Shown: positions 1-64,000, counted from the stretch's first letter. The stretch: 64,000 bases of DNA from Methylophilales bacterium UBA4017 (GCA_002384685.1 DGAZ01000043.1:32462-96461); one strand, 5' to 3'. Program-made: numbers and translations. The notes: generated from the letters alone by a model not told the origin.

Positions 1-405
1 TCAATATTGTACTTAATTAAGGTCGGTCTTTTAATACTAGGGACATTATTGGCAATGGTTCTGATTGTAGTTATTGGCAATACAATCCGACTACAAACCC
101 TGACATACCAAAATGAAATTGAAGTAAGTAGGCTGATTGGGGCAACAGACAGCTTCATTCAAAGGCCTTTTATTTATACAGGTATCTTTTATGGCCTAGG
201 TGGGAGCCTCGTGACAGGCGGGTTGTTAACTGTTATTTTAGAATTATTCAACCGGGTGGCATTCAAATTTGAATCCATACTTGGGGGGCTAATCATGCTT
301 ACAAACCTTCCTCCATCTAAATACATATTTATTACTATTTTTGCGATGGCGCTTGGTTTGTTAGCTTCTTATTTTTCCGCCTCTCGCTCAATAAAAACAA
401 TATAA
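1..405 (+). CDS. ftsX: Cell division ABC permease FtsX, C-terminal part (5' end outside window)
   Basis: IGNTIRLQ...EIEVSRLIGATDSFIQRPF motif; frame open from base 1; ftsX-rpoH order. Confidence 0.92.
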   Translation, partial: SILYLIKVGLLILGTLLAMVLIVVIGNTIRLQTLTYQNEIEVSRLIGATDSFIQRPFIYTGIFYGLGGSLVTGGLLTVILELFNRVAFKFESILGGLIMLTNLPPSKYIFITIFAMALGLLASYFSASRSIKTI

Positions 406-432
406 AATAGTTACTAACCACTTGTATTAAAT

Positions 433-461
433 GGAACTTTTTATTAAAATTAGCACTCTAT
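433..461 (+). promoter_or_regulatory. Possible sigma-E (ECF) promoter of rpoH, overlapping CIRCE
   Basis: GGAACTT at 433-439 and TCTAT at 457-461, resembling GGAACTT-N16/17-TCTRA. Confidence 0.45.
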
Positions 462-476
462 ATCAATGAGTGCTAA
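450..476. promoter_or_regulatory. CIRCE element (HrcA operator)
   Basis: Perfect TTAGCACTC-N9-GAGTGCTAA ending 19 nt before the rpoH ATG. Confidence 0.95.
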
Positions 477-495
477 AATTAACTTTAAATAACTT

Positions 496-1356
496 ATGAA
501 TAATCTAACTTTATCGACACCATATATCTCTGATGATTTTAATATCTATCAAGAGACAATAAGAAAAATACCTTCGCTCACAGCTGAGGAAGAGTATGAG
601 CTTGCCTCTCGACTAAAGAAAGATAACGATCTTACAGCGGCAAAACAACTAATTCTTTCGCATCTAAAATTGGTAATGAAGATAGCCCGATCATACAGCG
701 GGTATAATTTGCCGCACTCTGACCTAGTCCAAGAAGGTAATATTGGGTTAATGAAGGCGGTTAAAAATTTTGATCCTGACCGCGGTGTACGCTTAGTGTC
801 CTATGCCATATATTGGATTAAAGCAGAAATTCAGGAATATGTTGTTAAGAATTGGAGGTTGGTTAAAACTGCTACTACCAAAGCACAGCGAAAACTATTT
901 TTTAATTTAAGAAGCCTAAGAAAAACACTTCAACCATTAAGGCCTGAAGAGATAAAATCAATTGCTGAAGAATTGAATGTTAAGGAAGCGGAAGTAAGGG
1001 AAATGGAATATAGGCTCAATGGTAAAGAAACTACCATCGATTATTCCGAAGACGAGTCAGAAGATGAGCATTATAGGCCGATTTCATATCTTAAGGATGA
1101 AGCACTAACCCCATTAGAAAAGATCGAGCTTGATCAGACAGAAGGCAATGCATCCTTACTGCTTAAGCATGCACTATCAGAACTTGACGAAAGAAGTCGT
1201 GCTGTAGTTGAAGCTAGATGGCTTAACGAAAATAAGTCAGAAACCCTTAATGAATTAGCATCAAAGTTTAAAGTTTCTGCAGAAAGAATACGTCAGATAG
1301 AGCAAAATGCTTTCAAAAAAATTAAAGCTTTGATGATTTTGGATTCATCAATTTAG
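496..1356 (+). CDS. rpoH: RNA polymerase sigma-32 factor
   Basis: Region 2 DLVQEGNIGLMKAV, RpoH box QRKLFFNLR, region 4 VSAERIRQIE. Confidence 0.97.
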   Translation: MNNLTLSTPYISDDFNIYQETIRKIPSLTAEEEYELASRLKKDNDLTAAKQLILSHLKLVMKIARSYSGYNLPHSDLVQEGNIGLMKAVKNFDPDRGVRLVSYAIYWIKAEIQEYVVKNWRLVKTATTKAQRKLFFNLRSLRKTLQPLRPEEIKSIAEELNVKEAEVREMEYRLNGKETTIDYSEDESEDEHYRPISYLKDEALTPLEKIELDQTEGNASLLLKHALSELDERSRAVVEARWLNENKSETLNELASKFKVSAERIRQIEQNAFKKIKALMILDSSI

Positions 1357-1404
1357 CTTTTAACTACAATCTGCTAGAATTCGCTTTTAATCACATTATC
1401 CTAT

Positions 1405-1779
1405 ATGGCGAATTCTCCTACTCCAACAGAAATTAAACTTCATCAAGAGTCTAATCTTCTTGAGATTTTTTTTGACAATAAAACAGAGTGTATGTTGTCT
1501 GCTGAATTTTTACGCGTACATTCTCCATCAGCAGAAGTACAAGGACATTCGCCTAGCCAGGCTGTTTTACAGATTGGGAAGGAAAATATTGGTATAAAGA
1601 ATATCGAGCCAGTCGGTAATTATGCAATCAAAATAACATTTACCGATACCCACAATACAGGGATCTATTCATGGAGCTACCTTTACCATTTAGCGGAGAA
1701 TTATGACCAAATGTGGCTTGAGTATATCGGAAAGCTCGATGCAGCAGGACACAAAAGGACTGTCAATGAATCCCCATGA
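1405..1779 (+). CDS. DUF971 / gamma-butyrobetaine hydroxylase-like N-terminal domain protein
   Basis: LSAEFLRVHSPSAEVQGH and VGNYAIKITF.D.HNTGIYSW motifs. Confidence 0.85.
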   Translation: MANSPTPTEIKLHQESNLLEIFFDNKTECMLSAEFLRVHSPSAEVQGHSPSQAVLQIGKENIGIKNIEPVGNYAIKITFTDTHNTGIYSWSYLYHLAENYDQMWLEYIGKLDAAGHKRTVNESP

Positions 1780-2500
1780 GACTAAATTTGGCTTTCAAAC
1801 GATTAAAGAGTCTGAGAAAGTAGAGAGAGTTGGAAAAGTATTTAATTCTGTTTCAAGTAATTATGATCTGATGAATAATTTGATGTCATTGGGCCTGCAT
1901 AATGTATGGAAAAAGATATTGATTGATACAAGCTCACTTAAACCAAAAGCAAAAATTCTTGATATTGCTGCTGGAACAGCAGATCTAACACTAGCATTTG
2001 CTAAAGCTAATAAAAGTTATGAAATATTACAAACAGATATAAATCACTCCATGCTTATGGAAGGGCAAAAAAAACTTATAAATAATGGAGAAATTATTCC
2101 TGCAATAACATGTGACGCTGAAGCGCTTCCTTTCCCAAACAACTATTTTGATTGCGTAACTATTGCTTTCGGATTGAGAAATATGACTAAAAAAGAAGTC
2201 GCATTAAGGGAAGTCTACCGAGTCCTATCACCAGGAGGGAAAGTGCTTATCCTAGAGTTCTCACACATATACCAACCATTGCAAAAAATATACGACACTT
2301 TATCATTTAAAATTATTCCAATGCTAGGTAAATTTTTTGCTAAAGATGAATTAAGCTACAAGTACTTAGTCGAATCAATAAGAGTACATCCGACACAAGA
2401 GGAATTAAAAACAATGATGGAGGCTGAAGCATTCGAAAAAGTCAGTTACAGAAATTTGAGTGCAGGCATTGTGGCCATTCACAAAGGATATAAGTTTTAA
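1766..2500 (+). CDS. ubiE: Ubiquinone/menaquinone C-methyltransferase UbiE
   Basis: YDLMNNLMSLGLH, LDIAAGTAD SAM motif, YLVESIR; start moved to ATG 1766. Confidence 0.95.
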   Translation: MNPHETKFGFQTIKESEKVERVGKVFNSVSSNYDLMNNLMSLGLHNVWKKILIDTSSLKPKAKILDIAAGTADLTLAFAKANKSYEILQTDINHSMLMEGQKKLINNGEIIPAITCDAEALPFPNNYFDCVTIAFGLRNMTKKEVALREVYRVLSPGGKVLILEFSHIYQPLQKIYDTLSFKIIPMLGKFFAKDELSYKYLVESIRVHPTQEELKTMMEAEAFEKVSYRNLSAGIVAIHKGYKF

Positions 2501-3070
2501 ATGAATTTACAAAACCAAATTATTAATCATCTTCTCATTCAAAATGATTGGATGAGGGATGAATTAATTTTATTTAAAGGAAAAAATATTCATTTATCTA
2601 TAGAGCCATTTATATTGCAATTCAATGTTGATAAGAGCGGGCAATTATCATGCAGCGAAATTCAAAGTGAACCGGACACAACAATTAAAATGTCTCCGCA
2701 GGCATTCATAAAAATGATTACTAGCAAGCAAAAGAAGGGGATAGATATAAGTGGTGATGTTGACTTTGCAAATACTTTTTCTCAAGTTTTACTTAAAACA
2801 CGATGGGATATTGAAGAGGATTTAAGTCATCTGGTAGGAGATATAGCCGCAGTAGAACTAACTAAAGCCGGGAAGGCATTTTTTAAATCGACTAAAAAGG
2901 GTGTGCGAAATTTTGGTGAGGCATTAGTTGAATATTGGCAGGAAGAAGATCCGGTCTTAGCAATTAAGAATGAGGTAGAAAGATTTAACTCTGAAGTAGA
3001 TCTTCTTAAAGAAAAATTTTCACAGCTGGAAGCAAGAAGTGACAGGCTCATTAATGGAAATGATATATGA
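2501..3070 (+). CDS. ubiJ: Ubiquinone biosynthesis accessory factor UbiJ (SCP2 domain)
   Basis: ISGDVDFA and WDIEEDLSHLVGD motifs; lies between ubiE and ubiB. Confidence 0.88.
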   Translation: MNLQNQIINHLLIQNDWMRDELILFKGKNIHLSIEPFILQFNVDKSGQLSCSEIQSEPDTTIKMSPQAFIKMITSKQKKGIDISGDVDFANTFSQVLLKTRWDIEEDLSHLVGDIAAVELTKAGKAFFKSTKKGVRNFGEALVEYWQEEDPVLAIKNEVERFNSEVDLLKEKFSQLEARSDRLINGNDI

Positions 3071-4587
3071 GTTTTTTTCGCTTTCTATATGTAATTTTTA
3101 TCGTACTTAAATTTGGGCTAGACGAGTTCTTTAATACAAAATTAGCTGCATTTATTCACCTAGCATTATTTCCGGTTCGATTTAGTCATACAAAAAATAA
3201 TCGAGCTAAAAGGCTACGTTTAGCGCTAGAGAATCTTGGCCCTATATTTGTTAAGTTTGGTCAGATGCTTTCTACCAGAAGAGATCTTCTTCCAGATGAT
3301 ATTGCAAATGAGCTGGCTAAGCTTCAAGACCAGGTACCCCCATTTTCTTTTTCAATAGCAAAAAATATTATTGAAAAAACTTACAGGAAACCTCTTAAAA
3401 AACAATTTATTGATTTTCAAGAAATACCAGTCGCAAGCGCTTCAGTAGCACAAGTACATTTTGCGAAATTACATTCTGGGCATGAAGTAGCAGTAAAAAT
3501 TCTTAGGCCAAACATAAAAAAACAAATCCAAAAAGATATCAGACTTTTAGGTTGGGTTGCCTTTATACTTGAAGGATTATGGAGTGATGGCAAAAGATTA
3601 AAGCCTAGAGAGGTGGTAGATGAATTTGCTAGGCACACCAAATCGGAATTAAATTTATTGCTTGAAGCTGGTCATTGCAGCCATCTCGGAGATAACTTTA
3701 AGGATAAAAATCTCCTGGTTGTCCCTGATGTTTATTGGGATCATTGCTATGAAAATGTAATGGTTATGGAAAGAATGGATGGTATCCCAATCAGTAATAT
3801 TATTGCGCTAAATAAGCACAAAATTGATATACCTATGCTTGCAAAAAATGGAGTAGAAATATTTTTTACACAGGTATTTAGGGATGGGTTTTTTCACGCT
3901 GATATGCATCCAGGTAATATTCAGGTAAGAAGTGACGGAAAATACATAGCTCTTGATTTTGGTATTATGGGCACCTTATCCAATGAGGATAAAAAATATT
4001 TGGCTCGTAACTTTGCATGTTTTTTTAAACGAGATTACAGAGGGGTTGCAGAGGTTCATATTGAGTCAGGCTGGGTTCCACCAGAAACATCAGTTGATGA
4101 ATTTGAAAATGCTATTCGTTCGGTATGTGAACCTATTTTTAACAAACCCTTAAAAGAGATTTCTTTCGGAAAACTTTTAATTCGACTATTCCAGACATCC
4201 AGGCAATTCAATATGGAAATTCAACCCCAGCTCACCATGCTTCAAAAAACATTACTCAATGTTGAGGGTCTTGGCAGAGATCTTGATCCCGATCTTGATT
4301 TATGGAAAACGGCCAGCCCTTTTCTCGAAAAATGGCTTAAGGAAGAGATAGGAGCAAAAAAAATGATTGCCAATTTAAAAAAAGAATTGCCAAATTTTTT
4401 GAGTATTACTCCAAAAATTCCTACTTTAATCAAGGCCTATCTTGATAATAATCAATTAAATATTGTAGTTCAAAGAGACCTTAACAACACAATAAAGGAA
4501 CTAAAAAAGTTAAAAGTTTTTTGTTTCACCCTGCTGTTCAGTATTACAATTTTATTTATTTATGAGCTTTATCGTTATTTAAATTAA
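3067..4587 (+). CDS. ubiB: Ubiquinone biosynthesis kinase-like protein UbiB
   Basis: LGPIFVKFGQMLSTRRD, ASASVAQVH, FFHADMHPGN, DFG. Confidence 0.96.
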   Translation: MSFFRFLYVIFIVLKFGLDEFFNTKLAAFIHLALFPVRFSHTKNNRAKRLRLALENLGPIFVKFGQMLSTRRDLLPDDIANELAKLQDQVPPFSFSIAKNIIEKTYRKPLKKQFIDFQEIPVASASVAQVHFAKLHSGHEVAVKILRPNIKKQIQKDIRLLGWVAFILEGLWSDGKRLKPREVVDEFARHTKSELNLLLEAGHCSHLGDNFKDKNLLVVPDVYWDHCYENVMVMERMDGIPISNIIALNKHKIDIPMLAKNGVEIFFTQVFRDGFFHADMHPGNIQVRSDGKYIALDFGIMGTLSNEDKKYLARNFACFFKRDYRGVAEVHIESGWVPPETSVDEFENAIRSVCEPIFNKPLKEISFGKLLIRLFQTSRQFNMEIQPQLTMLQKTLLNVEGLGRDLDPDLDLWKTASPFLEKWLKEEIGAKKMIANLKKELPNFLSITPKIPTLIKAYLDNNQLNIVVQRDLNNTIKELKKLKVFCFTLLFSITILFIYELYRYLN

Positions 4588-4589
4588 AA

Positions 4590-6020
4590 ATGCTATTTCT
4601 TCTAGTTTCTATATATATCTTTTTTACCATTACAATTGGTATCTTTGCTGCTAGGAAGGTGAAAACAAGTAATGATTTTGCTGTTGCTGGAAGAAGCCTT
4701 TCTTTACCTGTAGTTATTGCAACTGTTTTTGCTACATGGTTTGGCGCTGAAGCCATCTTTGGTGTTTCTTCAACATTCATTGATGAAGGTTTGACTGGGG
4801 TGGTTGCCGATCCATTTGGCGCAAGCTTATGTTTAGTTATTGCTGGTGTAATTTTTTCTAAATACCTTTATAAATTCAACTTTTCAACACTCAGTACTTT
4901 TTATCGAAAAAGGTACAATCGAAGTATTGAGGTAATTATTACCCTTATTATTATTCTTTCTTACTTAGGCTGGGTCGCAGCCCAAATAACTGCAATTGGT
5001 CTAGTTCTGAAGGTTATAACAAATGGATTGATAGGTGAGTCACTAGGAATGATTCTAGGTACTATTGCCGTATTATCATATACAACTCTTGGGGGCATGG
5101 TTTCGGTTGCTATTATTGATCTTGTTCAAATGATTGTCATTATTATCGGGCTGATAATTACTGTATATTTTGTTGTTGAATTATCTGGAGGTATTATTCC
5201 CGTAATAAATTTAGCCTCCATGAATGGTAAATTAAATTTTTTTCCTAATGGTAATATATGGCTGTGGTTGTCCTTTGTTGGTAGTCTTATTACCATGATG
5301 TTGGGATCTATAACCCAGCAGGATGTTTACCAAAGAATAACTTCTGCAAGGACTCAAAAAATTGCTTTATGGGGTTCGCTTATAGGTGCTTTGCTGTATT
5401 TCTGTTTTGCTTTTTTACCAATGTTTATTGCCTATTCTGCTACTATCATTAATCCTGAATTTAGCGCAAATATAGATGCTCATGGCTCCGAAATTATATT
5501 GCCGTTATTTATCATGCAATATACTCCAATATTTGCGCAAGTAATTTTTTTTGGTGCAGTTATATCAGCAATAATGAGCACCTCAGCTGCCACACTTTTA
5601 GCTCCGTCTGTTATGTTTACTGAAAATATCCTTAGTGAATATCTTCCTGGCCTCACTGACAAGAAGAAATTACTGATAATGCGACAATCATTAATTGTGT
5701 TTGCAATAGCAGTATTGATTTATGCATTTAATTCAGAGCTAACGATTTTTGGTATGGTGGAGTCGGCTTATAAAGTAACTTTGGTTGGGGCTTTTACTCC
5801 CTTAATATTTGGAATTTTCTGGAAAAAAGCTAATGACTATGGGGCATTATTGGCTATAATACTTGGCGTCTTTTCTTGGCTTTCCCTGGAACTCTTATTC
5901 GGCGATCACTTCATAGTCCCTCCCCAGCTTATTGGTTTTGCTTTTAGTGTATTTGGTATGCTGGTTGGCTCTCTTGTATTCAAGCAGGATTTATCAAAAA
6001 AACTGATTATTCACACGTAA
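4590..6020 (+). CDS. Sodium:solute symporter (SSS/SLC5) family protein
   Basis: DFAVAGRSL, YTTLGGMVSV, QDVYQR, SAIMST motifs; many hydrophobic segments. Confidence 0.9.
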   Translation: MLFLLVSIYIFFTITIGIFAARKVKTSNDFAVAGRSLSLPVVIATVFATWFGAEAIFGVSSTFIDEGLTGVVADPFGASLCLVIAGVIFSKYLYKFNFSTLSTFYRKRYNRSIEVIITLIIILSYLGWVAAQITAIGLVLKVITNGLIGESLGMILGTIAVLSYTTLGGMVSVAIIDLVQMIVIIIGLIITVYFVVELSGGIIPVINLASMNGKLNFFPNGNIWLWLSFVGSLITMMLGSITQQDVYQRITSARTQKIALWGSLIGALLYFCFAFLPMFIAYSATIINPEFSANIDAHGSEIILPLFIMQYTPIFAQVIFFGAVISAIMSTSAATLLAPSVMFTENILSEYLPGLTDKKKLLIMRQSLIVFAIAVLIYAFNSELTIFGMVESAYKVTLVGAFTPLIFGIFWKKANDYGALLAIILGVFSWLSLELLFGDHFIVPPQLIGFAFSVFGMLVGSLVFKQDLSKKLIIHT

Positions 6021-6026
6021 ATATTT

Positions 6027-6842
6027 CTATTTTTGACATTGGTTACAAAAAAAACTTGAGCGCTGACCAAGTGTGCTTTGTAAAATGATTGACTGGCATT
6101 CATAACAATTTTTACCCTCTCTTCCATATACTTTATGCTCGTTTTGGAAGTAACCATTCTCTCCATTAACATCAAAAAAATCATTCATAGTGCTCCCACC
6201 TTTTAATATTGCCTTGCTAATAATATCCTTAATAGATGTAACTATAAGTTGCAACTCCTTCCTAGTTAGCTGACCTGATTTACGTTGTGGTTTAATGCCA
6301 GCATTAAATAATGCTTCGCTAGCGTAAATATTCCCTACCCCCACGACATTATGGGCATCCATAATTGAACTCTTAATACATTGTTTTTTATTTTTTAACT
6401 TACACTCTAGGTATTCGGCATCGAATTCTTTCTCTAACGGTTCAGGGCCTAATTTTTTCAATAGTCTGTGCTCTAGAGGATTATCTTTTGTCCATAATAT
6501 AGACCCGAACCTTCTAGGATCCGTGTATCTTAAAATTACAGCCTCGTCACTAAATACGAAATCAACATGATCATGTTTTTTTGGCTTTGATCCTTTCGGC
6601 ATTATGCATAAACGCCCCGACATACCAAGATGCAATATAAGTGTTCCTTTAGTAAATCTTGCCAGTATATATTTAGCCCTTCTTTTAAGCTCAAGAAGTT
6701 GTTGTCCTTCCAGTATGATTGGTAAATCGATAGGGATTGGCCAGCGAAGTGAATAATTTCTTATTACTACAGCTTTGACAAATTTAGTTATTAGAGGTGC
6801 TAAGCCCTGGCACGTAACTTCTACCTCGGGTAGCTCAGGCAT
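6027..6842 (-). CDS. mutM: Formamidopyrimidine-DNA glycosylase
   Basis: MPELPEVE N-terminus, HLGMSG, GVGNIYASE, C-terminal C4 zinc finger. Confidence 0.97.
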   Translation of the reverse strand: MPELPEVEVTCQGLAPLITKFVKAVVIRNYSLRWPIPIDLPIILEGQQLLELKRRAKYILARFTKGTLILHLGMSGRLCIMPKGSKPKKHDHVDFVFSDEAVILRYTDPRRFGSILWTKDNPLEHRLLKKLGPEPLEKEFDAEYLECKLKNKKQCIKSSIMDAHNVVGVGNIYASEALFNAGIKPQRKSGQLTRKELQLIVTSIKDIISKAILKGGSTMNDFFDVNGENGYFQNEHKVYGREGKNCYECQSIILQSTLGQRSSFFCNQCQK

Positions 6843-6845
6843 TAT

Positions 6846-7739
6846 TTAATCCGCTAGCGTAGTTATTGGTGGGTTTAGCATTGTAAACCCCAGGTCACTT
6901 GGGTAGCTATATAGTAATTTCTCATCATTACGATAAAGCTTTAATTGAGGATGTTCTTGTATCCTATAAAAAGTAATTTTTTTACCATCTTCTAAAACCA
7001 TATCAAAACTTTTGTAACCAATTCTGGGATCCATCTTATATGGCTCAACTGTTATTGATTCGGGGTTGCTCCACGTCATGCCAAACCATTCATCAGCCTC
7101 GTCTTGTTTTATTTCTGCCTTACTGCCCACTAAAGACCATGAGTTATTTAAATGATTTATTTTTAATCTAGACTCTTGCCATTGTTCTAGGCGCGAAAGA
7201 TCGTATTGTTTAACCTTTTCGTAGCTTGCAACAGCTTTCTTATCTATCAATTCTTCTGCTACAAATGATGCCGTTTCAGAAAAACCTCCGCTTACAAGAA
7301 AAATATTTCCGCGATATAGAATGTATTGATCTTCTGTCACAGGGTTATAAGTTCCAAATATAAATTCCTCTTTAAGTGAGTTATTAGAAAAAACAACTCT
7401 TAATGCAGGATTGTCTAAGCCAAATTTATCTAAATTTTCAGCTTTGAACTTGACTGAGCTTGTTGTTGCGAGCAAAGCTAAAATCCGATAAACGTAAAGT
7501 TCGTCTGCCCGTGCGTTATAGGGTTTATTCATTTTCCACCCATAGTCACCAAGAATGAAACTGGTTGTTGCTCTAGACGGGAAATATATATTTATTTCGT
7601 TAAAGGTAGATAATTTAAGATCCGAAACCGTTATTCTTTTAGATTCGATAGTATCCACTTCGTTATTACTAAGAGTGAAAATAGCAAGGGCAATGACGGC
7701 TAAAAATAAAGCAGCATTTAAAATCCATCTCTTATTCAT
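6846..7739 (-). CDS. DUF4340-like membrane-anchored periplasmic protein
   Basis: N-terminal TM; WKMNKPYNARAD and FGLDNP motifs; follows GldG-like gene. Confidence 0.7.
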   Translation of the reverse strand: MNKRWILNAALFLAVIALAIFTLSNNEVDTIESKRITVSDLKLSTFNEINIYFPSRATTSFILGDYGWKMNKPYNARADELYVYRILALLATTSSVKFKAENLDKFGLDNPALRVVFSNNSLKEEFIFGTYNPVTEDQYILYRGNIFLVSGGFSETASFVAEELIDKKAVASYEKVKQYDLSRLEQWQESRLKINHLNNSWSLVGSKAEIKQDEADEWFGMTWSNPESITVEPYKMDPRIGYKSFDMVLEDGKKITFYRIQEHPQLKLYRNDEKLLYSYPSDLGFTMLNPPITTLAD

Positions 7740-7740
7740 A

Positions 7741-9126
7741 TTAAGCTTTTCTTCTCCTATACCATACCCAAAAGCCTAACCCAAACAACCCAATAGGAAT
7801 GAAGTATTGAAATAGGTGAAAAATAGTCCAAGCAATTAATCTGCCCTTATCGTCTGCGGGTATCGTTACATTAACGTCTTTTAGCGGCATTGGTTGTATG
7901 GTAATCAGCTGGTCATCACCAGATAACCAATTAACCATATTAATCCCTAGATCTAAATTTCCGCCAGAAGTAATAAAATAATTGGACAGAAATGATGCAT
8001 TTCCTACCACAACAATTCTCTGACCTACATCACCGTATTCCCTGCTCATTGCCACAGCAATATTAACTGGTCCTTTCTTATCAAACGTAGGATCAAAGCT
8101 TAGCTTATTTTCTAGTTTCTTCTTGCTAGAAGTTAGCCAACCATTTGGAGCTACCTCGATCAAATTCGAAACTCTCCATCCATTCTCGTAAGTTCCTTTT
8201 GCAAAAACTTCATAGGCATCGGAGTACTGCGTTCTCAACATAAAGTTTTGGGTAATAGGGTGATCACCGTAGACTAACGCATAGGACACATCCTCGCTTG
8301 ATCCAAAGTTCAGCGACGATTTATCTACTACTTTTCCATCAGATAACCTTAATCCAAGATAATTTGCTAAATCATTTAGCCCTTGAAAGTTATTATCGTC
8401 AAGCAACCATAAAATATTTCCTCCACTTTCTACATACCGCAAAATCTTTTTGGCCTCCGGTTTAGTTACCGGAACTTGAGGGCTTGCTATAACTAACATA
8501 GCGCCTTCTTTTGGAACTTCATTAAGAGCAGTTAAGTCAGGATTGGAGAATTTAAAACCTTTACTTTCTAGTTGCTGTCCAAATGCACCAAGGTCATGAT
8601 TCTTTAGCCCTAATAAGTTTTTTTCGCCATGCCCATCTAAATACATTATTGGCTTATTGTTTGTTCTAGAAAGCCGTACTAACAAATTGGTTAACTCTTG
8701 CTCGGCAAAAGGTGGGGTAATATGCTCGGTTCTTTTGTTATATTCTACAATGACCTCGCCATCAGTCCTAATTCCAAGCTCTTCGACTAATTTTGGCTCT
8801 AGGGTTGGATTAATAAAGCTAATTGTTATGTCTTTTTTTTCTCTTTGATACTTTGCAACAAAATCAAGCAGGCCTTTTTTGAAGTTATCTCCTTTATTAG
8901 CATCATCATTTGTAGCAAAAACAGTCATATTGATTGGACCATTCATGCTTTCAAGAATCTCAATGCTGCCCTTGGTTAAAATACTTCTGCTAGCTTGGGT
9001 CATATCTTTAACAAAAACAAATTGATTGGACAATATCCCTATCAATAGAATAAGTGCAAAAAATAGCAAAATGAAAAAGCTATTTTGAAATAAATACTGA
9101 AGCCTTAATTTTTTATTGGTTTTCAT
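7741..9126 (-). CDS. GldG-family ABC auxiliary protein
   Basis: DMT...LT..S, EQELTNLL, GHGE, N.DLG.NMVNWL, C-terminal TM then RRRKA. Confidence 0.85.
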   Translation of the reverse strand: MKTNKKLRLQYLFQNSFFILLFFALILLIGILSNQFVFVKDMTQASRSILTKGSIEILESMNGPINMTVFATNDDANKGDNFKKGLLDFVAKYQREKKDITISFINPTLEPKLVEELGIRTDGEVIVEYNKRTEHITPPFAEQELTNLLVRLSRTNNKPIMYLDGHGEKNLLGLKNHDLGAFGQQLESKGFKFSNPDLTALNEVPKEGAMLVIASPQVPVTKPEAKKILRYVESGGNILWLLDDNNFQGLNDLANYLGLRLSDGKVVDKSSLNFGSSEDVSYALVYGDHPITQNFMLRTQYSDAYEVFAKGTYENGWRVSNLIEVAPNGWLTSSKKKLENKLSFDPTFDKKGPVNIAVAMSREYGDVGQRIVVVGNASFLSNYFITSGGNLDLGINMVNWLSGDDQLITIQPMPLKDVNVTIPADDKGRLIAWTIFHLFQYFIPIGLFGLGFWVWYRRRKA

Positions 9127-9130
9127 AGGG

Positions 9131-9877
9131 TTATCCAGTTAGCCTGTCTGAATCCAGACGCCTTATTGTCAAGGTAATGAAAGTGACAATAAACAACATA
9201 AAATATACAACGTCCGATGTATCGATAACCCCTCTTGTAAATGACTGGAAGTGTTTTGACATAGATATATGGTTAAACCAATGAGTAGGATCTGAGGCTG
9301 TGAAATTACCAAAAATTACCATAGCAAATAATGCAATAAACGTTGATATTGCTGCGATTATAGGCTGACTAGTTAAGCTTGAAAAATATATACCCAGAGC
9401 ACAGAAGCTTCCAATAAGAAGCATAAGACCGAACGAGTTCCCTATAAGGTAACCGAAATCAATGTCAGCCCAAATATTCATAGAACTCAACATGATAAAA
9501 ATATAGAGCACTAGAATACCAAGAAAAATCACCATTCCTAAGAACTTTCCAACAACGATCTCTGTTAATGAAATGGGAGCGCTAAATAAAAATGGAAGTG
9601 TTTGACTTCTTCTTTCCTCGCTAATCAATCTCATCGTTAAAATTGGAATTGCAACGGTCATTAAAAAGTTAGCTGCTCCGTAAACATTTTGTCCAACAAA
9701 GATTGTAATCCCTTGCCTCTCTGCCGGCCTAATTGATCCTGACATGACCTCAAAATACTTATTTACTCCATCTAGATAAAGAAAACCAAAACCAAACATA
9801 AGTAAGGCCAAGATAATCCATCCCATTGGCGATGCAAATAAGCTCTTGAGTTCTTTTCTAGCAATATTTATTATCAT
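9131..9877 (-). CDS. GldF-like ABC-2 permease
   Basis: IARKELKSLFASP, TMRLISEERRSQT, GKFLG, RGVIDTSDVVYF. Confidence 0.88.
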   Translation of the reverse strand: MIINIARKELKSLFASPMGWIILALLMFGFGFLYLDGVNKYFEVMSGSIRPAERQGITIFVGQNVYGAANFLMTVAIPILTMRLISEERRSQTLPFLFSAPISLTEIVVGKFLGMVIFLGILVLYIFIMLSSMNIWADIDFGYLIGNSFGLMLLIGSFCALGIYFSSLTSQPIIAAISTFIALFAMVIFGNFTASDPTHWFNHISMSKHFQSFTRGVIDTSDVVYFMLFIVTFITLTIRRLDSDRLTG

Positions 9878-9879
9878 AT

Positions 9880-10806
9880 CTATTTTTTTATTTGAGTTAG
9901 TTGAACAAAAATATCTTCTAAGCTAGTAATGTCAGGTGCTATGTGAAATAGGCCCCATTTATTTTTTACAGCTAAAGCCACAATTTCTTCAGCTGGTAAA
10001 TATTTCTCTTTAAAATGTATTCTGCACATTGCATTATCAAGGATATCTACCTGGGTAACGCCAGAAATTTCAGTTAATACTTTTTTGGTAGGGGTTTTTG
10101 TAAAGCCTACCAATAGCTTATTACCTCTTCTCTGCTGCTTAAGATCATCAATCGATCCATTAAAAACTAAACTACCTTTATCAATAATTTGTACGCGATC
10201 GCATACCATTTCAACCTCTGGAAGAATATGAGTAGACAAGATAACGCTGTGTTTTTTGCCAATCTCTTTAATCAGATTTCTAATCTCCCTAATTTGAATA
10301 GGATCTAAACCAACTGTTGGCTCATCTAGAATGACAATTTCTGGCTCATGAATTATGGCTTGAGCAATGCCAACGCGTTGCTGATAGCCGTTAGATAAAT
10401 TTTCAATCAATCTTTTGCTCATATGACCAAGCCCACACTTATCTTTTGCAACCTCTACAGCTTTGCTTATCTTTGATGACTCCACCTTATGAAATCTTGC
10501 GGCTATAGTAAGAAACTCATCAACAGTCAATTCTTTATAAAGCGGCCTCATCTCAGGTAAATAGCCTATCATCTCTTTAGCTTTTTTAGGTTCATTGACC
10601 ATATCAAATCCGCAGATTTGTACAGACCCATCTGAGGGAGCTAAATTTCCAGTTAACATTCGCATCGTGGTAGATTTTCCAGCGCCATTAGGCCCCAAAA
10701 ACCCTAGCACCTCACCTTTTTCAAGATTGAATGAAACATCGCTGACCGCGTGATTACCGCCAAAATTTCTTGAAAGATTTATTGCTTGTAAAGTAGAAAC
10801 AGCCAT
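9880..10806 (-). CDS. GldA-like ABC ATP-binding protein
   Basis: Walker A GPNGAGKST, LSNGYQQRVG, Walker B ILDEPTVGLDP. Confidence 0.92.
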   Translation of the reverse strand: MAVSTLQAINLSRNFGGNHAVSDVSFNLEKGEVLGFLGPNGAGKSTTMRMLTGNLAPSDGSVQICGFDMVNEPKKAKEMIGYLPEMRPLYKELTVDEFLTIAARFHKVESSKISKAVEVAKDKCGLGHMSKRLIENLSNGYQQRVGIAQAIIHEPEIVILDEPTVGLDPIQIREIRNLIKEIGKKHSVILSTHILPEVEMVCDRVQIIDKGSLVFNGSIDDLKQQRRGNKLLVGFTKTPTKKVLTEISGVTQVDILDNAMCRIHFKEKYLPAEEIVALAVKNKWGLFHIAPDITSLEDIFVQLTQIKK

Positions 10807-11015
10807 TAAAAATTATCCGTTAATGAGTAAATAAACCCAGCCTATGATGGAGCATTATTGTATGAAAAAGTTTAAACAAATAAACCAGACTGAATTATAT
10901 GCAAAAACTCGAGTCATTTGTACTTATTAGTTAAGAAAGTTTGTTAGTTAATGCATTAAATTGCTTCAAGCTAAACCTTAACCGAAAAAATTACATGAGG
11001 TATCATATAGCTAAT

Positions 11016-12695
11016 ATGAAAAATTTAATTATAACTTTGGTGCTTGCATTTCAAGCCAATATTGCCTGGGCTAATGATGAAGCTAATTTTGATATTTCAC
11101 AGCCAGCTAAAATCCAAGAAGCGAATGCTGAATTTGTGTATAAATTTTTGTTGGCTGAAATTGCTGCTCAACGTGGGGACTTAAACTCTGCAGGGCATCT
11201 ATATTACGATCTTGCAAAGCTGACCAAGAACATACCTCTTGCACAACGAGCAACTAATATTGCCGGATATGCTCGCAATGGTCGTTTAGCGCTTGATTCA
11301 GCAGAGTTATGGCGGCAGCTTGATGACTCATCATTAGAGGCTAAACAGATTCTTGCAGAACTTTTTATATCCAGTGGTAATCTTGCAAAAGCGAGGCCGC
11401 TTATTGAAAAACTTCTTGAATTAGAAAAAACCAGAGCAGAAGGATTTCTTTACCTAAACAATTTATTAACTAAAGTAGAAAATAAAAAGAATGCCTTACG
11501 TTTCATTCTTGCAATTGCTAAGCCATACAATGGTCTTGCTGAAGCACATTTCAGCATTGCTCATACGGCTTATTTTGCTGGCGACCTTAAATTAACCGAA
11601 AAGGAACTAGATCTTGTGGAGGCTATAAATCCTAAATGGGAAACCTCAGCCCTATTTAGGGGGTATATCATTGCTAAAGAGTGGCCGGAAAAAGCACTGG
11701 AGTTTTATAAATCATTTTTAAAAAGTAATCCAAATTCAAATGAGGTTCGACTAGAATTTGCAAAGACATTAACTAGCTTAAAGCGATATGACGATGCTAA
11801 GAAGCAATTCCTTAAATTAGTGGATGGATCATTAGCGTCTCCTGAAATAAGCTTAACAGTAGCGCTACTATCGCTAGAGCTAAATGATGATAAATTAGCC
11901 GAGAAATTTTTTAATCAATCTATTGAGCGAGGTTATGACGATCCTGACAAGATTCAAATGTATCTTGCAAGAATATATAATAAAAGAGGAGATTTTAAAA
12001 AATCATTGTCTATTTTAGATAAGATAATTTCCGGATTATTGTTTGTAGATGCAAAACTTCTTGCAGCAGAAATCATTGTGCAAAATAAATCTACCGAAGA
12101 AGCTATTGAATCGCTTTCTCTTTACAAAAATATTAGTTCTAGCGATAAGCTGCGATTTCTTCGAGCAAAGACATCTATGCTATTCAATGATGGGCGGCCA
12201 CAAGATGCTTTTGACCTCCTGAAAAGTGAAGATAAAAATTATAGTGATTCCTCGGAATTTAAATTTGATTATGCAATGCTTGCAGAAAAAATGGGCAATT
12301 TATTGCTCATGGAGCAACTTCTAAAAGAAGCTATAAAAATTAAACCAGATTTTGCTCTAGCATATAATGCTTTAGGGTATTCATATGCTGACAGAAATAT
12401 AAAGCTTGCTGACGCAAAAAAGTATATTGAAATAGCTTTATCTATAGAGCCTAAAAATCATTACATTATTGATAGCATGGGCTGGCTTCACTATAGACTT
12501 GGAAATATAGATATAGCATTAGAATTTACCCAAAAAGCCTATGCCATTCAAAAAGACCCTGAAATTGCAGCACATTTAGGTGAGATTTATTGGAAGAAAG
12601 GCGAAAAAGATGAGGCAAAAAGAATCTGGCAAGATTCCCTTGTTAACAATCCTTCCAATTCGGTTCTTAACGAAACGTTCCAGAGATTTAATTAG
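11016..12695 (+). CDS. Exported tetratricopeptide repeat protein
   Basis: Signal peptide ending AWA; TPRs with NALGYSYADRN and DSMGW; conserved position before lolB-ispE; start moved to ATG 11016. Confidence 0.88.
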   Translation: MKNLIITLVLAFQANIAWANDEANFDISQPAKIQEANAEFVYKFLLAEIAAQRGDLNSAGHLYYDLAKLTKNIPLAQRATNIAGYARNGRLALDSAELWRQLDDSSLEAKQILAELFISSGNLAKARPLIEKLLELEKTRAEGFLYLNNLLTKVENKKNALRFILAIAKPYNGLAEAHFSIAHTAYFAGDLKLTEKELDLVEAINPKWETSALFRGYIIAKEWPEKALEFYKSFLKSNPNSNEVRLEFAKTLTSLKRYDDAKKQFLKLVDGSLASPEISLTVALLSLELNDDKLAEKFFNQSIERGYDDPDKIQMYLARIYNKRGDFKKSLSILDKIISGLLFVDAKLLAAEIIVQNKSTEEAIESLSLYKNISSSDKLRFLRAKTSMLFNDGRPQDAFDLLKSEDKNYSDSSEFKFDYAMLAEKMGNLLLMEQLLKEAIKIKPDFALAYNALGYSYADRNIKLADAKKYIEIALSIEPKNHYIIDSMGWLHYRLGNIDIALEFTQKAYAIQKDPEIAAHLGEIYWKKGEKDEAKRIWQDSLVNNPSNSVLNETFQRFN

Positions 12696-12708
12696 ACGAA
12701 ACTTCTAA

Positions 12709-13260
12709 ATGAAGCATTTAATTTTAATTTTTTGTTTGCTGCTCACTTCTGGCTGTGCTTACATCACAACCAACTCAGATTCTCCTCCGATATTAAAAGA
12801 AGCTATTCCCTACAAAGGACTCATTAAAAATTTTAAGTTTACTGGTAAGTTTGTAATCTTTATTGATGATAAAGGTTTTTCAGGAAGTCTTACCTGGGAC
12901 TCGAATGATAAGAGAGACTATGTCAAAATTTATAATCCATTCAGCTCTTTAATAGCATCAATTACACTTAAGTATCCGGAAAAGAAAATTGATCTGCAGG
13001 TAATGGATAAAAATAATCAAGCGAATACCGACCAAACGCTAAAAAAAATATTTTTAGCGGAAGAAAATATTTTTACATTAAAAAAATTCCTGGTTAACCC
13101 GCCCACAAATATTTCAAAAGACAGGGAAATTGATGTTAATTTTGATGGGTGGGATATTCGATATATAGGGTTGCATCCCCAGGGCCAGACTGCTCAAACC
13201 ACAATCTTTAAAAAAAATAATATCTCAATAAAAATTTTCATCAATAAATGGGGTATTTAA
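12709..13260 (+). CDS. lolB: Outer-membrane lipoprotein receptor LolB (divergent)
   Basis: Lipobox TSGC, FTGK...GFSGSLTW, GWDIRY; TPR-lolB-ispE synteny. Confidence 0.75.
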   Translation: MKHLILIFCLLLTSGCAYITTNSDSPPILKEAIPYKGLIKNFKFTGKFVIFIDDKGFSGSLTWDSNDKRDYVKIYNPFSSLIASITLKYPEKKIDLQVMDKNNQANTDQTLKKIFLAEENIFTLKKFLVNPPTNISKDREIDVNFDGWDIRYIGLHPQGQTAQTTIFKKNNISIKIFINKWGI

Positions 13261-13293
13261 ATCAAAACGGACAAAAAAATCAGTAAAGATTTC

Positions 13294-14124
13294 ATGAGGT
13301 TTCTCGCTCCAGCAAAAATTAATTTATTCTTAAGAATTTTAAGTAAATCGAATAACAACTACCATAATCTGCAAAGTATTTTTCATATGGTTGACCTGTA
13401 TGATGAGATTTCTATAAAACCAAGGTCTGATAGAAAGATTATCGTAGAAAATGACGATGAATCCATTTCCAAAGAAAGTGATTTGTGCCTTAGGGCTGCT
13501 CAGTTAATTCTTGATGGTAGGAAGCTAGGAGTCACCATTAAAGTCAAAAAAAATATTCCCGTTGGAGCTGGGTTGGGAGGAGGAAGCTCCGATGCCGCAA
13601 CCATTCTTCTAGCATTAAATCAAATATTTAGCTTAGGGGTTAACAAAAAAACATTGATGGTACAGGGGTTAAAGTTAGGAGCAGATATTCCTTTTTTTAT
13701 TAACGGCGAAAATGCATGGGTTGAAGGTGTTGGTGATAAGATTAGCCCCATTTTAATCGAAAACTATAGCTACATTTTTGTAATCCCTAGTATATCCATA
13801 TCTACTGCTAGCATCTTTCAAGATTTTAAATTGACAAACAAGCTAATTCCGTTGAAAATAGCGACCTCATTTAGTAATATTGAACATGATAATATTGGTA
13901 ATGATTTAGTTGAAACTATTTTCGAAAAACACCCTAGGTTACGTGAGTTATTTATATGGCTTAAAGAGTTTGGAGATCCGAAAATATCAGGCACTGGATC
14001 TACATTATTTATTAAATCCAATGATTTGAATTTAACAAGGCTAATTGAAAAACAAAAACCAAAAGATACTAGGATTATTAGCGTTAAGGGTTTATCGGTT
14101 CACCCGCACTTTTTGACCGATTAA
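13294..14124 (+). CDS. ispE: 4-diphosphocytidyl-2-C-methyl-D-erythritol kinase
   Basis: [32 protein letters not shown]. Confidence 0.95.
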
Positions 14125-14125
14125 T

Positions 14126-14202
14126 TGGGGAGTCGCCAAGCTGGTTAAGGCACAGGGTTTTGATCCCTGCATGCGAAGGTTCGAATCCTTCCTCCCCAGC
14201 CA
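14126..14202 (+). tRNA. tRNA-Gln(TTG)
   Basis: Cloverleaf; anticodon arm CAGGG-TTTTGAT-CCCTG; GGTTCGAATCC; encoded CCA. Confidence 0.96.
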
Positions 14203-14224
14203 ATTTTATTCAAGGAAAAAACCT

Positions 14225-15175
14225 TTGAAAACTAAAGAGCTTATGATTTTTGCTGGAAATGCAAACATAGACCTCGCTGAGAAAGTTGTTAGTCACCTAA
14301 ACATGAAACTTGGAAAGGCCACCGTGGGTTGCTTTAGTGATGGCGAAACCATGGTTGAACTCCTCGAAAATGTCCGAGGTAAAGATGTGTTTATTCTTCA
14401 GTCTACAAGCTTTCCTACAAACGATAACCTAATGGAAATACTAGTCATTGTTGATGCTCTTCGCAGATCATCAGCCGCGCGCATAACTGCAGCAATTCCT
14501 TACCTAGGCTATTCTAGACAAGATAGAAGACCAAGGTCTGCTCGTGTAGCTATTACAGCAAAAGTCGTTGCGAACATGCTAACAACCGTCGGGGTCAATA
14601 GATTGCTAACCATGGACCTTCATTCAGACCAAATACAAGGTTTTTTTGATATACCTGTTGATAATATTTATTCAACTCCCGTCCTACTTGAGGACCTGGT
14701 AAAACAAAATTATAAAAATCCCGTTATCGTATCCCCAGACGTTGGTGGGGTTGTCAGAGCAAGAGCGTGTGCAAAGATTCTAGGGTCGGACTTAGCCATT
14801 ATTGATAAAAGAAGGCCAAAGCCTAACGTCTCTGAAGTAATGAACATTATTGGGGATGTCTCAGGAAGAACCTGCATCATAATTGATGATATTGTTGATA
14901 CGGCAAATACCTTGGTTGAAGCTGCGACAGCACTTAAGAAACAAGGTGCTGAAAAAGTTGTTGCTTATGCTACACATCCTATCCTGTCTGGCAATGCCAT
15001 TCAAACGATCGATGCTTCAGAGCTTGATGAAATTGTAATTACTGATACAATTACGCTTCGCGAAAATGCTAAAAATACTACAAAAATCAGACAATTGTCT
15101 GTAGCAAAAATTTTAGCTGAGACTATTAAACGAATTAGCGATGAAGATTCAGTGAGTTCATTGTTTATCGACTAA
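14225..15175 (+). CDS. prs: Ribose-phosphate pyrophosphokinase
   Basis: [35 protein letters not shown]; TTG start at 14225 after AAGGA (the track start lies inside the tRNA). Confidence 0.95.
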
Positions 15176-15193
15176 TTTTTGGTCTAGTTATCC

Positions 15194-15217
15194 AATAGCC
15201 CTGGTCGCGGGGCTATT
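15194..15217 (+). promoter_or_regulatory. Hairpin in rplY leader; candidate L25 autoregulatory element
   Basis: AATAGCCC-TGGTCGCG-GGGCTATT, 8-bp stem just upstream of the AGGAG RBS. Confidence 0.55.
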
Positions 15218-15236
15218 TTAATTTAGGAGCAATATA

Positions 15237-15917
15237 ATGAAAATTGAAATAAAAGCAATTGTAAGAGAGTTGAAAGGAACGGGTGCGAGCCGCCGTCTTC
15301 GACATGCAGGGAAAACACCGGGCGTTCTTTATGGTGGCGTTAAAGATGCGACAAGTTTAGAGATTGATAGTAAAGAGTTATTTATGCAGTTTAGGCATGA
15401 GGCTTTTCACGCGTCTATCCTAACACTCAATTTAGACGGTAAAAAAGAAGCAGTCATTCTTAGGGACTTCCAAATGCATCCAGTTCGCAATAATATTATG
15501 CATATTGATTTTCAAAGAATTAATGAAAATGAAAAAATTCATGTAAAAGTGCCATTCCACTTCACCAATGAAGAAACTGCACCTGGCGTAAAGTTAGAAG
15601 GGGGATTAATTTCACATATTATGACCGAAATAGATGTTGCCTGTTTACCAAAAGACCTTCCACAATACATTGAGGTTGATATGGGCGAACTATCTATTGG
15701 TGACTCAATTCACTTGTCAGAAGTAAAAGTCCCTGAAGGAGTTGAGTTAACAGGGCTTAGTGATGAAAATGACCCTGTTATTACCGCAATAAGCAAGCCT
15801 AAAGTGGTCGTTGAAGAAGTTGTTGCCGCTCCTTCTGAAACAGACGAAGAAGGTGAGTCTGCAGGTGATTCTGATGCAGAAAAAACAGATGATCAAGGTG
15901 CAGAGTCAAGCGAATAA
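15237..15917 (+). CDS. rplY: 50S ribosomal protein L25/Ctc (long form)
   Basis: GASRRLR, PGVLYG, HIDFQR, acidic tail. Confidence 0.96.
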   Translation: MKIEIKAIVRELKGTGASRRLRHAGKTPGVLYGGVKDATSLEIDSKELFMQFRHEAFHASILTLNLDGKKEAVILRDFQMHPVRNNIMHIDFQRINENEKIHVKVPFHFTNEETAPGVKLEGGLISHIMTEIDVACLPKDLPQYIEVDMGELSIGDSIHLSEVKVPEGVELTGLSDENDPVITAISKPKVVVEEVVAAPSETDEEGESAGDSDAEKTDDQGAESSE

Positions 15918-15961
15918 TAAAATAAACCCTGCTCTTAACAATAAGGGTGGGGTTAAATTTT

Positions 15962-16534
15962 GTGAGTAAAATAAAATTATTTGTAGGGCTAGGTAATCCT
16001 GGTGAAAAATATTTGCTTACTAGGCATAATGCAGGATTCTGGTGGCTTGATTTTGTTGCACTTAATCATCGTTTGTCATTTAAAAAAACCACTAAATATT
16101 TTGGCGAATACTCTAATTATCAAGACAATGCTGATGTCCATTTCTTAAAACCTTCTACATTTATGAACGAGAGCGGAAAGTCTGTTCAAGCCATTACAAG
16201 CTTCTACAAAATAAAACCAGAAGAAATACTAATAATCCATGACGAACTTGATATTGTCCCGGGCAAGGTTAAATTAAAATTGGGTGGTGGTCATGGCGGT
16301 CATAACGGAGTTAAGGATATTTCAAATCAATTAGAATCGAATAACTTTTGGAGACTGAGAATTGGTATTGGGCACCCCGGTGATAAAAATGAGGTGAGTA
16401 GCTATGTTCTCAAGAAACCTTCAAAGATTGACTCGGGTCTAATTGAGGATAGTATTTTTAGTAGCTACCAAATCTTCTCTCTATTAGTAAATGGAGAGCT
16501 TGATAAAGCAATGTTAAATCTACACTCCGCTTAA
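15962..16534 (+). CDS. pth: Peptidyl-tRNA hydrolase
   Basis: VGLGNPG..Y..TRHNAGF, HDELD, GGHNG, RLRIGIG; start uncertain (GTG 15947 or 15962). Confidence 0.95.
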   Translation: MSKIKLFVGLGNPGEKYLLTRHNAGFWWLDFVALNHRLSFKKTTKYFGEYSNYQDNADVHFLKPSTFMNESGKSVQAITSFYKIKPEEILIIHDELDIVPGKVKLKLGGGHGGHNGVKDISNQLESNNFWRLRIGIGHPGDKNEVSSYVLKKPSKIDSGLIEDSIFSSYQIFSLLVNGELDKAMLNLHSA

Positions 16535-16550
16535 ACGTTAAGGATATTAT

Positions 16551-17636
16551 ATGAAATGTGGCATAGTTGGTCTTCCTAATGTTGGTAAATCAACATTATT
16601 CAATGCGATTACAAAAGCAGGTATAGACGCAAATAATTACCCTTTTTGTACTATTGAACCAAATGTCGGTATTGTTGAGGTTCCAGACCAAAGAATAAGC
16701 GTGCTTTCTGCCATCGTAAATCCTGAAAAAATACAACCTGCCATAGTCGAGTTTGTCGATATTGCCGGTTTGGTTGAGGGCGCATCGAAGGGAGAAGGGC
16801 TGGGAAATAAATTTCTAGCGAATATTCGTGAAACAGATGCAATTCTTCATGTTGTACGCTGCTTTAATGACGACAATATCATTCATGTTGCAGGTAAAAT
16901 CGATCCAACATCTGATATTGAGACCATTCACACAGAACTCATTTTGGCAGACATGGAAACGTTAGAAAAAGCTATCCAAAAAGAAACAAAAAAATCTAAA
17001 TCTGGTGACAAAGAATCGAAAAGCCTTATTGCTCTATATGAGCGATTACAGGAAAATTTTAACCAAGGCCATTTAGCAATAAAATTAAAATTAGATAAAG
17101 ATGAAATTTCACTTATCAAGCCTTTATGTTTAATTACTATTAAACCGATGATGTTCGTAGCAAATGTTGATGAGAATGGCTTTGAGAACAACAAAAACCT
17201 TGATGCTCTTCAGCTGTATGCAAGCGACACAGGCTCACCAGTTGTTTCTATATGCGCCAAAATAGAGTCAGACATTTCAGAGCTTGAAGACGAAGAAAAG
17301 CTTATATTCTTATCAGAAATGCATCTTACCGAGCCTGGATTAAATCGACTTATCAGAGAGGCATACACTTTATTAGGTCTACAAACCTACTTTACAGCTG
17401 GAGTTAAAGAAGTAAGAGCATGGACAACCAAGGTTGGTGCAACAGCCCCTCAAGCCGCAGGCGAAATACATACTGACTTTGAAAAAGGCTTCATTAGGGC
17501 CGAGGTTATCGCCTTTGATGACTTCGTAGCTTATAAAGGTGAAGCCAAATCAAAGGAAGCTGGAAAAATGAAATTAGAAGGAAAGGAGTATGTAGTTAAA
17601 GATGGAGATGTTATGCATTTTAGGTTTAATGTTTGA
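16551..17636 (+). CDS. ychF: Ribosome-binding ATPase YchF
   Basis: [34 protein letters not shown] domain. Confidence 0.97.
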
Positions 17637-17662
17637 TATAATTCGTCCCGTATTAAATTAAT

Positions 17663-17739
17663 GGTGATGTAGCTCAGCCGGTTAGAGCGCAGGATTCATA
17701 ATCCTGAGGTCGGGGGTTCGATCCCCCCCATCACCACCA
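17663..17739 (+). tRNA. tRNA-Met(CAT), probably elongator
   Basis: GGTGATG/CATCACC acceptor stem (paired 1-72), CAGGA-TTCATAA-TCCTG anticodon arm, CCA. Confidence 0.92.
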
Positions 17740-17799
17740 CTTAATTCTCGCCTCAGTAGCGAGATTCTTTTGATAAACTCTGTTCACGAGACCAAAGAG

Positions 17800-17988
17800 A
17801 TGAAAATATACAAAATTGTTACTAGTTTATTGGCTGCTTTTTTTGGTGTTCAAAATAATAAAAAATTTAAGGAAGATGAAAGGTTTATAGAGGAGCATGG
17901 GGTTAAATACTTTCTGATTGTGGGGTTTTTTATGGTGTTTCTAGGGCTGATTTTTCTAGGTATATTAGTGACTTTTATTGTTGGATAA
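17800..17988 (+). CDS. DUF2970-like small membrane protein
   Basis: LLAAFFGVQ motif plus C-terminal TM; ATG 17800 preferred. Confidence 0.7.
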   Translation: MKIYKIVTSLLAAFFGVQNNKKFKEDERFIEEHGVKYFLIVGFFMVFLGLIFLGILVTFIVG

Positions 17989-17991
17989 TTA

Positions 17992-19104
17992 CTAGGCTTT
18001 ATAAGGCGACCTTTCCTCTAATTCATTGGTATAAATATTCATTCTACCTCCCTCTTCTTCAAGAAATCTACCGATAGCATCTCTGAACTGCTCATTTACA
18101 ATATAATGACTTGAGAATGTATCGAAGGGTTCGAATCCTCTTGCAAGCTTATGTTCACCTTGAGCCCCCCCTTCGAAGATAGATAAATTATTCTCAATAC
18201 AGTATTCCTGACCTTGGTAATAACATAGTTCAAAGTGTAGGTAAGGAATGTATTTGATTGCACCCCAATACCTGCCGTACAAGTTGTCATTATCTAGAAT
18301 ATTTAATGCAGACCCAACCGGGCCTTCTTCATCGTAAGCAATAACAAGCAAGATTTTATGGGGTATCTCTTTAAAAATTCTATTAAAAAAATCATAGGAT
18401 AGATAGGGAGTTGAATTATGATCTGTATAGGTATGGCAATAGCATTGGTAAAAAAATGATAAATCTTCATCTGTTATATTCTTCCCTGTTTTTCTAATCA
18501 CACGCAAACTTAAGCTGTTTAGCTTCTTTCGCTCTTGTTTTATTTTTTTTCTTTTATGATGGGAAAGAGTGGCAAGGAAGTCATCGTAGTTCTTATACCC
18601 TCTATTAATCCATCTAAATTGGACGCCCTGTCTATGCATCCATCCTGACTCAGTCAATATTTGTTGGTCTTCTAAGCTTGTAAACAAAAAATGGCATGAA
18701 GAAATTTTATGTTGATGCATTATTTTTTCTAAAGACTTGATTAGCACGCGCTTAGCTTCAACATTTTCTGCCAAGATTCTTGGTCCGCTTATGGGCGTAA
18801 AAGGAATAGCACATACAAGTTTGGGATAATAACTTAACCCATGCCTCTGAAATGCTTCCGCCCAGGCCCAGTCAAAAACGTATTCGCCATAGGAGTGTTC
18901 TTTAATAAAAGTAGGTAGAAATCCAATGACTCTCCCCTCTTCTGATGCAATAATAGGGAAAGGTATCCAGCCAGTTCCTTTACCAATTGATAGTGATTTT
19001 TCTAATGCATTAAAAAATGCATAAGACAGAAAGGTGTTGTCAGGGAGGTGATCAAAATGCGACTCGAGATCAGCAAAGTTTGTTTTTGAAATAACTTCAA
19101 TCAT
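17992..19104 (-). CDS. GNAT/FemAB-like (DUF482) acyltransferase
   Basis: HSYGEYVFDWAWA, YYPKL...PFTP, LHFELCYYQ, FEGGAQGEHKLARGF. Confidence 0.9.
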   Translation of the reverse strand: MIEVISKTNFADLESHFDHLPDNTFLSYAFFNALEKSLSIGKGTGWIPFPIIASEEGRVIGFLPTFIKEHSYGEYVFDWAWAEAFQRHGLSYYPKLVCAIPFTPISGPRILAENVEAKRVLIKSLEKIMHQHKISSCHFLFTSLEDQQILTESGWMHRQGVQFRWINRGYKNYDDFLATLSHHKRKKIKQERKKLNSLSLRVIRKTGKNITDEDLSFFYQCYCHTYTDHNSTPYLSYDFFNRIFKEIPHKILLVIAYDEEGPVGSALNILDNDNLYGRYWGAIKYIPYLHFELCYYQGQEYCIENNLSIFEGGAQGEHKLARGFEPFDTFSSHYIVNEQFRDAIGRFLEEEGGRMNIYTNELEERSPYKA

Positions 19105-19151
19105 AAGATTAGAAGTTTAAATTAAATTTTTATCTAAAACGAAAAGAATGT

Positions 19152-19622
19152 TTAATTGCTTGTAGGTATTTGTTTTTTAAGTGAGGTAACGGGGCTATCC
19201 TTAAGCTTTTTGTCAGACACAATATTTGCATTGTATTTATTGAATTGTTTCTCATGATAATCTTTTGCTAAGATTGATAGCTCATCTAGGGTTATAACAT
19301 TGTCATTATCTATATCGACTTGTCTAAACTGCCTGGCTACTTGAGGGAGGCACTGCGTAACTTCGTAGACATCAAGGGTATTATCATTGTCTGGATCACA
19401 GGTATAAAACCTTTGCTCGACACTGTCTAGCATTTCACGTCTTTTTTGGTCATAAATCACACTATTCTTAGTATGGGTATGAGAAAATTCCTCTAACGCC
19501 TCACGTATAAGGTCTAATTGTGATGGCTCGGGGGAGCCCTTAGCATTATTAACATCAGCCCATGCTGTACTTATTGATGAAAAAACTAATATAAACAATA
19601 AGTTAAAAAAAATTTTATGCAT
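19152..19622 (-). CDS. Secreted two-EF-hand protein
   Basis: Signal peptide ending AWA; 12-residue loops DPDNDNTLDVYE (76-87) and DIDNDNVITLDE (103-114). Confidence 0.85.
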   Translation of the reverse strand: MHKIFFNLLFILVFSSISTAWADVNNAKGSPEPSQLDLIREALEEFSHTHTKNSVIYDQKRREMLDSVEQRFYTCDPDNDNTLDVYEVTQCLPQVARQFRQVDIDNDNVITLDELSILAKDYHEKQFNKYNANIVSDKKLKDSPVTSLKKQIPTSN

Positions 19623-19700
19623 TCAGTTTGTACGCTTATATTTAAAACGGATAACTATTCTGCTACTTAATTGTGAATCTAATGTTACAGGATAGAGATA

Positions 19701-19720
19701 AATTGTAACGGAATTGTAAC
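19701..19720. promoter_or_regulatory. Direct repeats; candidate OmpR-family binding site
   Basis: AATTGTAAC at 19701 and 19712 (11-bp period); related TGTTACA at 19683 and AATTGTGAA at 19669. Confidence 0.6.
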
Positions 19721-19792
19721 AACCAAATTTTCTATTTCAGGGTAATATGTTAAATAATTGATATACTTTCAATCTTCAGCAATTAAAACACT

Positions 19793-20512
19793 ATGACAAT
19801 AAACAACAATTCAGCTCAAATCGCCTTGGTGGATGACGATCCAAAAATAAGAGAGTTAACAGCAAAGTATTTAAGTGATCAAGGGATTTCAGTTGTTACA
19901 GCAGCCAATGGAGCCGAGCTTGACGAGCTAATGAAGAATTATAATATTAGTCTGATTGTTCTAGACTTAATGATGCCAGAAGAGTCTGGTTTAAATATAT
20001 GTCAACGACTCAGAGTGAATAAAATAGATACACCGATCATCATGCTCACTGCCAAGGGTGATGAGGTGGATAGGATTGTAGGATTGGAAATGGGTGCAGA
20101 TGACTACCTTCCAAAACCCTTTAATCCAAGAGAGTTGCTTGCCCGAATCAACGCCATTATAAGAAGGCAAAAAAGTCCTGCAGGTCAGTCAGATAAAACC
20201 ATAATTAAATTTGGTAATTTTGTATTTGATTTAACTAATAGAAGTTTGCTTAAAGATGAAAAAGAGATACAAATTACTGCGGGTGAGTACGAACTCTTAA
20301 GAGTCTTTGTTGAACATCCAAAGCAACCTTTGTCACGGGATCAAATTATGCGGCTGTCTAAGGGAAAAGAATTAGATGTATTTGACCGGAGCATTGATGT
20401 ACAAATATCAAGGCTTAGAAGGTTAATTGAAACAGATCCAAACACCCCAAAATTCCTACAAACTAAATGGGGATTTGGTTATATATTTATACCGGATAGT
20501 GAAGTCAAATAA
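19793..20512 (+). CDS. ompR: OmpR-family response regulator (OmpR/RisA-like)
   Basis: VDDD, LDLMMP, GADDYLPKPF, FDRSIDVQISRLRR, WGFGY. Confidence 0.9.
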   Translation: MTINNNSAQIALVDDDPKIRELTAKYLSDQGISVVTAANGAELDELMKNYNISLIVLDLMMPEESGLNICQRLRVNKIDTPIIMLTAKGDEVDRIVGLEMGADDYLPKPFNPRELLARINAIIRRQKSPAGQSDKTIIKFGNFVFDLTNRSLLKDEKEIQITAGEYELLRVFVEHPKQPLSRDQIMRLSKGKELDVFDRSIDVQISRLRRLIETDPNTPKFLQTKWGFGYIFIPDSEVK

Positions 20513-21841
20513 TTGAAGCTTATTCCTAAAACGTTTCTTGCCAGATTAACCTTATTAATCTCCGCCCTTCTTTTGATAGCACAAATTGCATCCCTTAGAA
20601 TATTTGATTATTTTGAAAGAGAGCCACGCGCACAATCCCTTGCACAAGAAATTGTCACAATTGTAAATTTTACAAAGGCTTCCTTAGAAGCCGCAGCCTA
20701 CAATAAAAGGCTGAAGCTTTTAAATGAATTGTCTGGTGTAGGAGATGTGAGCATTTATCCTGCTTATTACTTTGAGCCACTTGAACCTATACCAAATGAT
20801 CCTTTTTTGGAGCTTGTTGTTAAAAACATTAAGCGTAAATTACCCCCCGAAACCCTTATTACCATTAACCATTACGACATACCCGGTATTTGGGTAAGTT
20901 TTGAGATAGATTATGCACTTTTCTGGATAGTGGTTCCAAGAACCATTATTGACAGGCCTTTTCCTTGGCACTGGATTGGATGGGGAACAATAGTTTTTAT
21001 ATTAGCAATTTTAGGCTCTTACGCTACAACTCAAAGAATTAGCAGACCATTAAGGCAGGTAATTAATGGTGCTGAAAAAATTCGGCAAGGGTATTTCATA
21101 GAGCCATTGCCTTTAGATAATGTTACTGAATTTCGTGAGGTAAGTCAGGCATTTAATGAAATGGCAGCCAATCTATCAAAAATATCCAAAGAAAGAAGTT
21201 TTCTCTTAGCAAGTGTGTCACATGATATAAGGACGCCTTTGACTAGGTTAAGGCTAGCTGCTGAGATGCTTCCAAAAGGATCTGAACTAATGAAGGAAAG
21301 TATGGAGCAAGACATTGTTGAAATAAACGATATCATAAATCAGTTTCTAGAATATGCTCGAGGATTTGAAGATGAGAAAGTGGTGCCAACAAACCTTGGA
21401 AAGTTTTTAATTGAGGTTCAAAGCAAGCATAGGAGAATGGGCCAGAATTTTAAATTACAAAAAAGAAATATACGGGTAGATGTCCCTAAAAAACTTTTTA
21501 TAGACATTAGGCCTCTAGCTTTTCAAAGATGCCTTGATAACCTTATTAACAATGCCTTTTTTTACTCACACGGAGAGGTGGTAATTAAAGCTACCTTATT
21601 AGAAGAGAGCTTTATGATTAGCGTCTTAGATAAAGGCCCCGGGATCCCTGAAGATCAAAAAGATCAACTTTTAAAGCCGTTTGAGAGGGTTGATGAAGCA
21701 AGAGGTAATGAAGGTGGTAGTGGTCTTGGTCTTGCAATTGCAGACAGGATTGTTAAAGTTCATTCAGGCAGTCTGGAGTTAATTAACCGAAAAGAAGGTG
21801 GGCTCGAAGCCAGAATAACTATTCCTTTAAGTTTCGCTTAG
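20513..21841 (+). CDS. EnvZ/RisS-like sensor histidine kinase
   Basis: Two TMs, HAMP, H-box SHDIRTPLTRLRL, DKGPGI, GSGLGLAI. Confidence 0.9.
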   Translation: MKLIPKTFLARLTLLISALLLIAQIASLRIFDYFEREPRAQSLAQEIVTIVNFTKASLEAAAYNKRLKLLNELSGVGDVSIYPAYYFEPLEPIPNDPFLELVVKNIKRKLPPETLITINHYDIPGIWVSFEIDYALFWIVVPRTIIDRPFPWHWIGWGTIVFILAILGSYATTQRISRPLRQVINGAEKIRQGYFIEPLPLDNVTEFREVSQAFNEMAANLSKISKERSFLLASVSHDIRTPLTRLRLAAEMLPKGSELMKESMEQDIVEINDIINQFLEYARGFEDEKVVPTNLGKFLIEVQSKHRRMGQNFKLQKRNIRVDVPKKLFIDIRPLAFQRCLDNLINNAFFYSHGEVVIKATLLEESFMISVLDKGPGIPEDQKDQLLKPFERVDEARGNEGGSGLGLAIADRIVKVHSGSLELINRKEGGLEARITIPLSFA

Positions 21842-21842
21842 C

Positions 21843-23219
21843 TTAGCCGAACCAATTCAAATCTTTTCTAAGCTCCACAACGGTCCCAATAATAATTAGC
21901 GCGGGGGACTTGAGTCTTGCTTTATTTACTTTCGAACTAATATTACGTAACTGACCGATAACCACTTTTTGACTTTGAGTGGTTCCGCTTTGCACCACCG
22001 CAACAGGCATATTCTTACTCATTCCATATTTAATAAGATTTTTTTTCATCTCTTGGAGGCTTAATAAACCCATATAAATAACGACAGTTTGTTTTTCTGC
22101 AATAAGCTTTGGCCAATCGAAACTAATAATCCCTTCCTTGAAATGGCCTGTCAAAAAAAGACAACTCTGAGCATGGTCTCTATGAGTTAAAGGGATACCT
22201 GAGTAAGACGAAACTCCATTTGCCGCAGAAATACCTGGGACCACTTGAAAGGTGATATTTTTTTTCATCAGGCCCTCAATTTCCTCACCACCTCGGCCAA
22301 ATATAAATGGGTCTCCTCCCTTCAGCCTCAGGACTCTTTTACCCTTCATTGCTAATTCAATAAGTAGCTCATTAATTTTTGACTGCTCCAAGGTATGCTG
22401 ATCTCTTTTCTTTCCAGCATAAATCATGTCTGCATCCCTTCTCACCATTTCTAAAACATCACTTGAAACCAAATTGTCATAAATACAAACATCGCACTTC
22501 TGCATTAACTGGAGCGCTCTAAGAGTAAGTAGGTCTTTATCTCCAGGGCCTGCTCCAACTAAATAGACTTCACCATCAACCTTCTTTAATCTTCGCTTTA
22601 TTAGTGCGTCAATATCTTGTGGTCTAAACTTTTTTTTGCTATTAGCAATTTTCTGAATAAGAGTATCCTCAAAAAAATACTCCCAAAACTCTCGTCTTTT
22701 TTCCATGTGAGTAATTCTTTTCTTAACTAACCCCCTTATACTTCCTGCAAAATTAACTAATTTAGAATAATGGGATGGTATGAGGCTTTCTAATGTTTGT
22801 CGTATCATTCTCGCCAGAACTGGCGCTTTTCCACCGCTTGAAATTGAGACCACCAAAGCATCTCTTTCTACGATAGACCCCATAGTAAAGCTACATAAAT
22901 CAGGCTGATCAACTACATTCACTGGAATTCGATTAGCTTGAGAAATGTTTGATATACTTTTATTCACTCTTTTATCATTAGTTGCTGCAACAATTAAGAC
23001 TTGCGAACGAATATCAGAGGCTTCGTAAGATTTTTGGACAAAAGCTATCTTATTTTTATCTATAAAATCCTTAAACTCTTCTGAAAAATCTTTTGCAATT
23101 ACTGTAAGCAAAGGTCTCGCTTTGATAAGCAAAATGGCCTTCCTTAAGGCAATGTCCCCACCACCAAAAATAGTGACGGGCTTTTGGTCAATATTGATAA
23201 AAATGGGGAAATTTTCCAT
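21843..23219 (-). CDS. cysG: Siroheme synthase
   Basis: N-terminal GGG.IA.RK dehydrogenase/chelatase domain plus VYLVGAGPGD...RLKGGDPFIFGRGGEE methyltransferase. Confidence 0.95.
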   Translation of the reverse strand: MENFPIFINIDQKPVTIFGGGDIALRKAILLIKARPLLTVIAKDFSEEFKDFIDKNKIAFVQKSYEASDIRSQVLIVAATNDKRVNKSISNISQANRIPVNVVDQPDLCSFTMGSIVERDALVVSISSGGKAPVLARMIRQTLESLIPSHYSKLVNFAGSIRGLVKKRITHMEKRREFWEYFFEDTLIQKIANSKKKFRPQDIDALIKRRLKKVDGEVYLVGAGPGDKDLLTLRALQLMQKCDVCIYDNLVSSDVLEMVRRDADMIYAGKKRDQHTLEQSKINELLIELAMKGKRVLRLKGGDPFIFGRGGEEIEGLMKKNITFQVVPGISAANGVSSYSGIPLTHRDHAQSCLFLTGHFKEGIISFDWPKLIAEKQTVVIYMGLLSLQEMKKNLIKYGMSKNMPVAVVQSGTTQSQKVVIGQLRNISSKVNKARLKSPALIIIGTVVELRKDLNWFG

Positions 23220-23322
23220 TTCAAAATATTACTCTAATAAAAGGCTTATACATACAGGTTGCTGTAAGTTTTATTCTAAAAAAAGTTATAATGCAGCATC
23301 TACTTACGGATTAATGCGCTGA

Positions 23323-24645
23323 ATGACAAAACAACTTTTTATTAAGACTTTTGGCTGTCAAATGAATGAGTATGATTCCGAAAAAATTGTAGATGTTCTC
23401 AGAGAGGATGGTGAAATCTCTTTAACAGAGTCGCCGGATAATGCAGATATAATAATTTTGAATACTTGTTCCATCAGAGAGCGGGCGGAAGTAAAGGTTT
23501 ATAGTGACCTAGGTAGGTATCGAGCGCTTAAAGAAGCAAATCCAAATATTCGCATTGGAGTGGGCGGTTGCGTAGCTAGCCAAGAAGGAGAAAATATTAT
23601 TAAAAGGGCTCCTTACGTTGACTTAGTGTTCGGTCCTCAAACATTGCATCGATTGCCTACTTTATTAAAAAAAAGAGATGCACTTGGTGTACCACAAATT
23701 GATATAACATTTCCAGAGATTGAAAAGTTTGATCGTCTTCCCGTAAGTAACTTTAAAGGCCCTTCTGCCTCTGTTTCAATCATGGAAGGTTGCAGCAAAT
23801 ATTGCTCATTTTGTGTAGTGCCTTATACTCGAGGAGAGGAAATATCACGCCCACTTGATGACGTCCTAAATGAAATCATTGAATTAACTATGCTGGGTGT
23901 GCAGGAAATAATTTTATTAGGGCAAAATGTAAATGCGTATAGAGGCTTCTCCAAACATGATGGTGTATGTGATTTTGCAACTCTTTTAGAGTATGTTGCA
24001 GAAATTGGGGAAGTCAAAAGAATAAGATTTACAACCAGCCACCCAAATGAAATGACTGAGGAGCTTATTGCTTGCTTTGGAAAAATTGATAAGCTATCCA
24101 AGCAATTTCACCTCCCCATTCAGTCAGGCTCAGATCGAGTTTTGTCTGCCATGAAAAGAAATTACACAGTCTTAGAATATAAATCAATCATCAAGAAACT
24201 AAAGAAGGTGTGTCCAGATATTTCACTGACATCGGACTTTATTATTGGCTTTCCGAACGAGACTGTTGAGGAATTTAATCAAACCAAAAAAATAATGGAA
24301 GAAATAAATTTTGATTACAGCTTTAGCTTTCTCTATAGCCCGCGTCCAGGTACCCCGGCTTCTTTTATAAAAGACAATATTTCTAAGCTAGAAAAAGAGC
24401 AGAGATTGCGCGAGTTTCAGGATATTAATATTACTCAAGGCAAAGAACATACACTCAAAATGATAGGGACTACACAAAGAATTTTAATAGATCGTATATC
24501 AAAAAGAAAACAAGGGGTGCTGCTTGGTAAGACGGATAACAATCGAGTAATTGAGATTAGTGGTAGTTCCAACCTGTTGAATCAATTCGTTAATGTAAAA
24601 ATACAAGCCATCACTGAAAAAAATTTAGAGGGAATAATAGTCTAA
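23323..24645 (+). CDS. miaB: tRNA 2-methylthio-i6A37 synthase
   Basis: TFGCQMNEYDS, radical SAM CSKYCSFC, TRAM domain. Confidence 0.96.
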   Translation: MTKQLFIKTFGCQMNEYDSEKIVDVLREDGEISLTESPDNADIIILNTCSIRERAEVKVYSDLGRYRALKEANPNIRIGVGGCVASQEGENIIKRAPYVDLVFGPQTLHRLPTLLKKRDALGVPQIDITFPEIEKFDRLPVSNFKGPSASVSIMEGCSKYCSFCVVPYTRGEEISRPLDDVLNEIIELTMLGVQEIILLGQNVNAYRGFSKHDGVCDFATLLEYVAEIGEVKRIRFTTSHPNEMTEELIACFGKIDKLSKQFHLPIQSGSDRVLSAMKRNYTVLEYKSIIKKLKKVCPDISLTSDFIIGFPNETVEEFNQTKKIMEEINFDYSFSFLYSPRPGTPASFIKDNISKLEKEQRLREFQDINITQGKEHTLKMIGTTQRILIDRISKRKQGVLLGKTDNNRVIEISGSSNLLNQFVNVKIQAITEKNLEGIIV

Positions 24646-24647
24646 TA

Positions 24648-25589
24648 ATGGAACTAACAATTAAATTGTCAGGCCAAGACAATAAAAAGCTGGCTAACTT
24701 GTGTGGGGTATTAGATGAGAATATCAAACAAATTGCCAGCGGATTTGATATTGCCATACAGCGCAGAGCTTATAACTTTAAATTAAATGGGAAGCAGGGA
24801 GATATAGAGCTTGCATCACAACTTATTGAAAGTTTATTCATGAGGTCATCAGGTCCTATAAGTGCTGAGGATATTCAGCTAAGCCTAGTTGAAATGAGTA
24901 AAATTTCCTTTAAAAAAAATGAATCTCCAGACTTGCTTACTAAAAAAAGTGATTTACAAGGTAGGACTCCAAAACAAGTAGATTATTTAAAAAATATACA
25001 AAGCAATGATATTAATTTTGGCATAGGCCCTGCAGGGACCGGCAAAACATATCTTGCAGTAGCATCAGCTGTAGATGCCCTCAATAGAGAGAAAGTAAAA
25101 CGAATAGTATTGGTTCGTCCAGCAGTTGAAGCCGGGGAAAGGTTAGGCTTTCTTCCAGGCGACCTTGCTCAGAAAGTAGACCCGTACTTAAGGCCTTTGT
25201 ATGATGCCTTATACGACTTAGCAGGCTACGATAATGTTACAAAACTTTTTGAAAAAGGAATTCTTGAGGTAGCTCCTTTGGCTTATATGAGAGGAAGAAC
25301 CCTAAATCAAAGTTTTATTATTTTAGACGAGGCCCAAAATACAACGCCGGAACAAATGAAAATGTTTCTTACAAGAATAGGTTTTGGAACTAAAGCAGTA
25401 GTTACAGGGGATGTTACTCAAATAGATTTAGCTAAAAACCAAAAAAGTGGTTTGATTGAAATCCAAAAAATTCTAAAAAATATTAAAGGCATTACATTTA
25501 GTCAATTTAAATCTGAAGACGTTGTACGTCACCCGCTTGTTAAAAAAATTGTAAATGCATATGAAAAATACCAAGAGCAAGATAGTTGA
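24648..25589 (+). CDS. phoH: PhoH-family ATPase (YbeZ)
   Basis: GPAGTGKT, RPAVEAGERLGFLPGD, MRGRT, DEAQN. Confidence 0.94.
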   Translation: MELTIKLSGQDNKKLANLCGVLDENIKQIASGFDIAIQRRAYNFKLNGKQGDIELASQLIESLFMRSSGPISAEDIQLSLVEMSKISFKKNESPDLLTKKSDLQGRTPKQVDYLKNIQSNDINFGIGPAGTGKTYLAVASAVDALNREKVKRIVLVRPAVEAGERLGFLPGDLAQKVDPYLRPLYDALYDLAGYDNVTKLFEKGILEVAPLAYMRGRTLNQSFIILDEAQNTTPEQMKMFLTRIGFGTKAVVTGDVTQIDLAKNQKSGLIEIQKILKNIKGITFSQFKSEDVVRHPLVKKIVNAYEKYQEQDS

Positions 25590-26047
25590 GCATATGTATG
25601 AACCATAACATTACGATACAAGATACCATTCATCAAAAAAAAATCTTGTCCAAAAAAAATTGCAGTTATTGGCTTTCAGTATTCAAAAAAAATCGCATCA
25701 CCCTAACTATTAGAATAGTCAGTGAAATTGAATCCAAAGCGCTTAATAATAGGTATAGGAAAATTAATAAGCCCACCAATATTTTATCTTTTCAGATTGA
25801 AAGTAACCCGCTCATTGGGGATTTAGTGCTTTGCCATCCAATTATTAAAAAAGAGGCACGTGCCCAAAAGAAAAAAATTAATGACCATTACGCTCATCTA
25901 CTTATCCATGGATGCCTTCACCTAATGGGTTTTGATCATGAGGATGAGGATGATGCAGTCGCTATGGAGAATAGAGAAAGGCTATTGTTAAAAAAATTAG
26001 GTATTAAAAATCCATATAAGTCCAATATAATGAAGGTAGATGAATAA
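25586..26047 (+). CDS. ybeY: rRNA maturation factor YbeY
   Basis: KPTNILSF and HGCLHLMGFDH motifs; start uncertain. Confidence 0.92.
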   Translation: MSICMNHNITIQDTIHQKKILSKKNCSYWLSVFKKNRITLTIRIVSEIESKALNNRYRKINKPTNILSFQIESNPLIGDLVLCHPIIKKEARAQKKKINDHYAHLLIHGCLHLMGFDHEDEDDAVAMENRERLLLKKLGIKNPYKSNIMKVDE

Positions 26048-26867
26048 AAAGAAATCAAAATTTGCTCGGAAGATTAGAAATCTTCTTATCAGACCCAAAG
26101 ACAAAGAGCACCTGGGCGACATTTTAAAACAAGCTTTTGACAAGCATATGCTAGATGCTGACTCCTTGATGATGCTCGAAGGTGTTTTAAACGTTTCAGA
26201 GATGCAGGTAAGGGATATTATGATCCCGCGATCTCAAATGGACTTCATTGATATCTCAAAAAAACCTGAAGAATTTATTCCGTTCGTTATTGAAACAGCT
26301 CATTCCCGTTTTCCCGTAATAGAAGGTAGCATGAATGATGTGATTGGGATATTGCTTGCCAAAGATTTATTGAATTTTAATGAGAGGCAAGATTTTGAGC
26401 TCCGCGATAAATTAAGGCCTGCTATTTTTGTACCTGAATCCAAAAGATTGAATGTTTTGTTAAAAGATTTTAAAAAAAATAGAAATCATATTGCAATCGT
26501 TGTAGATGAATATGGTGGCGTTTCAGGAATGGTAACTATTGAGGATGTCCTTGAGCAGATAGTCGGAGATATTGAAGACGAATATGATTATGACGAGACT
26601 GAAGACAATATTATCGAAGAGAAATCGGGTAAATTTAGAATAAAGGCTGCCACCGAAATTGAAGACTTTAATGCTTTTTTTGCTACCGAATATGCTGATG
26701 AAGATTTTACAACTGTGGGTGGCTTAATTACCAATAAATTTGGCTATCTTCCAGAAAAAAATGAAAAGATAACTTTTGATGGTTTCGATATCACTATTCT
26801 AAGAGCTGATAGTAGGCAAATTCACACCCTAATGGTTTACGTAAATCTTCGTCCAGATAAAGCATAG
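26040..26867 (+). CDS. corC: CorC/YbeX CBS-domain protein
   Basis: VRDIMIPRSQM, HSRFPV, VVDEYGG, TIEDVLEQIVGDIEDE. Confidence 0.92.
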   Translation: MNKKKSKFARKIRNLLIRPKDKEHLGDILKQAFDKHMLDADSLMMLEGVLNVSEMQVRDIMIPRSQMDFIDISKKPEEFIPFVIETAHSRFPVIEGSMNDVIGILLAKDLLNFNERQDFELRDKLRPAIFVPESKRLNVLLKDFKKNRNHIAIVVDEYGGVSGMVTIEDVLEQIVGDIEDEYDYDETEDNIIEEKSGKFRIKAATEIEDFNAFFATEYADEDFTTVGGLITNKFGYLPEKNEKITFDGFDITILRADSRQIHTLMVYVNLRPDKA

Positions 26868-26917
26868 GTTTTATTGAACTTAGTATCTAAATAAACACTC
26901 CTATTCTCTTTTAAAGG

Positions 26918-27334
26918 ATGAAAATTATGAAAACAATATTTCTTTTCTTATTAATTTTTTCTAATGCTATATTTGCAGAGCATCATGAAGAAGAACCAGG
27001 CATCATTCCTGATGCACTGGTTACCGAAGTTCCAACCCCTTATTGGGAGTTTGTTAACATCATTGGACTGCTTACAACAGAAGAAATTATAAATATTCTT
27101 GGTGAGCCAGCAAAAAAGATTGATATTAAAATGAAGTCATCACGTGAAGTGATTGCTAGTACATGGTATTACCACAACCTTAATACAGACGAATCAGGAA
27201 ACTATTTTCCTACAACCGAGCTTGATATTATAGATGGGTTTGTAGAGGAGGTTGTTTTTATGAATGGGGTTGACGAAGCCGCGGTCATTGAAGGAAAAAA
27301 ATACGAAGTTAAGAAGCCAGACACCCTGTTTTAA
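26918..27334 (+). CDS. Hypothetical exported acidic protein
   Basis: Signal peptide; G.T.EEI..ILGEP...WYY pattern reminiscent of SmpA/BamE-like folds. Confidence 0.65.
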   Translation: MKIMKTIFLFLLIFSNAIFAEHHEEEPGIIPDALVTEVPTPYWEFVNIIGLLTTEEIINILGEPAKKIDIKMKSSREVIASTWYYHNLNTDESGNYFPTTELDIIDGFVEEVVFMNGVDEAAVIEGKKYEVKKPDTLF

Positions 27335-27374
27335 TTCTTTCTACTCACTTAAAATACCGATGTACAATTAATGC

Positions 27375-28862
27375 ATGATTAGTTGTACATCAATCTTAAA
27401 AAACTACCATGCTTACTCCCTAGCCTTTATCGTTGGCTTAATATCTGTTTTTGGGTTCTCTCCATTTAATTTCTATGCAGTTCCTTTCCTAACAATATTG
27501 TTTTTTTTATATCTTCAACAACGCTCACCGTCCAAATATCTATCTAGTATTTTTTTCGGGTTAGGTTTTTTCTTGGGCGGAATACATTGGATATTTATTA
27601 GTCTGAATGTCTTTGGGCAGATGCCAATTTTTCTTGCTGCATTTTTAACCTTACTCTTTTGCTTATTCTTATCTTTATTCTTTCTTCCCCTTGCATTTGG
27701 AAAACACCATCTTTGGGTTATATTAGTCCCTATCACTTTTACATTGGCAGAGTGGTTAAGAGGCTTTATTTTTACTGGTTTTCCATGGATATCATACGGG
27801 TACAGTCAGTTACCCGGGAGCCCGTTGGCTGGTTACTTTGCAATTACTGGTGTTCATGGTGTAACATTTTTAATATTTTTTTCTGCAACGCTTATCTTCA
27901 CAATCATTTCAAGCTATCGCAACAAGCTTAAGCTCTTATGCTTATTTGGTCTTATTCTTATTTGGTTGGGTGGATACTTTCTTCAACAGATTGAATGGAC
28001 AAAACCCTTCAAAGAACCTTTTTCAGTAAGCTTACTTCAGGGAAATATTCCCCAAGATAAAAAATGGGATAAGGACCTGATAAATCAAAGCTTAATTAAG
28101 TACATTAATTTAATTGAGAGTAGCTCTTCATCGCTTATTATTCTTCCTGAAACATCAATACCCCTGCTTTACCACAACCTTCCTTCCGGTTTTAAAAAAA
28201 GATTGAGCGATCATGCTCATAAAAATGAAGGGGATATTATTATTGGGGTCATTGAAAAGCAAGATGGTCACTACTTTAATAGCGCACTTTCTATAGGTCG
28301 TAATGGTGAACAACGGTACCAAAAATTTCATCTTGTTCCTTTTGGTGAATTCATACCGTTTAAATTTATTTTAAAATTTATTTATGAAAATTGGTTAAAT
28401 ATTCCTTTTAGCGACTTATCAAGAGGTCCTAATCTGCAAGACCCGTTCCTATTCAATGGAATTAAGCTGGCTATTAATATCTGTTATGAGGATGTTTTTG
28501 GTTACGAAATTACCAAACCTCTTCCTAATGCCAACATCTTAGTAAATCTCAGTAATGATGCGTGGTATGGGGAATCAATTGCATCGAAACAACACCTTCA
28601 AATCGCTCAAGGTCGTGCACTAGAAACTGGAAGGATGATGCTAAGATCAACAAATACTGGCGCTACCGCAATCATTAGTGCTAAGGGAAGAATACTCAAT
28701 CAATTGCCGCTTTTTAAGGAAGGTATTTTAAGTGATTATGTTCAACCTTTCGAAGGATCAACCCCATATATTAGATACGGGAATTATCCAATAGTGGGTT
28801 TATGTGTATTACTTTTAATTTTTTGTTTTATAAAAAGAAAAAATAGTGGCACTAAGCTTTAA
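27375..28862 (+). CDS. lnt: Apolipoprotein N-acyltransferase
   Basis: EWLRG..FTGFPW, LPET, K.HLVPFGE, ICYE, SNDAWYG. Confidence 0.95.
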   Translation: MISCTSILKNYHAYSLAFIVGLISVFGFSPFNFYAVPFLTILFFLYLQQRSPSKYLSSIFFGLGFFLGGIHWIFISLNVFGQMPIFLAAFLTLLFCLFLSLFFLPLAFGKHHLWVILVPITFTLAEWLRGFIFTGFPWISYGYSQLPGSPLAGYFAITGVHGVTFLIFFSATLIFTIISSYRNKLKLLCLFGLILIWLGGYFLQQIEWTKPFKEPFSVSLLQGNIPQDKKWDKDLINQSLIKYINLIESSSSSLIILPETSIPLLYHNLPSGFKKRLSDHAHKNEGDIIIGVIEKQDGHYFNSALSIGRNGEQRYQKFHLVPFGEFIPFKFILKFIYENWLNIPFSDLSRGPNLQDPFLFNGIKLAINICYEDVFGYEITKPLPNANILVNLSNDAWYGESIASKQHLQIAQGRALETGRMMLRSTNTGATAIISAKGRILNQLPLFKEGILSDYVQPFEGSTPYIRYGNYPIVGLCVLLLIFCFIKRKNSGTKL

Positions 28863-28913
28863 TGTGGGTTAAAAAAACAGTAAAATGCATCGTTACCTAT
28901 CAAATAAAAAACT

Positions 28914-29837
28914 ATGGCAATCACTTTTCAAGAAATTATTATCAAATTACAGGCTTACTGGGCGGATCAAAAATGCGCATTAGTTCAGCCGTATGATATG
29001 GAGGTGGGTGCTGGCACCTCACACACCGCGACCTTCTTAAGGTCACTAGGTCCAGAACCATGGAAAGCAGCCTACGTTCAGCCAAGCAGAAGGCCAAAGG
29101 ATGGAAGGTATGGGGAAAATCCAAACCGTCTACAGCATTATTATCAGTTTCAAGTTGTATTAAAACCATCGCCCGACAATATTGTTGATCTATATTTAAA
29201 TTCCCTAAAAAGCCTTGGCTTCAATTTAGAAGAAAATGACGTGCGGTTAGTTGAGGATAATTGGGAAAATCCTACCCTGGGTGCATGGGGATTAGGTTGG
29301 GAGGTTTGGTTAAATGGTATGGAAGTAACTCAATTTACCTATTTTCAACAAGTTGGCGGGATTCCGTGCAAACCGATAACCGGAGAAATTACTTATGGGT
29401 TAGAAAGGCTAGCAATGTACATACAAAAAGTTGATAGCGTTTATGACATCCAGTGGAATGACGACATCACTTACGGCGATGTATTTTTGCAAAATGAAAT
29501 AGAGCAAAGTACTTATAATTTTGAGCACAGCGACCCTGAATTTTTGCTTCAATCATTTAATGGGTATGAAAAACAAGCAAAATATTTAGTCAAGATGGAG
29601 TTGCCCTTACCGGCATATGAGCAGGTATTAAAAGCAGCCCATACCTTCAACCTACTTGATGCAAGAGGTGTGATTGGGGTAACAGAAAGAGCGGAATATA
29701 TTGGTAAAATTAGAAATATTTCCAGAGATGTTGCTAAGTCATACCTGGACAGCAGGATGCAATTAGGATTTCCGTTAGCCAACCCGGAGCATGCGAATGA
29801 AATAATTAAGGCTATAAAGAATAATGCAAAAAAATAA
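28914..29837 (+). CDS. glyQ: Glycine-tRNA ligase alpha subunit
   Basis: [39 protein letters not shown]. Confidence 0.97.
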
Positions 29838-31920
29838 TTTATTAATAGAAATTCTTACCGAAGAACTGCCTCCGCTTTCACAGAAGGAATTAGGTGAAGC
29901 ATTTGCAAAGAGCATTACCCAATCCATCCTTGACCTTAAGCTAATAGAAACACTTGATTACGAAACATTCTCCACTCCACGAAGAATTGGGGTATTAGTT
30001 AAACAAGTCCTTTTATGTGGGGAAACCCAAAAGAAAAAAATTAAACTAATGCCAGCTAAAGTTGGCTTTAATGATGAAAATAAGCCTACCGATGCATTGA
30101 TCAAGAAACTTGCCTCGCTAGGTGAGAATGCATCAGCAACCAATAATATAGAGCTGGTTGAGGAAAATGGTCAATCAAACATATATCTAGAGAAAAGTTT
30201 TGTGGGTAAAAATCTAAATGAAGAATTGTCTGCAATTATTAACTATAGTCTAACGAATTTACCAATAAAAAAACTGATGAGCTATCAGCTAAATGATGGG
30301 TGGACAACCGTTAACTTTGTGAGGCCGGTGAAAAACATTCTAGCAGTCCATGGGAATAGACTGGTCGAGTTGGAATGCATGGGCTTAAAATCAGTGGCTT
30401 ATACCTATGGCCATAGGTTTCAATCAATGCATGATGTTATTCAAATAAAGGATGCGGACTTATACGAAAACATTATGCTAAGTGAAGGTGGCGTAATAGT
30501 ATGCTTTAACAAAAGAAAAGATAAAATTAAAAATGACTTAAATGCTGCAGTAAAAAAAATTGGTAGTAAATTTCATGCTATTCAAGATGAAAAATTGCTT
30601 GAAGAAGTAACGTCATTAGTTGAGATGCCAAATATTTTAATTGGCAGGTTTGAAAACCAATATCTAAATGTCCCTCAAGAGTGCTTAATACTAACAATGC
30701 AGTCCAACCAAAAATATTTTCCCATACTTAATGATGAAGGGGAATTAACCAACTCCTTTGTCATAGTTTCAAACATACACCCAAAAAACACACAGAACAT
30801 CGTAGAAGGAAATGAAAAAGTTATTAGGCCCAGACTTGCAGATGCAGAATTTTTTTACAAAAAAGACAAAGCTAATACATTAAAAAAATATTCTAAAAAC
30901 CTAAGATCCATTACCTATCACAATAAATTAGGCACACAACATGACAGAGCTTTAAGAGTTGCAAAATTGATGGAATTTATATCAAAAAAATTACATGTAG
31001 ATGATAATGTAAATTTTGAAAATCTAGCGCTGCATGCAAAAGCAGACCTGCTAAGCCTTATGGTTGGTGAATTTCCTGAACTACAAGGGGTCATCGGAAG
31101 GTATTATGCATTAGAAGAAAATCACAGCGACACTTTCGCCAATGCTATTGAGGATCACTATAAGCCAAAATTCTCTGGGGACAAGCTTCCTAAAGATCAG
31201 CTGGGGGACATGCTTGCCATAGCAGATAAGATTGAAACATTAATTAGTCTTTTCTCTATTGGAGAAAAACCAACAGGAGTAAAAGACCCTTTTGCGCTTA
31301 GAAGAAATGCAATTGGCCTTATTAGAATTTTAGCAGAAAAAAATATTTCCCTAGACCTGAATGAAATTTTGAACACTTTCTACCCAAGCTCTAATTCAAA
31401 TAATTTAAATGAATTGAAGGTATTTATTCAAGAACGACTCATTAATTATTTAAAAGATAAGGATTATACTTCTCAACAAGTTGAAGCGGTAGCTGGTGAG
31501 ATGCCAAATAACTTAAATAATATTCTTGAAAGAATAGATGCTGTTAAAACTTTTTCTGAATTTAATGAGTCAAAAAACTTAGCTTCTGCAAATAAAAGGG
31601 TGGTAAATATTCTGAGGAAATATAATTCAAATAACAATGAAGCTATAAATACATCACTTCTCATAGAGCCAGAAGAAAAAGTTCTCTTTAAATCGTTAAA
31701 TGAGACTAGCAAGCTTATAAGTGAGTTCATAAAAGCAGATAACTATGTCCAAGCATTAACGATGCTGATAAAGCTTAAAGAGCCAATTGATTTATTTTTT
31801 GACAAGATTATGGTAAATGCCGACGACGATGCAATTAAAGTGAATCGGCATAATTTACTGATACAGCTCCATAAAGAGATGAATTGCGTTGCAGACATCT
31901 CTAAGCTATCCAACCAATGA
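29824..31920 (+). CDS. glyS: Glycine-tRNA ligase beta subunit
   Basis: [38 protein letters not shown]. Confidence 0.96.
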
Positions 31921-32459
31921 AGCTTGTAATATTAGATCGCGATGGAGTCATCAATCAAGATAGTGCTAACTACATAAAAAGTCCTAATGAATGGATTCCA
32001 ATACCTAATAGTCTGGAAGCGATTTCCCTGTTAAATCAAAATGGATATTCTGTTGTGATAGCTACTAATCAATCAGGGGTTGGGAGAGGGCTTTATGGTA
32101 TTGAAGAGCTTAATAACATTCATTCAAAAATGTTAAAAATGCTTGCTGAACTTGGTGGGTCAATTGATGCAATATTTTATTGTACCCACACAGACGAAGA
32201 TCATTGCAGTTGTCGCAAACCAAAACCAGGAATGCTTATGGAAATAAAAAATAGGTTTTCAGTTTCATTTGAGAGTATCTGTGGGGTTGGAGATTCATTA
32301 AGAGATTTACAAGCCTATGAACAAGTTGGCATGCAACCTATTCTAGTTAAAACTGGAAATGGTGAAAAGACCTTTTTGGAAAATAAGTACCCTAAGACCT
32401 CCTTAGTTTTTGAAGATCTTTTTGAGGCAGCCACAAAGATTATTGAGGGACATAAATGA
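31917..32459 (+). CDS. gmhB: D-glycero-D-manno-heptose-1,7-bisphosphate phosphatase
   Basis: LDRDGVIN, TNQSG, C.H....C.CRKPKPG. Confidence 0.93.
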   Translation: MKLVILDRDGVINQDSANYIKSPNEWIPIPNSLEAISLLNQNGYSVVIATNQSGVGRGLYGIEELNNIHSKMLKMLAELGGSIDAIFYCTHTDEDHCSCRKPKPGMLMEIKNRFSVSFESICGVGDSLRDLQAYEQVGMQPILVKTGNGEKTFLENKYPKTSLVFEDLFEAATKIIEGHK

Positions 32460-33166
32460 TCGTAGTAATTCGATCCTTGATTTTTCAGCTCGGAATGTTG
32501 TTATTTACAGTTCCATTTACCTTTTTAGCTACAAGCACAATCTTTTTTACTCCCGTCAATAGAAATAAATTTATATCCCTGTGGGCCAAAGCGATGTTGC
32601 TATGGCTTAAATTTACTTGCAATTTATCATTCACGGTTTTAGGGACTGAAAATATTCCCAGATCCCCTTGTATTATTTTCTCCAAACATCAATCTGCTTG
32701 GGAAACATTAGCTTTGCAAAAAATTTTTCCTCCTCAAGTTTGGGTTCTAAAAAGAGAATTATTATGGCTCCCTTTTTTTGGGTGGGGATTAGCAATGACT
32801 TCACCAATAGCCATAAATAGACGAGCAGGGAGGAGATCATTAGATCAGATACTCAGTCAAGGCATAGATCGAATTAAAAAAGGTTTTTTTGTAGTAATAT
32901 TTCCAGAAGGAACTAGGTCAAAACCTTTAGAGAGTGGAAAGTATCATATAGGAGGCGCTTGGCTTGCTACACAATCAAAATTAGATGTTATTCCAGTAGC
33001 TCATAATGCTGGGTTCTATTGGTCAAAAAATTCTTTTATTAAAAAACCAGGTGTAATTAAAGTTATTATTGGTAAACCAATAAAATCCGAAGGCTTAAAG
33101 GCTGATCAATTAAACGGTGTTGCAAAAAAATGGATTGAAGAAACAATGCTTAAAATAAATGTTTAA
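32456..33166 (+). CDS. plsC: 1-acyl-sn-glycerol-3-phosphate acyltransferase
   Basis: KHQSAWET, LKREL, FPEGTR. Confidence 0.88.
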   Translation: MIVVIRSLIFQLGMLLFTVPFTFLATSTIFFTPVNRNKFISLWAKAMLLWLKFTCNLSFTVLGTENIPRSPCIIFSKHQSAWETLALQKIFPPQVWVLKRELLWLPFFGWGLAMTSPIAINRRAGRRSLDQILSQGIDRIKKGFFVVIFPEGTRSKPLESGKYHIGGAWLATQSKLDVIPVAHNAGFYWSKNSFIKKPGVIKVIIGKPIKSEGLKADQLNGVAKKWIEETMLKINV

Positions 33167-33878
33167 TTTTAGCGCAACTGAATCGGTAACATTAAGTAAT
33201 GGTGAAACAATTCACTATCTACTTAAAAGACGACAAAGACGCTCATTAGGTCTAAAGGTTACTTTTGATGGTCTTGTTGTTCATGCACCTTTTCTAATGA
33301 GTAAAAATAAAATAAATGCATTGTTGTTAAATAAAACCAAATGGTTGTTATCGAAAATCCGCTCCATCGAACCAAGCCCACCCTCTTTCAGTATTTCCAA
33401 TAATGAAACCTTTGAATTGCTAGGCTGCGAAATTTCTATTAAGACTAAGATCGGATCAATAAGAATAATTAATATATCAAGCAATATCTGCTCTATAACA
33501 TACAAAGAGAATGATAGTGATGCGCAGGTTAAACAATTTTTTCATAGATGGCTTAAGCAATATGCTTTAGATTTTTTTTCAGAAAGGGTGCAATTTTATT
33601 GTAAAAAAAATGGGTTCACGAGTGGAAAAGTGTTTATCTCTAACGCTAAAACCAGATGGGGTACATGCAACAGTAAAACTGATATACGATTAAACTGGAG
33701 GCTAATTCAAGCTCCTTTAGATGTAATTGATTATGTGATTTGTCACGAGCTATCTCATACAAGATTCATGAATCATTCTCACCAGTTCTGGCACCTAGTT
33801 TCTTCTGTATGCCCTAACTACAAAGTCTCAGAGACTTACTTAAAAAATCAAGGACTTAGTCTTTACAGATTAGATTGA
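33159..33878 (+). CDS. YgjP/DUF45 zinc metallohydrolase
   Basis: RWGTC, IDYVICHELSH, NHS..FW. Confidence 0.88.
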   Translation: MFNFSATESVTLSNGETIHYLLKRRQRRSLGLKVTFDGLVVHAPFLMSKNKINALLLNKTKWLLSKIRSIEPSPPSFSISNNETFELLGCEISIKTKIGSIRIINISSNICSITYKENDSDAQVKQFFHRWLKQYALDFFSERVQFYCKKNGFTSGKVFISNAKTRWGTCNSKTDIRLNWRLIQAPLDVIDYVICHELSHTRFMNHSHQFWHLVSSVCPNYKVSETYLKNQGLSLYRLD

Positions 33879-34445
33879 GATTAGATGCTGTATGTCTTCA
33901 ATAATACTTTCAACTTTTGAGCCGTAGGGGTGCCTAACCCTTATCTTTCCGTCTTTGTCAATAATGTAAATCCCAGAAGAATGGTCGATAGTGTATGAGT
34001 CTCCCTCGCCTACTTTCATGTGAAAAATCTTATATTGACTTGCTACCCTATTAATATCCTCTTGCGAGCCTGTCAGTCCAATAAAACTTTTATCAAACGA
34101 AGGTACATAGCTATTTAGAAGGCTTTGGTTGTCTCTTTCAGGATCTAAGGTAATAAATATAACTTGAAGCTTATCGCTCTGCTTACCAAGACTTTCTTTA
34201 ATAAATTTTAATTCCTGCATAGAGGTAGGGCAAATATCAGGGCAATGTGTAAATCCAAAAAAGATAGCAACGACAGACCCTTTAAAATCAGTAATTTTTT
34301 TTATTTCACCGGTATGGGATAAAAGTTCGAAGCTGGAATTTAGATTGGCATTTGATATATCCGAGCCATTGAACTTAAATTCTGCATTTTTAGCACAGGA
34401 TACTAATATCAAAGAAAAGATAATAAAAAAAATATTTTTAATCAT
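33870..34445 (-). CDS. SCO1/SenC copper chaperone lipoprotein
   Basis: Lipobox LVSC, FGFTHCPDICP, DPERD, conserved His in IDHS; start moved to ATG 34445. Confidence 0.92.
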   Translation of the reverse strand: MIKNIFFIIFSLILVSCAKNAEFKFNGSDISNANLNSSFELLSHTGEIKKITDFKGSVVAIFFGFTHCPDICPTSMQELKFIKESLGKQSDKLQVIFITLDPERDNQSLLNSYVPSFDKSFIGLTGSQEDINRVASQYKIFHMKVGEGDSYTIDHSSGIYIIDKDGKIRVRHPYGSKVESIIEDIQHLISI

Positions 34446-34533
34446 AGATGTTCCTCTAAAGGTCAAATCATTTTATCATGCTATCTTATGTCAATAAGAA
34501 CGTATAAGCGTTCAATTTAAAAGGATCAATTTA

Positions 34534-35469
34534 ATGGCTATACCTAGCTCAATGGAAGATAGAGATGGTTTAATATGGTATGACGACAAACTAGTGCCAT
34601 GGAGAGAGGCAAAGACCCACGTTTTAACCCATACACTTCACTACGGCCTTGGAGTCTTTGAGGGTGTGAGAGCATATGAAGCTAAAGATGGTACAGCTAT
34701 TTTTAGATTGCATGATCATACAGAACGGCTCTTTAATTCAGCTCATATTGTTGGTATGAAGATGCCTTTTTCCAAAAATATAATCAACGATGCTCATAAG
34801 AAGTCGGTAAAGGAAAATAATCTCAAATCTGGTTACATTAGACCTATGGCTTTTTATGGTTCAGAGGCTATGGGCATATCAGCAACCACTCTTTCAACAC
34901 ACGTTATTGTTGCCGCATGGAGCTGGGGTGCATATATGGGTCAAGAGGCAATTGATAAAGGGATAAATGTAAAAACTTCATCCTTCTCAAGGCATCACGT
35001 AAACGTAACAATGTGTAAAGCCAAAGCCAATGGTAACTATATGAACTCAATACTTGCTCATCAAGAAGCAACTGCTGATGGCTACCAAGAGGCGCTTATG
35101 TTAGATACTCAAGGCTATGTTTGTGAGGGGTCAGGGGAGAATATTTTTATAGTCAAAAAAGGCAAGCTCTACACGCCAACACTTTCAAGTGCTCTTGAGG
35201 GCATTACACGAGATACAGTAATAACAATTGCTAAAGATTTAGGTATCGATGTAATTGAAAAAAGCATTACTCGGGACGAGGTTTACACGGCAGATGAAGC
35301 TTTCTTTACTGGAACAGCGGCAGAGGTAACACCTATAAAACAATTAGATCGAAGAAATATCGGCTCTGGGAGTAAAGGTGAGATTACCGATAAGATTCAG
35401 AGTATTTACTTTGATATTGTCTTTGGAAGAAATGAAAAGTACAAAAAGTGGTTAAGTTATATTGATTAA
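34534..35469 (+). CDS. ilvE: Branched-chain amino acid aminotransferase
   Basis: LHYG.GVFEG.RAY, AKANGNY, EGSGENIF, LEGITR, GTAAEVTP. Confidence 0.96.
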   Translation: MAIPSSMEDRDGLIWYDDKLVPWREAKTHVLTHTLHYGLGVFEGVRAYEAKDGTAIFRLHDHTERLFNSAHIVGMKMPFSKNIINDAHKKSVKENNLKSGYIRPMAFYGSEAMGISATTLSTHVIVAAWSWGAYMGQEAIDKGINVKTSSFSRHHVNVTMCKAKANGNYMNSILAHQEATADGYQEALMLDTQGYVCEGSGENIFIVKKGKLYTPTLSSALEGITRDTVITIAKDLGIDVIEKSITRDEVYTADEAFFTGTAAEVTPIKQLDRRNIGSGSKGEITDKIQSIYFDIVFGRNEKYKKWLSYID

Positions 35470-35635
35470 AAAAACTCGAAAAACTATTCTAATTAAAAAA
35501 AATGAATTACCTGCTTTTTGCCCGCCAAAAAACAAAGATTCTTGGGCTATGCACCCAAGAGTTTTTATTGATCTAGAACAAAATAAAGAGGCTAATTGTC
35601 CTTATTGTGGAGCATCATACGCAATTATAGACTAG
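35462..35635 (+). CDS. Small zf-CHCC zinc-finger protein, 57 aa (not in ORF track)
   Basis: Manual translation MIKKTRKTILIKKNELPAFCPPKNKDSWAMHPRVFIDLEQNKEANCPYCGASYAIID; TTG start overlaps the ilvE end. Confidence 0.85.
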   Translation: MIKKTRKTILIKKNELPAFCPPKNKDSWAMHPRVFIDLEQNKEANCPYCGASYAIID

Positions 35636-36431
35636 TAAATGACCTGCTAAATATAAAGCTATTTTTCATACTAGGTACTAGCAATTCAATTGATCCATTA
35701 ATATCATTACCATTTGAATAAACCAAAGGGCTCGAAGGTGAGCTCTCTAGGCTAGCTAGATTTTTTTCCTTAAGTATGCGCTCAACATGAAGAGCAACGG
35801 CTAATCCAGTATCAATAACTGATACCATGCCAGAAAAGTAATCCTCTACAATTTTTTTAATAAAAACATAATGTGTACACCCCAAAACAATTACGTCTAC
35901 CTTATTGTTCTTTAAAGGCAATAAATATGAGTGTATTAATCTTTTGATTAGATCGGAGTGTATTTCACCTTTCTCAATAAGCTCCACTAAACCTGCGCAT
36001 GGCTGAACATAGAAAATAGCTTCGCCCTCGTAATTCTCTAACAGCGCTATAAATTTAGCACTTTTAAGTGTTCCTTCGGTAGCAAGGATACCGATTTTTT
36101 TCTTTTTGCTAGCAGAAATTGCAGGCTTGACTGCAGGCTCCATACCAACAATAGGTAGACAATATTTTTCTCTTAACTCATGAATGCATGCCGCCGTTGC
36201 CGTGTTGCATGCAACAACAAGCAACTTAATATTATGGTGTTGAGTAAGGAAGTCGGTAATAATAAACGCCCTTCTTTTAATGTCTGAAGAGGTCATTTGT
36301 CCGTATGGTGCGTATTTCGAGTCAGCAACATATATAAGCCTTTCATTTGGCAACACGTGCTGCAACCTCTCTAGAACCGATAGACCGCCAACGCCGGAAT
36401 CAAAAATACCAATGGATGGAATGTTTTTCAT
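35625..36431 (-). CDS. murI: Glutamate racemase
   Basis: IGIFDSGVGGLSV, VACNTA, LGCTHY; start moved to ATG 36431. Confidence 0.95.
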   Translation of the reverse strand: MKNIPSIGIFDSGVGGLSVLERLQHVLPNERLIYVADSKYAPYGQMTSSDIKRRAFIITDFLTQHHNIKLLVVACNTATAACIHELREKYCLPIVGMEPAVKPAISASKKKKIGILATEGTLKSAKFIALLENYEGEAIFYVQPCAGLVELIEKGEIHSDLIKRLIHSYLLPLKNNKVDVIVLGCTHYVFIKKIVEDYFSGMVSVIDTGLAVALHVERILKEKNLASLESSPSSPLVYSNGNDINGSIELLVPSMKNSFIFSRSFTSL

Positions 36432-36496
36432 ATTTATATAAAGTTTTATAAATGGCTTACCAAAAGCTTTAATGTACAATATCTTAAAGGAAAATT

Positions 36497-37042
36497 ATGG
36501 CAAATAGATTAACACATATTTATACCAAGACAGGGGATGCAGGGAAAACTGGTCTTGGCGACGGGTCAAGAGTAGAGAAATTTAATGCGCGTATTGATGG
36601 GTTAGGAAGTATTGATGAATTAAACTCTATTTTAGGAATTATTCTTACAGAAGATATTGATACTAAACTCAAAGACACACTTATTAGAATTCAGCACCAT
36701 TTATTTGATATTGGAGGGGAACTCTCAATACCAAACCATATTAAGATTGTTGCTGAAAAAGTAATATTCTTAGAAGGTCATATTGATGAAATGAATGCTG
36801 TCCTTTCTCCCCTAAAAGAATTTATTCTTCCTGGTGGATCGAAGGCTGCAGCAGTTTGTCATCATGCACGGACAGTATGCAGAAGGGTCGAGCGAATATT
36901 ATTCAAACTCAAGGAAACAGATAAAATTAATGATATTTCATTGCAATATATTAATCGCTTATCCGACTTCCTGTTTGTTTTTGCAAGGTACATTAATCAT
37001 TCTAAAAAAATTAATGATATTTACTGGCAAAAAAATATTTAA
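36497..37042 (+). CDS. PduO-type cob(I)alamin adenosyltransferase
   Basis: IYTKTGD.G.T, DELNS, FILPGG, RTVCRR.ER, NRLSDFLF. Confidence 0.92.
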   Translation: MANRLTHIYTKTGDAGKTGLGDGSRVEKFNARIDGLGSIDELNSILGIILTEDIDTKLKDTLIRIQHHLFDIGGELSIPNHIKIVAEKVIFLEGHIDEMNAVLSPLKEFILPGGSKAAAVCHHARTVCRRVERILFKLKETDKINDISLQYINRLSDFLFVFARYINHSKKINDIYWQKNI

Positions 37043-37051
37043 TACTACTTC

Positions 37052-38287
37052 ATGAAAAGTAATTTTATCGAAGCCGTTAAGTGCGGTGTTAAATCGCTAT
37101 TTAGCTCCCAAAAAATTGATGAGAGCAAAATATCTAAACATGCGATTGAAATCATAAAAGTTCTTCAAAAGAACAATTATGAGGCTTATATCGTCGGCGG
37201 AGCAATTCGAGATATTTTGATGGACAAAAATCCAAAAGATTTTGATATTGCGACCAACGCAACCCCTGAACAAATAAGGCATTTATTTCGAAGGTCTCGA
37301 ATAATTGGTAGGAGGTTTAAGCTGGTCCATGTTATAGATGGACGAGATATTATAGAAGTCTCAACATTTCGAGCGCAACCCCACAATAAAGAAGTCATGT
37401 CTAATGGAGTAACAAAGGATAATGAGTATGGCACGTTAAAAGAAGATGCCGAGAGAAGAGACTTTACTTGCAATTCTATTTATTATAATCCTGCAACAAG
37501 AAAAGTGATTGACTTTTATGGTGGTGTAAAAGATATAAAAGAAAAAAAATTATCAATGATCGGTGATCCAAAAATAAGGTTTGATGAAGATCCTGTAAGA
37601 ATACTCAGAGCTATTAGGTTTTCTGCAAAGCTAAATTTAAAAATAGATAAAAATATTATAGAAGCGATAGAGTCAAAAAAGACTCAGCTCCAATCGATAC
37701 CTTACTCAAGGTTATTTGACGAGATTATGAAGTTATTTCTTACTGGGCATGCTTTGCAAAGCATAGATCTATTTAATAAATTCAACCTTTCGAACTATTA
37801 TTTTCCTTCTTTTAAGTCAACAGATCCGAAAACTCAATCCTTTTTATTAAAAGGTCTTAGTGATACGGATATGAGAATTCATAGCAATAAGTCAGTTAAT
37901 CCTGGCTTCCTTTTATCAGTCTTTTTATGGAAAGAAGTTAAGGAGGTTTGGGGGAAAAGGAACAAAACATCAATTAATTCAACAGTAGCTCTTAATGATG
38001 CAATTGAATATGTTCTAGAAAAACAATCTAAAATATTCCCTATTCAAAAAAGATTTGGCGTCACTATGAGCGAAATTTGGAGATTGCAACCAAGGTTTGG
38101 TAAGCTGCACCCTAAGCGTATTTATCGTTTACTAGGTCATCCTCGCTTCAGGGCAGCCTATGACTTTATGTTGCTAAGAGATTATCATGGGGAAGTTGAG
38201 CCAGGACTCTGTGGGTGGTGGACAAATTTTATAGCAGCAGATGAAAAAACTAAAGGCGTATTGTTACAAAATATTAAGCTTAAATGA
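37052..38287 (+). CDS. pcnB: Poly(A) polymerase I
   Basis: VGGAIRD, PKDFD, IIGRRF.LVHV signature, RRDFT, HPRFRAAYDF. Confidence 0.94.
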   Translation: MKSNFIEAVKCGVKSLFSSQKIDESKISKHAIEIIKVLQKNNYEAYIVGGAIRDILMDKNPKDFDIATNATPEQIRHLFRRSRIIGRRFKLVHVIDGRDIIEVSTFRAQPHNKEVMSNGVTKDNEYGTLKEDAERRDFTCNSIYYNPATRKVIDFYGGVKDIKEKKLSMIGDPKIRFDEDPVRILRAIRFSAKLNLKIDKNIIEAIESKKTQLQSIPYSRLFDEIMKLFLTGHALQSIDLFNKFNLSNYYFPSFKSTDPKTQSFLLKGLSDTDMRIHSNKSVNPGFLLSVFLWKEVKEVWGKRNKTSINSTVALNDAIEYVLEKQSKIFPIQKRFGVTMSEIWRLQPRFGKLHPKRIYRLLGHPRFRAAYDFMLLRDYHGEVEPGLCGWWTNFIAADEKTKGVLLQNIKLK

Positions 38288-38763
38288 AAAATATATTTAT
38301 TGGGATAGGAAGTAATTTAATTGACCCAAAAAAACAGGTTCTTGACGCTATAAATAAAATTAGTACAATCGATGGGGTTGAGATTCTAAGCCAATCAAGC
38401 CTGTATGAAACAGCGCCAGTAGGGATCCTAGACCAGCCTAACTTTATTAACGCAGCTATTAAAATTTGTTTTGATGGTAGTCCTCATAAATTGCTTAACC
38501 ATTTATTAGAAATAGAAGGCTTGTTCGGTAGGATTAGAAAAGAAAAAAATGGTCCTAGAACGCTCGATTTAGATATATTATTATTTAATAAAACTAAAAT
38601 TGCGGAAGATGATTTAATGATCCCTCACCCACGAATGCATCAAAGACTTTTTGTCTTGCTTCCGCTTCAAGAGATTGCCCCAAATATTGATATTGGCGAA
38701 CATGGTTCAATTAATGATTTAATACATAAGGCTCCTAAAGATATTGTGGAAAAAATATTCTAA
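38284..38763 (+). CDS. folK: 6-hydroxymethyl-7,8-dihydropterin pyrophosphokinase
   Basis: IGSNL, GPRTLDLDIL, IPHPRM..R.FVL.PL. Confidence 0.96.
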   Translation: MKNIFIGIGSNLIDPKKQVLDAINKISTIDGVEILSQSSLYETAPVGILDQPNFINAAIKICFDGSPHKLLNHLLEIEGLFGRIRKEKNGPRTLDLDILLFNKTKIAEDDLMIPHPRMHQRLFVLLPLQEIAPNIDIGEHGSINDLIHKAPKDIVEKIF

Positions 38764-39410
38764 TGAATATTTTTAATAAATACCCCTATATTGTCGTTGA
38801 GGGTCCAATAGGCTCAGGAAAATCGACATTAGCTAGGCTTCTGGCAAGCCAATTCCATGCAAATATGTTTTCAGAGAAGGCCGAAAGAAACCCTTTTCTT
38901 CCTAAATTCTATGAAGACATGAAACATTACGCGCTACCGACACAGCTATTCTTTCTTTTTCAACGGGCTAATCAAATTAATGAGCTTAAACAGCAGGATT
39001 TTTTTAGGAATGGGGTAGTTGCAGATTTTTTCTTGCAAAAAGATCCTATTTTTGCTCGACTAAATCTTGATAATGAGGAATTTAAGCTTTACGATCAAAT
39101 ATATAAACATCTTGAGATTAAGGCGCCAACTCCTGACCTGGTTATTTATCTTCAAACACCGGTTGATCTCCTAAGAGCAAGAGTTGAGAAGCGGAATATA
39201 GGGTATGAACAAAAGATCTCTACAGAGTACCTTGAAAGAATAGCTGAATCATATAGTAGCTATTTTCATAATGACCATAATTCAAACGTACTAATTGTAA
39301 ACAATGAAAGCTTAGATATTCTTAAAGATAAATCTTCATTAAATATGCTAATTGAAAGAATCTTGTCAATTTCTAGTATCAGAGAATACTTTAATCCCAA
39401 GCTCACCTAA
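38763..39410 (+). CDS. Deoxynucleoside kinase family protein
   Basis: VEGPIGSGKST, NPFL..FY, PDLVIYLQ. Confidence 0.9.
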   Translation: MNIFNKYPYIVVEGPIGSGKSTLARLLASQFHANMFSEKAERNPFLPKFYEDMKHYALPTQLFFLFQRANQINELKQQDFFRNGVVADFFLQKDPIFARLNLDNEEFKLYDQIYKHLEIKAPTPDLVIYLQTPVDLLRARVEKRNIGYEQKISTEYLERIAESYSSYFHNDHNSNVLIVNNESLDILKDKSSLNMLIERILSISSIREYFNPKLT

Positions 39411-39411
39411 A

Positions 39412-40128
39412 ATGAATCGCATCGAAAAATTACAATCAAAAAAGAAGATTACTATTATCACTTGCTATGACGCAAGCTTTGCAGGATGGCTCGAAAAAAA
39501 TAAATGTGATGCTTTGCTAGTTGGTGACTCGCTAGGTATCTATGTCAAAGGAGAAATCTCTACTAAGACAGTGTTATTAGATGAGCTGCTTTACCACACA
39601 AAGGCAGTCAAGTCTGGGGCCAAATCTATCCCGATTATTTCAGACATGCCTTACGGTACTTTCAATACAAAACGAATGGCGCTGCAAAATGCGTCCAAAA
39701 TAATTGATGCGGGTGCTGATATGGTAAAAATTGAAGGTGATATAGAGATTTATCCAATCATTGATCATCTGACCGAACATGGCATAAGAGTATGCGGACA
39801 TATAGGTTTCACACCTCAAACCATAGATAAGCCCAAAAAACATTACGATCCAAAGGCTTTTCTAGCTAAGGCAAAAAGTATTGAGGCATGTGGTGCAAGC
39901 ATGATTGTTTTGTCTATGATGGGTGAAAGAGTGGATGCCCTTATAACTAAAAATTTAAATATACCAACCATTAGCTTCCGGTCATCAGACAGTTGTGACG
40001 GCTGTGTTGAAATTCTTCATGATCTTCTGGGGATATCTAGCAATTCCTATGTCTTTAAAAGGAATGGGATAAAAAAGCATAATGATTCTTCCGAAGCACT
40101 TGTCCAAAAATTTTTAAAAAAGGTCTAG
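39412..40128 (+). CDS. panB: Ketopantoate hydroxymethyltransferase homolog with degenerate C-terminal half
   Basis: TCYD, LLVGDSLG, DMPY, VKIEG, GHIGFTPQ retained; VLE and IGIGAG motifs replaced; start ATG 39412. Confidence 0.85.
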   Translation: MNRIEKLQSKKKITIITCYDASFAGWLEKNKCDALLVGDSLGIYVKGEISTKTVLLDELLYHTKAVKSGAKSIPIISDMPYGTFNTKRMALQNASKIIDAGADMVKIEGDIEIYPIIDHLTEHGIRVCGHIGFTPQTIDKPKKHYDPKAFLAKAKSIEACGASMIVLSMMGERVDALITKNLNIPTISFRSSDSCDGCVEILHDLLGISSNSYVFKRNGIKKHNDSSEALVQKFLKKV

Positions 40129-40144
40129 TTTTGAGTTTACTCTT

Positions 40145-40981
40145 ATGCACTTTATCCAGTCTATAGAGTCATTAAAAACCGTCAGCAAAGCCAATAACCA
40201 TATTGCTTTTGTTCCAACTATGGGGAATCTTCACAAAGGGCATCTTGCTCTTATTGAAAAAGCCAAATCATTATCTAAGGATGTTGTGGTTTCAATTTTT
40301 ATTAATCCTACTCAATTTAATTCTAAGCAAGATTTTGAGACATACCCAAAGACTTTACAACAAGATAAAAGCCTACTAGAACCTTTCTTTGATGATCGGT
40401 TTATAGTGTTCTCTCCCAAGGACAGTGAAATACTTTCTCACAAAACATTCACAGAATATGATTTGCCTAAAGCGGCAGATGATCTATGCGGAAAGTATAG
40501 ACCCGGGCATTTTAACGGCGTTATTCAAATAATTGATATTTTCTTTGATCTAATTAAGCCCCAATATGCTATTTTTGGTAAAAAGGACTATCAACAACTT
40601 TTTCTTATTAGAGATTTTGCAAATAATAAATACCGCAGCATAAAAATTGTTGGGCAAGATACCGTTAGATCTGAAGCCTTATTAGCCTTAAGCTCGCGTA
40701 ACAACCTTCTGGGAGCAAAATATCTATGCAAGGCTAATGAATTATTTTTTGCTCTCCAAGAGCTTGTCGAGATGGTAAAATTGACAAGAAGCCATAAGCA
40801 GGCAGTAGCTAAAATCAAAAGTTCGTTAAGCCAAAATGGTTGGGTGGTTGAGTACGTAGCTATTCGAAGGCGGCGTGACCTAAAAGAGCCCTCAGAGACG
40901 GACAAGTCATTGGTTGCTTTGGTAGCTGCAAGGCTTAATAATATCCGGCTAATTGATAATATAGAATTTTGCATAGATTGA
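40145..40981 (+). CDS. panC: Pantoate-beta-alanine ligase
   Basis: FVPTMGNLHKGH, RPGHF.GV, FGKKDYQQ, LSSRN, RLIDN. Confidence 0.95.
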   Translation: MHFIQSIESLKTVSKANNHIAFVPTMGNLHKGHLALIEKAKSLSKDVVVSIFINPTQFNSKQDFETYPKTLQQDKSLLEPFFDDRFIVFSPKDSEILSHKTFTEYDLPKAADDLCGKYRPGHFNGVIQIIDIFFDLIKPQYAIFGKKDYQQLFLIRDFANNKYRSIKIVGQDTVRSEALLALSSRNNLLGAKYLCKANELFFALQELVEMVKLTRSHKQAVAKIKSSLSQNGWVVEYVAIRRRRDLKEPSETDKSLVALVAARLNNIRLIDNIEFCID

Positions 40982-40997
40982 TTGAACTGACTATAAT
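40969..40997 (+). promoter_or_regulatory. Candidate sigma-70 promoter for panD-rsfS-rlmH
   Basis: TTGCAT-N17-TATAAT. Confidence 0.5.
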
Positions 40998-41033
40998 AGT
41001 GACGATAAATTTTTTGGGATTACAATACAAATA

Positions 41034-41414
41034 ATGCAAAGAAAAATGCTTAAATCAAAACTTCACCGTGTGACCGTTACTCATTCAGAGCTTGAGTATG
41101 AAGGTTCGTGCGCCATTGATATTGAATTGTTAAAAGCCGCCAACATTAAAGAGTATGAGCAAATTTCAATTTATAACATAACAAATGGTGAGCGATTTAC
41201 TACTTATGCGATTTCGGCAGAAGGTAGTTCAGGAATTATATCAATTAATGGTGCGGCGGCTCATAAAGCTAACCCAGGTGATATGCTCATTATTGCAACT
41301 TATGCTGACTACACTGAAATAGAATTAAACCAATATAAGCCTTTACTGGTCTATGTTGATGGTAACAATAAGGTTACTATCAGCAAAAACTCTATCGCCA
41401 TGCAAGCTGCTTGA
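41034..41414 (+). CDS. panD: Aspartate 1-decarboxylase
   Basis: KSKLHR, YEGS self-cleavage site, NGERF.TY, NGAAA. Confidence 0.96.
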
Positions 41415-41415
41415 T

Positions 41416-41742
41416 TTGATCTCAGTTTCCAATATAAAAAAAAATATTATTGATGCTTTAGAGGATATTAAAGCCTTCGATATTGTTTCACTTGATGTTC
41501 GTAAACTCACGTCTATTGCTGATTATATGATTATTGCTAGTGCTAGCTCCTCTAGACAGACCAAGGCTCTCGCGAACAACGTTCAGGATAGGATGAAGGA
41601 AATTAATGTTGGTGTAGTAGGAATGGAAGGAGAATCTGAAGGGGACTGGGTTTTGGTTGATGTTGGAGACGTAGTGGTTCATATCATGACACCGACTACG
41701 AGAGCATATTACAATTTAGAAGAATTGTGGTCTAAAGCATAA
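41416..41742 (+). CDS. rsfS: Ribosome silencing factor
   Basis: [30 protein letters not shown]; TTG start 41416 inferred. Confidence 0.93.
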
Positions 41743-41754
41743 TTCCTGTTTGCC

Positions 41755-42219
41755 TTGCTCAAAATAAAAATTATTTCCATAGGAAACAAGTCTGACAAGG
41801 TTGTTAATACCCTCATTAATGATTACGCGAAAAAAATCGGCGGTATTTTCCAGTTGGAATGGATACAATTAAAGTCAGAAAGAAAATTTGACTCAGCTGA
41901 TAAGAAAAAAAAATTGGAAGCCGAAAAAATAAAACTCCATATAGGCTCTTCTTATATTATTGCATTGGATGAGCATGGTGAAATGCTTACATCAAAGGAG
42001 TTTGCATTAAAGATCTCACAATGGTCTCAGCATTACTCTTGCATTACATTTATTATAGGAGGGGCTGACGGGCTTGATCAAAGCATTTTAAAGCTGGCAA
42101 ACTTTATAATAAGCTTTTCCTCTATGACGCTTCCGCATCAACTGGTAAAAATATTTATTGCTGAGCAGCTTTACAGAGCTTCGTCCATCTTGAGCAATCA
42201 CCCTTACCATCGTGAATAA
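41755..42219 (+). CDS. rlmH: 23S rRNA pseudouridine-1915 N3-methyltransferase
   Basis: FIIGGADG, MTLPH, EQLYRA, HPYHRE. Confidence 0.95.
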   Translation: MLKIKIISIGNKSDKVVNTLINDYAKKIGGIFQLEWIQLKSERKFDSADKKKKLEAEKIKLHIGSSYIIALDEHGEMLTSKEFALKISQWSQHYSCITFIIGGADGLDQSILKLANFIISFSSMTLPHQLVKIFIAEQLYRASSILSNHPYHRE

Positions 42220-43636
42220 GCAATTTAAGAATAGTTTAATGTGGTTCCGAAGGGACCTCAGACTTCATGACAATGCCGCCTTACATAGTGCTCTGTCTCA
42301 ATCTGACAATGTTTTCTGTGTATTTATATTTGATATAAATATTTTAGATAATTTAAAATCAAAAGAAGATCAACGCATCGAGTTTATATGGGAGGCATTA
42401 AAGGAAATGAAGACTTCATTAAACTCAATAAAATCTGACATTATTGTAATGCATGCTAATCCCATGGAAGCTATTCCAGCTATCCTAAATAAATACAATT
42501 GTGAGGCCTTATTTTTTAACAAGGATTATGAGTCCTATGCGGCCAAAAGAGATGGTGACGTAATGGGGTGTGTAAGTAAATTAGGTGTTGAATCTTACCA
42601 GTTTAAAGATACTGTTTTATTTGAAGAAAAAGAAATTTTATCTCAGTCCGATAAACCCTATACCGTATTTTCTCCTTATAAAAACAATCATCTAAATAGG
42701 CTATACCAAGATGGGATAATACAACATGACTGTGAAAGTAATAAAAAAAAATTTGCTGTTGTTGAAGCAGAGGAAATACCTTCCCTAGAAAGCCTGGGAT
42801 TTAAAAAAACTAATTTAGATCGCTTAAAGATACCAACAGGCTCATCAGGTGGAAAATATTTACTGCTTGATTTTGAAAAAAGAATTGATCATTACAAGCA
42901 AAGAAGAGATTATCCTGGAAAAAAAGGGGTTTCCTATCTGTCCGTGCATAATCGCTTTGGAACTATTTCTATTCGTGAGCAAGCTCTAATTGCTATGAAT
43001 AAGCAATCAGAGGGTTCTTTGGTATGGCTCAATGAGTTGGTTTGGCGAGACTTTTACTTTCAAATACTATCGAACTTTCCGTATATTAATGATGGGGCAA
43101 GTTTTAAGCCGCAATTCGATCAAATACCTTTTGAAAATAATCTTCAATTCTTTGAGGCCTGGAAAAGTGGGCAGACAGGTTTCCCAATTATCGACGCTGC
43201 CATGCACCAGTTAAACCAAACGGGGTTTATGCATAATCGCTTAAGAATGATCGTGGCATCTTTTTTGGTCAAAGATTTACTAGTAGATTGGCGCTGGGGT
43301 GAGGCATATTTTTCTGAAAAACTGATTGATTTTGATTTTTCGGCCAATAATGGTGGTTGGCAGTGGGCAGCCTCGACTGGCTGCGATGCTCAGCCATGGT
43401 TTAGGATATTCAATCCCCTGCTACAATCTGAAAAATTTGATCCAGAGGGTCTATTCATAAAAAAATACCTACCTCAGCTCAAACCTCTCGATTCTAAGCA
43501 GATTCATCGTCCGCATTTTTTTTATGAAAAAGACCCGGATACATTTAAAGTTAATTTAGGGAAAGACTATCCGTTTCCCATTGTAGACCACGCAATACAG
43601 AGAAAAAAAGCTCTGCTAATGTACCAGGCAACCTAA
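42212..43636 (+). CDS. phrB: Deoxyribodipyrimidine photolyase
   Basis: WFRRDLRLHDN.AL, ELVWRDF, TGFPIIDAAM, MHNRLRM, NNGGWQW. Confidence 0.9.
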   Translation: MNKQFKNSLMWFRRDLRLHDNAALHSALSQSDNVFCVFIFDINILDNLKSKEDQRIEFIWEALKEMKTSLNSIKSDIIVMHANPMEAIPAILNKYNCEALFFNKDYESYAAKRDGDVMGCVSKLGVESYQFKDTVLFEEKEILSQSDKPYTVFSPYKNNHLNRLYQDGIIQHDCESNKKKFAVVEAEEIPSLESLGFKKTNLDRLKIPTGSSGGKYLLLDFEKRIDHYKQRRDYPGKKGVSYLSVHNRFGTISIREQALIAMNKQSEGSLVWLNELVWRDFYFQILSNFPYINDGASFKPQFDQIPFENNLQFFEAWKSGQTGFPIIDAAMHQLNQTGFMHNRLRMIVASFLVKDLLVDWRWGEAYFSEKLIDFDFSANNGGWQWAASTGCDAQPWFRIFNPLLQSEKFDPEGLFIKKYLPQLKPLDSKQIHRPHFFYEKDPDTFKVNLGKDYPFPIVDHAIQRKKALLMYQAT

Positions 43637-43729
43637 AGTAGCAAAAAAACAACAAACCGTTTAATGTCAAAGTGATATGCATTAAATTGTTTGGTAAATA
43701 AGCAACATTCATGGATAATTGCAGAATAT

Positions 43730-44536
43730 ATGAATAAAATCAAAACCCTAATCGTACTGGCTTTGTTGCTTTCCTTGTTTGGATGTGCAACGCAACAGAA
43801 TATTGACCCTCTTGAAGGAATGAATCGTTCCATTTATGGTTTTAATGAAGTGGTTGATAATTCCATTATGAAGCCGGTATCACAAGGATATAAAGCCGTC
43901 ATGCCTGATCCAGCAGTAAAAGGAATAAATAACTTCTTTAACAATATCAGAGACTTCATTACGGTAATTAACGATGTCCTTCAGCTTAAAGTCGAGCATG
44001 CTGCTAATGATGCTGGCCGTGTTCTAGTCAATACTACAGTTGGTTTATTAGGCTTTATTGATGTTCACACTATGTCTGGTGGAGAACGTAGGAAAGAAGA
44101 TTTTGGGCAGACTTTAGCATTTTATGGCTGGAGTAATAGCGCTTACCTAGTGCTTCCATTTGTTGGCCCATCAACAGTTCGAGATGCATCAGGATTGGTG
44201 GTTGACACGCTATTTCTTGATCCAATCACTTACATCGATAACGTAAGATTAAGAAACCAAATTCGAATACTTCAATTTGTTGATGCGCGAGCGGAATTGC
44301 TCAATACATCTGCTATTCTTGACCAAGCTGCACTTGATCCCTACACTTTTCAACGAGATGCTTACCTTCAATACCGAGAGAAGTTAATCAATGATGGGAA
44401 TGTCGACTTAATCGACTATAAGAGTTCTGCTGAAAATGCTTTCGAGCCATATGAGGAGGACGCAAAACCTACTGATGTGACTGACGTAAGTGATGATATT
44501 ATTATCGGGCAGCTTGATCTGTCTTCTCAAGAATAA
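43730..44536 (+). CDS. mlaA: MlaA/VacJ lipoprotein
   Basis: Lipobox LFGC, DPLE..NR....FN, EDFGQTL, GPSTVRD, DPY...RDAY.Q.R. Confidence 0.93.
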   Translation: MNKIKTLIVLALLLSLFGCATQQNIDPLEGMNRSIYGFNEVVDNSIMKPVSQGYKAVMPDPAVKGINNFFNNIRDFITVINDVLQLKVEHAANDAGRVLVNTTVGLLGFIDVHTMSGGERRKEDFGQTLAFYGWSNSAYLVLPFVGPSTVRDASGLVVDTLFLDPITYIDNVRLRNQIRILQFVDARAELLNTSAILDQAALDPYTFQRDAYLQYREKLINDGNVDLIDYKSSAENAFEPYEEDAKPTDVTDVSDDIIIGQLDLSSQE

Positions 44537-44543
44537 GTAACTT

Positions 44544-45887
44544 CTACTTGTTCGACCCCACTGTCATCCCCTGAATAAGAATAGAGCCTGTGTACTTAGA
44601 GCTATTTGTATACCTGTCAGTAGCAACGGCCTCAATATTTAATAACATGTCTTTAATGTTGGATGCAATAGTAATCTCCTCCACGGCAAATTGCACCTCA
44701 CCATTCTCTACCCACAAGCCTGCAGCGCCTCGTGAATAGTCTCCTGTGACCATATTTAATCCGTGCCCAAGAAGCTCGGTTACAATTAACCCTCTACCCA
44801 TTTTTTTGACTAACTCCGTGAAACTTACTCCAGAATCTTTAATGATTAAATTATGAGACCCTCCGGCATTTCCTGTAGTTTCCATATTAAGGCGTCTTGC
44901 TGAGTAAGATGACAGGAAATAACCTAGCATTACCCCCTTATCAACTACCGTTCTTTTGTTTACCGCTACGCCCTCATCATCAAAGTAAGTGCTTGCATTG
45001 CCTCGTAAAAGAAAAGGATCTTCTTCAATAGTAATAGCCGCTGAGGCTACCTGTGTGTTGATAGAGTTCATTAGAAATGAGTTTTCTCTGTATAAATTAC
45101 CTCCAGATACTGCTGATACAAGAGCAGAAATGATTGAGGTTGCGATAGGGGCTTCAAAAATAACAGGGTAAATGCCTGTATCTATTTTTTGGGGGTTTAA
45201 TCTCATTAAGGTTCTCGATGCAGCATCCTCGCCTACCTCCTTAGTGCTTTTTAAATCAGCAAAGGCTCGTACGGATGAATAAGAACTATCTCTCTGCATA
45301 GAGCTTCCCACCCCCCCTAAAACCGAACAGCTAAGTGAATAGCGTGATGACGGGAATCCGCCAACAAAGCCGTTAGAATTAGCGTAGGAGAATAGTGATT
45401 CTGAGCAATTTATCTGTGCACCCTCAGAATTATTAATTTTGTCACTAAAATCTAATGCATAACCTTCGCATGCTACCGCATTATCAATCAAGAACTGTTC
45501 AGTGGCATCAAAGGCATGATGAAGCTCTAGATCCTTGGTAATTTTCGAGTATAAATGAGCTTCTGCTAATCCAAATGCCTTGTCTTCAGCTGTATATTTT
45601 GCTATTTGGCACGCAGCCAATACGCAATCCTTAATTGCAGGTAAATTAAAATCCGAAGTCGACGCAATACCCCTTCTACAGCCAATATAAACAGTCACTG
45701 TTAGGGCCTTGTCATTATGAAGCTCGATAGTTTCTAGCTTAGACAGTCTTACCGAAATGCTCTTTCCAGAGGCCACACTAACCTCAACCTCAGAACTGGT
45801 AGCGCCATTTTTAGTGGCTATATCATTTGTGAAGTCAGCAATATCTAACAATGATTGGTTTGAATATTTCAGGATCTTAATTGACAT
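44544..45887 (-). CDS. pmbA: Metalloprotease subunit PmbA/TldE
   Basis: FDDEGV, TGNAGG, TGDYSRGAAG, EEITIA; divergent from yjgA. Confidence 0.92.
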   Translation of the reverse strand: MSIKILKYSNQSLLDIADFTNDIATKNGATSSEVEVSVASGKSISVRLSKLETIELHNDKALTVTVYIGCRRGIASTSDFNLPAIKDCVLAACQIAKYTAEDKAFGLAEAHLYSKITKDLELHHAFDATEQFLIDNAVACEGYALDFSDKINNSEGAQINCSESLFSYANSNGFVGGFPSSRYSLSCSVLGGVGSSMQRDSSYSSVRAFADLKSTKEVGEDAASRTLMRLNPQKIDTGIYPVIFEAPIATSIISALVSAVSGGNLYRENSFLMNSINTQVASAAITIEEDPFLLRGNASTYFDDEGVAVNKRTVVDKGVMLGYFLSSYSARRLNMETTGNAGGSHNLIIKDSGVSFTELVKKMGRGLIVTELLGHGLNMVTGDYSRGAAGLWVENGEVQFAVEEITIASNIKDMLLNIEAVATDRYTNSSKYTGSILIQGMTVGSNK

Positions 45888-45929
45888 AATAATTACATAA
45901 ATATAAAAACTGATATCATACAGAAACTT

Positions 45930-46445
45930 ATGGATAAAAATGTATTACAAACACAATTGGCCGATGACGAAATAGAAATCATCAGTAAAACCGAATTAAA
46001 AAAAGACTCAAAAAAAGTACAAGCCTTTGGAAAATCTATCGGTGACTTAAGTTTTGATCAAATAAAATCTTTTGATCTTCCCGAGGCTATCCTTAATGCT
46101 ATCAAAGAATATAAGTCACTAAAATCAAATGCAGCAAAAAATCGACAAGTGCAATATTTAGGTAAACTGCTTCGTGAAATTGATCTCACAAGTGCATACC
46201 AAACAATGGATCAATTAAAAAATGGCTCTCAGATTGAGATACGTAAAAATCATATCGTAGAAGAGTGGAGAGATCGATTAATACGAGATAAGGATGCACT
46301 CACCGAGCTTATCCATAAATTTCCTGATATTGACAGGCAGCTAATAAGGCAGCTTATACAAAACACTATTAAAGAGCGGGAAAACTCAAAGCCTCCGAAA
46401 TTCTATCGTCAGATTTTTCAGTACCTAAAAGAGCACATAGTTTAA
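45930..46445 (+). CDS. yjgA: Ribosome-associated protein YjgA/DarP
   Basis: SKTELKK, RQVQYLGKLLR, WRDRLI, DRQ.IRQL. Confidence 0.92.
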   Translation: MDKNVLQTQLADDEIEIISKTELKKDSKKVQAFGKSIGDLSFDQIKSFDLPEAILNAIKEYKSLKSNAAKNRQVQYLGKLLREIDLTSAYQTMDQLKNGSQIEIRKNHIVEEWRDRLIRDKDALTELIHKFPDIDRQLIRQLIQNTIKERENSKPPKFYRQIFQYLKEHIV

Positions 46446-47195
46446 CTATAGGTTAACTGTTACCGTTTCTTGCTTTCCATTTCTTACGTAATCAACGACG
46501 ACAGCCTTTCCCTTACTTTTTCTTATAACCTTAATTAAATCGTCTGGCGTGTTCACTGTGACTTTATCGATTTTAACAATACTATCATTTCTTAATATCC
46601 CGGCTTGTGCCGCTGGCGAACCTTTGATGACCGCAATCACCAATGCTCCCGCAACTTCAGACTGTCTGTCGCCTTTGCTTATTTTGATAAAATGAGTTCC
46701 AAATGTTGGCTTAGGAAGCTTTACCCAGTACGTTGCTTTAAATGTATAGAGCGCATTAGAATCAGCCAAATCTTCCTCCGTGATTTCTATCTCAGCAAGC
46801 TCGCCTTTTTTCTCAATTTTTTGCTTTGCTAATACCTTATCTCTAGCTTTTTTTATGGCCGAGGCACGTGTATTTTCATTAACCTGCCTATCGTAAAGCA
46901 AGATCATATCTGCCTTAATTTTTTGACCATGCTCTCTCGCAACCTCAGGAGAAAGATTAGTGCTTCCAAAACCACTAAAACCCATTAAATCATAACCATC
47001 TTCCAACATTTTAATATTGTCTGTTTTTTCTTCCCATCCACGCATGATCTTTGTTTCTAGATTTTTTTCAAAAGACTGAAAATCTGTTGGGCTTTGTCTC
47101 TGAAAATTCTTTTCAAATAAATTTTCTTCCGCCAATAATGCGGTACTAAAAATAAATAGTATTGAGCTAAAGGTAATGGTGAGATATTTATGCAT
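46446..47195 (-). CDS. Exported PDZ-domain protein
   Basis: Signal peptide; C-terminal PDZ (GSPAAQAGI..ND.I); no protease motif seen. Confidence 0.8.
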   Translation of the reverse strand: MHKYLTITFSSILFIFSTALLAEENLFEKNFQRQSPTDFQSFEKNLETKIMRGWEEKTDNIKMLEDGYDLMGFSGFGSTNLSPEVAREHGQKIKADMILLYDRQVNENTRASAIKKARDKVLAKQKIEKKGELAEIEITEEDLADSNALYTFKATYWVKLPKPTFGTHFIKISKGDRQSEVAGALVIAVIKGSPAAQAGILRNDSIVKIDKVTVNTPDDLIKVIRKSKGKAVVVDYVRNGKQETVTVNL

Positions 47196-47249
47196 AAGAT
47201 GGCCTTTAAGAAATGGTAATATATTTAATTGTTTTAATACGACACAAGC

Positions 47250-47825
47250 ATGACAAATAAATTCATTAAAATTGGTTTAATTTCTATTAGCGATAGAGCC
47301 AGTCAAGGTATCTACAAAGACCTAGGCATTCCTTCACTCAAGGAGTGGCTAAGTTCTGCGCTTATTAGTTCTTTTGAAGCCGAAGAGCATATCATCCCTG
47401 ATGAGTTTTCAATCATCCAATCTACATTACAGGATCTCACTGATAACAGTCATTGTGATCTTATTCTTACGACAGGAGGTACAGGACCTGCTTTGAGAGA
47501 TATCACCCCAGATGCCACGCTAAGTATTGCGGATAAGGAGCTTCCTGGGTTTGGGGAACAGATGCGGCAAATTAGCCTTCATTTTGTACCCACTGCAATA
47601 CTGTCTAGACAAGTGGCGGTTATCAGGAAAAGCACTCTTATTATTAATCTTCCAGGCCAGCCAAAGGCCATCAAACAAATATTGGAAGGCTTAAAGGACG
47701 AAAACAATAATGTCATTGTTCCAGGAATCTTTGCTGCCGTTCCTTATTGCCTAGACCTTATAGGCGCAGCATATATTGAAACCAATCATGACATCGTTAA
47801 TGCATTCAGGCCTAAGAAAAGATAA
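47250..47825 (+). CDS. mog: Molybdopterin adenylyltransferase
   Basis: SDRAS.G.Y.D, TTGGTGP..RD.TP.AT, VPTAILSRQ, NLPG.PK. Confidence 0.95.
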   Translation: MTNKFIKIGLISISDRASQGIYKDLGIPSLKEWLSSALISSFEAEEHIIPDEFSIIQSTLQDLTDNSHCDLILTTGGTGPALRDITPDATLSIADKELPGFGEQMRQISLHFVPTAILSRQVAVIRKSTLIINLPGQPKAIKQILEGLKDENNNVIVPGIFAAVPYCLDLIGAAYIETNHDIVNAFRPKKR

Positions 47826-48769
47826 TGGTAAAAGAATTTAGCCTTATTGAAAAATATTTCAATAAGAAAGTTAACGACGTGCCTTTAGGTATAGGTGACG
47901 ACGGTGCTCTACTTGAAAAAAATAGTCAAAATTACTACGTCTTATCCCAAGACACCTTAAACGTTGACTCCCACTTCCTTCGCAATACCAACACCAAAAA
48001 TTTAGGTTGGAAATCATTGGCAGTAAATGTCTCAGACATCATTGCAATGGGTGGGAATCCAAAGTTTGCTCTACTCTCCATTTCCACTGAAAAAGTCGAA
48101 GACAAGTGGCTAAAGGAGTTCTCTAGCGGGTTATTTGATTGCGCAAACCATTATGGAGTCAGTGTGATTGGGGGTGATACCTCTCGAGGGTCACTATCTA
48201 TTACAATAACCATCATAGGCGAAGTAAAAAAGAACCGTGCTTTAAGAAGGGATGGAGCAAGTGAGGATGAAGATATATGGATTAGTGGGGAGCTAGGCCT
48301 GGCCTCTCTAGGATTTGCCTATCAAATGAATACCATATCATTGCCAAGCCTTATGTCAAAAAAAGCCTTGCTTGCCCTGCATAAGCCAAAGCCGATCAGT
48401 ATTGATATGAGCAAAATAAACCATTTATTTTCAAGTGCTATTGATATTTCTGATGGCCTGATACCTGACATTCAACATATTCTCAATAAGTCAAAGATTG
48501 GTGCTGATATTTTCTGTGAATATTTACCTGTTTCTTCGTGGATAAAAAAAAATCATGGTTATGATTTTGCATTATACGGAGGAGAGGATTACCAATTAGC
48601 TCTAACAGCCCCCAAAAAAAATCGATTAAAAATTAAAAAAATTGCTGCCGAAAATAATTTACAATTCACAATCATTGGCGGCACGAATAAATCAAAAATA
48701 TTACAATTGTTTGACGTTAATGGTCGGTTAATAAAAAAATTAAAGAAGGGATTTTCACACTTTGGTTAA
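47825..48769 (+). CDS. thiL: Thiamine-monophosphate kinase
   Basis: EFSLI, GIGDD, N.SDI.AMG, GGDT, IDISDGL, GGEDY. Confidence 0.94.
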   Translation: MVKEFSLIEKYFNKKVNDVPLGIGDDGALLEKNSQNYYVLSQDTLNVDSHFLRNTNTKNLGWKSLAVNVSDIIAMGGNPKFALLSISTEKVEDKWLKEFSSGLFDCANHYGVSVIGGDTSRGSLSITITIIGEVKKNRALRRDGASEDEDIWISGELGLASLGFAYQMNTISLPSLMSKKALLALHKPKPISIDMSKINHLFSSAIDISDGLIPDIQHILNKSKIGADIFCEYLPVSSWIKKNHGYDFALYGGEDYQLALTAPKKNRLKIKKIAAENNLQFTIIGGTNKSKILQLFDVNGRLIKKLKKGFSHFG

Positions 48770-49241
48770 TATGAAATTCTTATTTTCGAGCTTCTGGCAT
48801 CTCGTGGCACTTGGTTTTGGGTCAGGATTATCAAAGAAAGCTCCCGGTACACTAGGCTCACTAATTGCTTTTCCTTTATTTTTTTTGATTTCACCCTTAA
48901 ATAATGAAATGCAACTGGGCTTCGTTATTACTTTATTTTTTTTAGGTATCCATGCCTCAGATATCACTAGCAGTCACTTAAAACTTAAAGATCCCTCTTG
49001 CATTGTTATCGATGAGATTGTTGCCATGATGGCAATACTTATATTCATAGAGCCTAATGCCACCTCTTTTGTTATGGCATTTATATTGTTTCGATTCTTT
49101 GATATAAAAAAACCTTTTCCCATTAGCTGGGTAGAGAAAAAATTCACAGGTGGGCTCGGTATTATGTTGGATGATATAGCCGCCGCGATACCTTGCGTTC
49201 TTATTATGCAACTAACTTATCTTTTAACGCATGTATTCTAA
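48762..49241 (+). CDS. pgpA: Phosphatidylglycerophosphatase A
   Basis: GFGSG...APGT.GS, DP..IVIDE, FRFFDI.KP.PI, GIMLDD. Confidence 0.94.
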   Translation: MVNMKFLFSSFWHLVALGFGSGLSKKAPGTLGSLIAFPLFFLISPLNNEMQLGFVITLFFLGIHASDITSSHLKLKDPSCIVIDEIVAMMAILIFIEPNATSFVMAFILFRFFDIKKPFPISWVEKKFTGGLGIMLDDIAAAIPCVLIMQLTYLLTHVF

Positions 49242-49719
49242 TGATCTTGAATTGCTGGTAGAAAATCTTGGGGCTCAATGCCTATTGAATTCCTATCATT
49301 TAGTTATTGCAGAATCATGTACGGGGGGGATGATCTGTAGCGCAATTACCCAAATTTCAGGGAGCTCGCAATGGTTTACTCAAGGATTTATCACCTACTC
49401 CGATCAATCAAAAATTGATTTGCTTGGGGTTAGCGAAGGCAGTTTAAAGAGTTATGGGGCTGTTAGCCAACAAGTAGCAAATGAAATGGCTTGTGGAGCG
49501 CTTCGCAGAAGCCAGGGATCTCTAAGCTTAAGTATAACCGGCATTGCTGGGCCTTCAGGAGGAACAAAAACAAAACCAGTTGGTACGGTATTTTTTTCCG
49601 TATGCGATAAAAAAGGGATGCTTTTTGAGCACGAGGCTCATTTTGAGGGGACCCGAAAAGAAATCAGAGAAAAAGGGCTTTTATTTGCTCTTAATAGCCT
49701 ACTAAAGCTTACGTTGTAG
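49231..49719 (+). CDS. pncC: CinA C-terminal domain protein / NMN deamidase
   Basis: [25 protein letters not shown]...KPVGTV. Confidence 0.88.
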
Positions 49720-49774
49720 CAGCAAATATGGAATAATTAACTTTAATAAAAATATACACATAAGGCAAAAAAAC

Positions 49775-50821
49775 ATGGATGAAAATAAGCGCAAAGCACT
49801 AGATGCTGCATTGTCCCAAATTGATAAACAATTTGGTAAAGGCTCTATTATGCGAATGGATGATAGCCAGGTGATTGAAGGTATCCAGGCAGTATCGACT
49901 GGTTCACTTGGATTGGATATTGCGCTCGGTATTGGGGGTTTACCAAGGGGTAGAGTTATTGAAATTTATGGGCCAGAGTCATCCGGGAAAACATCCTTGT
50001 CATTGTCCACTATCGCGCAACTTCAAAAAACAGGAGGAACTGCCGCTTTTATTGATGCAGAGCATGCCCTGGACATTCAATATGCAGCAAAGCTGGGGGT
50101 TAATATTGAAGAGTTGCTGGTATCCCAACCAGACACCGGAGAACAAGCATTGGAGATTGCAGATATGTTGGTGCGCAGTGGCTCAGTAGATATTGTTGTA
50201 ATAGATTCTGTGGCGGCTTTAACACCAAGAGCAGAGATAGAGGGCGATATGGGAGACTCGCACATGGGCCTTCAAGCTAGACTAATGTCACAAGCATTAA
50301 GAAAGCTAACTAGTAATATCAAAAAAACTAATACCATGGTGATCTTTATCAATCAATTACGTATGAAGATTGGTGTTATGTTTGGCAACCCAGAAACTAC
50401 AACGGGCGGCAATGCATTAAAGTTTTATGCATCCGTAAGATTAGATATAAGACGCATTGGTGCAATTAAAAAAGGGGATGAAGTTATAGGGGCTGAGACT
50501 CGGGTTAAGGTTGTAAAAAATAAAGTGGCTCCACCTTTCAGGAAGGCAGAATTTGACGTCCTTTACGGCGAAGGAATATCATTAGAGGGTGAAATTATTG
50601 ACCACGGTGTACTCCTAGATATTGTAGAAAAATCTGGGTCTTGGTATAGCTACAAAGGTGAAAAGATTGGACAAGGAAAAGATAATGCAAGAATATTCCT
50701 CAAAGACAACCCAAAGATCTCTAATGAGATTGAGCAGCTAGTAAGAGCTAACTCAAGCATTACTGCTGAAATTAAAGCTGCTGTGATTCCTGATGAGGAT
50801 GAACCAAGCCCTGCAGAATAA
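49775..50821 (+). CDS. recA: Recombinase A
   Basis: [35 protein letters not shown]. Confidence 0.99.
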
Positions 50822-51284
50822 TACCGATAAAAATATAGTCTTATTAAAAAAAAGAGCTTTATATTATTTGGGCAAAAGAGAATACTCAAGACACGAGTTA
50901 CTGCAAAAGATTACACCCTTTGCTGAAAGTCTTGAGATCACTCAACAGCAAGCAGATCACATACTCTCTGAACTAGAACAAAAGGATTGGCTATCGGATA
51001 AGCGATATGTTGATCAATTTGTATTCTCAAAGAAGAAAAAATTTGGGTTAAAAAAAATGGGGTATGAGCTAAAGATGCGTGGTGTGGACGAAATAATCAT
51101 TCATGATGCGCTTAATAAGATAAAATCAGAAGAATACGATTTAGCTAAAAATATATGGGAGAAAAAATTTAGGAACTTACCTGAAGGTCAGGGCGAGAAG
51201 GCAAAACAAATCAGATTCCTTCAAAGCCGAGGTATTGACTCTACACTGATACACCAGATCTTGTCAGGAAAATTACCCGAATAA
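50793..51284 (+). CDS. recX: Regulatory protein RecX
   Basis: [26 protein letters not shown]; follows recA. Confidence 0.9.
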
Positions 51285-51292
51285 TTTGTATA

Positions 51293-53911
51293 ATGTTATC
51301 TAGCCAACACATACGCGCTCAATTCTTAAAATTTTTTGAAGAAAAAGGCCATCATATTGTCCCTTCCAGCAGTTTAGTGCCTCATGAGGATCCTACCCTA
51401 CTCTTCACCAATGCAGGCATGAACCAGTTTAAAGATGTTTTTCTAGGTGAGGAGCAAAGAAACTATGTGCGAGCTACTTCTAGTCAAAAATGTGTCAGGG
51501 CGGGCGGGAAGCATAATGACCTTGAAAATGTAGGTTATACAGCAAGACATCACACATTCTTTGAAATGCTAGGAAATTTTAGTTTTGGTGATTACTTTAA
51601 AAAAGAAGCTATTCATTATGCTTGGGAGCTACTAACTGAAGTTTACGCTATTCCAAAAGAAAAGTTGTTAGTCACGGTATATGCCGATGATGATGAGGCA
51701 TATGGCATATGGGAAAAAGACATAGGGCTTCCTAAAACTAAAATTATTAAAATTGGTGACAATAAAGGCAGCAAGTATGCTTCAGATAATTTTTGGATGA
51801 TGGGAGAAACCGGGCCATGTGGACCATGTAGTGAAATATTCTATGATCATGGAGAAGGTATTGAGGGTGGGGTGCCAGGCTCAGATAACGAAGATGGTGA
51901 CCGATTTATCGAGATATGGAATTTAGTCTTTATGCAGTTTAACCGTGATGATAAGGGTATCATGCACCCTCTTCCCAAACCTTCGGTTGATACTGGTATG
52001 GGGCTAGAAAGAATAACAGCGGTATTACAAGATGTGCATTCAAATTATGATATCGACATATTTAAAGTATTGATTGCGGAAGCGGCAAAGATAACCAATA
52101 CAACAACCACTGAACACCCTTCATTAAAGGTGCTGTCTGATCATATTAGAGCAACAACTTTCCTTATTGCTGATGGTGTATTGCCAGCTAATGAAGGGAG
52201 AGGCTATGTGCTTAGAAGAATTATTCGCAGAGCTATTCGTCATGGCTATAAGCTAGGCCTAAAAGAGCCTTTCTTCTTCAAATTAGTTGCGCCTCTCAAT
52301 CAAGTCATGGGTGATAGCTATAGTTTCTCCAAAGAACAATCAAGCCTTATTGAAAATGAAATTCTCCTAGAGGAAAGGCGATTCTTTGAAACCATCGAGA
52401 ATGGAATGGGTATCCTTGAAAATGCAATCAAGGAATTAGTGGCGCAAAATAAGACCACTATCTCAGGAAAAGTAGCTTTTAAGCTTCATGATACTTTTGG
52501 CTTTCCATTGGACTTAACTGCCGATGTTTGTCGGGAGAATGCTATCAGCATCAACAACCAAGAATTTGATATCGAAATGAGTAAGCAAAAAAATATGGCG
52601 AGAGAAGCGGGGAATTTTAAGGCAAAATTACAAATCGATTATAGTGGTAAGCCTACCCTTTTTCTTGGGTATGATGAAAAATCGACCTCTGCAACATTGC
52701 TTCATATACTGACAAACGGACAATCTGCCAAATCTGTCCATAGTAGTGAACAAGCTATGCTGATTTTAGATCAAACTCCTTTTTATGCTGAATCAGGGGG
52801 TCAGGTAGGCGATATCGGTTCTATTACCTGCAATCAAGGTGTGTTTGATGTAACCGATACCTTTAAAATTAAGGGCAACATTTATGTTCATATCGGCAAT
52901 ATGGTTGAAGGTGTATTAACGATCAACGACAAAGTAAAAGCAGATATTAATGATGAGCACAGACAGCATGTGATGAGAAATCATTCGGCTACACACCTCA
53001 TGCATAAAGCATTAAAAGAAACACTAGGGAATCATATTGAGCAAAAGGGTTCATTGGTAGACAGATACAGGACCCGTTTTGATTTTTCGCATCCAAAGCC
53101 ACTCACACCCGAAGAAAAAACATCCATAGAGTTAATGGTAAACCAAGAAATTCTTAAAAATCAAACAACACAAGCCAAGGTAATGGATATTGATGCAGCT
53201 AAGAAAACAGGCGCCATGATGTTGTTTGGTGAAAAATATGGTGACCAAGTAAGGGTGCTTGATATTGGTAACAGCAAAGAGCTTTGTGGTGGAACGCATG
53301 TTGCGAAAACAGGTGATATAGGGCTATTTAAGATTCAATCGGAATCAGGAGTATCATCAGGTGTTCGCCGAATTGAAGCAACCACTGGTCTTAACGTCAT
53401 TAGCTTGATTAAAGCTCAAGAGACTGTTCTTGACAATGTATCTAAGGAGCTGAATGTTAGTGCGTCTGAGATTGGTCTTAAGGTTGGCCAACTGATCAAG
53501 CAACTAAAAGACAATGAAAAAACTATAAACCAACTCAAGTCAAAAATTGCAGGCAGTGAAGGAAGTGACCTGGTTAGCCAGGCAATTGATACGGGAAAGT
53601 ATCAATTTCTTGGGGTGTCAGTGGATAGTGTTGAGGTGAATGAATTAAGAGAAATGATCGATAATTTAAAAGAAAAATTTGAATCTGCCGTTATAATACT
53701 GGGCTCACACACAAACAGTAAGGCATCGTTTGCTGTAGGGGTAACTGACAATCTAACCAAAGAAATTAAGGCGGGTGATATTGCAAAATTGCTTGGTGAG
53801 ACTGTTGGTGGTAAGGGTGGTGGTAGAGATAACATGGCTATGGCGGGTGGGCCAAATGTCAAATTAATTGACGAAGCTATCGCTCAAATAAAAGATCATT
53901 TAATAAAGTAA
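51293..53911 (+). CDS. alaS: Alanine-tRNA ligase
   Basis: LLFTNAGM, RHHTFFEMLGNFSFGDYFK, editing HSATH and ELCGGTH, GGKGGG. Confidence 0.98.
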   Translation: MLSSQHIRAQFLKFFEEKGHHIVPSSSLVPHEDPTLLFTNAGMNQFKDVFLGEEQRNYVRATSSQKCVRAGGKHNDLENVGYTARHHTFFEMLGNFSFGDYFKKEAIHYAWELLTEVYAIPKEKLLVTVYADDDEAYGIWEKDIGLPKTKIIKIGDNKGSKYASDNFWMMGETGPCGPCSEIFYDHGEGIEGGVPGSDNEDGDRFIEIWNLVFMQFNRDDKGIMHPLPKPSVDTGMGLERITAVLQDVHSNYDIDIFKVLIAEAAKITNTTTTEHPSLKVLSDHIRATTFLIADGVLPANEGRGYVLRRIIRRAIRHGYKLGLKEPFFFKLVAPLNQVMGDSYSFSKEQSSLIENEILLEERRFFETIENGMGILENAIKELVAQNKTTISGKVAFKLHDTFGFPLDLTADVCRENAISINNQEFDIEMSKQKNMAREAGNFKAKLQIDYSGKPTLFLGYDEKSTSATLLHILTNGQSAKSVHSSEQAMLILDQTPFYAESGGQVGDIGSITCNQGVFDVTDTFKIKGNIYVHIGNMVEGVLTINDKVKADINDEHRQHVMRNHSATHLMHKALKETLGNHIEQKGSLVDRYRTRFDFSHPKPLTPEEKTSIELMVNQEILKNQTTQAKVMDIDAAKKTGAMMLFGEKYGDQVRVLDIGNSKELCGGTHVAKTGDIGLFKIQSESGVSSGVRRIEATTGLNVISLIKAQETVLDNVSKELNVSASEIGLKVGQLIKQLKDNEKTINQLKSKIAGSEGSDLVSQAIDTGKYQFLGVSVDSVEVNELREMIDNLKEKFESAVIILGSHTNSKASFAVGVTDNLTKEIKAGDIAKLLGETVGGKGGGRDNMAMAGGPNVKLIDEAIAQIKDHLIK

Positions 53912-53915
53912 ACCT

Positions 53916-55142
53916 ATGGCACTTATTGTACAAAAATTTGGTGGCACCTCTTTAGCTAATCCTGAGCGGATAAATGCTGTTGCAGAAAGAGTGGCTAAAT
54001 ATCATAAAGAAGGAAACCAAATTATTGTGGTTGTCTCAGCTATGTCTGGAGAGACTAATAAACTGGTTAGCCTTGCTGAAGAAATGATGGAGGATCCAGA
54101 CCCAAGAGAGCTTGATATGGTTGTTTCATCCGGTGAGCAAGTCACTGCAGGATTAACTGCTCTAGCACTCATCAATATGGGCATTAGTGCCAAAAGCTAT
54201 GCAGGCCACCAAATAAAAATTTTAACCGATGAGGCTTATGGTAAAGCACGTATTCTCAATATTGATAGCAATAAAATTCAAGATGACTTAAAGGCTGGGT
54301 TTGTTGTTGTTGTAGCAGGCTTTCAAGGTGTTGACCATGATGGGAATATAACCACATTAGGTCGTGGTGGTTCTGATACAACTGCTGTAGCTGTTGCTGC
54401 CGCATTAAAAGCTGATGAATGCCAAATATATACCGATGTAGATGGGATCTATACTACGGATCCAAGAGTGGTGCCAGAAGCTAGAAAATTAAAATCCATT
54501 ACTTTCGAAGAGATGTTAGAAATGGCAAGTCTCGGGTCTAAAGTTTTGCAAACTCGATCGGTTGAGTGTGCAGGAAAATTTAAAGTGCGACTAAGAGTGC
54601 TATCAAGCTTTGAGATTAAAGGCGATGGGACGGTAATAACTTTTGAGGAAGATGAAAAAATGGAAAATCCAATTATTTCGGGAATAGCATTCAATCGAGA
54701 TGAGGCTGAGGTTAACGTGCTTGGAGTTCCTGATACACCAGGCATCGCTTACCAAATTCTCGGTCCGATTGCAGATGCTAATATTGATGTGGACATGATT
54801 ATTCAAAATGTAGGCAAGGACGGGGCAACCGATTTTACCTTTACCGTTCATAAACGAGATCTTACAAAGACTATAAAAATCCTTAACGACAAAGTTAAGG
54901 ATAAAATCAATGCTCGCGAAGTTGTTGGTGATGAAAAAATAGCAAAGCTATCGCTTGTTGGTGTAGGTATGCGCTCGCATGCGGGGGTGGCAAGCAAGAT
55001 GTTTAAAATACTAGCGGACGAGAAGATAAACATCAGCACCATTTCAACTAGTGAAATTAAAATATCGGTTATTTTAGAAGAAAAATATCTAGATAATGCG
55101 GTGCGAGCTTTACACAAGGCCTTTGATCTAGACAAAGGTTAA
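53916..55142 (+). CDS. lysC: Aspartate kinase (alpha subunit)
   Basis: QKFGGTS, TTLGRGGSDT, TDVDG.YT.DPR, two ACT domains. Confidence 0.96.
   Translation: MALIVQKFGGTSLANPERINAVAERVAKYHKEGNQIIVVVSAMSGETNKLVSLAEEMMEDPDPRELDMVVSSGEQVTAGLTALALINMGISAKSYAGHQIKILTDEAYGKARILNIDSNKIQDDLKAGFVVVVAGFQGVDHDGNITTLGRGGSDTTAVAVAAALKADECQIYTDVDGIYTTDPRVVPEARKLKSITFEEMLEMASLGSKVLQTRSVECAGKFKVRLRVLSSFEIKGDGTVITFEEDEKMENPIISGIAFNRDEAEVNVLGVPDTPGIAYQILGPIADANIDVDMIIQNVGKDGATDFTFTVHKRDLTKTIKILNDKVKDKINAREVVGDEKIAKLSLVGVGMRSHAGVASKMFKILADEKINISTISTSEIKISVILEEKYLDNAVRALHKAFDLDKG
54660..55142 (+). CDS. Probable in-frame aspartate kinase beta subunit (internal start, 160 aa)
   Basis: GAGGAA at 54645-54650 before ATG 54660 (Met249, MENPIISG) at the kinase/ACT boundary. 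Confidence 0.6.
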   Translation: MENPIISGIAFNRDEAEVNVLGVPDTPGIAYQILGPIADANIDVDMIIQNVGKDGATDFTFTVHKRDLTKTIKILNDKVKDKINAREVVGDEKIAKLSLVGVGMRSHAGVASKMFKILADEKINISTISTSEIKISVILEEKYLDNAVRALHKAFDLDKG

Positions 55143-55193
55143 ATCATTGATTATTTTGATACTTTGCCGTATCGTTACGTCGAAGTAAGTATC

Positions 55194-55286
55194 GGAGAGC
55201 TGGCCGAGTGGTCGAAGGCACTTCCCTGCTAAGGAAGCATACGGGGTCAACCTGTATCGAGGGTTCGAATCCCTCGCTCTCCGCCA
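55194..55286 (+). tRNA. tRNA-Ser(GCT)
   Basis: CTTCC-CTGCTAA-GGAAG anticodon arm, long variable arm, CCA; 93 nt. Confidence 0.96.
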
Positions 55287-55293
55287 ATTAAAT

Positions 55294-55328
55294 ACCACAA
55301 AACCCTTTATGTAAAAGGGTTATATGGT
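55294..55328. terminator. Hairpin between tRNA-Ser and the convergent microprotein genes
   Basis: AACCCTTT-ATGTA-AAAGGGTT with outer ACCA/TGGT pairing. Confidence 0.5.
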
Positions 55329-55341
55329 GAACATTCTTAAT

Positions 55342-55458
55342 CTATTTTTTTTTAGCTTTCAGTTCTATATTTTTAAATTCTAGGTGGGTCATTACGGCTC
55401 CTACAATAGCTAAAACGAAGCAAAATAATCCTACATAAAATATTATCGAATCTTCCAT
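55342..55458 (-). CDS. 38-aa single-TM microprotein (not in ORF track)
   Basis: Manual translation MEDSIIFYVGLFCFVLAIVGAVMTHLEFKNIELKAKKK; AGGA upstream; starts 4 nt after the previous stop. Confidence 0.65.
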   Translation of the reverse strand: MEDSIIFYVGLFCFVLAIVGAVMTHLEFKNIELKAKKK

Positions 55459-55462
55459 CGTC

Positions 55463-55627
55463 TTATTTCCTAGAAATTAATTTAAAATATATGGCGAATG
55501 TCAGAATAGAAGGAATCCAAGTGGCAGTGAATAAGCCCTCTTCCTTTTGGCCATTAAACCATAGATAAGCTGTTGTAATAAAAGCTACGGTAACAGACAG
55601 CAAGATACATAAATCAGATGTTTTCAT
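55463..55627 (-). CDS. 54-aa two-TM microprotein (not in ORF track)
   Basis: Manual translation MKTSDLCILLSVTVAFITTAYLWFNGQKEEGLFTATWIPSILTFAIYFKLISRK; AAAGGA RBS. Confidence 0.72.
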   Translation of the reverse strand: MKTSDLCILLSVTVAFITTAYLWFNGQKEEGLFTATWIPSILTFAIYFKLISRK

Positions 55628-55654
55628 TAAAAATTTCCTTTATTAAATTAAAAT

Positions 55655-55846
55655 TTAGTCTTCGTTCCAAAATGCCCATGAAGCTATTAACAAAAATATA
55701 ACCGCAAGTGAAGCATGCGACCTAACATAGGTTTCATTCGGAAGCTTAAATACTAAGGGAACAACATTAAACATTCCAAGTATTAGCCAAATGGCAGCAA
55801 TTAATGCTAAAGCAAGCGAAAGCTTACCAATATTTTTTTTCAACAA
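55655..55846 (-). CDS. 63-aa two-TM microprotein
   Basis: Two hydrophobic helices; first gene behind the promoter; start uncertain. Confidence 0.7.
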   Translation of the reverse strand: MLKKNIGKLSLALALIAAIWLILGMFNVVPLVFKLPNETYVRSHASLAVIFLLIASWAFWNED

Positions 55847-55875
55847 AAATCTTTCTCTAGGTTAAGTTTGAAACA

Positions 55876-55905
55876 AGTATAGAGTGTGTGTTCAGTCAAT
55901 GTCAA
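55876..55905 (-). promoter_or_regulatory. Candidate sigma-70 promoter for the microprotein cluster
   Basis: TTGACA-N18-TATACT on the minus strand. Confidence 0.55.
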
Positions 55906-56066
55906 TCGGATTGGATGCATATCATGATAATCGCTGTAAATTTAGGTAAAATAGGTGATAATCCTTATTAGCTAAATAAACTCTAGGCACAAAATAAAAC
56001 CTACTAATAATAATTGTGAGCATATTATTACTTTAGTTTTTAATTGCCCCTTAATCGAGAAAACAG

Positions 56067-56435
56067 ATGAGAAATCCACATAAAAATAAAAAAGGCTTTG
56101 ATCGTCTTTCTGCTGCATTGAATCATTCATTCGAAGGTTTAAAAGCTACATTTAAAAATGAAGAAGCTTTTAGGCAGGAGATTTTTTTAGCGCTTATATT
56201 GATTCCTGTTGCGTTTTATACCGGAGACACCACAGTTGAAAAAATACTGTTGGTATCTTCATTGATTTTATTGATTGTTATAGAGCTTATCAATACCGGT
56301 ATTGAGGTCATAATTGACAGGGTATCTTTGGATAAAAATGAGCTTTCGAAGTTAGCTAAAGATATCGGTAGCGCGGCAGTCCTGATTGCTTTTTTAAACT
56401 GCTTTATTGTTTGGCTGATGATTTTATTTTTCTAA
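56067..56435 (+). CDS. dgkA: Diacylglycerol kinase
   Basis: E.AFRQE, ELINT.IE...DR, AKDIGSAAV. Confidence 0.95.
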   Translation: MRNPHKNKKGFDRLSAALNHSFEGLKATFKNEEAFRQEIFLALILIPVAFYTGDTTVEKILLVSSLILLIVIELINTGIEVIIDRVSLDKNELSKLAKDIGSAAVLIAFLNCFIVWLMILFF

Positions 56436-56460
56436 GACTGAATTCCCGCGTGCTGTCCAA

Positions 56461-56622
56461 AATAAAATTATTCAAAATGATGGGCTAAAGGTAGGCGTTT
56501 ATATCGGAGTATTTATTATTGCTTTTGTATTAAGTGGTGTTCAGATTCTCAGGGGGGAACATTTTCTAACACACATTCTTTGGACTGGCTTTATAGTCAG
56601 CTTTATCATCTCCAGTATGTAT
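56461..56622 (+). pseudogene. Startless C-terminal relic of a PAP2-family phosphatase
   Basis: Frame reads ...GVFIIAFVLSGVQILRGEHFLTHILWTGFIVS...; stops at 56416-56421 upstream, no in-frame start before the motif. Confidence 0.6.
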
Positions 56623-57954
56623 TTAGTGGTCTTCCAAAAAGAATCGATTGGTTTCCGACTTAATTACTTTAGTAAGAAAAATTAAACCTATTAAATTGGG
56701 TATTGCCATCATGGCAAACATAATGTCCGAAAAATTCCAAACAAGGCCCAAGCTCATAATAGAGCCAACAAAAACAAGGGCAACGGTTACTAAACGATAA
56801 TAGATCACTGCTTTCGTTCCCAATAGAAATTCTAATGCCTTTTCACCATAAAATCCCCAACCAATAAGGGTGGAAAAGGCAAAAAAACCGGTCGCAACGG
56901 CTATGACGATAGCCCCGCCGTAACCTAATGTTGCCTCTACGCTCATGCTGGTTAGTGAAGCAGCATTAATGCCTTCAGCCATCCATACATCAGAGGTAAG
57001 AATCACAAGGGCTGTCATAGTACAAACAACTATCGTGTCGATGAAAGTCCCCGTCATGCTTACAAGTGCCTGGCTCACAGGATCTTTAGTTTTTGCTGAT
57101 GCTGCAGCAATAGCAGCCGAACCTAATCCGGCTTCGTTGGAGAATAAACCTCTAGCTACACCGAAGCGAATAGCAGCGGCTAACGAAGCCCCTATAAATC
57201 CGCCTGTTGCCGCTGTTCCAGAAAAAGCATCCGTAATAATCATGCCGAATGCTGCTGGAATTTTTTCTACATTTAAGCCCAACACCACCAGCATAGTAGC
57301 TATATACATAATGATCATAAATGGAACGAAGAAAGAGGCGAACCGACCGACTGACTTGACGCCCCCAATGATGACTATCGCAGTAAAAAAAGCGAGGACA
57401 ATACCTGTCCAGGCATTGGGTATGCCAAATGTGCTATTAAATATAGTTGCTGTTGCATTGGCTTGGACCATATTACCTGCACCAAAAGTAGCGAAAACGG
57501 TGAAGATGGCAAAAAAACATCCCAACCAACGCTTCCCTAACCCGTGAGTCAGATAGTACATTGGTCCACCCTGCATACCAGTCTCACCCTTTTGGCGATA
57601 CTTAACCGCCAATAGAGCCTCTGAGTATTTGGTAGCCATGCCCAAAAAACCGGTTAACCACATCCAGAAAACTGCTCCAGGCCCACCTAGAACTATTGCC
57701 GTAGCTACCCCAACGATATTACCCATACCTACCGTTGCAGCTAAAGCAGTCATTAATGCTGAGAATGGTGAGATGTCACCATCATCATCTGATTTACGAA
57801 AAATCATCTTAATGGCTAATGGTAATGTTCTTATTTGAATAAAGCGTAATTGAATGCTTAAATAGATATGAGTACCAAACAACAAGATAATCATGGGCGG
57901 CCCCCATACAAACCCGGCAACGGCTTTAACTAAACTCTCAATTTCAGTAAGCAA
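56623..57954 (-). CDS. Alanine/glycine:cation symporter (AgcS family)
   Basis: LAATVG.GNI.GVA, GGPGAVFWMW, GGPMYY, RGLFSNEAGLGS, FIDTIVVC; AAGGAG RBS before TTG. Confidence 0.93.
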   Translation of the reverse strand: MLTEIESLVKAVAGFVWGPPMIILLFGTHIYLSIQLRFIQIRTLPLAIKMIFRKSDDDGDISPFSALMTALAATVGMGNIVGVATAIVLGGPGAVFWMWLTGFLGMATKYSEALLAVKYRQKGETGMQGGPMYYLTHGLGKRWLGCFFAIFTVFATFGAGNMVQANATATIFNSTFGIPNAWTGIVLAFFTAIVIIGGVKSVGRFASFFVPFMIIMYIATMLVVLGLNVEKIPAAFGMIITDAFSGTAATGGFIGASLAAAIRFGVARGLFSNEAGLGSAAIAAASAKTKDPVSQALVSMTGTFIDTIVVCTMTALVILTSDVWMAEGINAASLTSMSVEATLGYGGAIVIAVATGFFAFSTLIGWGFYGEKALEFLLGTKAVIYYRLVTVALVFVGSIMSLGLVWNFSDIMFAMMAIPNLIGLIFLTKVIKSETNRFFLEDH

Positions 57955-58025
57955 CCAAATAACTCCTTATGTTTAAGATGAATATGCTTTGTTGCTGAAG
58001 ATAATTAAGTCTCCGGTGAGACACT

Positions 58026-58436
58026 CTACCTTTCATTTCCTTTAATTAAAAAATAACAACCAATAAGGAACAGGAAGGCTTGTTCACTAGTAAATAGCTT
58101 GGAGGTAATAAACCAATCTTGATGGGCTATGCCAAATGCAAATATCATAATCACTACAATCATCAAAGCTGCAAACCTTGTTATGACATTCCCCCATGCA
58201 TCATGGAAGAAACCACCGAGGATAATCAAGGTCCCGGCCAATAGTTCGGATAGCGCAACAAATGAAGCCAGCCAATCTGAAAAGCCAAAATAGGTCATTA
58301 GCTTCTCAGGTGGTAGTGGAAATTTACTCGACGCATGAATAAGGAATGCGATACCTAGTCCTAGCCTAATAAGCCACGTAGCTAAAAAAGAAAATGGCAT
58401 CATCATTTTATTCAGTTTGTTGTTGATACAATCCAT
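58026..58436 (-). CDS. DoxX family membrane protein
   Basis: RLGLGIAFL.H..K, ELLAG..I.LG, TRFAA, H..W. Confidence 0.8.
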   Translation of the reverse strand: MDCINNKLNKMMMPFSFLATWLIRLGLGIAFLIHASSKFPLPPEKLMTYFGFSDWLASFVALSELLAGTLIILGGFFHDAWGNVITRFAALMIVVIMIFAFGIAHQDWFITSKLFTSEQAFLFLIGCYFLIKGNER

Positions 58437-58464
58437 AGGTCATCTTTCCTTCATTTAAATAAAT

Positions 58465-58971
58465 TTACATTTTTACAAAATTTCGCTTACCTAACTTTAC
58501 ACCATTTGACCTTAAAATATTATAGGAGGTAGTCATATGAAAAAAGAAGTGAGGGATGATCCATTGGGTCAAATAATCTGACCCCTTCTCATAGCTAAAT
58601 TCATTTTCTCTAATTGAAAAGGCAATAGCCTTGTCTTCCGACCCATGCATTTGCTCTGGCTTAATGTCTTGTAAAAACTTGATGGTATTTTTTATTCGCA
58701 CTTGAAGATCGCTGAAAGTTACTTCATCGTCTTCATAGGATGGGGCGTCTACTGATGCTAGTCGAGCAATCCCCTTTCTAACCATATCCGTACCAATTTG
58801 TATTTGTCGCGCTAATGGGTACATATCCGGCGCAAGTCTTCCGTTAACTAGGATCTCTTGATCTATTTTTCGTTTTTCTGCAAAACTCTCACCTTTTAAT
58901 AAAATGCCTGACCACATTTCAAAATGATTAATAAATAGTGGTACGGACATTTGATACATTGATAATGACAT
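58465..58971 (-). CDS. DUF1993 (DinB superfamily) protein
   Basis: RLAPDMYPL..Q, P.FFFH.TT.Y.ILR..GV.LGK. Confidence 0.88.
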   Translation of the reverse strand: MSLSMYQMSVPLFINHFEMWSGILLKGESFAEKRKIDQEILVNGRLAPDMYPLARQIQIGTDMVRKGIARLASVDAPSYEDDEVTFSDLQVRIKNTIKFLQDIKPEQMHGSEDKAIAFSIRENEFSYEKGSDYLTQWIIPHFFFHMTTSYNILRSNGVKLGKRNFVKM

Positions 58972-59254
58972 GAAAATATTCCCTAATGTTTAGTTAGGAG
59001 TCATCATAATCTAACCTAATAATTAATGTAATATTTGCCTATAATTTTTATTCATCAGGAAGTCATTGGCACAAAGAATGTGGGCTATTTGATAGTATGC
59101 ATAAGGGATTTGTCAGCTGATGATCGAGTGCTTCAACAAAGTATTTTATTTTTTTGAGCAAATCCCCCAGAAGATGTGGTAAAAAAATTTACATGTTTAT
59201 AATTGCTTTTCTTAAATAGATACCCCTAATTATGGAAGGGTAAATAAATTGGTA

Positions 59255-59560
59255 TTAGATATTTACACCAAGCGATAGAAACGTTATGGCCCCTTTCAGT
59301 ATCTCTAAATCTACCCCAAGAAACGTTTTTTTATGAGAATGTTCTCCATATATTGTATGGTCTTCAAACAGGCTAATGTTTTCCTGTTCGGCATCACATG
59401 TTTTACCAGCCTTATCTTCATGGCTAGCTGAAAAACTAGCGTTAGCATAATTCGATGAGGTTTCATGCTGATAGTAAGCCAGCATTGTAGGCTGCATATT
59501 AGTTCCAGCATAAAGATTGAGTGAGGTTAGGAAAAGGATGCATATGGTAAGTTTTTTCAT
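59255..59560 (-). CDS. Hypothetical exported protein, 101 aa
   Basis: MKK signal peptide, GAGAG upstream, His/acidic middle, hydrophobic tail. Confidence 0.65.
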   Translation of the reverse strand: MKKLTICILFLTSLNLYAGTNMQPTMLAYYQHETSSNYANASFSASHEDKAGKTCDAEQENISLFEDHTIYGEHSHKKTFLGVDLEILKGAITFLSLGVNI

Positions 59561-59685
59561 TTTTTCTCTCTTGTTATCTCTGATCTCCCGAATTAGGATT
59601 TCTTTCCATTATATTAATCAAAAATTATTACTAGATTAGGGGCAATATGTGTCATTGTTATTAAAAGAGTTAATTTGTTAGAAAA

Positions 59686-59734
59686 TGCTAATCATTGGTG
59701 CAATATAAAATCAGGCGTGCACTAATTTCAAACA
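59686..59734. promoter_or_regulatory. Pair of NtrC-like boxes
   Basis: TGCTAATCATTGGTGCA (59686-59702) and TGCACTAATTTCAAACA (59718-59734), 32 bp apart. Confidence 0.4.
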
Positions 59735-59756
59735 CATTCCAATCAACAATGGATGT

Positions 59757-60902
59757 ATGTCTAAAAAATTGTATAATCCCTCCATGATCAAAACTTTTCT
59801 GCAACGCATAAATAAGAAATTTTCTCTGCTCCTGGTCTTGCTAATTTCCTTCTTTTTTCTTCCCAGCTGCTCCCATCTTGGCCCTGACTTCATGGAAGGT
59901 AATCGTAATGAATACAACAAAGTCCTGGCAAATACTAACGATGAAGAAGTTTTATTAAACTTGGTAAGGAGGCGCTATGCAGATAGTATTGCTGTGCTTG
60001 AGGTCAATAGCGTTTCAACTTCCTTGGAATGGAAAAAGAGTATAGGATTAGCTGCTAAATTTTTTGATGGTGACCTTAGTGACAACAATCTAGGTTTAAG
60101 TGGTGATGGTTCGTATAGCGAAAAGCCCACCATAACTTACCTCCCTCTTAATGGGTCAGATTACGTCAAAAATGTTTTATCTCCCATTAGCCTTGACACG
60201 ATATTATTGCTTACGAGATCAGGTTGGGCGGCGGATAGAGTTATCAGGTTAACAGTGAATAAAATCAATGGGGTTAATAATGCATCAGAAGCGTCTGGTC
60301 CGACCCCTTCTATGGCACCAAAATACCAAGAATTTCGTTTAGTTTCAGACCAAATAAAAGTGCTCCAGAAAATGGATAGCTTTACCCTAGGGTATCAACT
60401 AGAAGGCGACTCGAGAAGATTAGGTTTCTTAGTTAAGCCCAGCCAAAGAAACACCCCGGAAGTGATGGCATTTCTTGATGCGATCAATGTGAAAACTCCA
60501 AACAATATTATTCCTATCACGTCAGATTATTCGGGTGATGGTGGTGGCAATACAATTGAAATTAATGTCCGCTCATTAGCAGGTATTCAGTTTTTTCTCT
60601 CGCATGGTGTCATGGTGCCTAAAGAAGATATAGATAAGGGTCGAGTCCAAATCACTAAAACATCAACCGGAGAAGTTTTTGACTGGAACAATGTTTTATC
60701 TGACCTTTTTGTTGTTCACTCCAGCAAAGACAAACCTGAAAGCTCTGGAGTATCGGTGCAATATCGTGGTCATTGGTTTTATATCAAAGACAATGATATG
60801 CAGAGCAAATACACGTTAATGCTGTTAAATCAGATCAGTGCTCTGCAATCAGGGACAGTTGAAAAGGCAGGGCCTGTTCTAACTCTGCCAGTTTCACAGT
60901 AA
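59757..60902 (+). CDS. Hypothetical lipoprotein
   Basis: Lipobox LPSC after a hydrophobic stretch; 381-aa open frame; start uncertain. Confidence 0.8.
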   Translation: MSKKLYNPSMIKTFLQRINKKFSLLLVLLISFFFLPSCSHLGPDFMEGNRNEYNKVLANTNDEEVLLNLVRRRYADSIAVLEVNSVSTSLEWKKSIGLAAKFFDGDLSDNNLGLSGDGSYSEKPTITYLPLNGSDYVKNVLSPISLDTILLLTRSGWAADRVIRLTVNKINGVNNASEASGPTPSMAPKYQEFRLVSDQIKVLQKMDSFTLGYQLEGDSRRLGFLVKPSQRNTPEVMAFLDAINVKTPNNIIPITSDYSGDGGGNTIEINVRSLAGIQFFLSHGVMVPKEDIDKGRVQITKTSTGEVFDWNNVLSDLFVVHSSKDKPESSGVSVQYRGHWFYIKDNDMQSKYTLMLLNQISALQSGTVEKAGPVLTLPVSQ

Positions 60903-60950
60903 AATTATTTCATCTTTAGGTCTGGGAAATTAAGTTATAATATCGCTCAC

Positions 60951-61027
60951 GCGCCCGTAGCTCAGCTGGATAGAGTACTTGGCTACGAACCAAGGGGTCA
61001 GGAGTTCGAATCTCTTCGGGCGCGCCA
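60951..61027 (+). tRNA. tRNA-Arg(ACG)
   Basis: CTTGG-CTACGAA-CCAAG arm, GTTCGAA, CCA; TATAAT at 60936-60941. Confidence 0.96.
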
Positions 61028-61040
61028 TTTAAATCTATCT

Positions 61041-61117
61041 GCGCCCGTAGCTCAGCTGGATAGAGTACTTGGCTTCGAACCAAGTGGTCAGGAGTTCGAA
61101 TCTCTTCGGGCGCGCCA
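61041..61117 (+). tRNA. tRNA-Arg(TCG)
   Basis: CTTGG-CTTCGAA-CCAAG arm; 75/77 identical to the upstream tRNA; CCA. Confidence 0.93.
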
Positions 61118-61128
61118 ATTAAATATTA

Positions 61129-62130
61129 TTATTTTAATATGTACTCCACGTACTCGGGGTCAATTTTCCTCATATTTGATACTACCCACCCCGACAATTC
61201 TTTATCGTCTTGAAGTTTGGCGATCTGATGAAGCTCAGTAAGAGCATCCAAATGCCTATTATTTAATGCAAACGATTTTTTAAGACTGGTGATAGCCTTC
61301 GCATAATTATTCATACGGAATTCAGCTAAACCCAAAAAATACCATGCATCAGCATTGTTGCTTTCTGACTCAATCCAGGATTTTGCAACACCTTGTGTTT
61401 TTAACCAGTCTTCTTGCTGCATAGGCATGATCACTTGCATGAAGAATGGTTTTTCTTTGTCAGGTAAACTCCAGAAAGGAGCATCTGTACTAACTAAATC
61501 TAATTGCGGTTTTGTATTAAGCAATTCCAATATCCATTCTGATGGTAGCGCGTAAAAATAGCCCAGTCTTTTTCCTGGGCTCTTGAATGTTGTAATGCCG
61601 ATTAAATTAAAATCTAAATCAAACAACGCACCCCCACTTGAGCCGACGGTAAATGCCGCCGAGGTTCTAATAATATGGTTGTCCTCAAAGGGGTGTAATC
61701 CCTTAATTTTTCCGTAGGATGGAAGTGGTATTGGGCTGTCATTCGGAAAAGTCAGCGCAAAAACCTTGTCTTCATATTGCAAATCCTTGGATGTTCCCAT
61801 CATAACGGCCGGCAACGGTAGATCATCAAACTGTAATATACACAGGTCATGCTTCCAGTCAGCGAATACTGCTATGGGGACGTACTTCTTAAAAGTCTTT
61901 ACTACATTTACCCCTTTGGAATCAGCAAACACATGGCAGTCTGTAGCAACATGGTTCTCCTTTATGACCACACCAGAACCGGTTCCTGTAACCCCGTCAC
62001 CATAGGTTACCCACACATGGACCATGGACTCACTGAGTCCGAATAACTCAGATTGGGCAGGATAGGAATACGATGTTTGGTGGGTAAACACCAGGGCTGT
62101 GAGAGCTAACAATTTAATTAATTTAATCAT
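61129..62130 (-). CDS. Exported trypsin-like serine protease with C-terminal TPR
   Basis: GTGSG, TDCHV (His), HDL (Asp), GSSGG (Ser); AWYFLG...Y..AI..L TPR. Confidence 0.88.
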   Translation of the reverse strand: MIKLIKLLALTALVFTHQTSYSYPAQSELFGLSESMVHVWVTYGDGVTGTGSGVVIKENHVATDCHVFADSKGVNVVKTFKKYVPIAVFADWKHDLCILQFDDLPLPAVMMGTSKDLQYEDKVFALTFPNDSPIPLPSYGKIKGLHPFEDNHIIRTSAAFTVGSSGGALFDLDFNLIGITTFKSPGKRLGYFYALPSEWILELLNTKPQLDLVSTDAPFWSLPDKEKPFFMQVIMPMQQEDWLKTQGVAKSWIESESNNADAWYFLGLAEFRMNNYAKAITSLKKSFALNNRHLDALTELHQIAKLQDDKELSGWVVSNMRKIDPEYVEYILK

Positions 62131-62175
62131 GTTTGTATGATAGCTAAACCTGGACTTAATTCCATTTAAATTAAT

Positions 62176-62193
62176 TAGTTTGCATACTAACTA
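62176..62193. promoter_or_regulatory. Imperfect palindrome; candidate MarR/OhrR operator
   Basis: TAGTTTGCATACTAACTA, 7 of 9 positions complementary. Confidence 0.5.
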
Positions 62194-62271
62194 TATGTGT
62201 GCTAATAATATCGTTGAGCGGTAACCAAATATTGGCTAGCCTTTCATTTCATAACCAAGGAGGAAGTAAAA

Positions 62272-62802
62272 ATGAGTCAAAAATTTATCACGTCTATTGC
62301 GGCTATATTTGTAATAGGATTTTTTTCATTGGTAGCAAAAGCTGACGACCATGAGCCGTCAATATATACCCAACTGGGCGGAACCTACAACATCGCACTA
62401 ACGGTTGATCACTTGGTGGATAAGATATATGTGAACAATGCTTTAAATAAAAACCCTGCGTTAAAAGCTGTGCATGATGCAGCTCATACGAAGGCTGGCT
62501 TTAAAGTCATGCTTACCAATTGGGTGGTAGAGAGAACTGGTGGGCCTAAAATTTATCAGCCTGATGAATTTGGACGCGGTAAAGATATGAAACAGTCACA
62601 CCCTCATCTTAATATTACTGATCGTGAATTTGATATTATTATGATCGAATGTCTTCATACATTCTACGCATTTGATGTGCCTGATCATTTAATCTTACCT
62701 ATTATGGCTGACCTTCAAAGCTTTAGAGGTGACATTGTTACTAAGCCTACTAAAGGATACAAAAGCCCTTACAATAGCCCTTACAATGGTATTGCAAAAT
62801 AA
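62272..62802 (+). CDS. Group 1 truncated hemoglobin with signal peptide
   Basis: IY.QLGG, TGGP..Y, proximal His in SHPHLNIT..EFD; signal ending AKA; AGGAGG RBS. Confidence 0.85.
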   Translation: MSQKFITSIAAIFVIGFFSLVAKADDHEPSIYTQLGGTYNIALTVDHLVDKIYVNNALNKNPALKAVHDAAHTKAGFKVMLTNWVVERTGGPKIYQPDEFGRGKDMKQSHPHLNITDREFDIIMIECLHTFYAFDVPDHLILPIMADLQSFRGDIVTKPTKGYKSPYNSPYNGIAK

Positions 62803-62829
62803 ATTGGTAAGCTAAAATATTTACCAAAA

Positions 62830-62857
62830 AAAAAGGCTATCGCAAGATAGCCTTTTT
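62830..62857. terminator. Bidirectional intrinsic terminator
   Basis: AAAAAGGCTATC-GCAA-GATAGCCTTTTT between convergent genes. Confidence 0.85.
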
Positions 62858-62871
62858 ACTTTCATTGTTGT

Positions 62872-63351
62872 TTAATCACAGCTTACAAAGTTCTTAGCTT
62901 CTTTCAAATCATGTTCAGAAATTTCCAGTGCGGCAGTTAATTCATTTAGTGTCTTTTTTAATGCATTGAATTCTTTGGTGGGTAAATGGGTTTTACATGC
63001 CACCTTGTCTTGAATAGCAGCAACCGGCTCCTCCAGATCAATACCTTTTTTTGTTAGCGTAACATTAATAACCCTCTCATCAGCGCTAGAACGAATTTTA
63101 TTTATTAAGCCCATTTTCTCTAGTTTTTTCAACATAGGTGTGATGGTTGGTAGATCTAGCTTTAACATACTCGCAATATCGGAAGCTTTTTTACAATCCC
63201 CTTCCCACAAAGCTATTAATACCAGGTACTGGGTATAGGTTATGCCTAATTCTTTTAGGTAAAGACGGTAGTATCGGGTGATGGCATTGGTTGCTGAATA
63301 CAGCGAAAAACACAGCTGATTGTCCAATAATAAATTAGGATATTTATTCAT
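62872..63351 (-). CDS. ohrR: OhrR-type MarR family redox regulator
   Basis: LDNQLCFSLY with sensing Cys, TYTQYLV...LWE, TP.LK.LE, DER; additional C-terminal Cys. Confidence 0.88.
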   Translation of the reverse strand: MNKYPNLLLDNQLCFSLYSATNAITRYYRLYLKELGITYTQYLVLIALWEGDCKKASDIASMLKLDLPTITPMLKKLEKMGLINKIRSSADERVINVTLTKKGIDLEEPVAAIQDKVACKTHLPTKEFNALKKTLNELTAALEISEHDLKEAKNFVSCD

Positions 63352-63361
63352 ATTAATTGAA

Positions 63362-63390
63362 ATTATAAGCTAGTTATGTCACATATCCAA
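63362..63390 (-). promoter_or_regulatory. Candidate sigma-70 promoter of ohrR
   Basis: TTGGAT-N17-TATAAT ending 10 nt before the ATG. Confidence 0.5.
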
Positions 63391-63403
63391 TGAACGCTAA
63401 AAA

Positions 63404-63479
63404 TGGTACGGTGTGCGAGGATCGAACTCGCGACCATCGGATTAAAAGTCCGGTGCTCTACCAGCTGAGCTAACACCGC
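63404..63479 (-). tRNA. tRNA-Lys(TTT)
   Basis: GCGGTGT TAGCTCAGCTGGTAGAGC, CGGA-CTTTTAA-TCCG, GTTCGA, ACCA; 76 nt. Confidence 0.93.
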
Positions 63480-63545
63480 ATTCTTTAGCAACTCGAGATT
63501 ATCTAAGAATAGTCGGGCTAGGTCAACCTAAAATACTATAAAAAA

Positions 63546-64000
63546 CTATTGCATACCAGGGAAGCGGCCAGACAACCCTCGCAGTAATTTCCCCATACCA
63601 CCCTTAGCAAACATTTTCATCATCTTTTGCATCTCCTCAAACTGCTTAAGAAGCTTATTAACTTCCTGCACAGTCACCCCAGAGCCCGATGCAATACGTA
63701 TTTTTCTCTTCGCCTTAATTACCTCCGGCTTTTTTCTTTCCAAAAAGGTCATGGAGTTAATAATGGCCTCAATTTGCGCTAGTGACTTATCACCATCTTC
63801 AGGATTCATCTTAGCTGCAGCTGCAGATATTTGCGAAGGCATTTTATCCATCATGGCCCCCATGCCTCCCATCTTTTTCATTTGTCCGATCTGTGCCTTA
63901 AAGTCATCAAGGTCAAAACTCTTTCCCGACTTGACTTTTTGCGCTAACTTTTCTGCCTCTTTTTGGTCCACATGTTTTTGTGCATCCTCAACCAAACCAA
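63546..64000 (-). CDS. ffh: Signal recognition particle protein, C-terminal M domain (5' end outside window)
   Basis: FDLDDF..Q..QMKKMGG, AIINSMT..ER, RIASGSG, Met-rich tail. Confidence 0.96.
   Translation of the reverse strand, partial: GLVEDAQKHVDQKEAEKLAQKVKSGKSFDLDDFKAQIGQMKKMGGMGAMMDKMPSQISAAAAKMNPEDGDKSLAQIEAIINSMTFLERKKPEVIKAKRKIRIASGSGVTVQEVNKLLKQFEEMQKMMKMFAKGGMGKLLRGLSGRFPGMQ

Follow-up and report, generated by a model that had tools for sequence, protein, structure and literature searches.

A secreted EF-hand protein encoded divergently from ompR-envZ in Methylophilaceae: a candidate periplasmic metal-binding accessory of the OmpR/EnvZ circuit

The genes cpxP and zraP are both divergent from a two-component operon, with boxes for the regulator in the shared spacer, and ZraP is a metal-binding protein. 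MxbM, from another system, is a response regulator of the OmpR family. A third small protein, MzrA, is described in the available text of its report as acting on the periplasmic domain of EnvZ (PMC2727453), and direct sensing of Fe3+ by EnvZ has been reported as well (available part of PMC12167987). MxbD and MxbM form the lanthanide-switch two-component system of Methylobacterium, and the accessible text of two papers gives the ligand of MxbD as still unknown (PMC7356819, PMC6850437). For the lanthanide-binding protein lanmodulin (LanM) a review lists as features four EF loops in a protein of about 12 kDa, Pro at loop position 2, a spacing of 12–13 residues, a three-helix bundle with metal sites at its periphery, Ln3+ affinity in the picomolar range with a selectivity of about 1e8 over Ca2+, folding on Ln binding and the lut/lan cluster (PMC11845868). 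Much of the methanol oxidation in the ocean that depends on lanthanides is due to the marine OM43 clade and its Methylophilaceae relatives (PMC11996626), and we found no paper that assigns a regulator to xoxF4 or names a sensor of lanthanides in the Methylophilaceae.

Here we analyzed a locus from such a bacterium within a window of 64,000 nucleotides, by which we mean the whole stretch of DNA, and found a gene for a secreted protein with two EF-hands back to back with ompR-envZ. As with cpxP and zraP, it is transcribed away from the two-component genes, and predicted regulator boxes are present in the common spacer. The encoded protein resembles CpxP of CpxAR, ZraP of ZraSR and MzrA of EnvZ in being small, predicted to be periplasmic and mostly helical, but its metal site is an EF-hand pair, and no homology to CpxP, Spy, ZraP or MzrA was detected, the Pfam search giving matches to EF-hand families only. 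With MxbDM the locus has in common a periplasm-sensing HAMP kinase and a regulator, which controls methanol dehydrogenase genes in Methylobacterium, while predicted OmpR boxes precede xoxF4 here; it differs in that the accessible text on MxbDM mentions no EF-hand partner (PMC7356819, PMC6850437) and in that the regulator of this locus is rated a true OmpR equivalog by its score. The features of the locus are as follows.

17992–19104, minus strand: FemAB_like gene (PF04339; Pfam E 2.5e-139), directly 3' of the EF-hand gene
19152–19622, minus strand: gene of the secreted two-EF-hand protein, 156 aa, from ORF and translation
19281–19316, minus strand: EF loop 2, DIDNDNVITLDE, D103–E114; Pfam EF-hand_1/6 match at residues 97–118
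19326–19349, minus strand: helix LPQVARQF linking the two loops, where conservation in the family is highest
19350–19400, minus strand: Cys75 and Cys91 around loop 1 (codons 19398–19400 and 19350–19352), a probable disulfide from entering to exiting helix
19362–19397, minus strand: EF loop 1, DPDNDNTLDVYE, D76–E87; five carboxylate ligands, position 2 occupied by Pro
19557–19622, minus strand: signal peptide, residues 1–22 (...STAWA/DV), mature start at D23, read from the hydrophobic core and AxA site
19623–19792, no strand assigned: shared divergent regulatory region of 170 bp between the EF-hand gene and ompR
19683–19689, no strand assigned: single OmpR-type box TGTTACA on the side of the EF-hand gene, where the element (A/G)TT(A/T)CA is conserved family-wide
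19703–19720, plus strand: tandem OmpR-type boxes TTGTAAC-N4-TTGTAAC with an 11-bp period, one of three such sites in the genome
19793–20512, plus strand: ompR, OmpR-type response regulator (NCBIfam OmpR equivalog, 331.6 bits, cut-off 331)
20513–21841, plus strand: envZ-like sensor kinase with RisS-type periplasmic domain, HAMP, HisKA and HATPase_c

The protein is built from a long N-terminal helix, one canonical EF-hand pair and a basic C-terminal tail. Both loops are 12 residues long and of the form D-x-D-x-D-...-E, with the canonical EF ligands at positions 1, 3, 5 and 12 and Asn at position 6, they carry Pro (P77) and Ile at position 2 in loop 1 and loop 2, respectively, and they are separated by exactly 15 residues (88–102). 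An earlier sequence-only reading of the locus had pointed out the signal peptide, both loops, Pro2 and Asp9 of loop 1, the two cysteines, the 15-residue gap and Asn6, and all of them were found again at the same positions. A hydrophobic N-terminal segment is present in all orthologues. In the Pfam search EF-hand_6 (29.6 bits, cut-off 25) and EF-hand_1 (27.6 bits, cut-off 25.4) match loop 2, and the pair model EF-hand_7 reaches 29.3 bits, slightly below its cut-off of 30. The AlphaFold2 model shows residues 60–130 as a paired EF-hand with a pLDDT of 94–98, in which a loop–loop beta bridge (E82-84/E109-111) lies amid helices 35–75, 85–102 and 112–140, and the ESM Atlas matches are solely clusters annotated as 'EF-hand domain-containing protein'. 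Invariant among 33 close-clade orthologues are D1, D3, D9 and E12 in loop 1, the linker CLPQVAR, and D1, D5, I8, D11 and E12 in loop 2. The protein thus has a genuine and conserved pair of EF-hands.

Regarding the cysteines, 97 of the 144 distinct family cores possess both and the other 47 neither, a single cysteine never being found, and this distribution requires only two changes when mapped onto a 166-protein tree. As DsbB is encoded in the host genome, a route for disulfide formation is available, and the pattern argues for a probable Cys75–Cys91 disulfide between the helices flanking loop 1.

The nearest named relatives of the host are Methylophilales bacterium HTCC2181 and other OM43/Methylophilaceae genomes, showing that it is a marine OM43-clade member of the Methylophilaceae, the family already presumed in the sequence-only reading. 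A homologue of the EF-hand protein was detected in 278 of 301 Methylophilaceae genomes, covering 39 of 41 genera, and in its full length the family is confined to the Methylophilaceae, which are XoxF4-dependent methylotrophs. Beyond them the EF core alone matches, with E-values of 1e-13 or weaker; two of the genomes in the class-level tally, G948 and G804, are unpublished, and no specific claim depends on them. The same two loops, with a linker of 14–15 residues, make up a widespread secreted bacterial EF-pair module, D-x-D-x-D-G...(L/M)P-x-x-A-R-x-F-D-x-x-D. The Methylophilaceae proteins differ from this module by an extra conserved N-terminal helix (MLDSVE.RF), by the Cys pair, Asp9 and the loss of Gly6 in most lineages and by their fixed place beside ompR. 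The 15-residue linker, kept in 142 of the 144 cores, had been taken as a lanmodulin trait, but it belongs to this widespread (L/M)PxxARxF module; a caveat made at the time was that LPQVARQF..VD also fits a common proteobacterial two-EF-hand family presumed to bind Ca2+.

Lanmodulins from Methylorubrum extorquens and Hansschlegelia (PDB 6mi5, 8fns, 8dq2) are likewise small, secreted EF-hand proteins of methylotrophs, and a LanM loop shares D1-P2-D3-N4-D5-x-T7-L8-D9 with loop 1 of the EF-hand protein. An identity of 9/12 to EF3 of LanM, given in the earlier reading, could be verified in part: PDB alignments show a LanM loop that begins DPDNDGTLD, with 8/9 identity over positions 1–9. The best PDB sequence match is indeed the EF4 region of LanM (E 4e-6), and the best NCBIfam match is LanM, too. 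However, with the LanM model NF053806 the protein reaches only 27.1 bits where 135 are required, and the match covers model positions 93–119 alone. It matches 47 of 58 family members weakly, regardless of the residue at position 2, and the model of the Ca-binding XopAW EF-hand family matches 45 of the 58 with a better best E-value. In the structure comparison 8fns reached the top Z of 6.6, tied with the calmodulin N-domain and S100 proteins, Foldseek E-values were 0.01 or weaker, and both Foldseek and VIA-align fail to separate LanM from ordinary EF-hand proteins. Short inter-loop spacing is common to both proteins, yet it is 12–13 residues in LanM and 15 here, and LanM has four loops instead of two. 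Furthermore, LanM goes with the lut/lan uptake cluster, whereas the neighbours here are FemAB_like, ompR, envZ and cysG, and the long N-terminal helix, the Cys pair and the basic tail do not appear in that review's account of LanM (PMC11845868). The Pro2 that had suggested the comparison is limited to one of the two loops and varies among orthologues: it occurs in 14 of the 144 cores, all from the marine subclade of the window, with about three changes on the tree, the remaining cores having T, K, R, E, S or I, and Asp9 is replaced by Ser in 34 cores. With Pro2 this rare, the LanM model indifferent to it and XopAW matching as widely, little is left of the lanmodulin-like reading, and judged by its sequence the EF-hand protein is not a lanmodulin. 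No other LanM candidate was found in the host genome.

The OmpR of the locus carries a recognition helix (RSIDVQISRLRR) identical to that of E. coli OmpR (1opc). The kinase shows the layout TM-periplasmic-TM-HAMP-HisKA-HATPase with a RisS_PPD domain at residues 40–144 (nt 20630–20944, Pfam E 1e-24), and with 288.4 bits it stays under the NCBIfam EnvZ equivalog cut-off of 415. In all 97 Methylophilaceae loci the EF-hand gene is divergent from ompR-envZ, even where OmpR identity falls to 57%. In streamlined genomes the whole block ychF-femAB-EF-ompR-envZ-cysG-miaB is syntenic, and the adjacency of the EF-hand gene and ompR persists in genomes of 2–3 Mb with different flanking genes. Three further families of Burkholderiales also have secreted EF-pair genes divergently beside ompR (in 3 of 26 loci and at the additional locus L079), and two genomes that lack PQQ alcohol dehydrogenases altogether show a similar arrangement.

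Of 72 distinct intergenic regions between the two genes, 70 contain the box hexamer, whose density there is 5.8 per kb compared to 0.27 per kb window-wide, an enrichment of about 20-fold. The single box TGTTACA fits the published Salmonella OmpR motif TGTWACAW and the tandem boxes fit the published E. coli OmpR repeat GTTACATTTTGTTACAT. Since the box is near-palindromic its orientation is uncertain; the tandem repeats run in the direction of ompR, the same as at xoxF4. Above 12 bits, a PWM derived from these boxes hit the host genome 20 times and shuffled genomes 26–39 times; as it did not discriminate, only the strict tandem pattern was used, for which 4 hits compared to 1 in the control were obtained in the own genome and 21 compared to 9 in five other genomes. 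As an internal control, phoB is preceded by three canonical Pho boxes (TGTCAT). From the match to the published motifs we infer that OmpR binds the spacer boxes, and as the promoters of the EF-hand gene and of ompR-envZ share this spacer, we predict that phosphorylated OmpR regulates the EF-hand gene as well as its own. The functional connection with the adjacent OmpR/EnvZ pair suggested in the sequence-only reading is strongly supported by the gene order in 97/97 loci and the conserved OmpR-type boxes.

OmpR-type tandem boxes also abut the -35 region of xoxF4 in almost all of 32 loci from several genera, by which the lanthanide idea is revived in part and in a new form. Boxes are present upstream of cox, formate dehydrogenase, rhodopsin and moxR as well, and the signal would thus be broader than a cofactor metal. 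PhoB and OmpR are the only winged-helix regulators of the streamlined genomes. At xoxF4 itself a sigma-54 element was rejected on inspection, as GG is missing 10 nt upstream of GC and the spacing is wrong, and a frameshift in the host xoxF4 is only apparent, being a run of 13 N.

Taken at about even confidence, our main reading is that the EF-hand protein belongs to the OmpR/EnvZ circuit, as a periplasmic member or accessory that binds metal, and most likely binds Ca2+, which would be the default expected cation. Phosphorylated OmpR would control the EF-hand gene and its own ompR-envZ via the boxes of the shared spacer, and the protein, with EF-hand 1 presumably locked by the Cys75–Cys91 disulfide in the host lineage, would report or buffer a periplasmic cation to the RisS-type sensor domain of EnvZ, in an arrangement possibly akin to CpxP-CpxA, ZraP-ZraS or MzrA-EnvZ; for this we infer that it contacts EnvZ. 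Against this reading stands that the Ca2+ concentration of seawater is constant at about 10 mM, under which a site of high Ca2+ affinity would convey no signal. Alternatively, the protein would simply be an OmpR-controlled Ca2+ buffer or envelope effector without feedback on the kinase, serving as output (cation homeostasis, stabilisation of LPS and outer membrane) and not in sensing. Boxes and synteny fit this possibility as they do the main reading, the basic tail could bind anionic envelope components, the XopAW matches in 45 of 58 members point to Ca2+, and a disulfide across the EF1 core would limit a sensor-type conformational switch, as deduced from the Cys pattern and general EF-hand geometry. 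We nevertheless regard it as rather unlikely, as the strict one-to-one pairing with ompR-envZ across such divergent loci and its independent recurrence in other families are more typical of accessory regulators than of regulon members. The conserved adjacency could partly be due to the frozen gene order of streamlined genomes, and in the extreme the protein would be an unrelated neighbour, a generic secreted Ca2+-binding protein in an inherited gene order with repeats that serve ompR autoregulation only. The complete synteny of the ychF–miaB block and the direction of the tandem repeats agree with this, but the survival of the adjacency in 2–3 Mb genomes, its recurrence in other families and the separate conserved box on the EF side of the spacer make it very improbable.

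Improbable, too, is a lanthanide sensor or chaperone, in which a carboxylate-rich loop 1 with Pro2 and a disulfide clamp would bind Ln3+ selectively and inform EnvZ, and OmpR would drive xoxF4 and other methylotrophy genes. Several observations point in this direction, among them the lanmodulins as best PDB and NCBIfam sequence matches (E ~4e-6), D1, D3, D5, D9 and E12 together with Pro2 in loop 1 as in LanM loops, the restriction of the full-length family to an XoxF4-dependent methylotroph family, the tandem boxes at xoxF4 and the reduced set of winged-helix regulators; a MxbD ligand given as still unknown and an Fe3+-sensing EnvZ, both from the available text of the papers named above, would also leave room for it. 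On the other hand, neither Pro2 nor Asp9 is kept throughout the family, there are two loops instead of four with the wider spacing, the LanM model stays at 27 bits against 135 and matches members without Pro2 as widely (47 of 58, XopAW being comparable with 45), and the fold is no closer to LanM than to calmodulin or S100 proteins. Moreover, EF-pair/ompR pairs exist in genomes without PQQ-ADH, boxes precede cox, formate dehydrogenase, rhodopsin and moxR, and for the La-responsive proteins of Methylobacillus flagellatus the available main text of the lanpepsy paper names no EF-hand protein or OmpR/EnvZ.

Returning to the main reading, the locus is a candidate circuit composed of a conserved periplasmic metal binder, a sensor kinase and a regulator whose predicted boxes lie both in front of its own gene and at xoxF4. 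Even with Ca2+ as the metal, an EF-hand protein as fixed partner of EnvZ/OmpR and a methanol dehydrogenase under OmpR control would be new, if true. As a more far-reaching and improbable speculation, the Methylophilaceae including the abundant marine OM43 might have recruited the 'osmoregulator' OmpR/EnvZ to govern their methylotrophic energy metabolism as a master regulator, with xoxF4, cytochrome oxidase, formate dehydrogenase, moxR and rhodopsin under its control and the invariant periplasmic EF-hand partner giving a metal signal, either lanthanide availability or the periplasmic Ln/Ca state. XoxF-only methylotrophs would then possess a lanthanide-responsive circuit unrelated to LanM.

In marine metatranscriptomes from three studies the EF-hand gene was found in contigs with at least 99% sequence identity. 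These RNA runs are assembled contigs and show presence and rough contig ends; in three of four runs contigs end either side of 19651–19776 inside the shared spacer, which is a weak hint. The adjacency of FemAB_like and the EF-hand gene is kept in most loci and contigs of the RNA libraries span both genes, which are possibly co-transcribed.

The secreted EF-hand protein is encoded divergently from a two-component system (TCS), the two sharing a 170 bp spacer with predicted OmpR boxes:

19152-19622, minus strand: EF gene, an ORF of 156 residues
Start of the protein: signal peptide ending in AWA with D23 next, read from the sequence
Ahead of loop 1: long helix with Cys75 at its end
19362-19397, minus strand: EF loop 1, DPDNDNTLDVYE, D76-E87
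Between the loops: Cys91, then the linker LPQVARQF
19281-19316, minus strand: EF loop 2, DIDNDNVITLDE, D103-E114
C-terminal end: basic tail
19683-19689, EF side of the spacer: single box TGT(T/A)(A/T)CA, conserved family-wide
19703-19720, spacer: tandem TTGTAAC-N4-TTGTAAC with 11-bp period, conserved family-wide
19793-20512, divergent from the EF gene: ompR (OmpR equivalog, 331.6 bits against a cut-off of 331)
20513-21841, divergent from the EF gene: envZ-like kinase (EnvZ, 288 bits, below the cut-off of 415)

The protein features described in the sequence-only reading, namely the signal peptide, two loops 15 residues apart, Cys75/Cys91 and Asn at position 6 of both loops, were all confirmed in the ORF. 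Loop 2 is matched by Pfam EF-hand_6 (29.6 bits) and EF-hand_1 (27.6 bits), each above its cut-off, and in an AlphaFold2 model built from an alignment of 58 sequences residues 60-130 form a paired EF-hand with a loop-loop beta bridge (pLDDT 94-98). The C-terminal tail is basic and finishes with leucine in most of the family (...KRSL, ...KKAL, ...ESPL; family alignments A1 and A2); members of the window's subclade have ...PTSN at this end instead. The host had been taken for a member of the Methylophilaceae, which holds because the nearest named relatives of its genome (1.16 Mb, 85% complete) are HTCC2181, OM43 single-cell genomes, KB13 and Ca. Methylopumilus. A profile search located homologues of the EF protein in 278 of the 301 Methylophilaceae genomes, representing 39 of the 41 genera. 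An order-level sample of 400 genomes gave strong matches in 11/11 Methylophilaceae and core-only matches (E 1e-13 or weaker) in other families, and a class-level sample of 400 gave nothing beyond weak EF-core matches. As the matches outside the family are weak and confined to the core, the two-loop module with its (L/M)P..AR.F linker is, judged by sequence similarity, widespread and the full-length architecture essentially specific to Methylophilaceae.

The proposed link to the adjacent TCS is well supported, as the EF gene is divergent from ompR-envZ in 97/97 Methylophilaceae loci examined and the spacer boxes are conserved. This arrangement is kept over OmpR identities of 57-100%, in 1.2-Mb and 3-Mb genomes alike, and the spacer architecture is conserved family-wide; 70 out of 72 distinct spacers contain the hexamer, with a density of 5.8 per kb compared to 0.27 per kb in the window. 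The hexamer matches the OmpR repeat GTTACATTTTGTTACAT of E. coli (PMC5438342) and the Salmonella motif TGTWACAW (PMC3586657), and the regulator has the same recognition helix, RSIDVQISRLRR, as E. coli OmpR. In the kinase, HAMP, HisKA and HATPase domains accompany a periplasmic domain of the RisS type. Apart from OmpR, a single winged-helix regulator, PhoB, was found in this genome and likewise in five near-complete streamlined relatives. Immediately upstream of phoB are three canonical TGTCAT Pho boxes with 11-bp period (contig C16:977-1004); PhoB with its own boxes is thus an internal control. One further Pho box is present at contig C45:2466. On the same strand, the EF gene is followed after 48 nt by a FemAB_like gene (PF04339; 17992-19104, minus strand), an adjacency kept in most loci.

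Three marine metatranscriptome studies also yielded contigs that match the locus with at least 99% identity. Some of these RNA-library contigs span the EF gene and extend into the FemAB_like gene, others cover ompR-envZ, and in three of the four runs 19651-19776 is without contig coverage. The gap hints weakly at divergent transcripts, with contigs indicating presence and not expression level. All four runs have A in place of G at 19377, a silent substitution in the loop 1 codon for Thr82.

In a standard EF-hand the entering and exiting helices pack against each other through the positions just ahead of the loop and four residues past its Glu12. Cys75 and Cys91 occupy these hydrophobic-core positions flanking loop 1, which makes a disulfide plausible; DsbB was found in the genome. 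Both cysteines are present in 97 and both absent in 47 of 144 distinct orthologue cores, never one alone. The covariation argument is modest, since this pattern reflects only two changes on the tree.

The likeness to lanmodulin (LanM) that had been proposed from Pro2, Asp9 and the short spacing proved superficial at the family level. The top PDB sequence matches are indeed lanmodulins (8fns and 6mi5, E about 4e-6), aligning residues 61-89 with the last LanM EF-hand and the helix before it. The defining LanM features of four loops, 12-13-residue spacing and a lut/lan uptake cluster (PMC11845868) mostly fail, as the EF protein has two loops 15 residues apart, lies in another gene context and scores 27 bits with the LanM HMM against a cut-off of 135. 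It is an EF-hand pair and not LanM. Among the 144 cores Pro2 occurs in only 14, 13 of them from the window's marine subclade, and a maximum-likelihood tree built from 166 distinct proteins shows about three changes of Pro2; position 9 is Asp in 107 and Ser in 34, and Gly6 is found in 40. The weak LanM HMM match is common to 47/58 members whatever the residue at position 2, the HMM of the Ca-binding EF-hand protein XopAW matches 45/58 with a better best E-value, and in structure comparison LanM, calmodulin and S100 proteins tie at Z about 6.6.

We give roughly even chances to a periplasmic protein that binds metal, probably Ca2+, and whose gene would be controlled by OmpR, the protein itself being either an accessory of EnvZ/OmpR or one of its outputs. 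A role in lanthanide sensing is unlikely. Outside Methylophilaceae a divergent secreted EF-pair gene was found at 3/26 ompR loci and at one additional locus (L079), and in two of these genomes a search for PQQ alcohol dehydrogenase gave no match at E 1e-20 or better, which argues against a lanthanide-specific pairing. At L079 a Cys-rich CKxNPEKC repeat region precedes one EF-pair module next to ompR, in a genome with 21 PQQ-ADH matches; another Burkholderiales locus (L080) encodes a secreted protein with three tandem EF-pair modules separated by His/Met-rich spacers. What keeps the lanthanide role alive are predicted OmpR boxes at xoxF4, the lanthanide-dependent methanol dehydrogenase gene. 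Genome-wide, the strict tandem pattern has three sites only:

EF/ompR spacer: site 1
Contig C27:8157-8174: site 2, upstream of a formate dehydrogenase operon
Contig C31:23515-23542, outside the window: site 3, about 140-160 bp upstream of xoxF4

Comparison of the xoxF4 loci (L156, L164, L173-L202) revealed one shared element at 31/32 of them, from many genera (29 distinct sequences), the anchor missing in L189. It consists of three repeats at 11-bp spacing, aTGTwAa-AAATTGTAAC-AAAgTGTTGCAAT, and these (TGTwAa / TTGTAAC / TGTTGCAAT) lead into a -35/-10 pair, an arrangement known from classical OmpR-activated promoters. A relaxed pattern gave 21 matches compared to 9 in controls over five complete genomes of five genera, with the EF/ompR spacer matched every time and xoxF4 in two. 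The cytochrome oxidase operon was matched too, at a site that two OM43 genomes also have; two genera had a match at moxR/fabA and one at a TonB receptor. A literature search found no published link of OmpR/EnvZ to xoxF; the Methylobacterium lanthanide switch runs via the kinase MxbD, whose ligand is reported as unknown (PMC7356819, PMC6850437).

Tandem TGTWAC sites also lie upstream of a cytochrome c oxidase cluster next to queA, a rhodopsin-like gene, moxR/fabA and a TonB-dependent receptor (genome:locus G161:L160, L168, L171; G026:L161; G102:L204, L213; G039:L206; G083:L203). Taken with the formate dehydrogenase site, these predicted boxes suggest that OmpR has a regulon in energy metabolism. 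An apparent frameshift in the xoxF4 of this genome was rejected, as 13 N and repeated sequence mark an assembly gap (C31, about 24300; L156:2300-2315). The genome further encodes a second PQQ-dehydrogenase homologue (contig C33:23400-25028, minus strand, L001; 581 aa) with a lipoprotein-like signal (...LVGCQQ), about 28% identity to XoxF4 and a score below the TIGR03075 cut-off. An inverted repeat, CAAGCAC...N...GTGCT, is conserved in the xoxF4 5' leader (L156-L202), about 60-90 nt downstream of the last box, and may form a hairpin in the RNA or serve as an operator.
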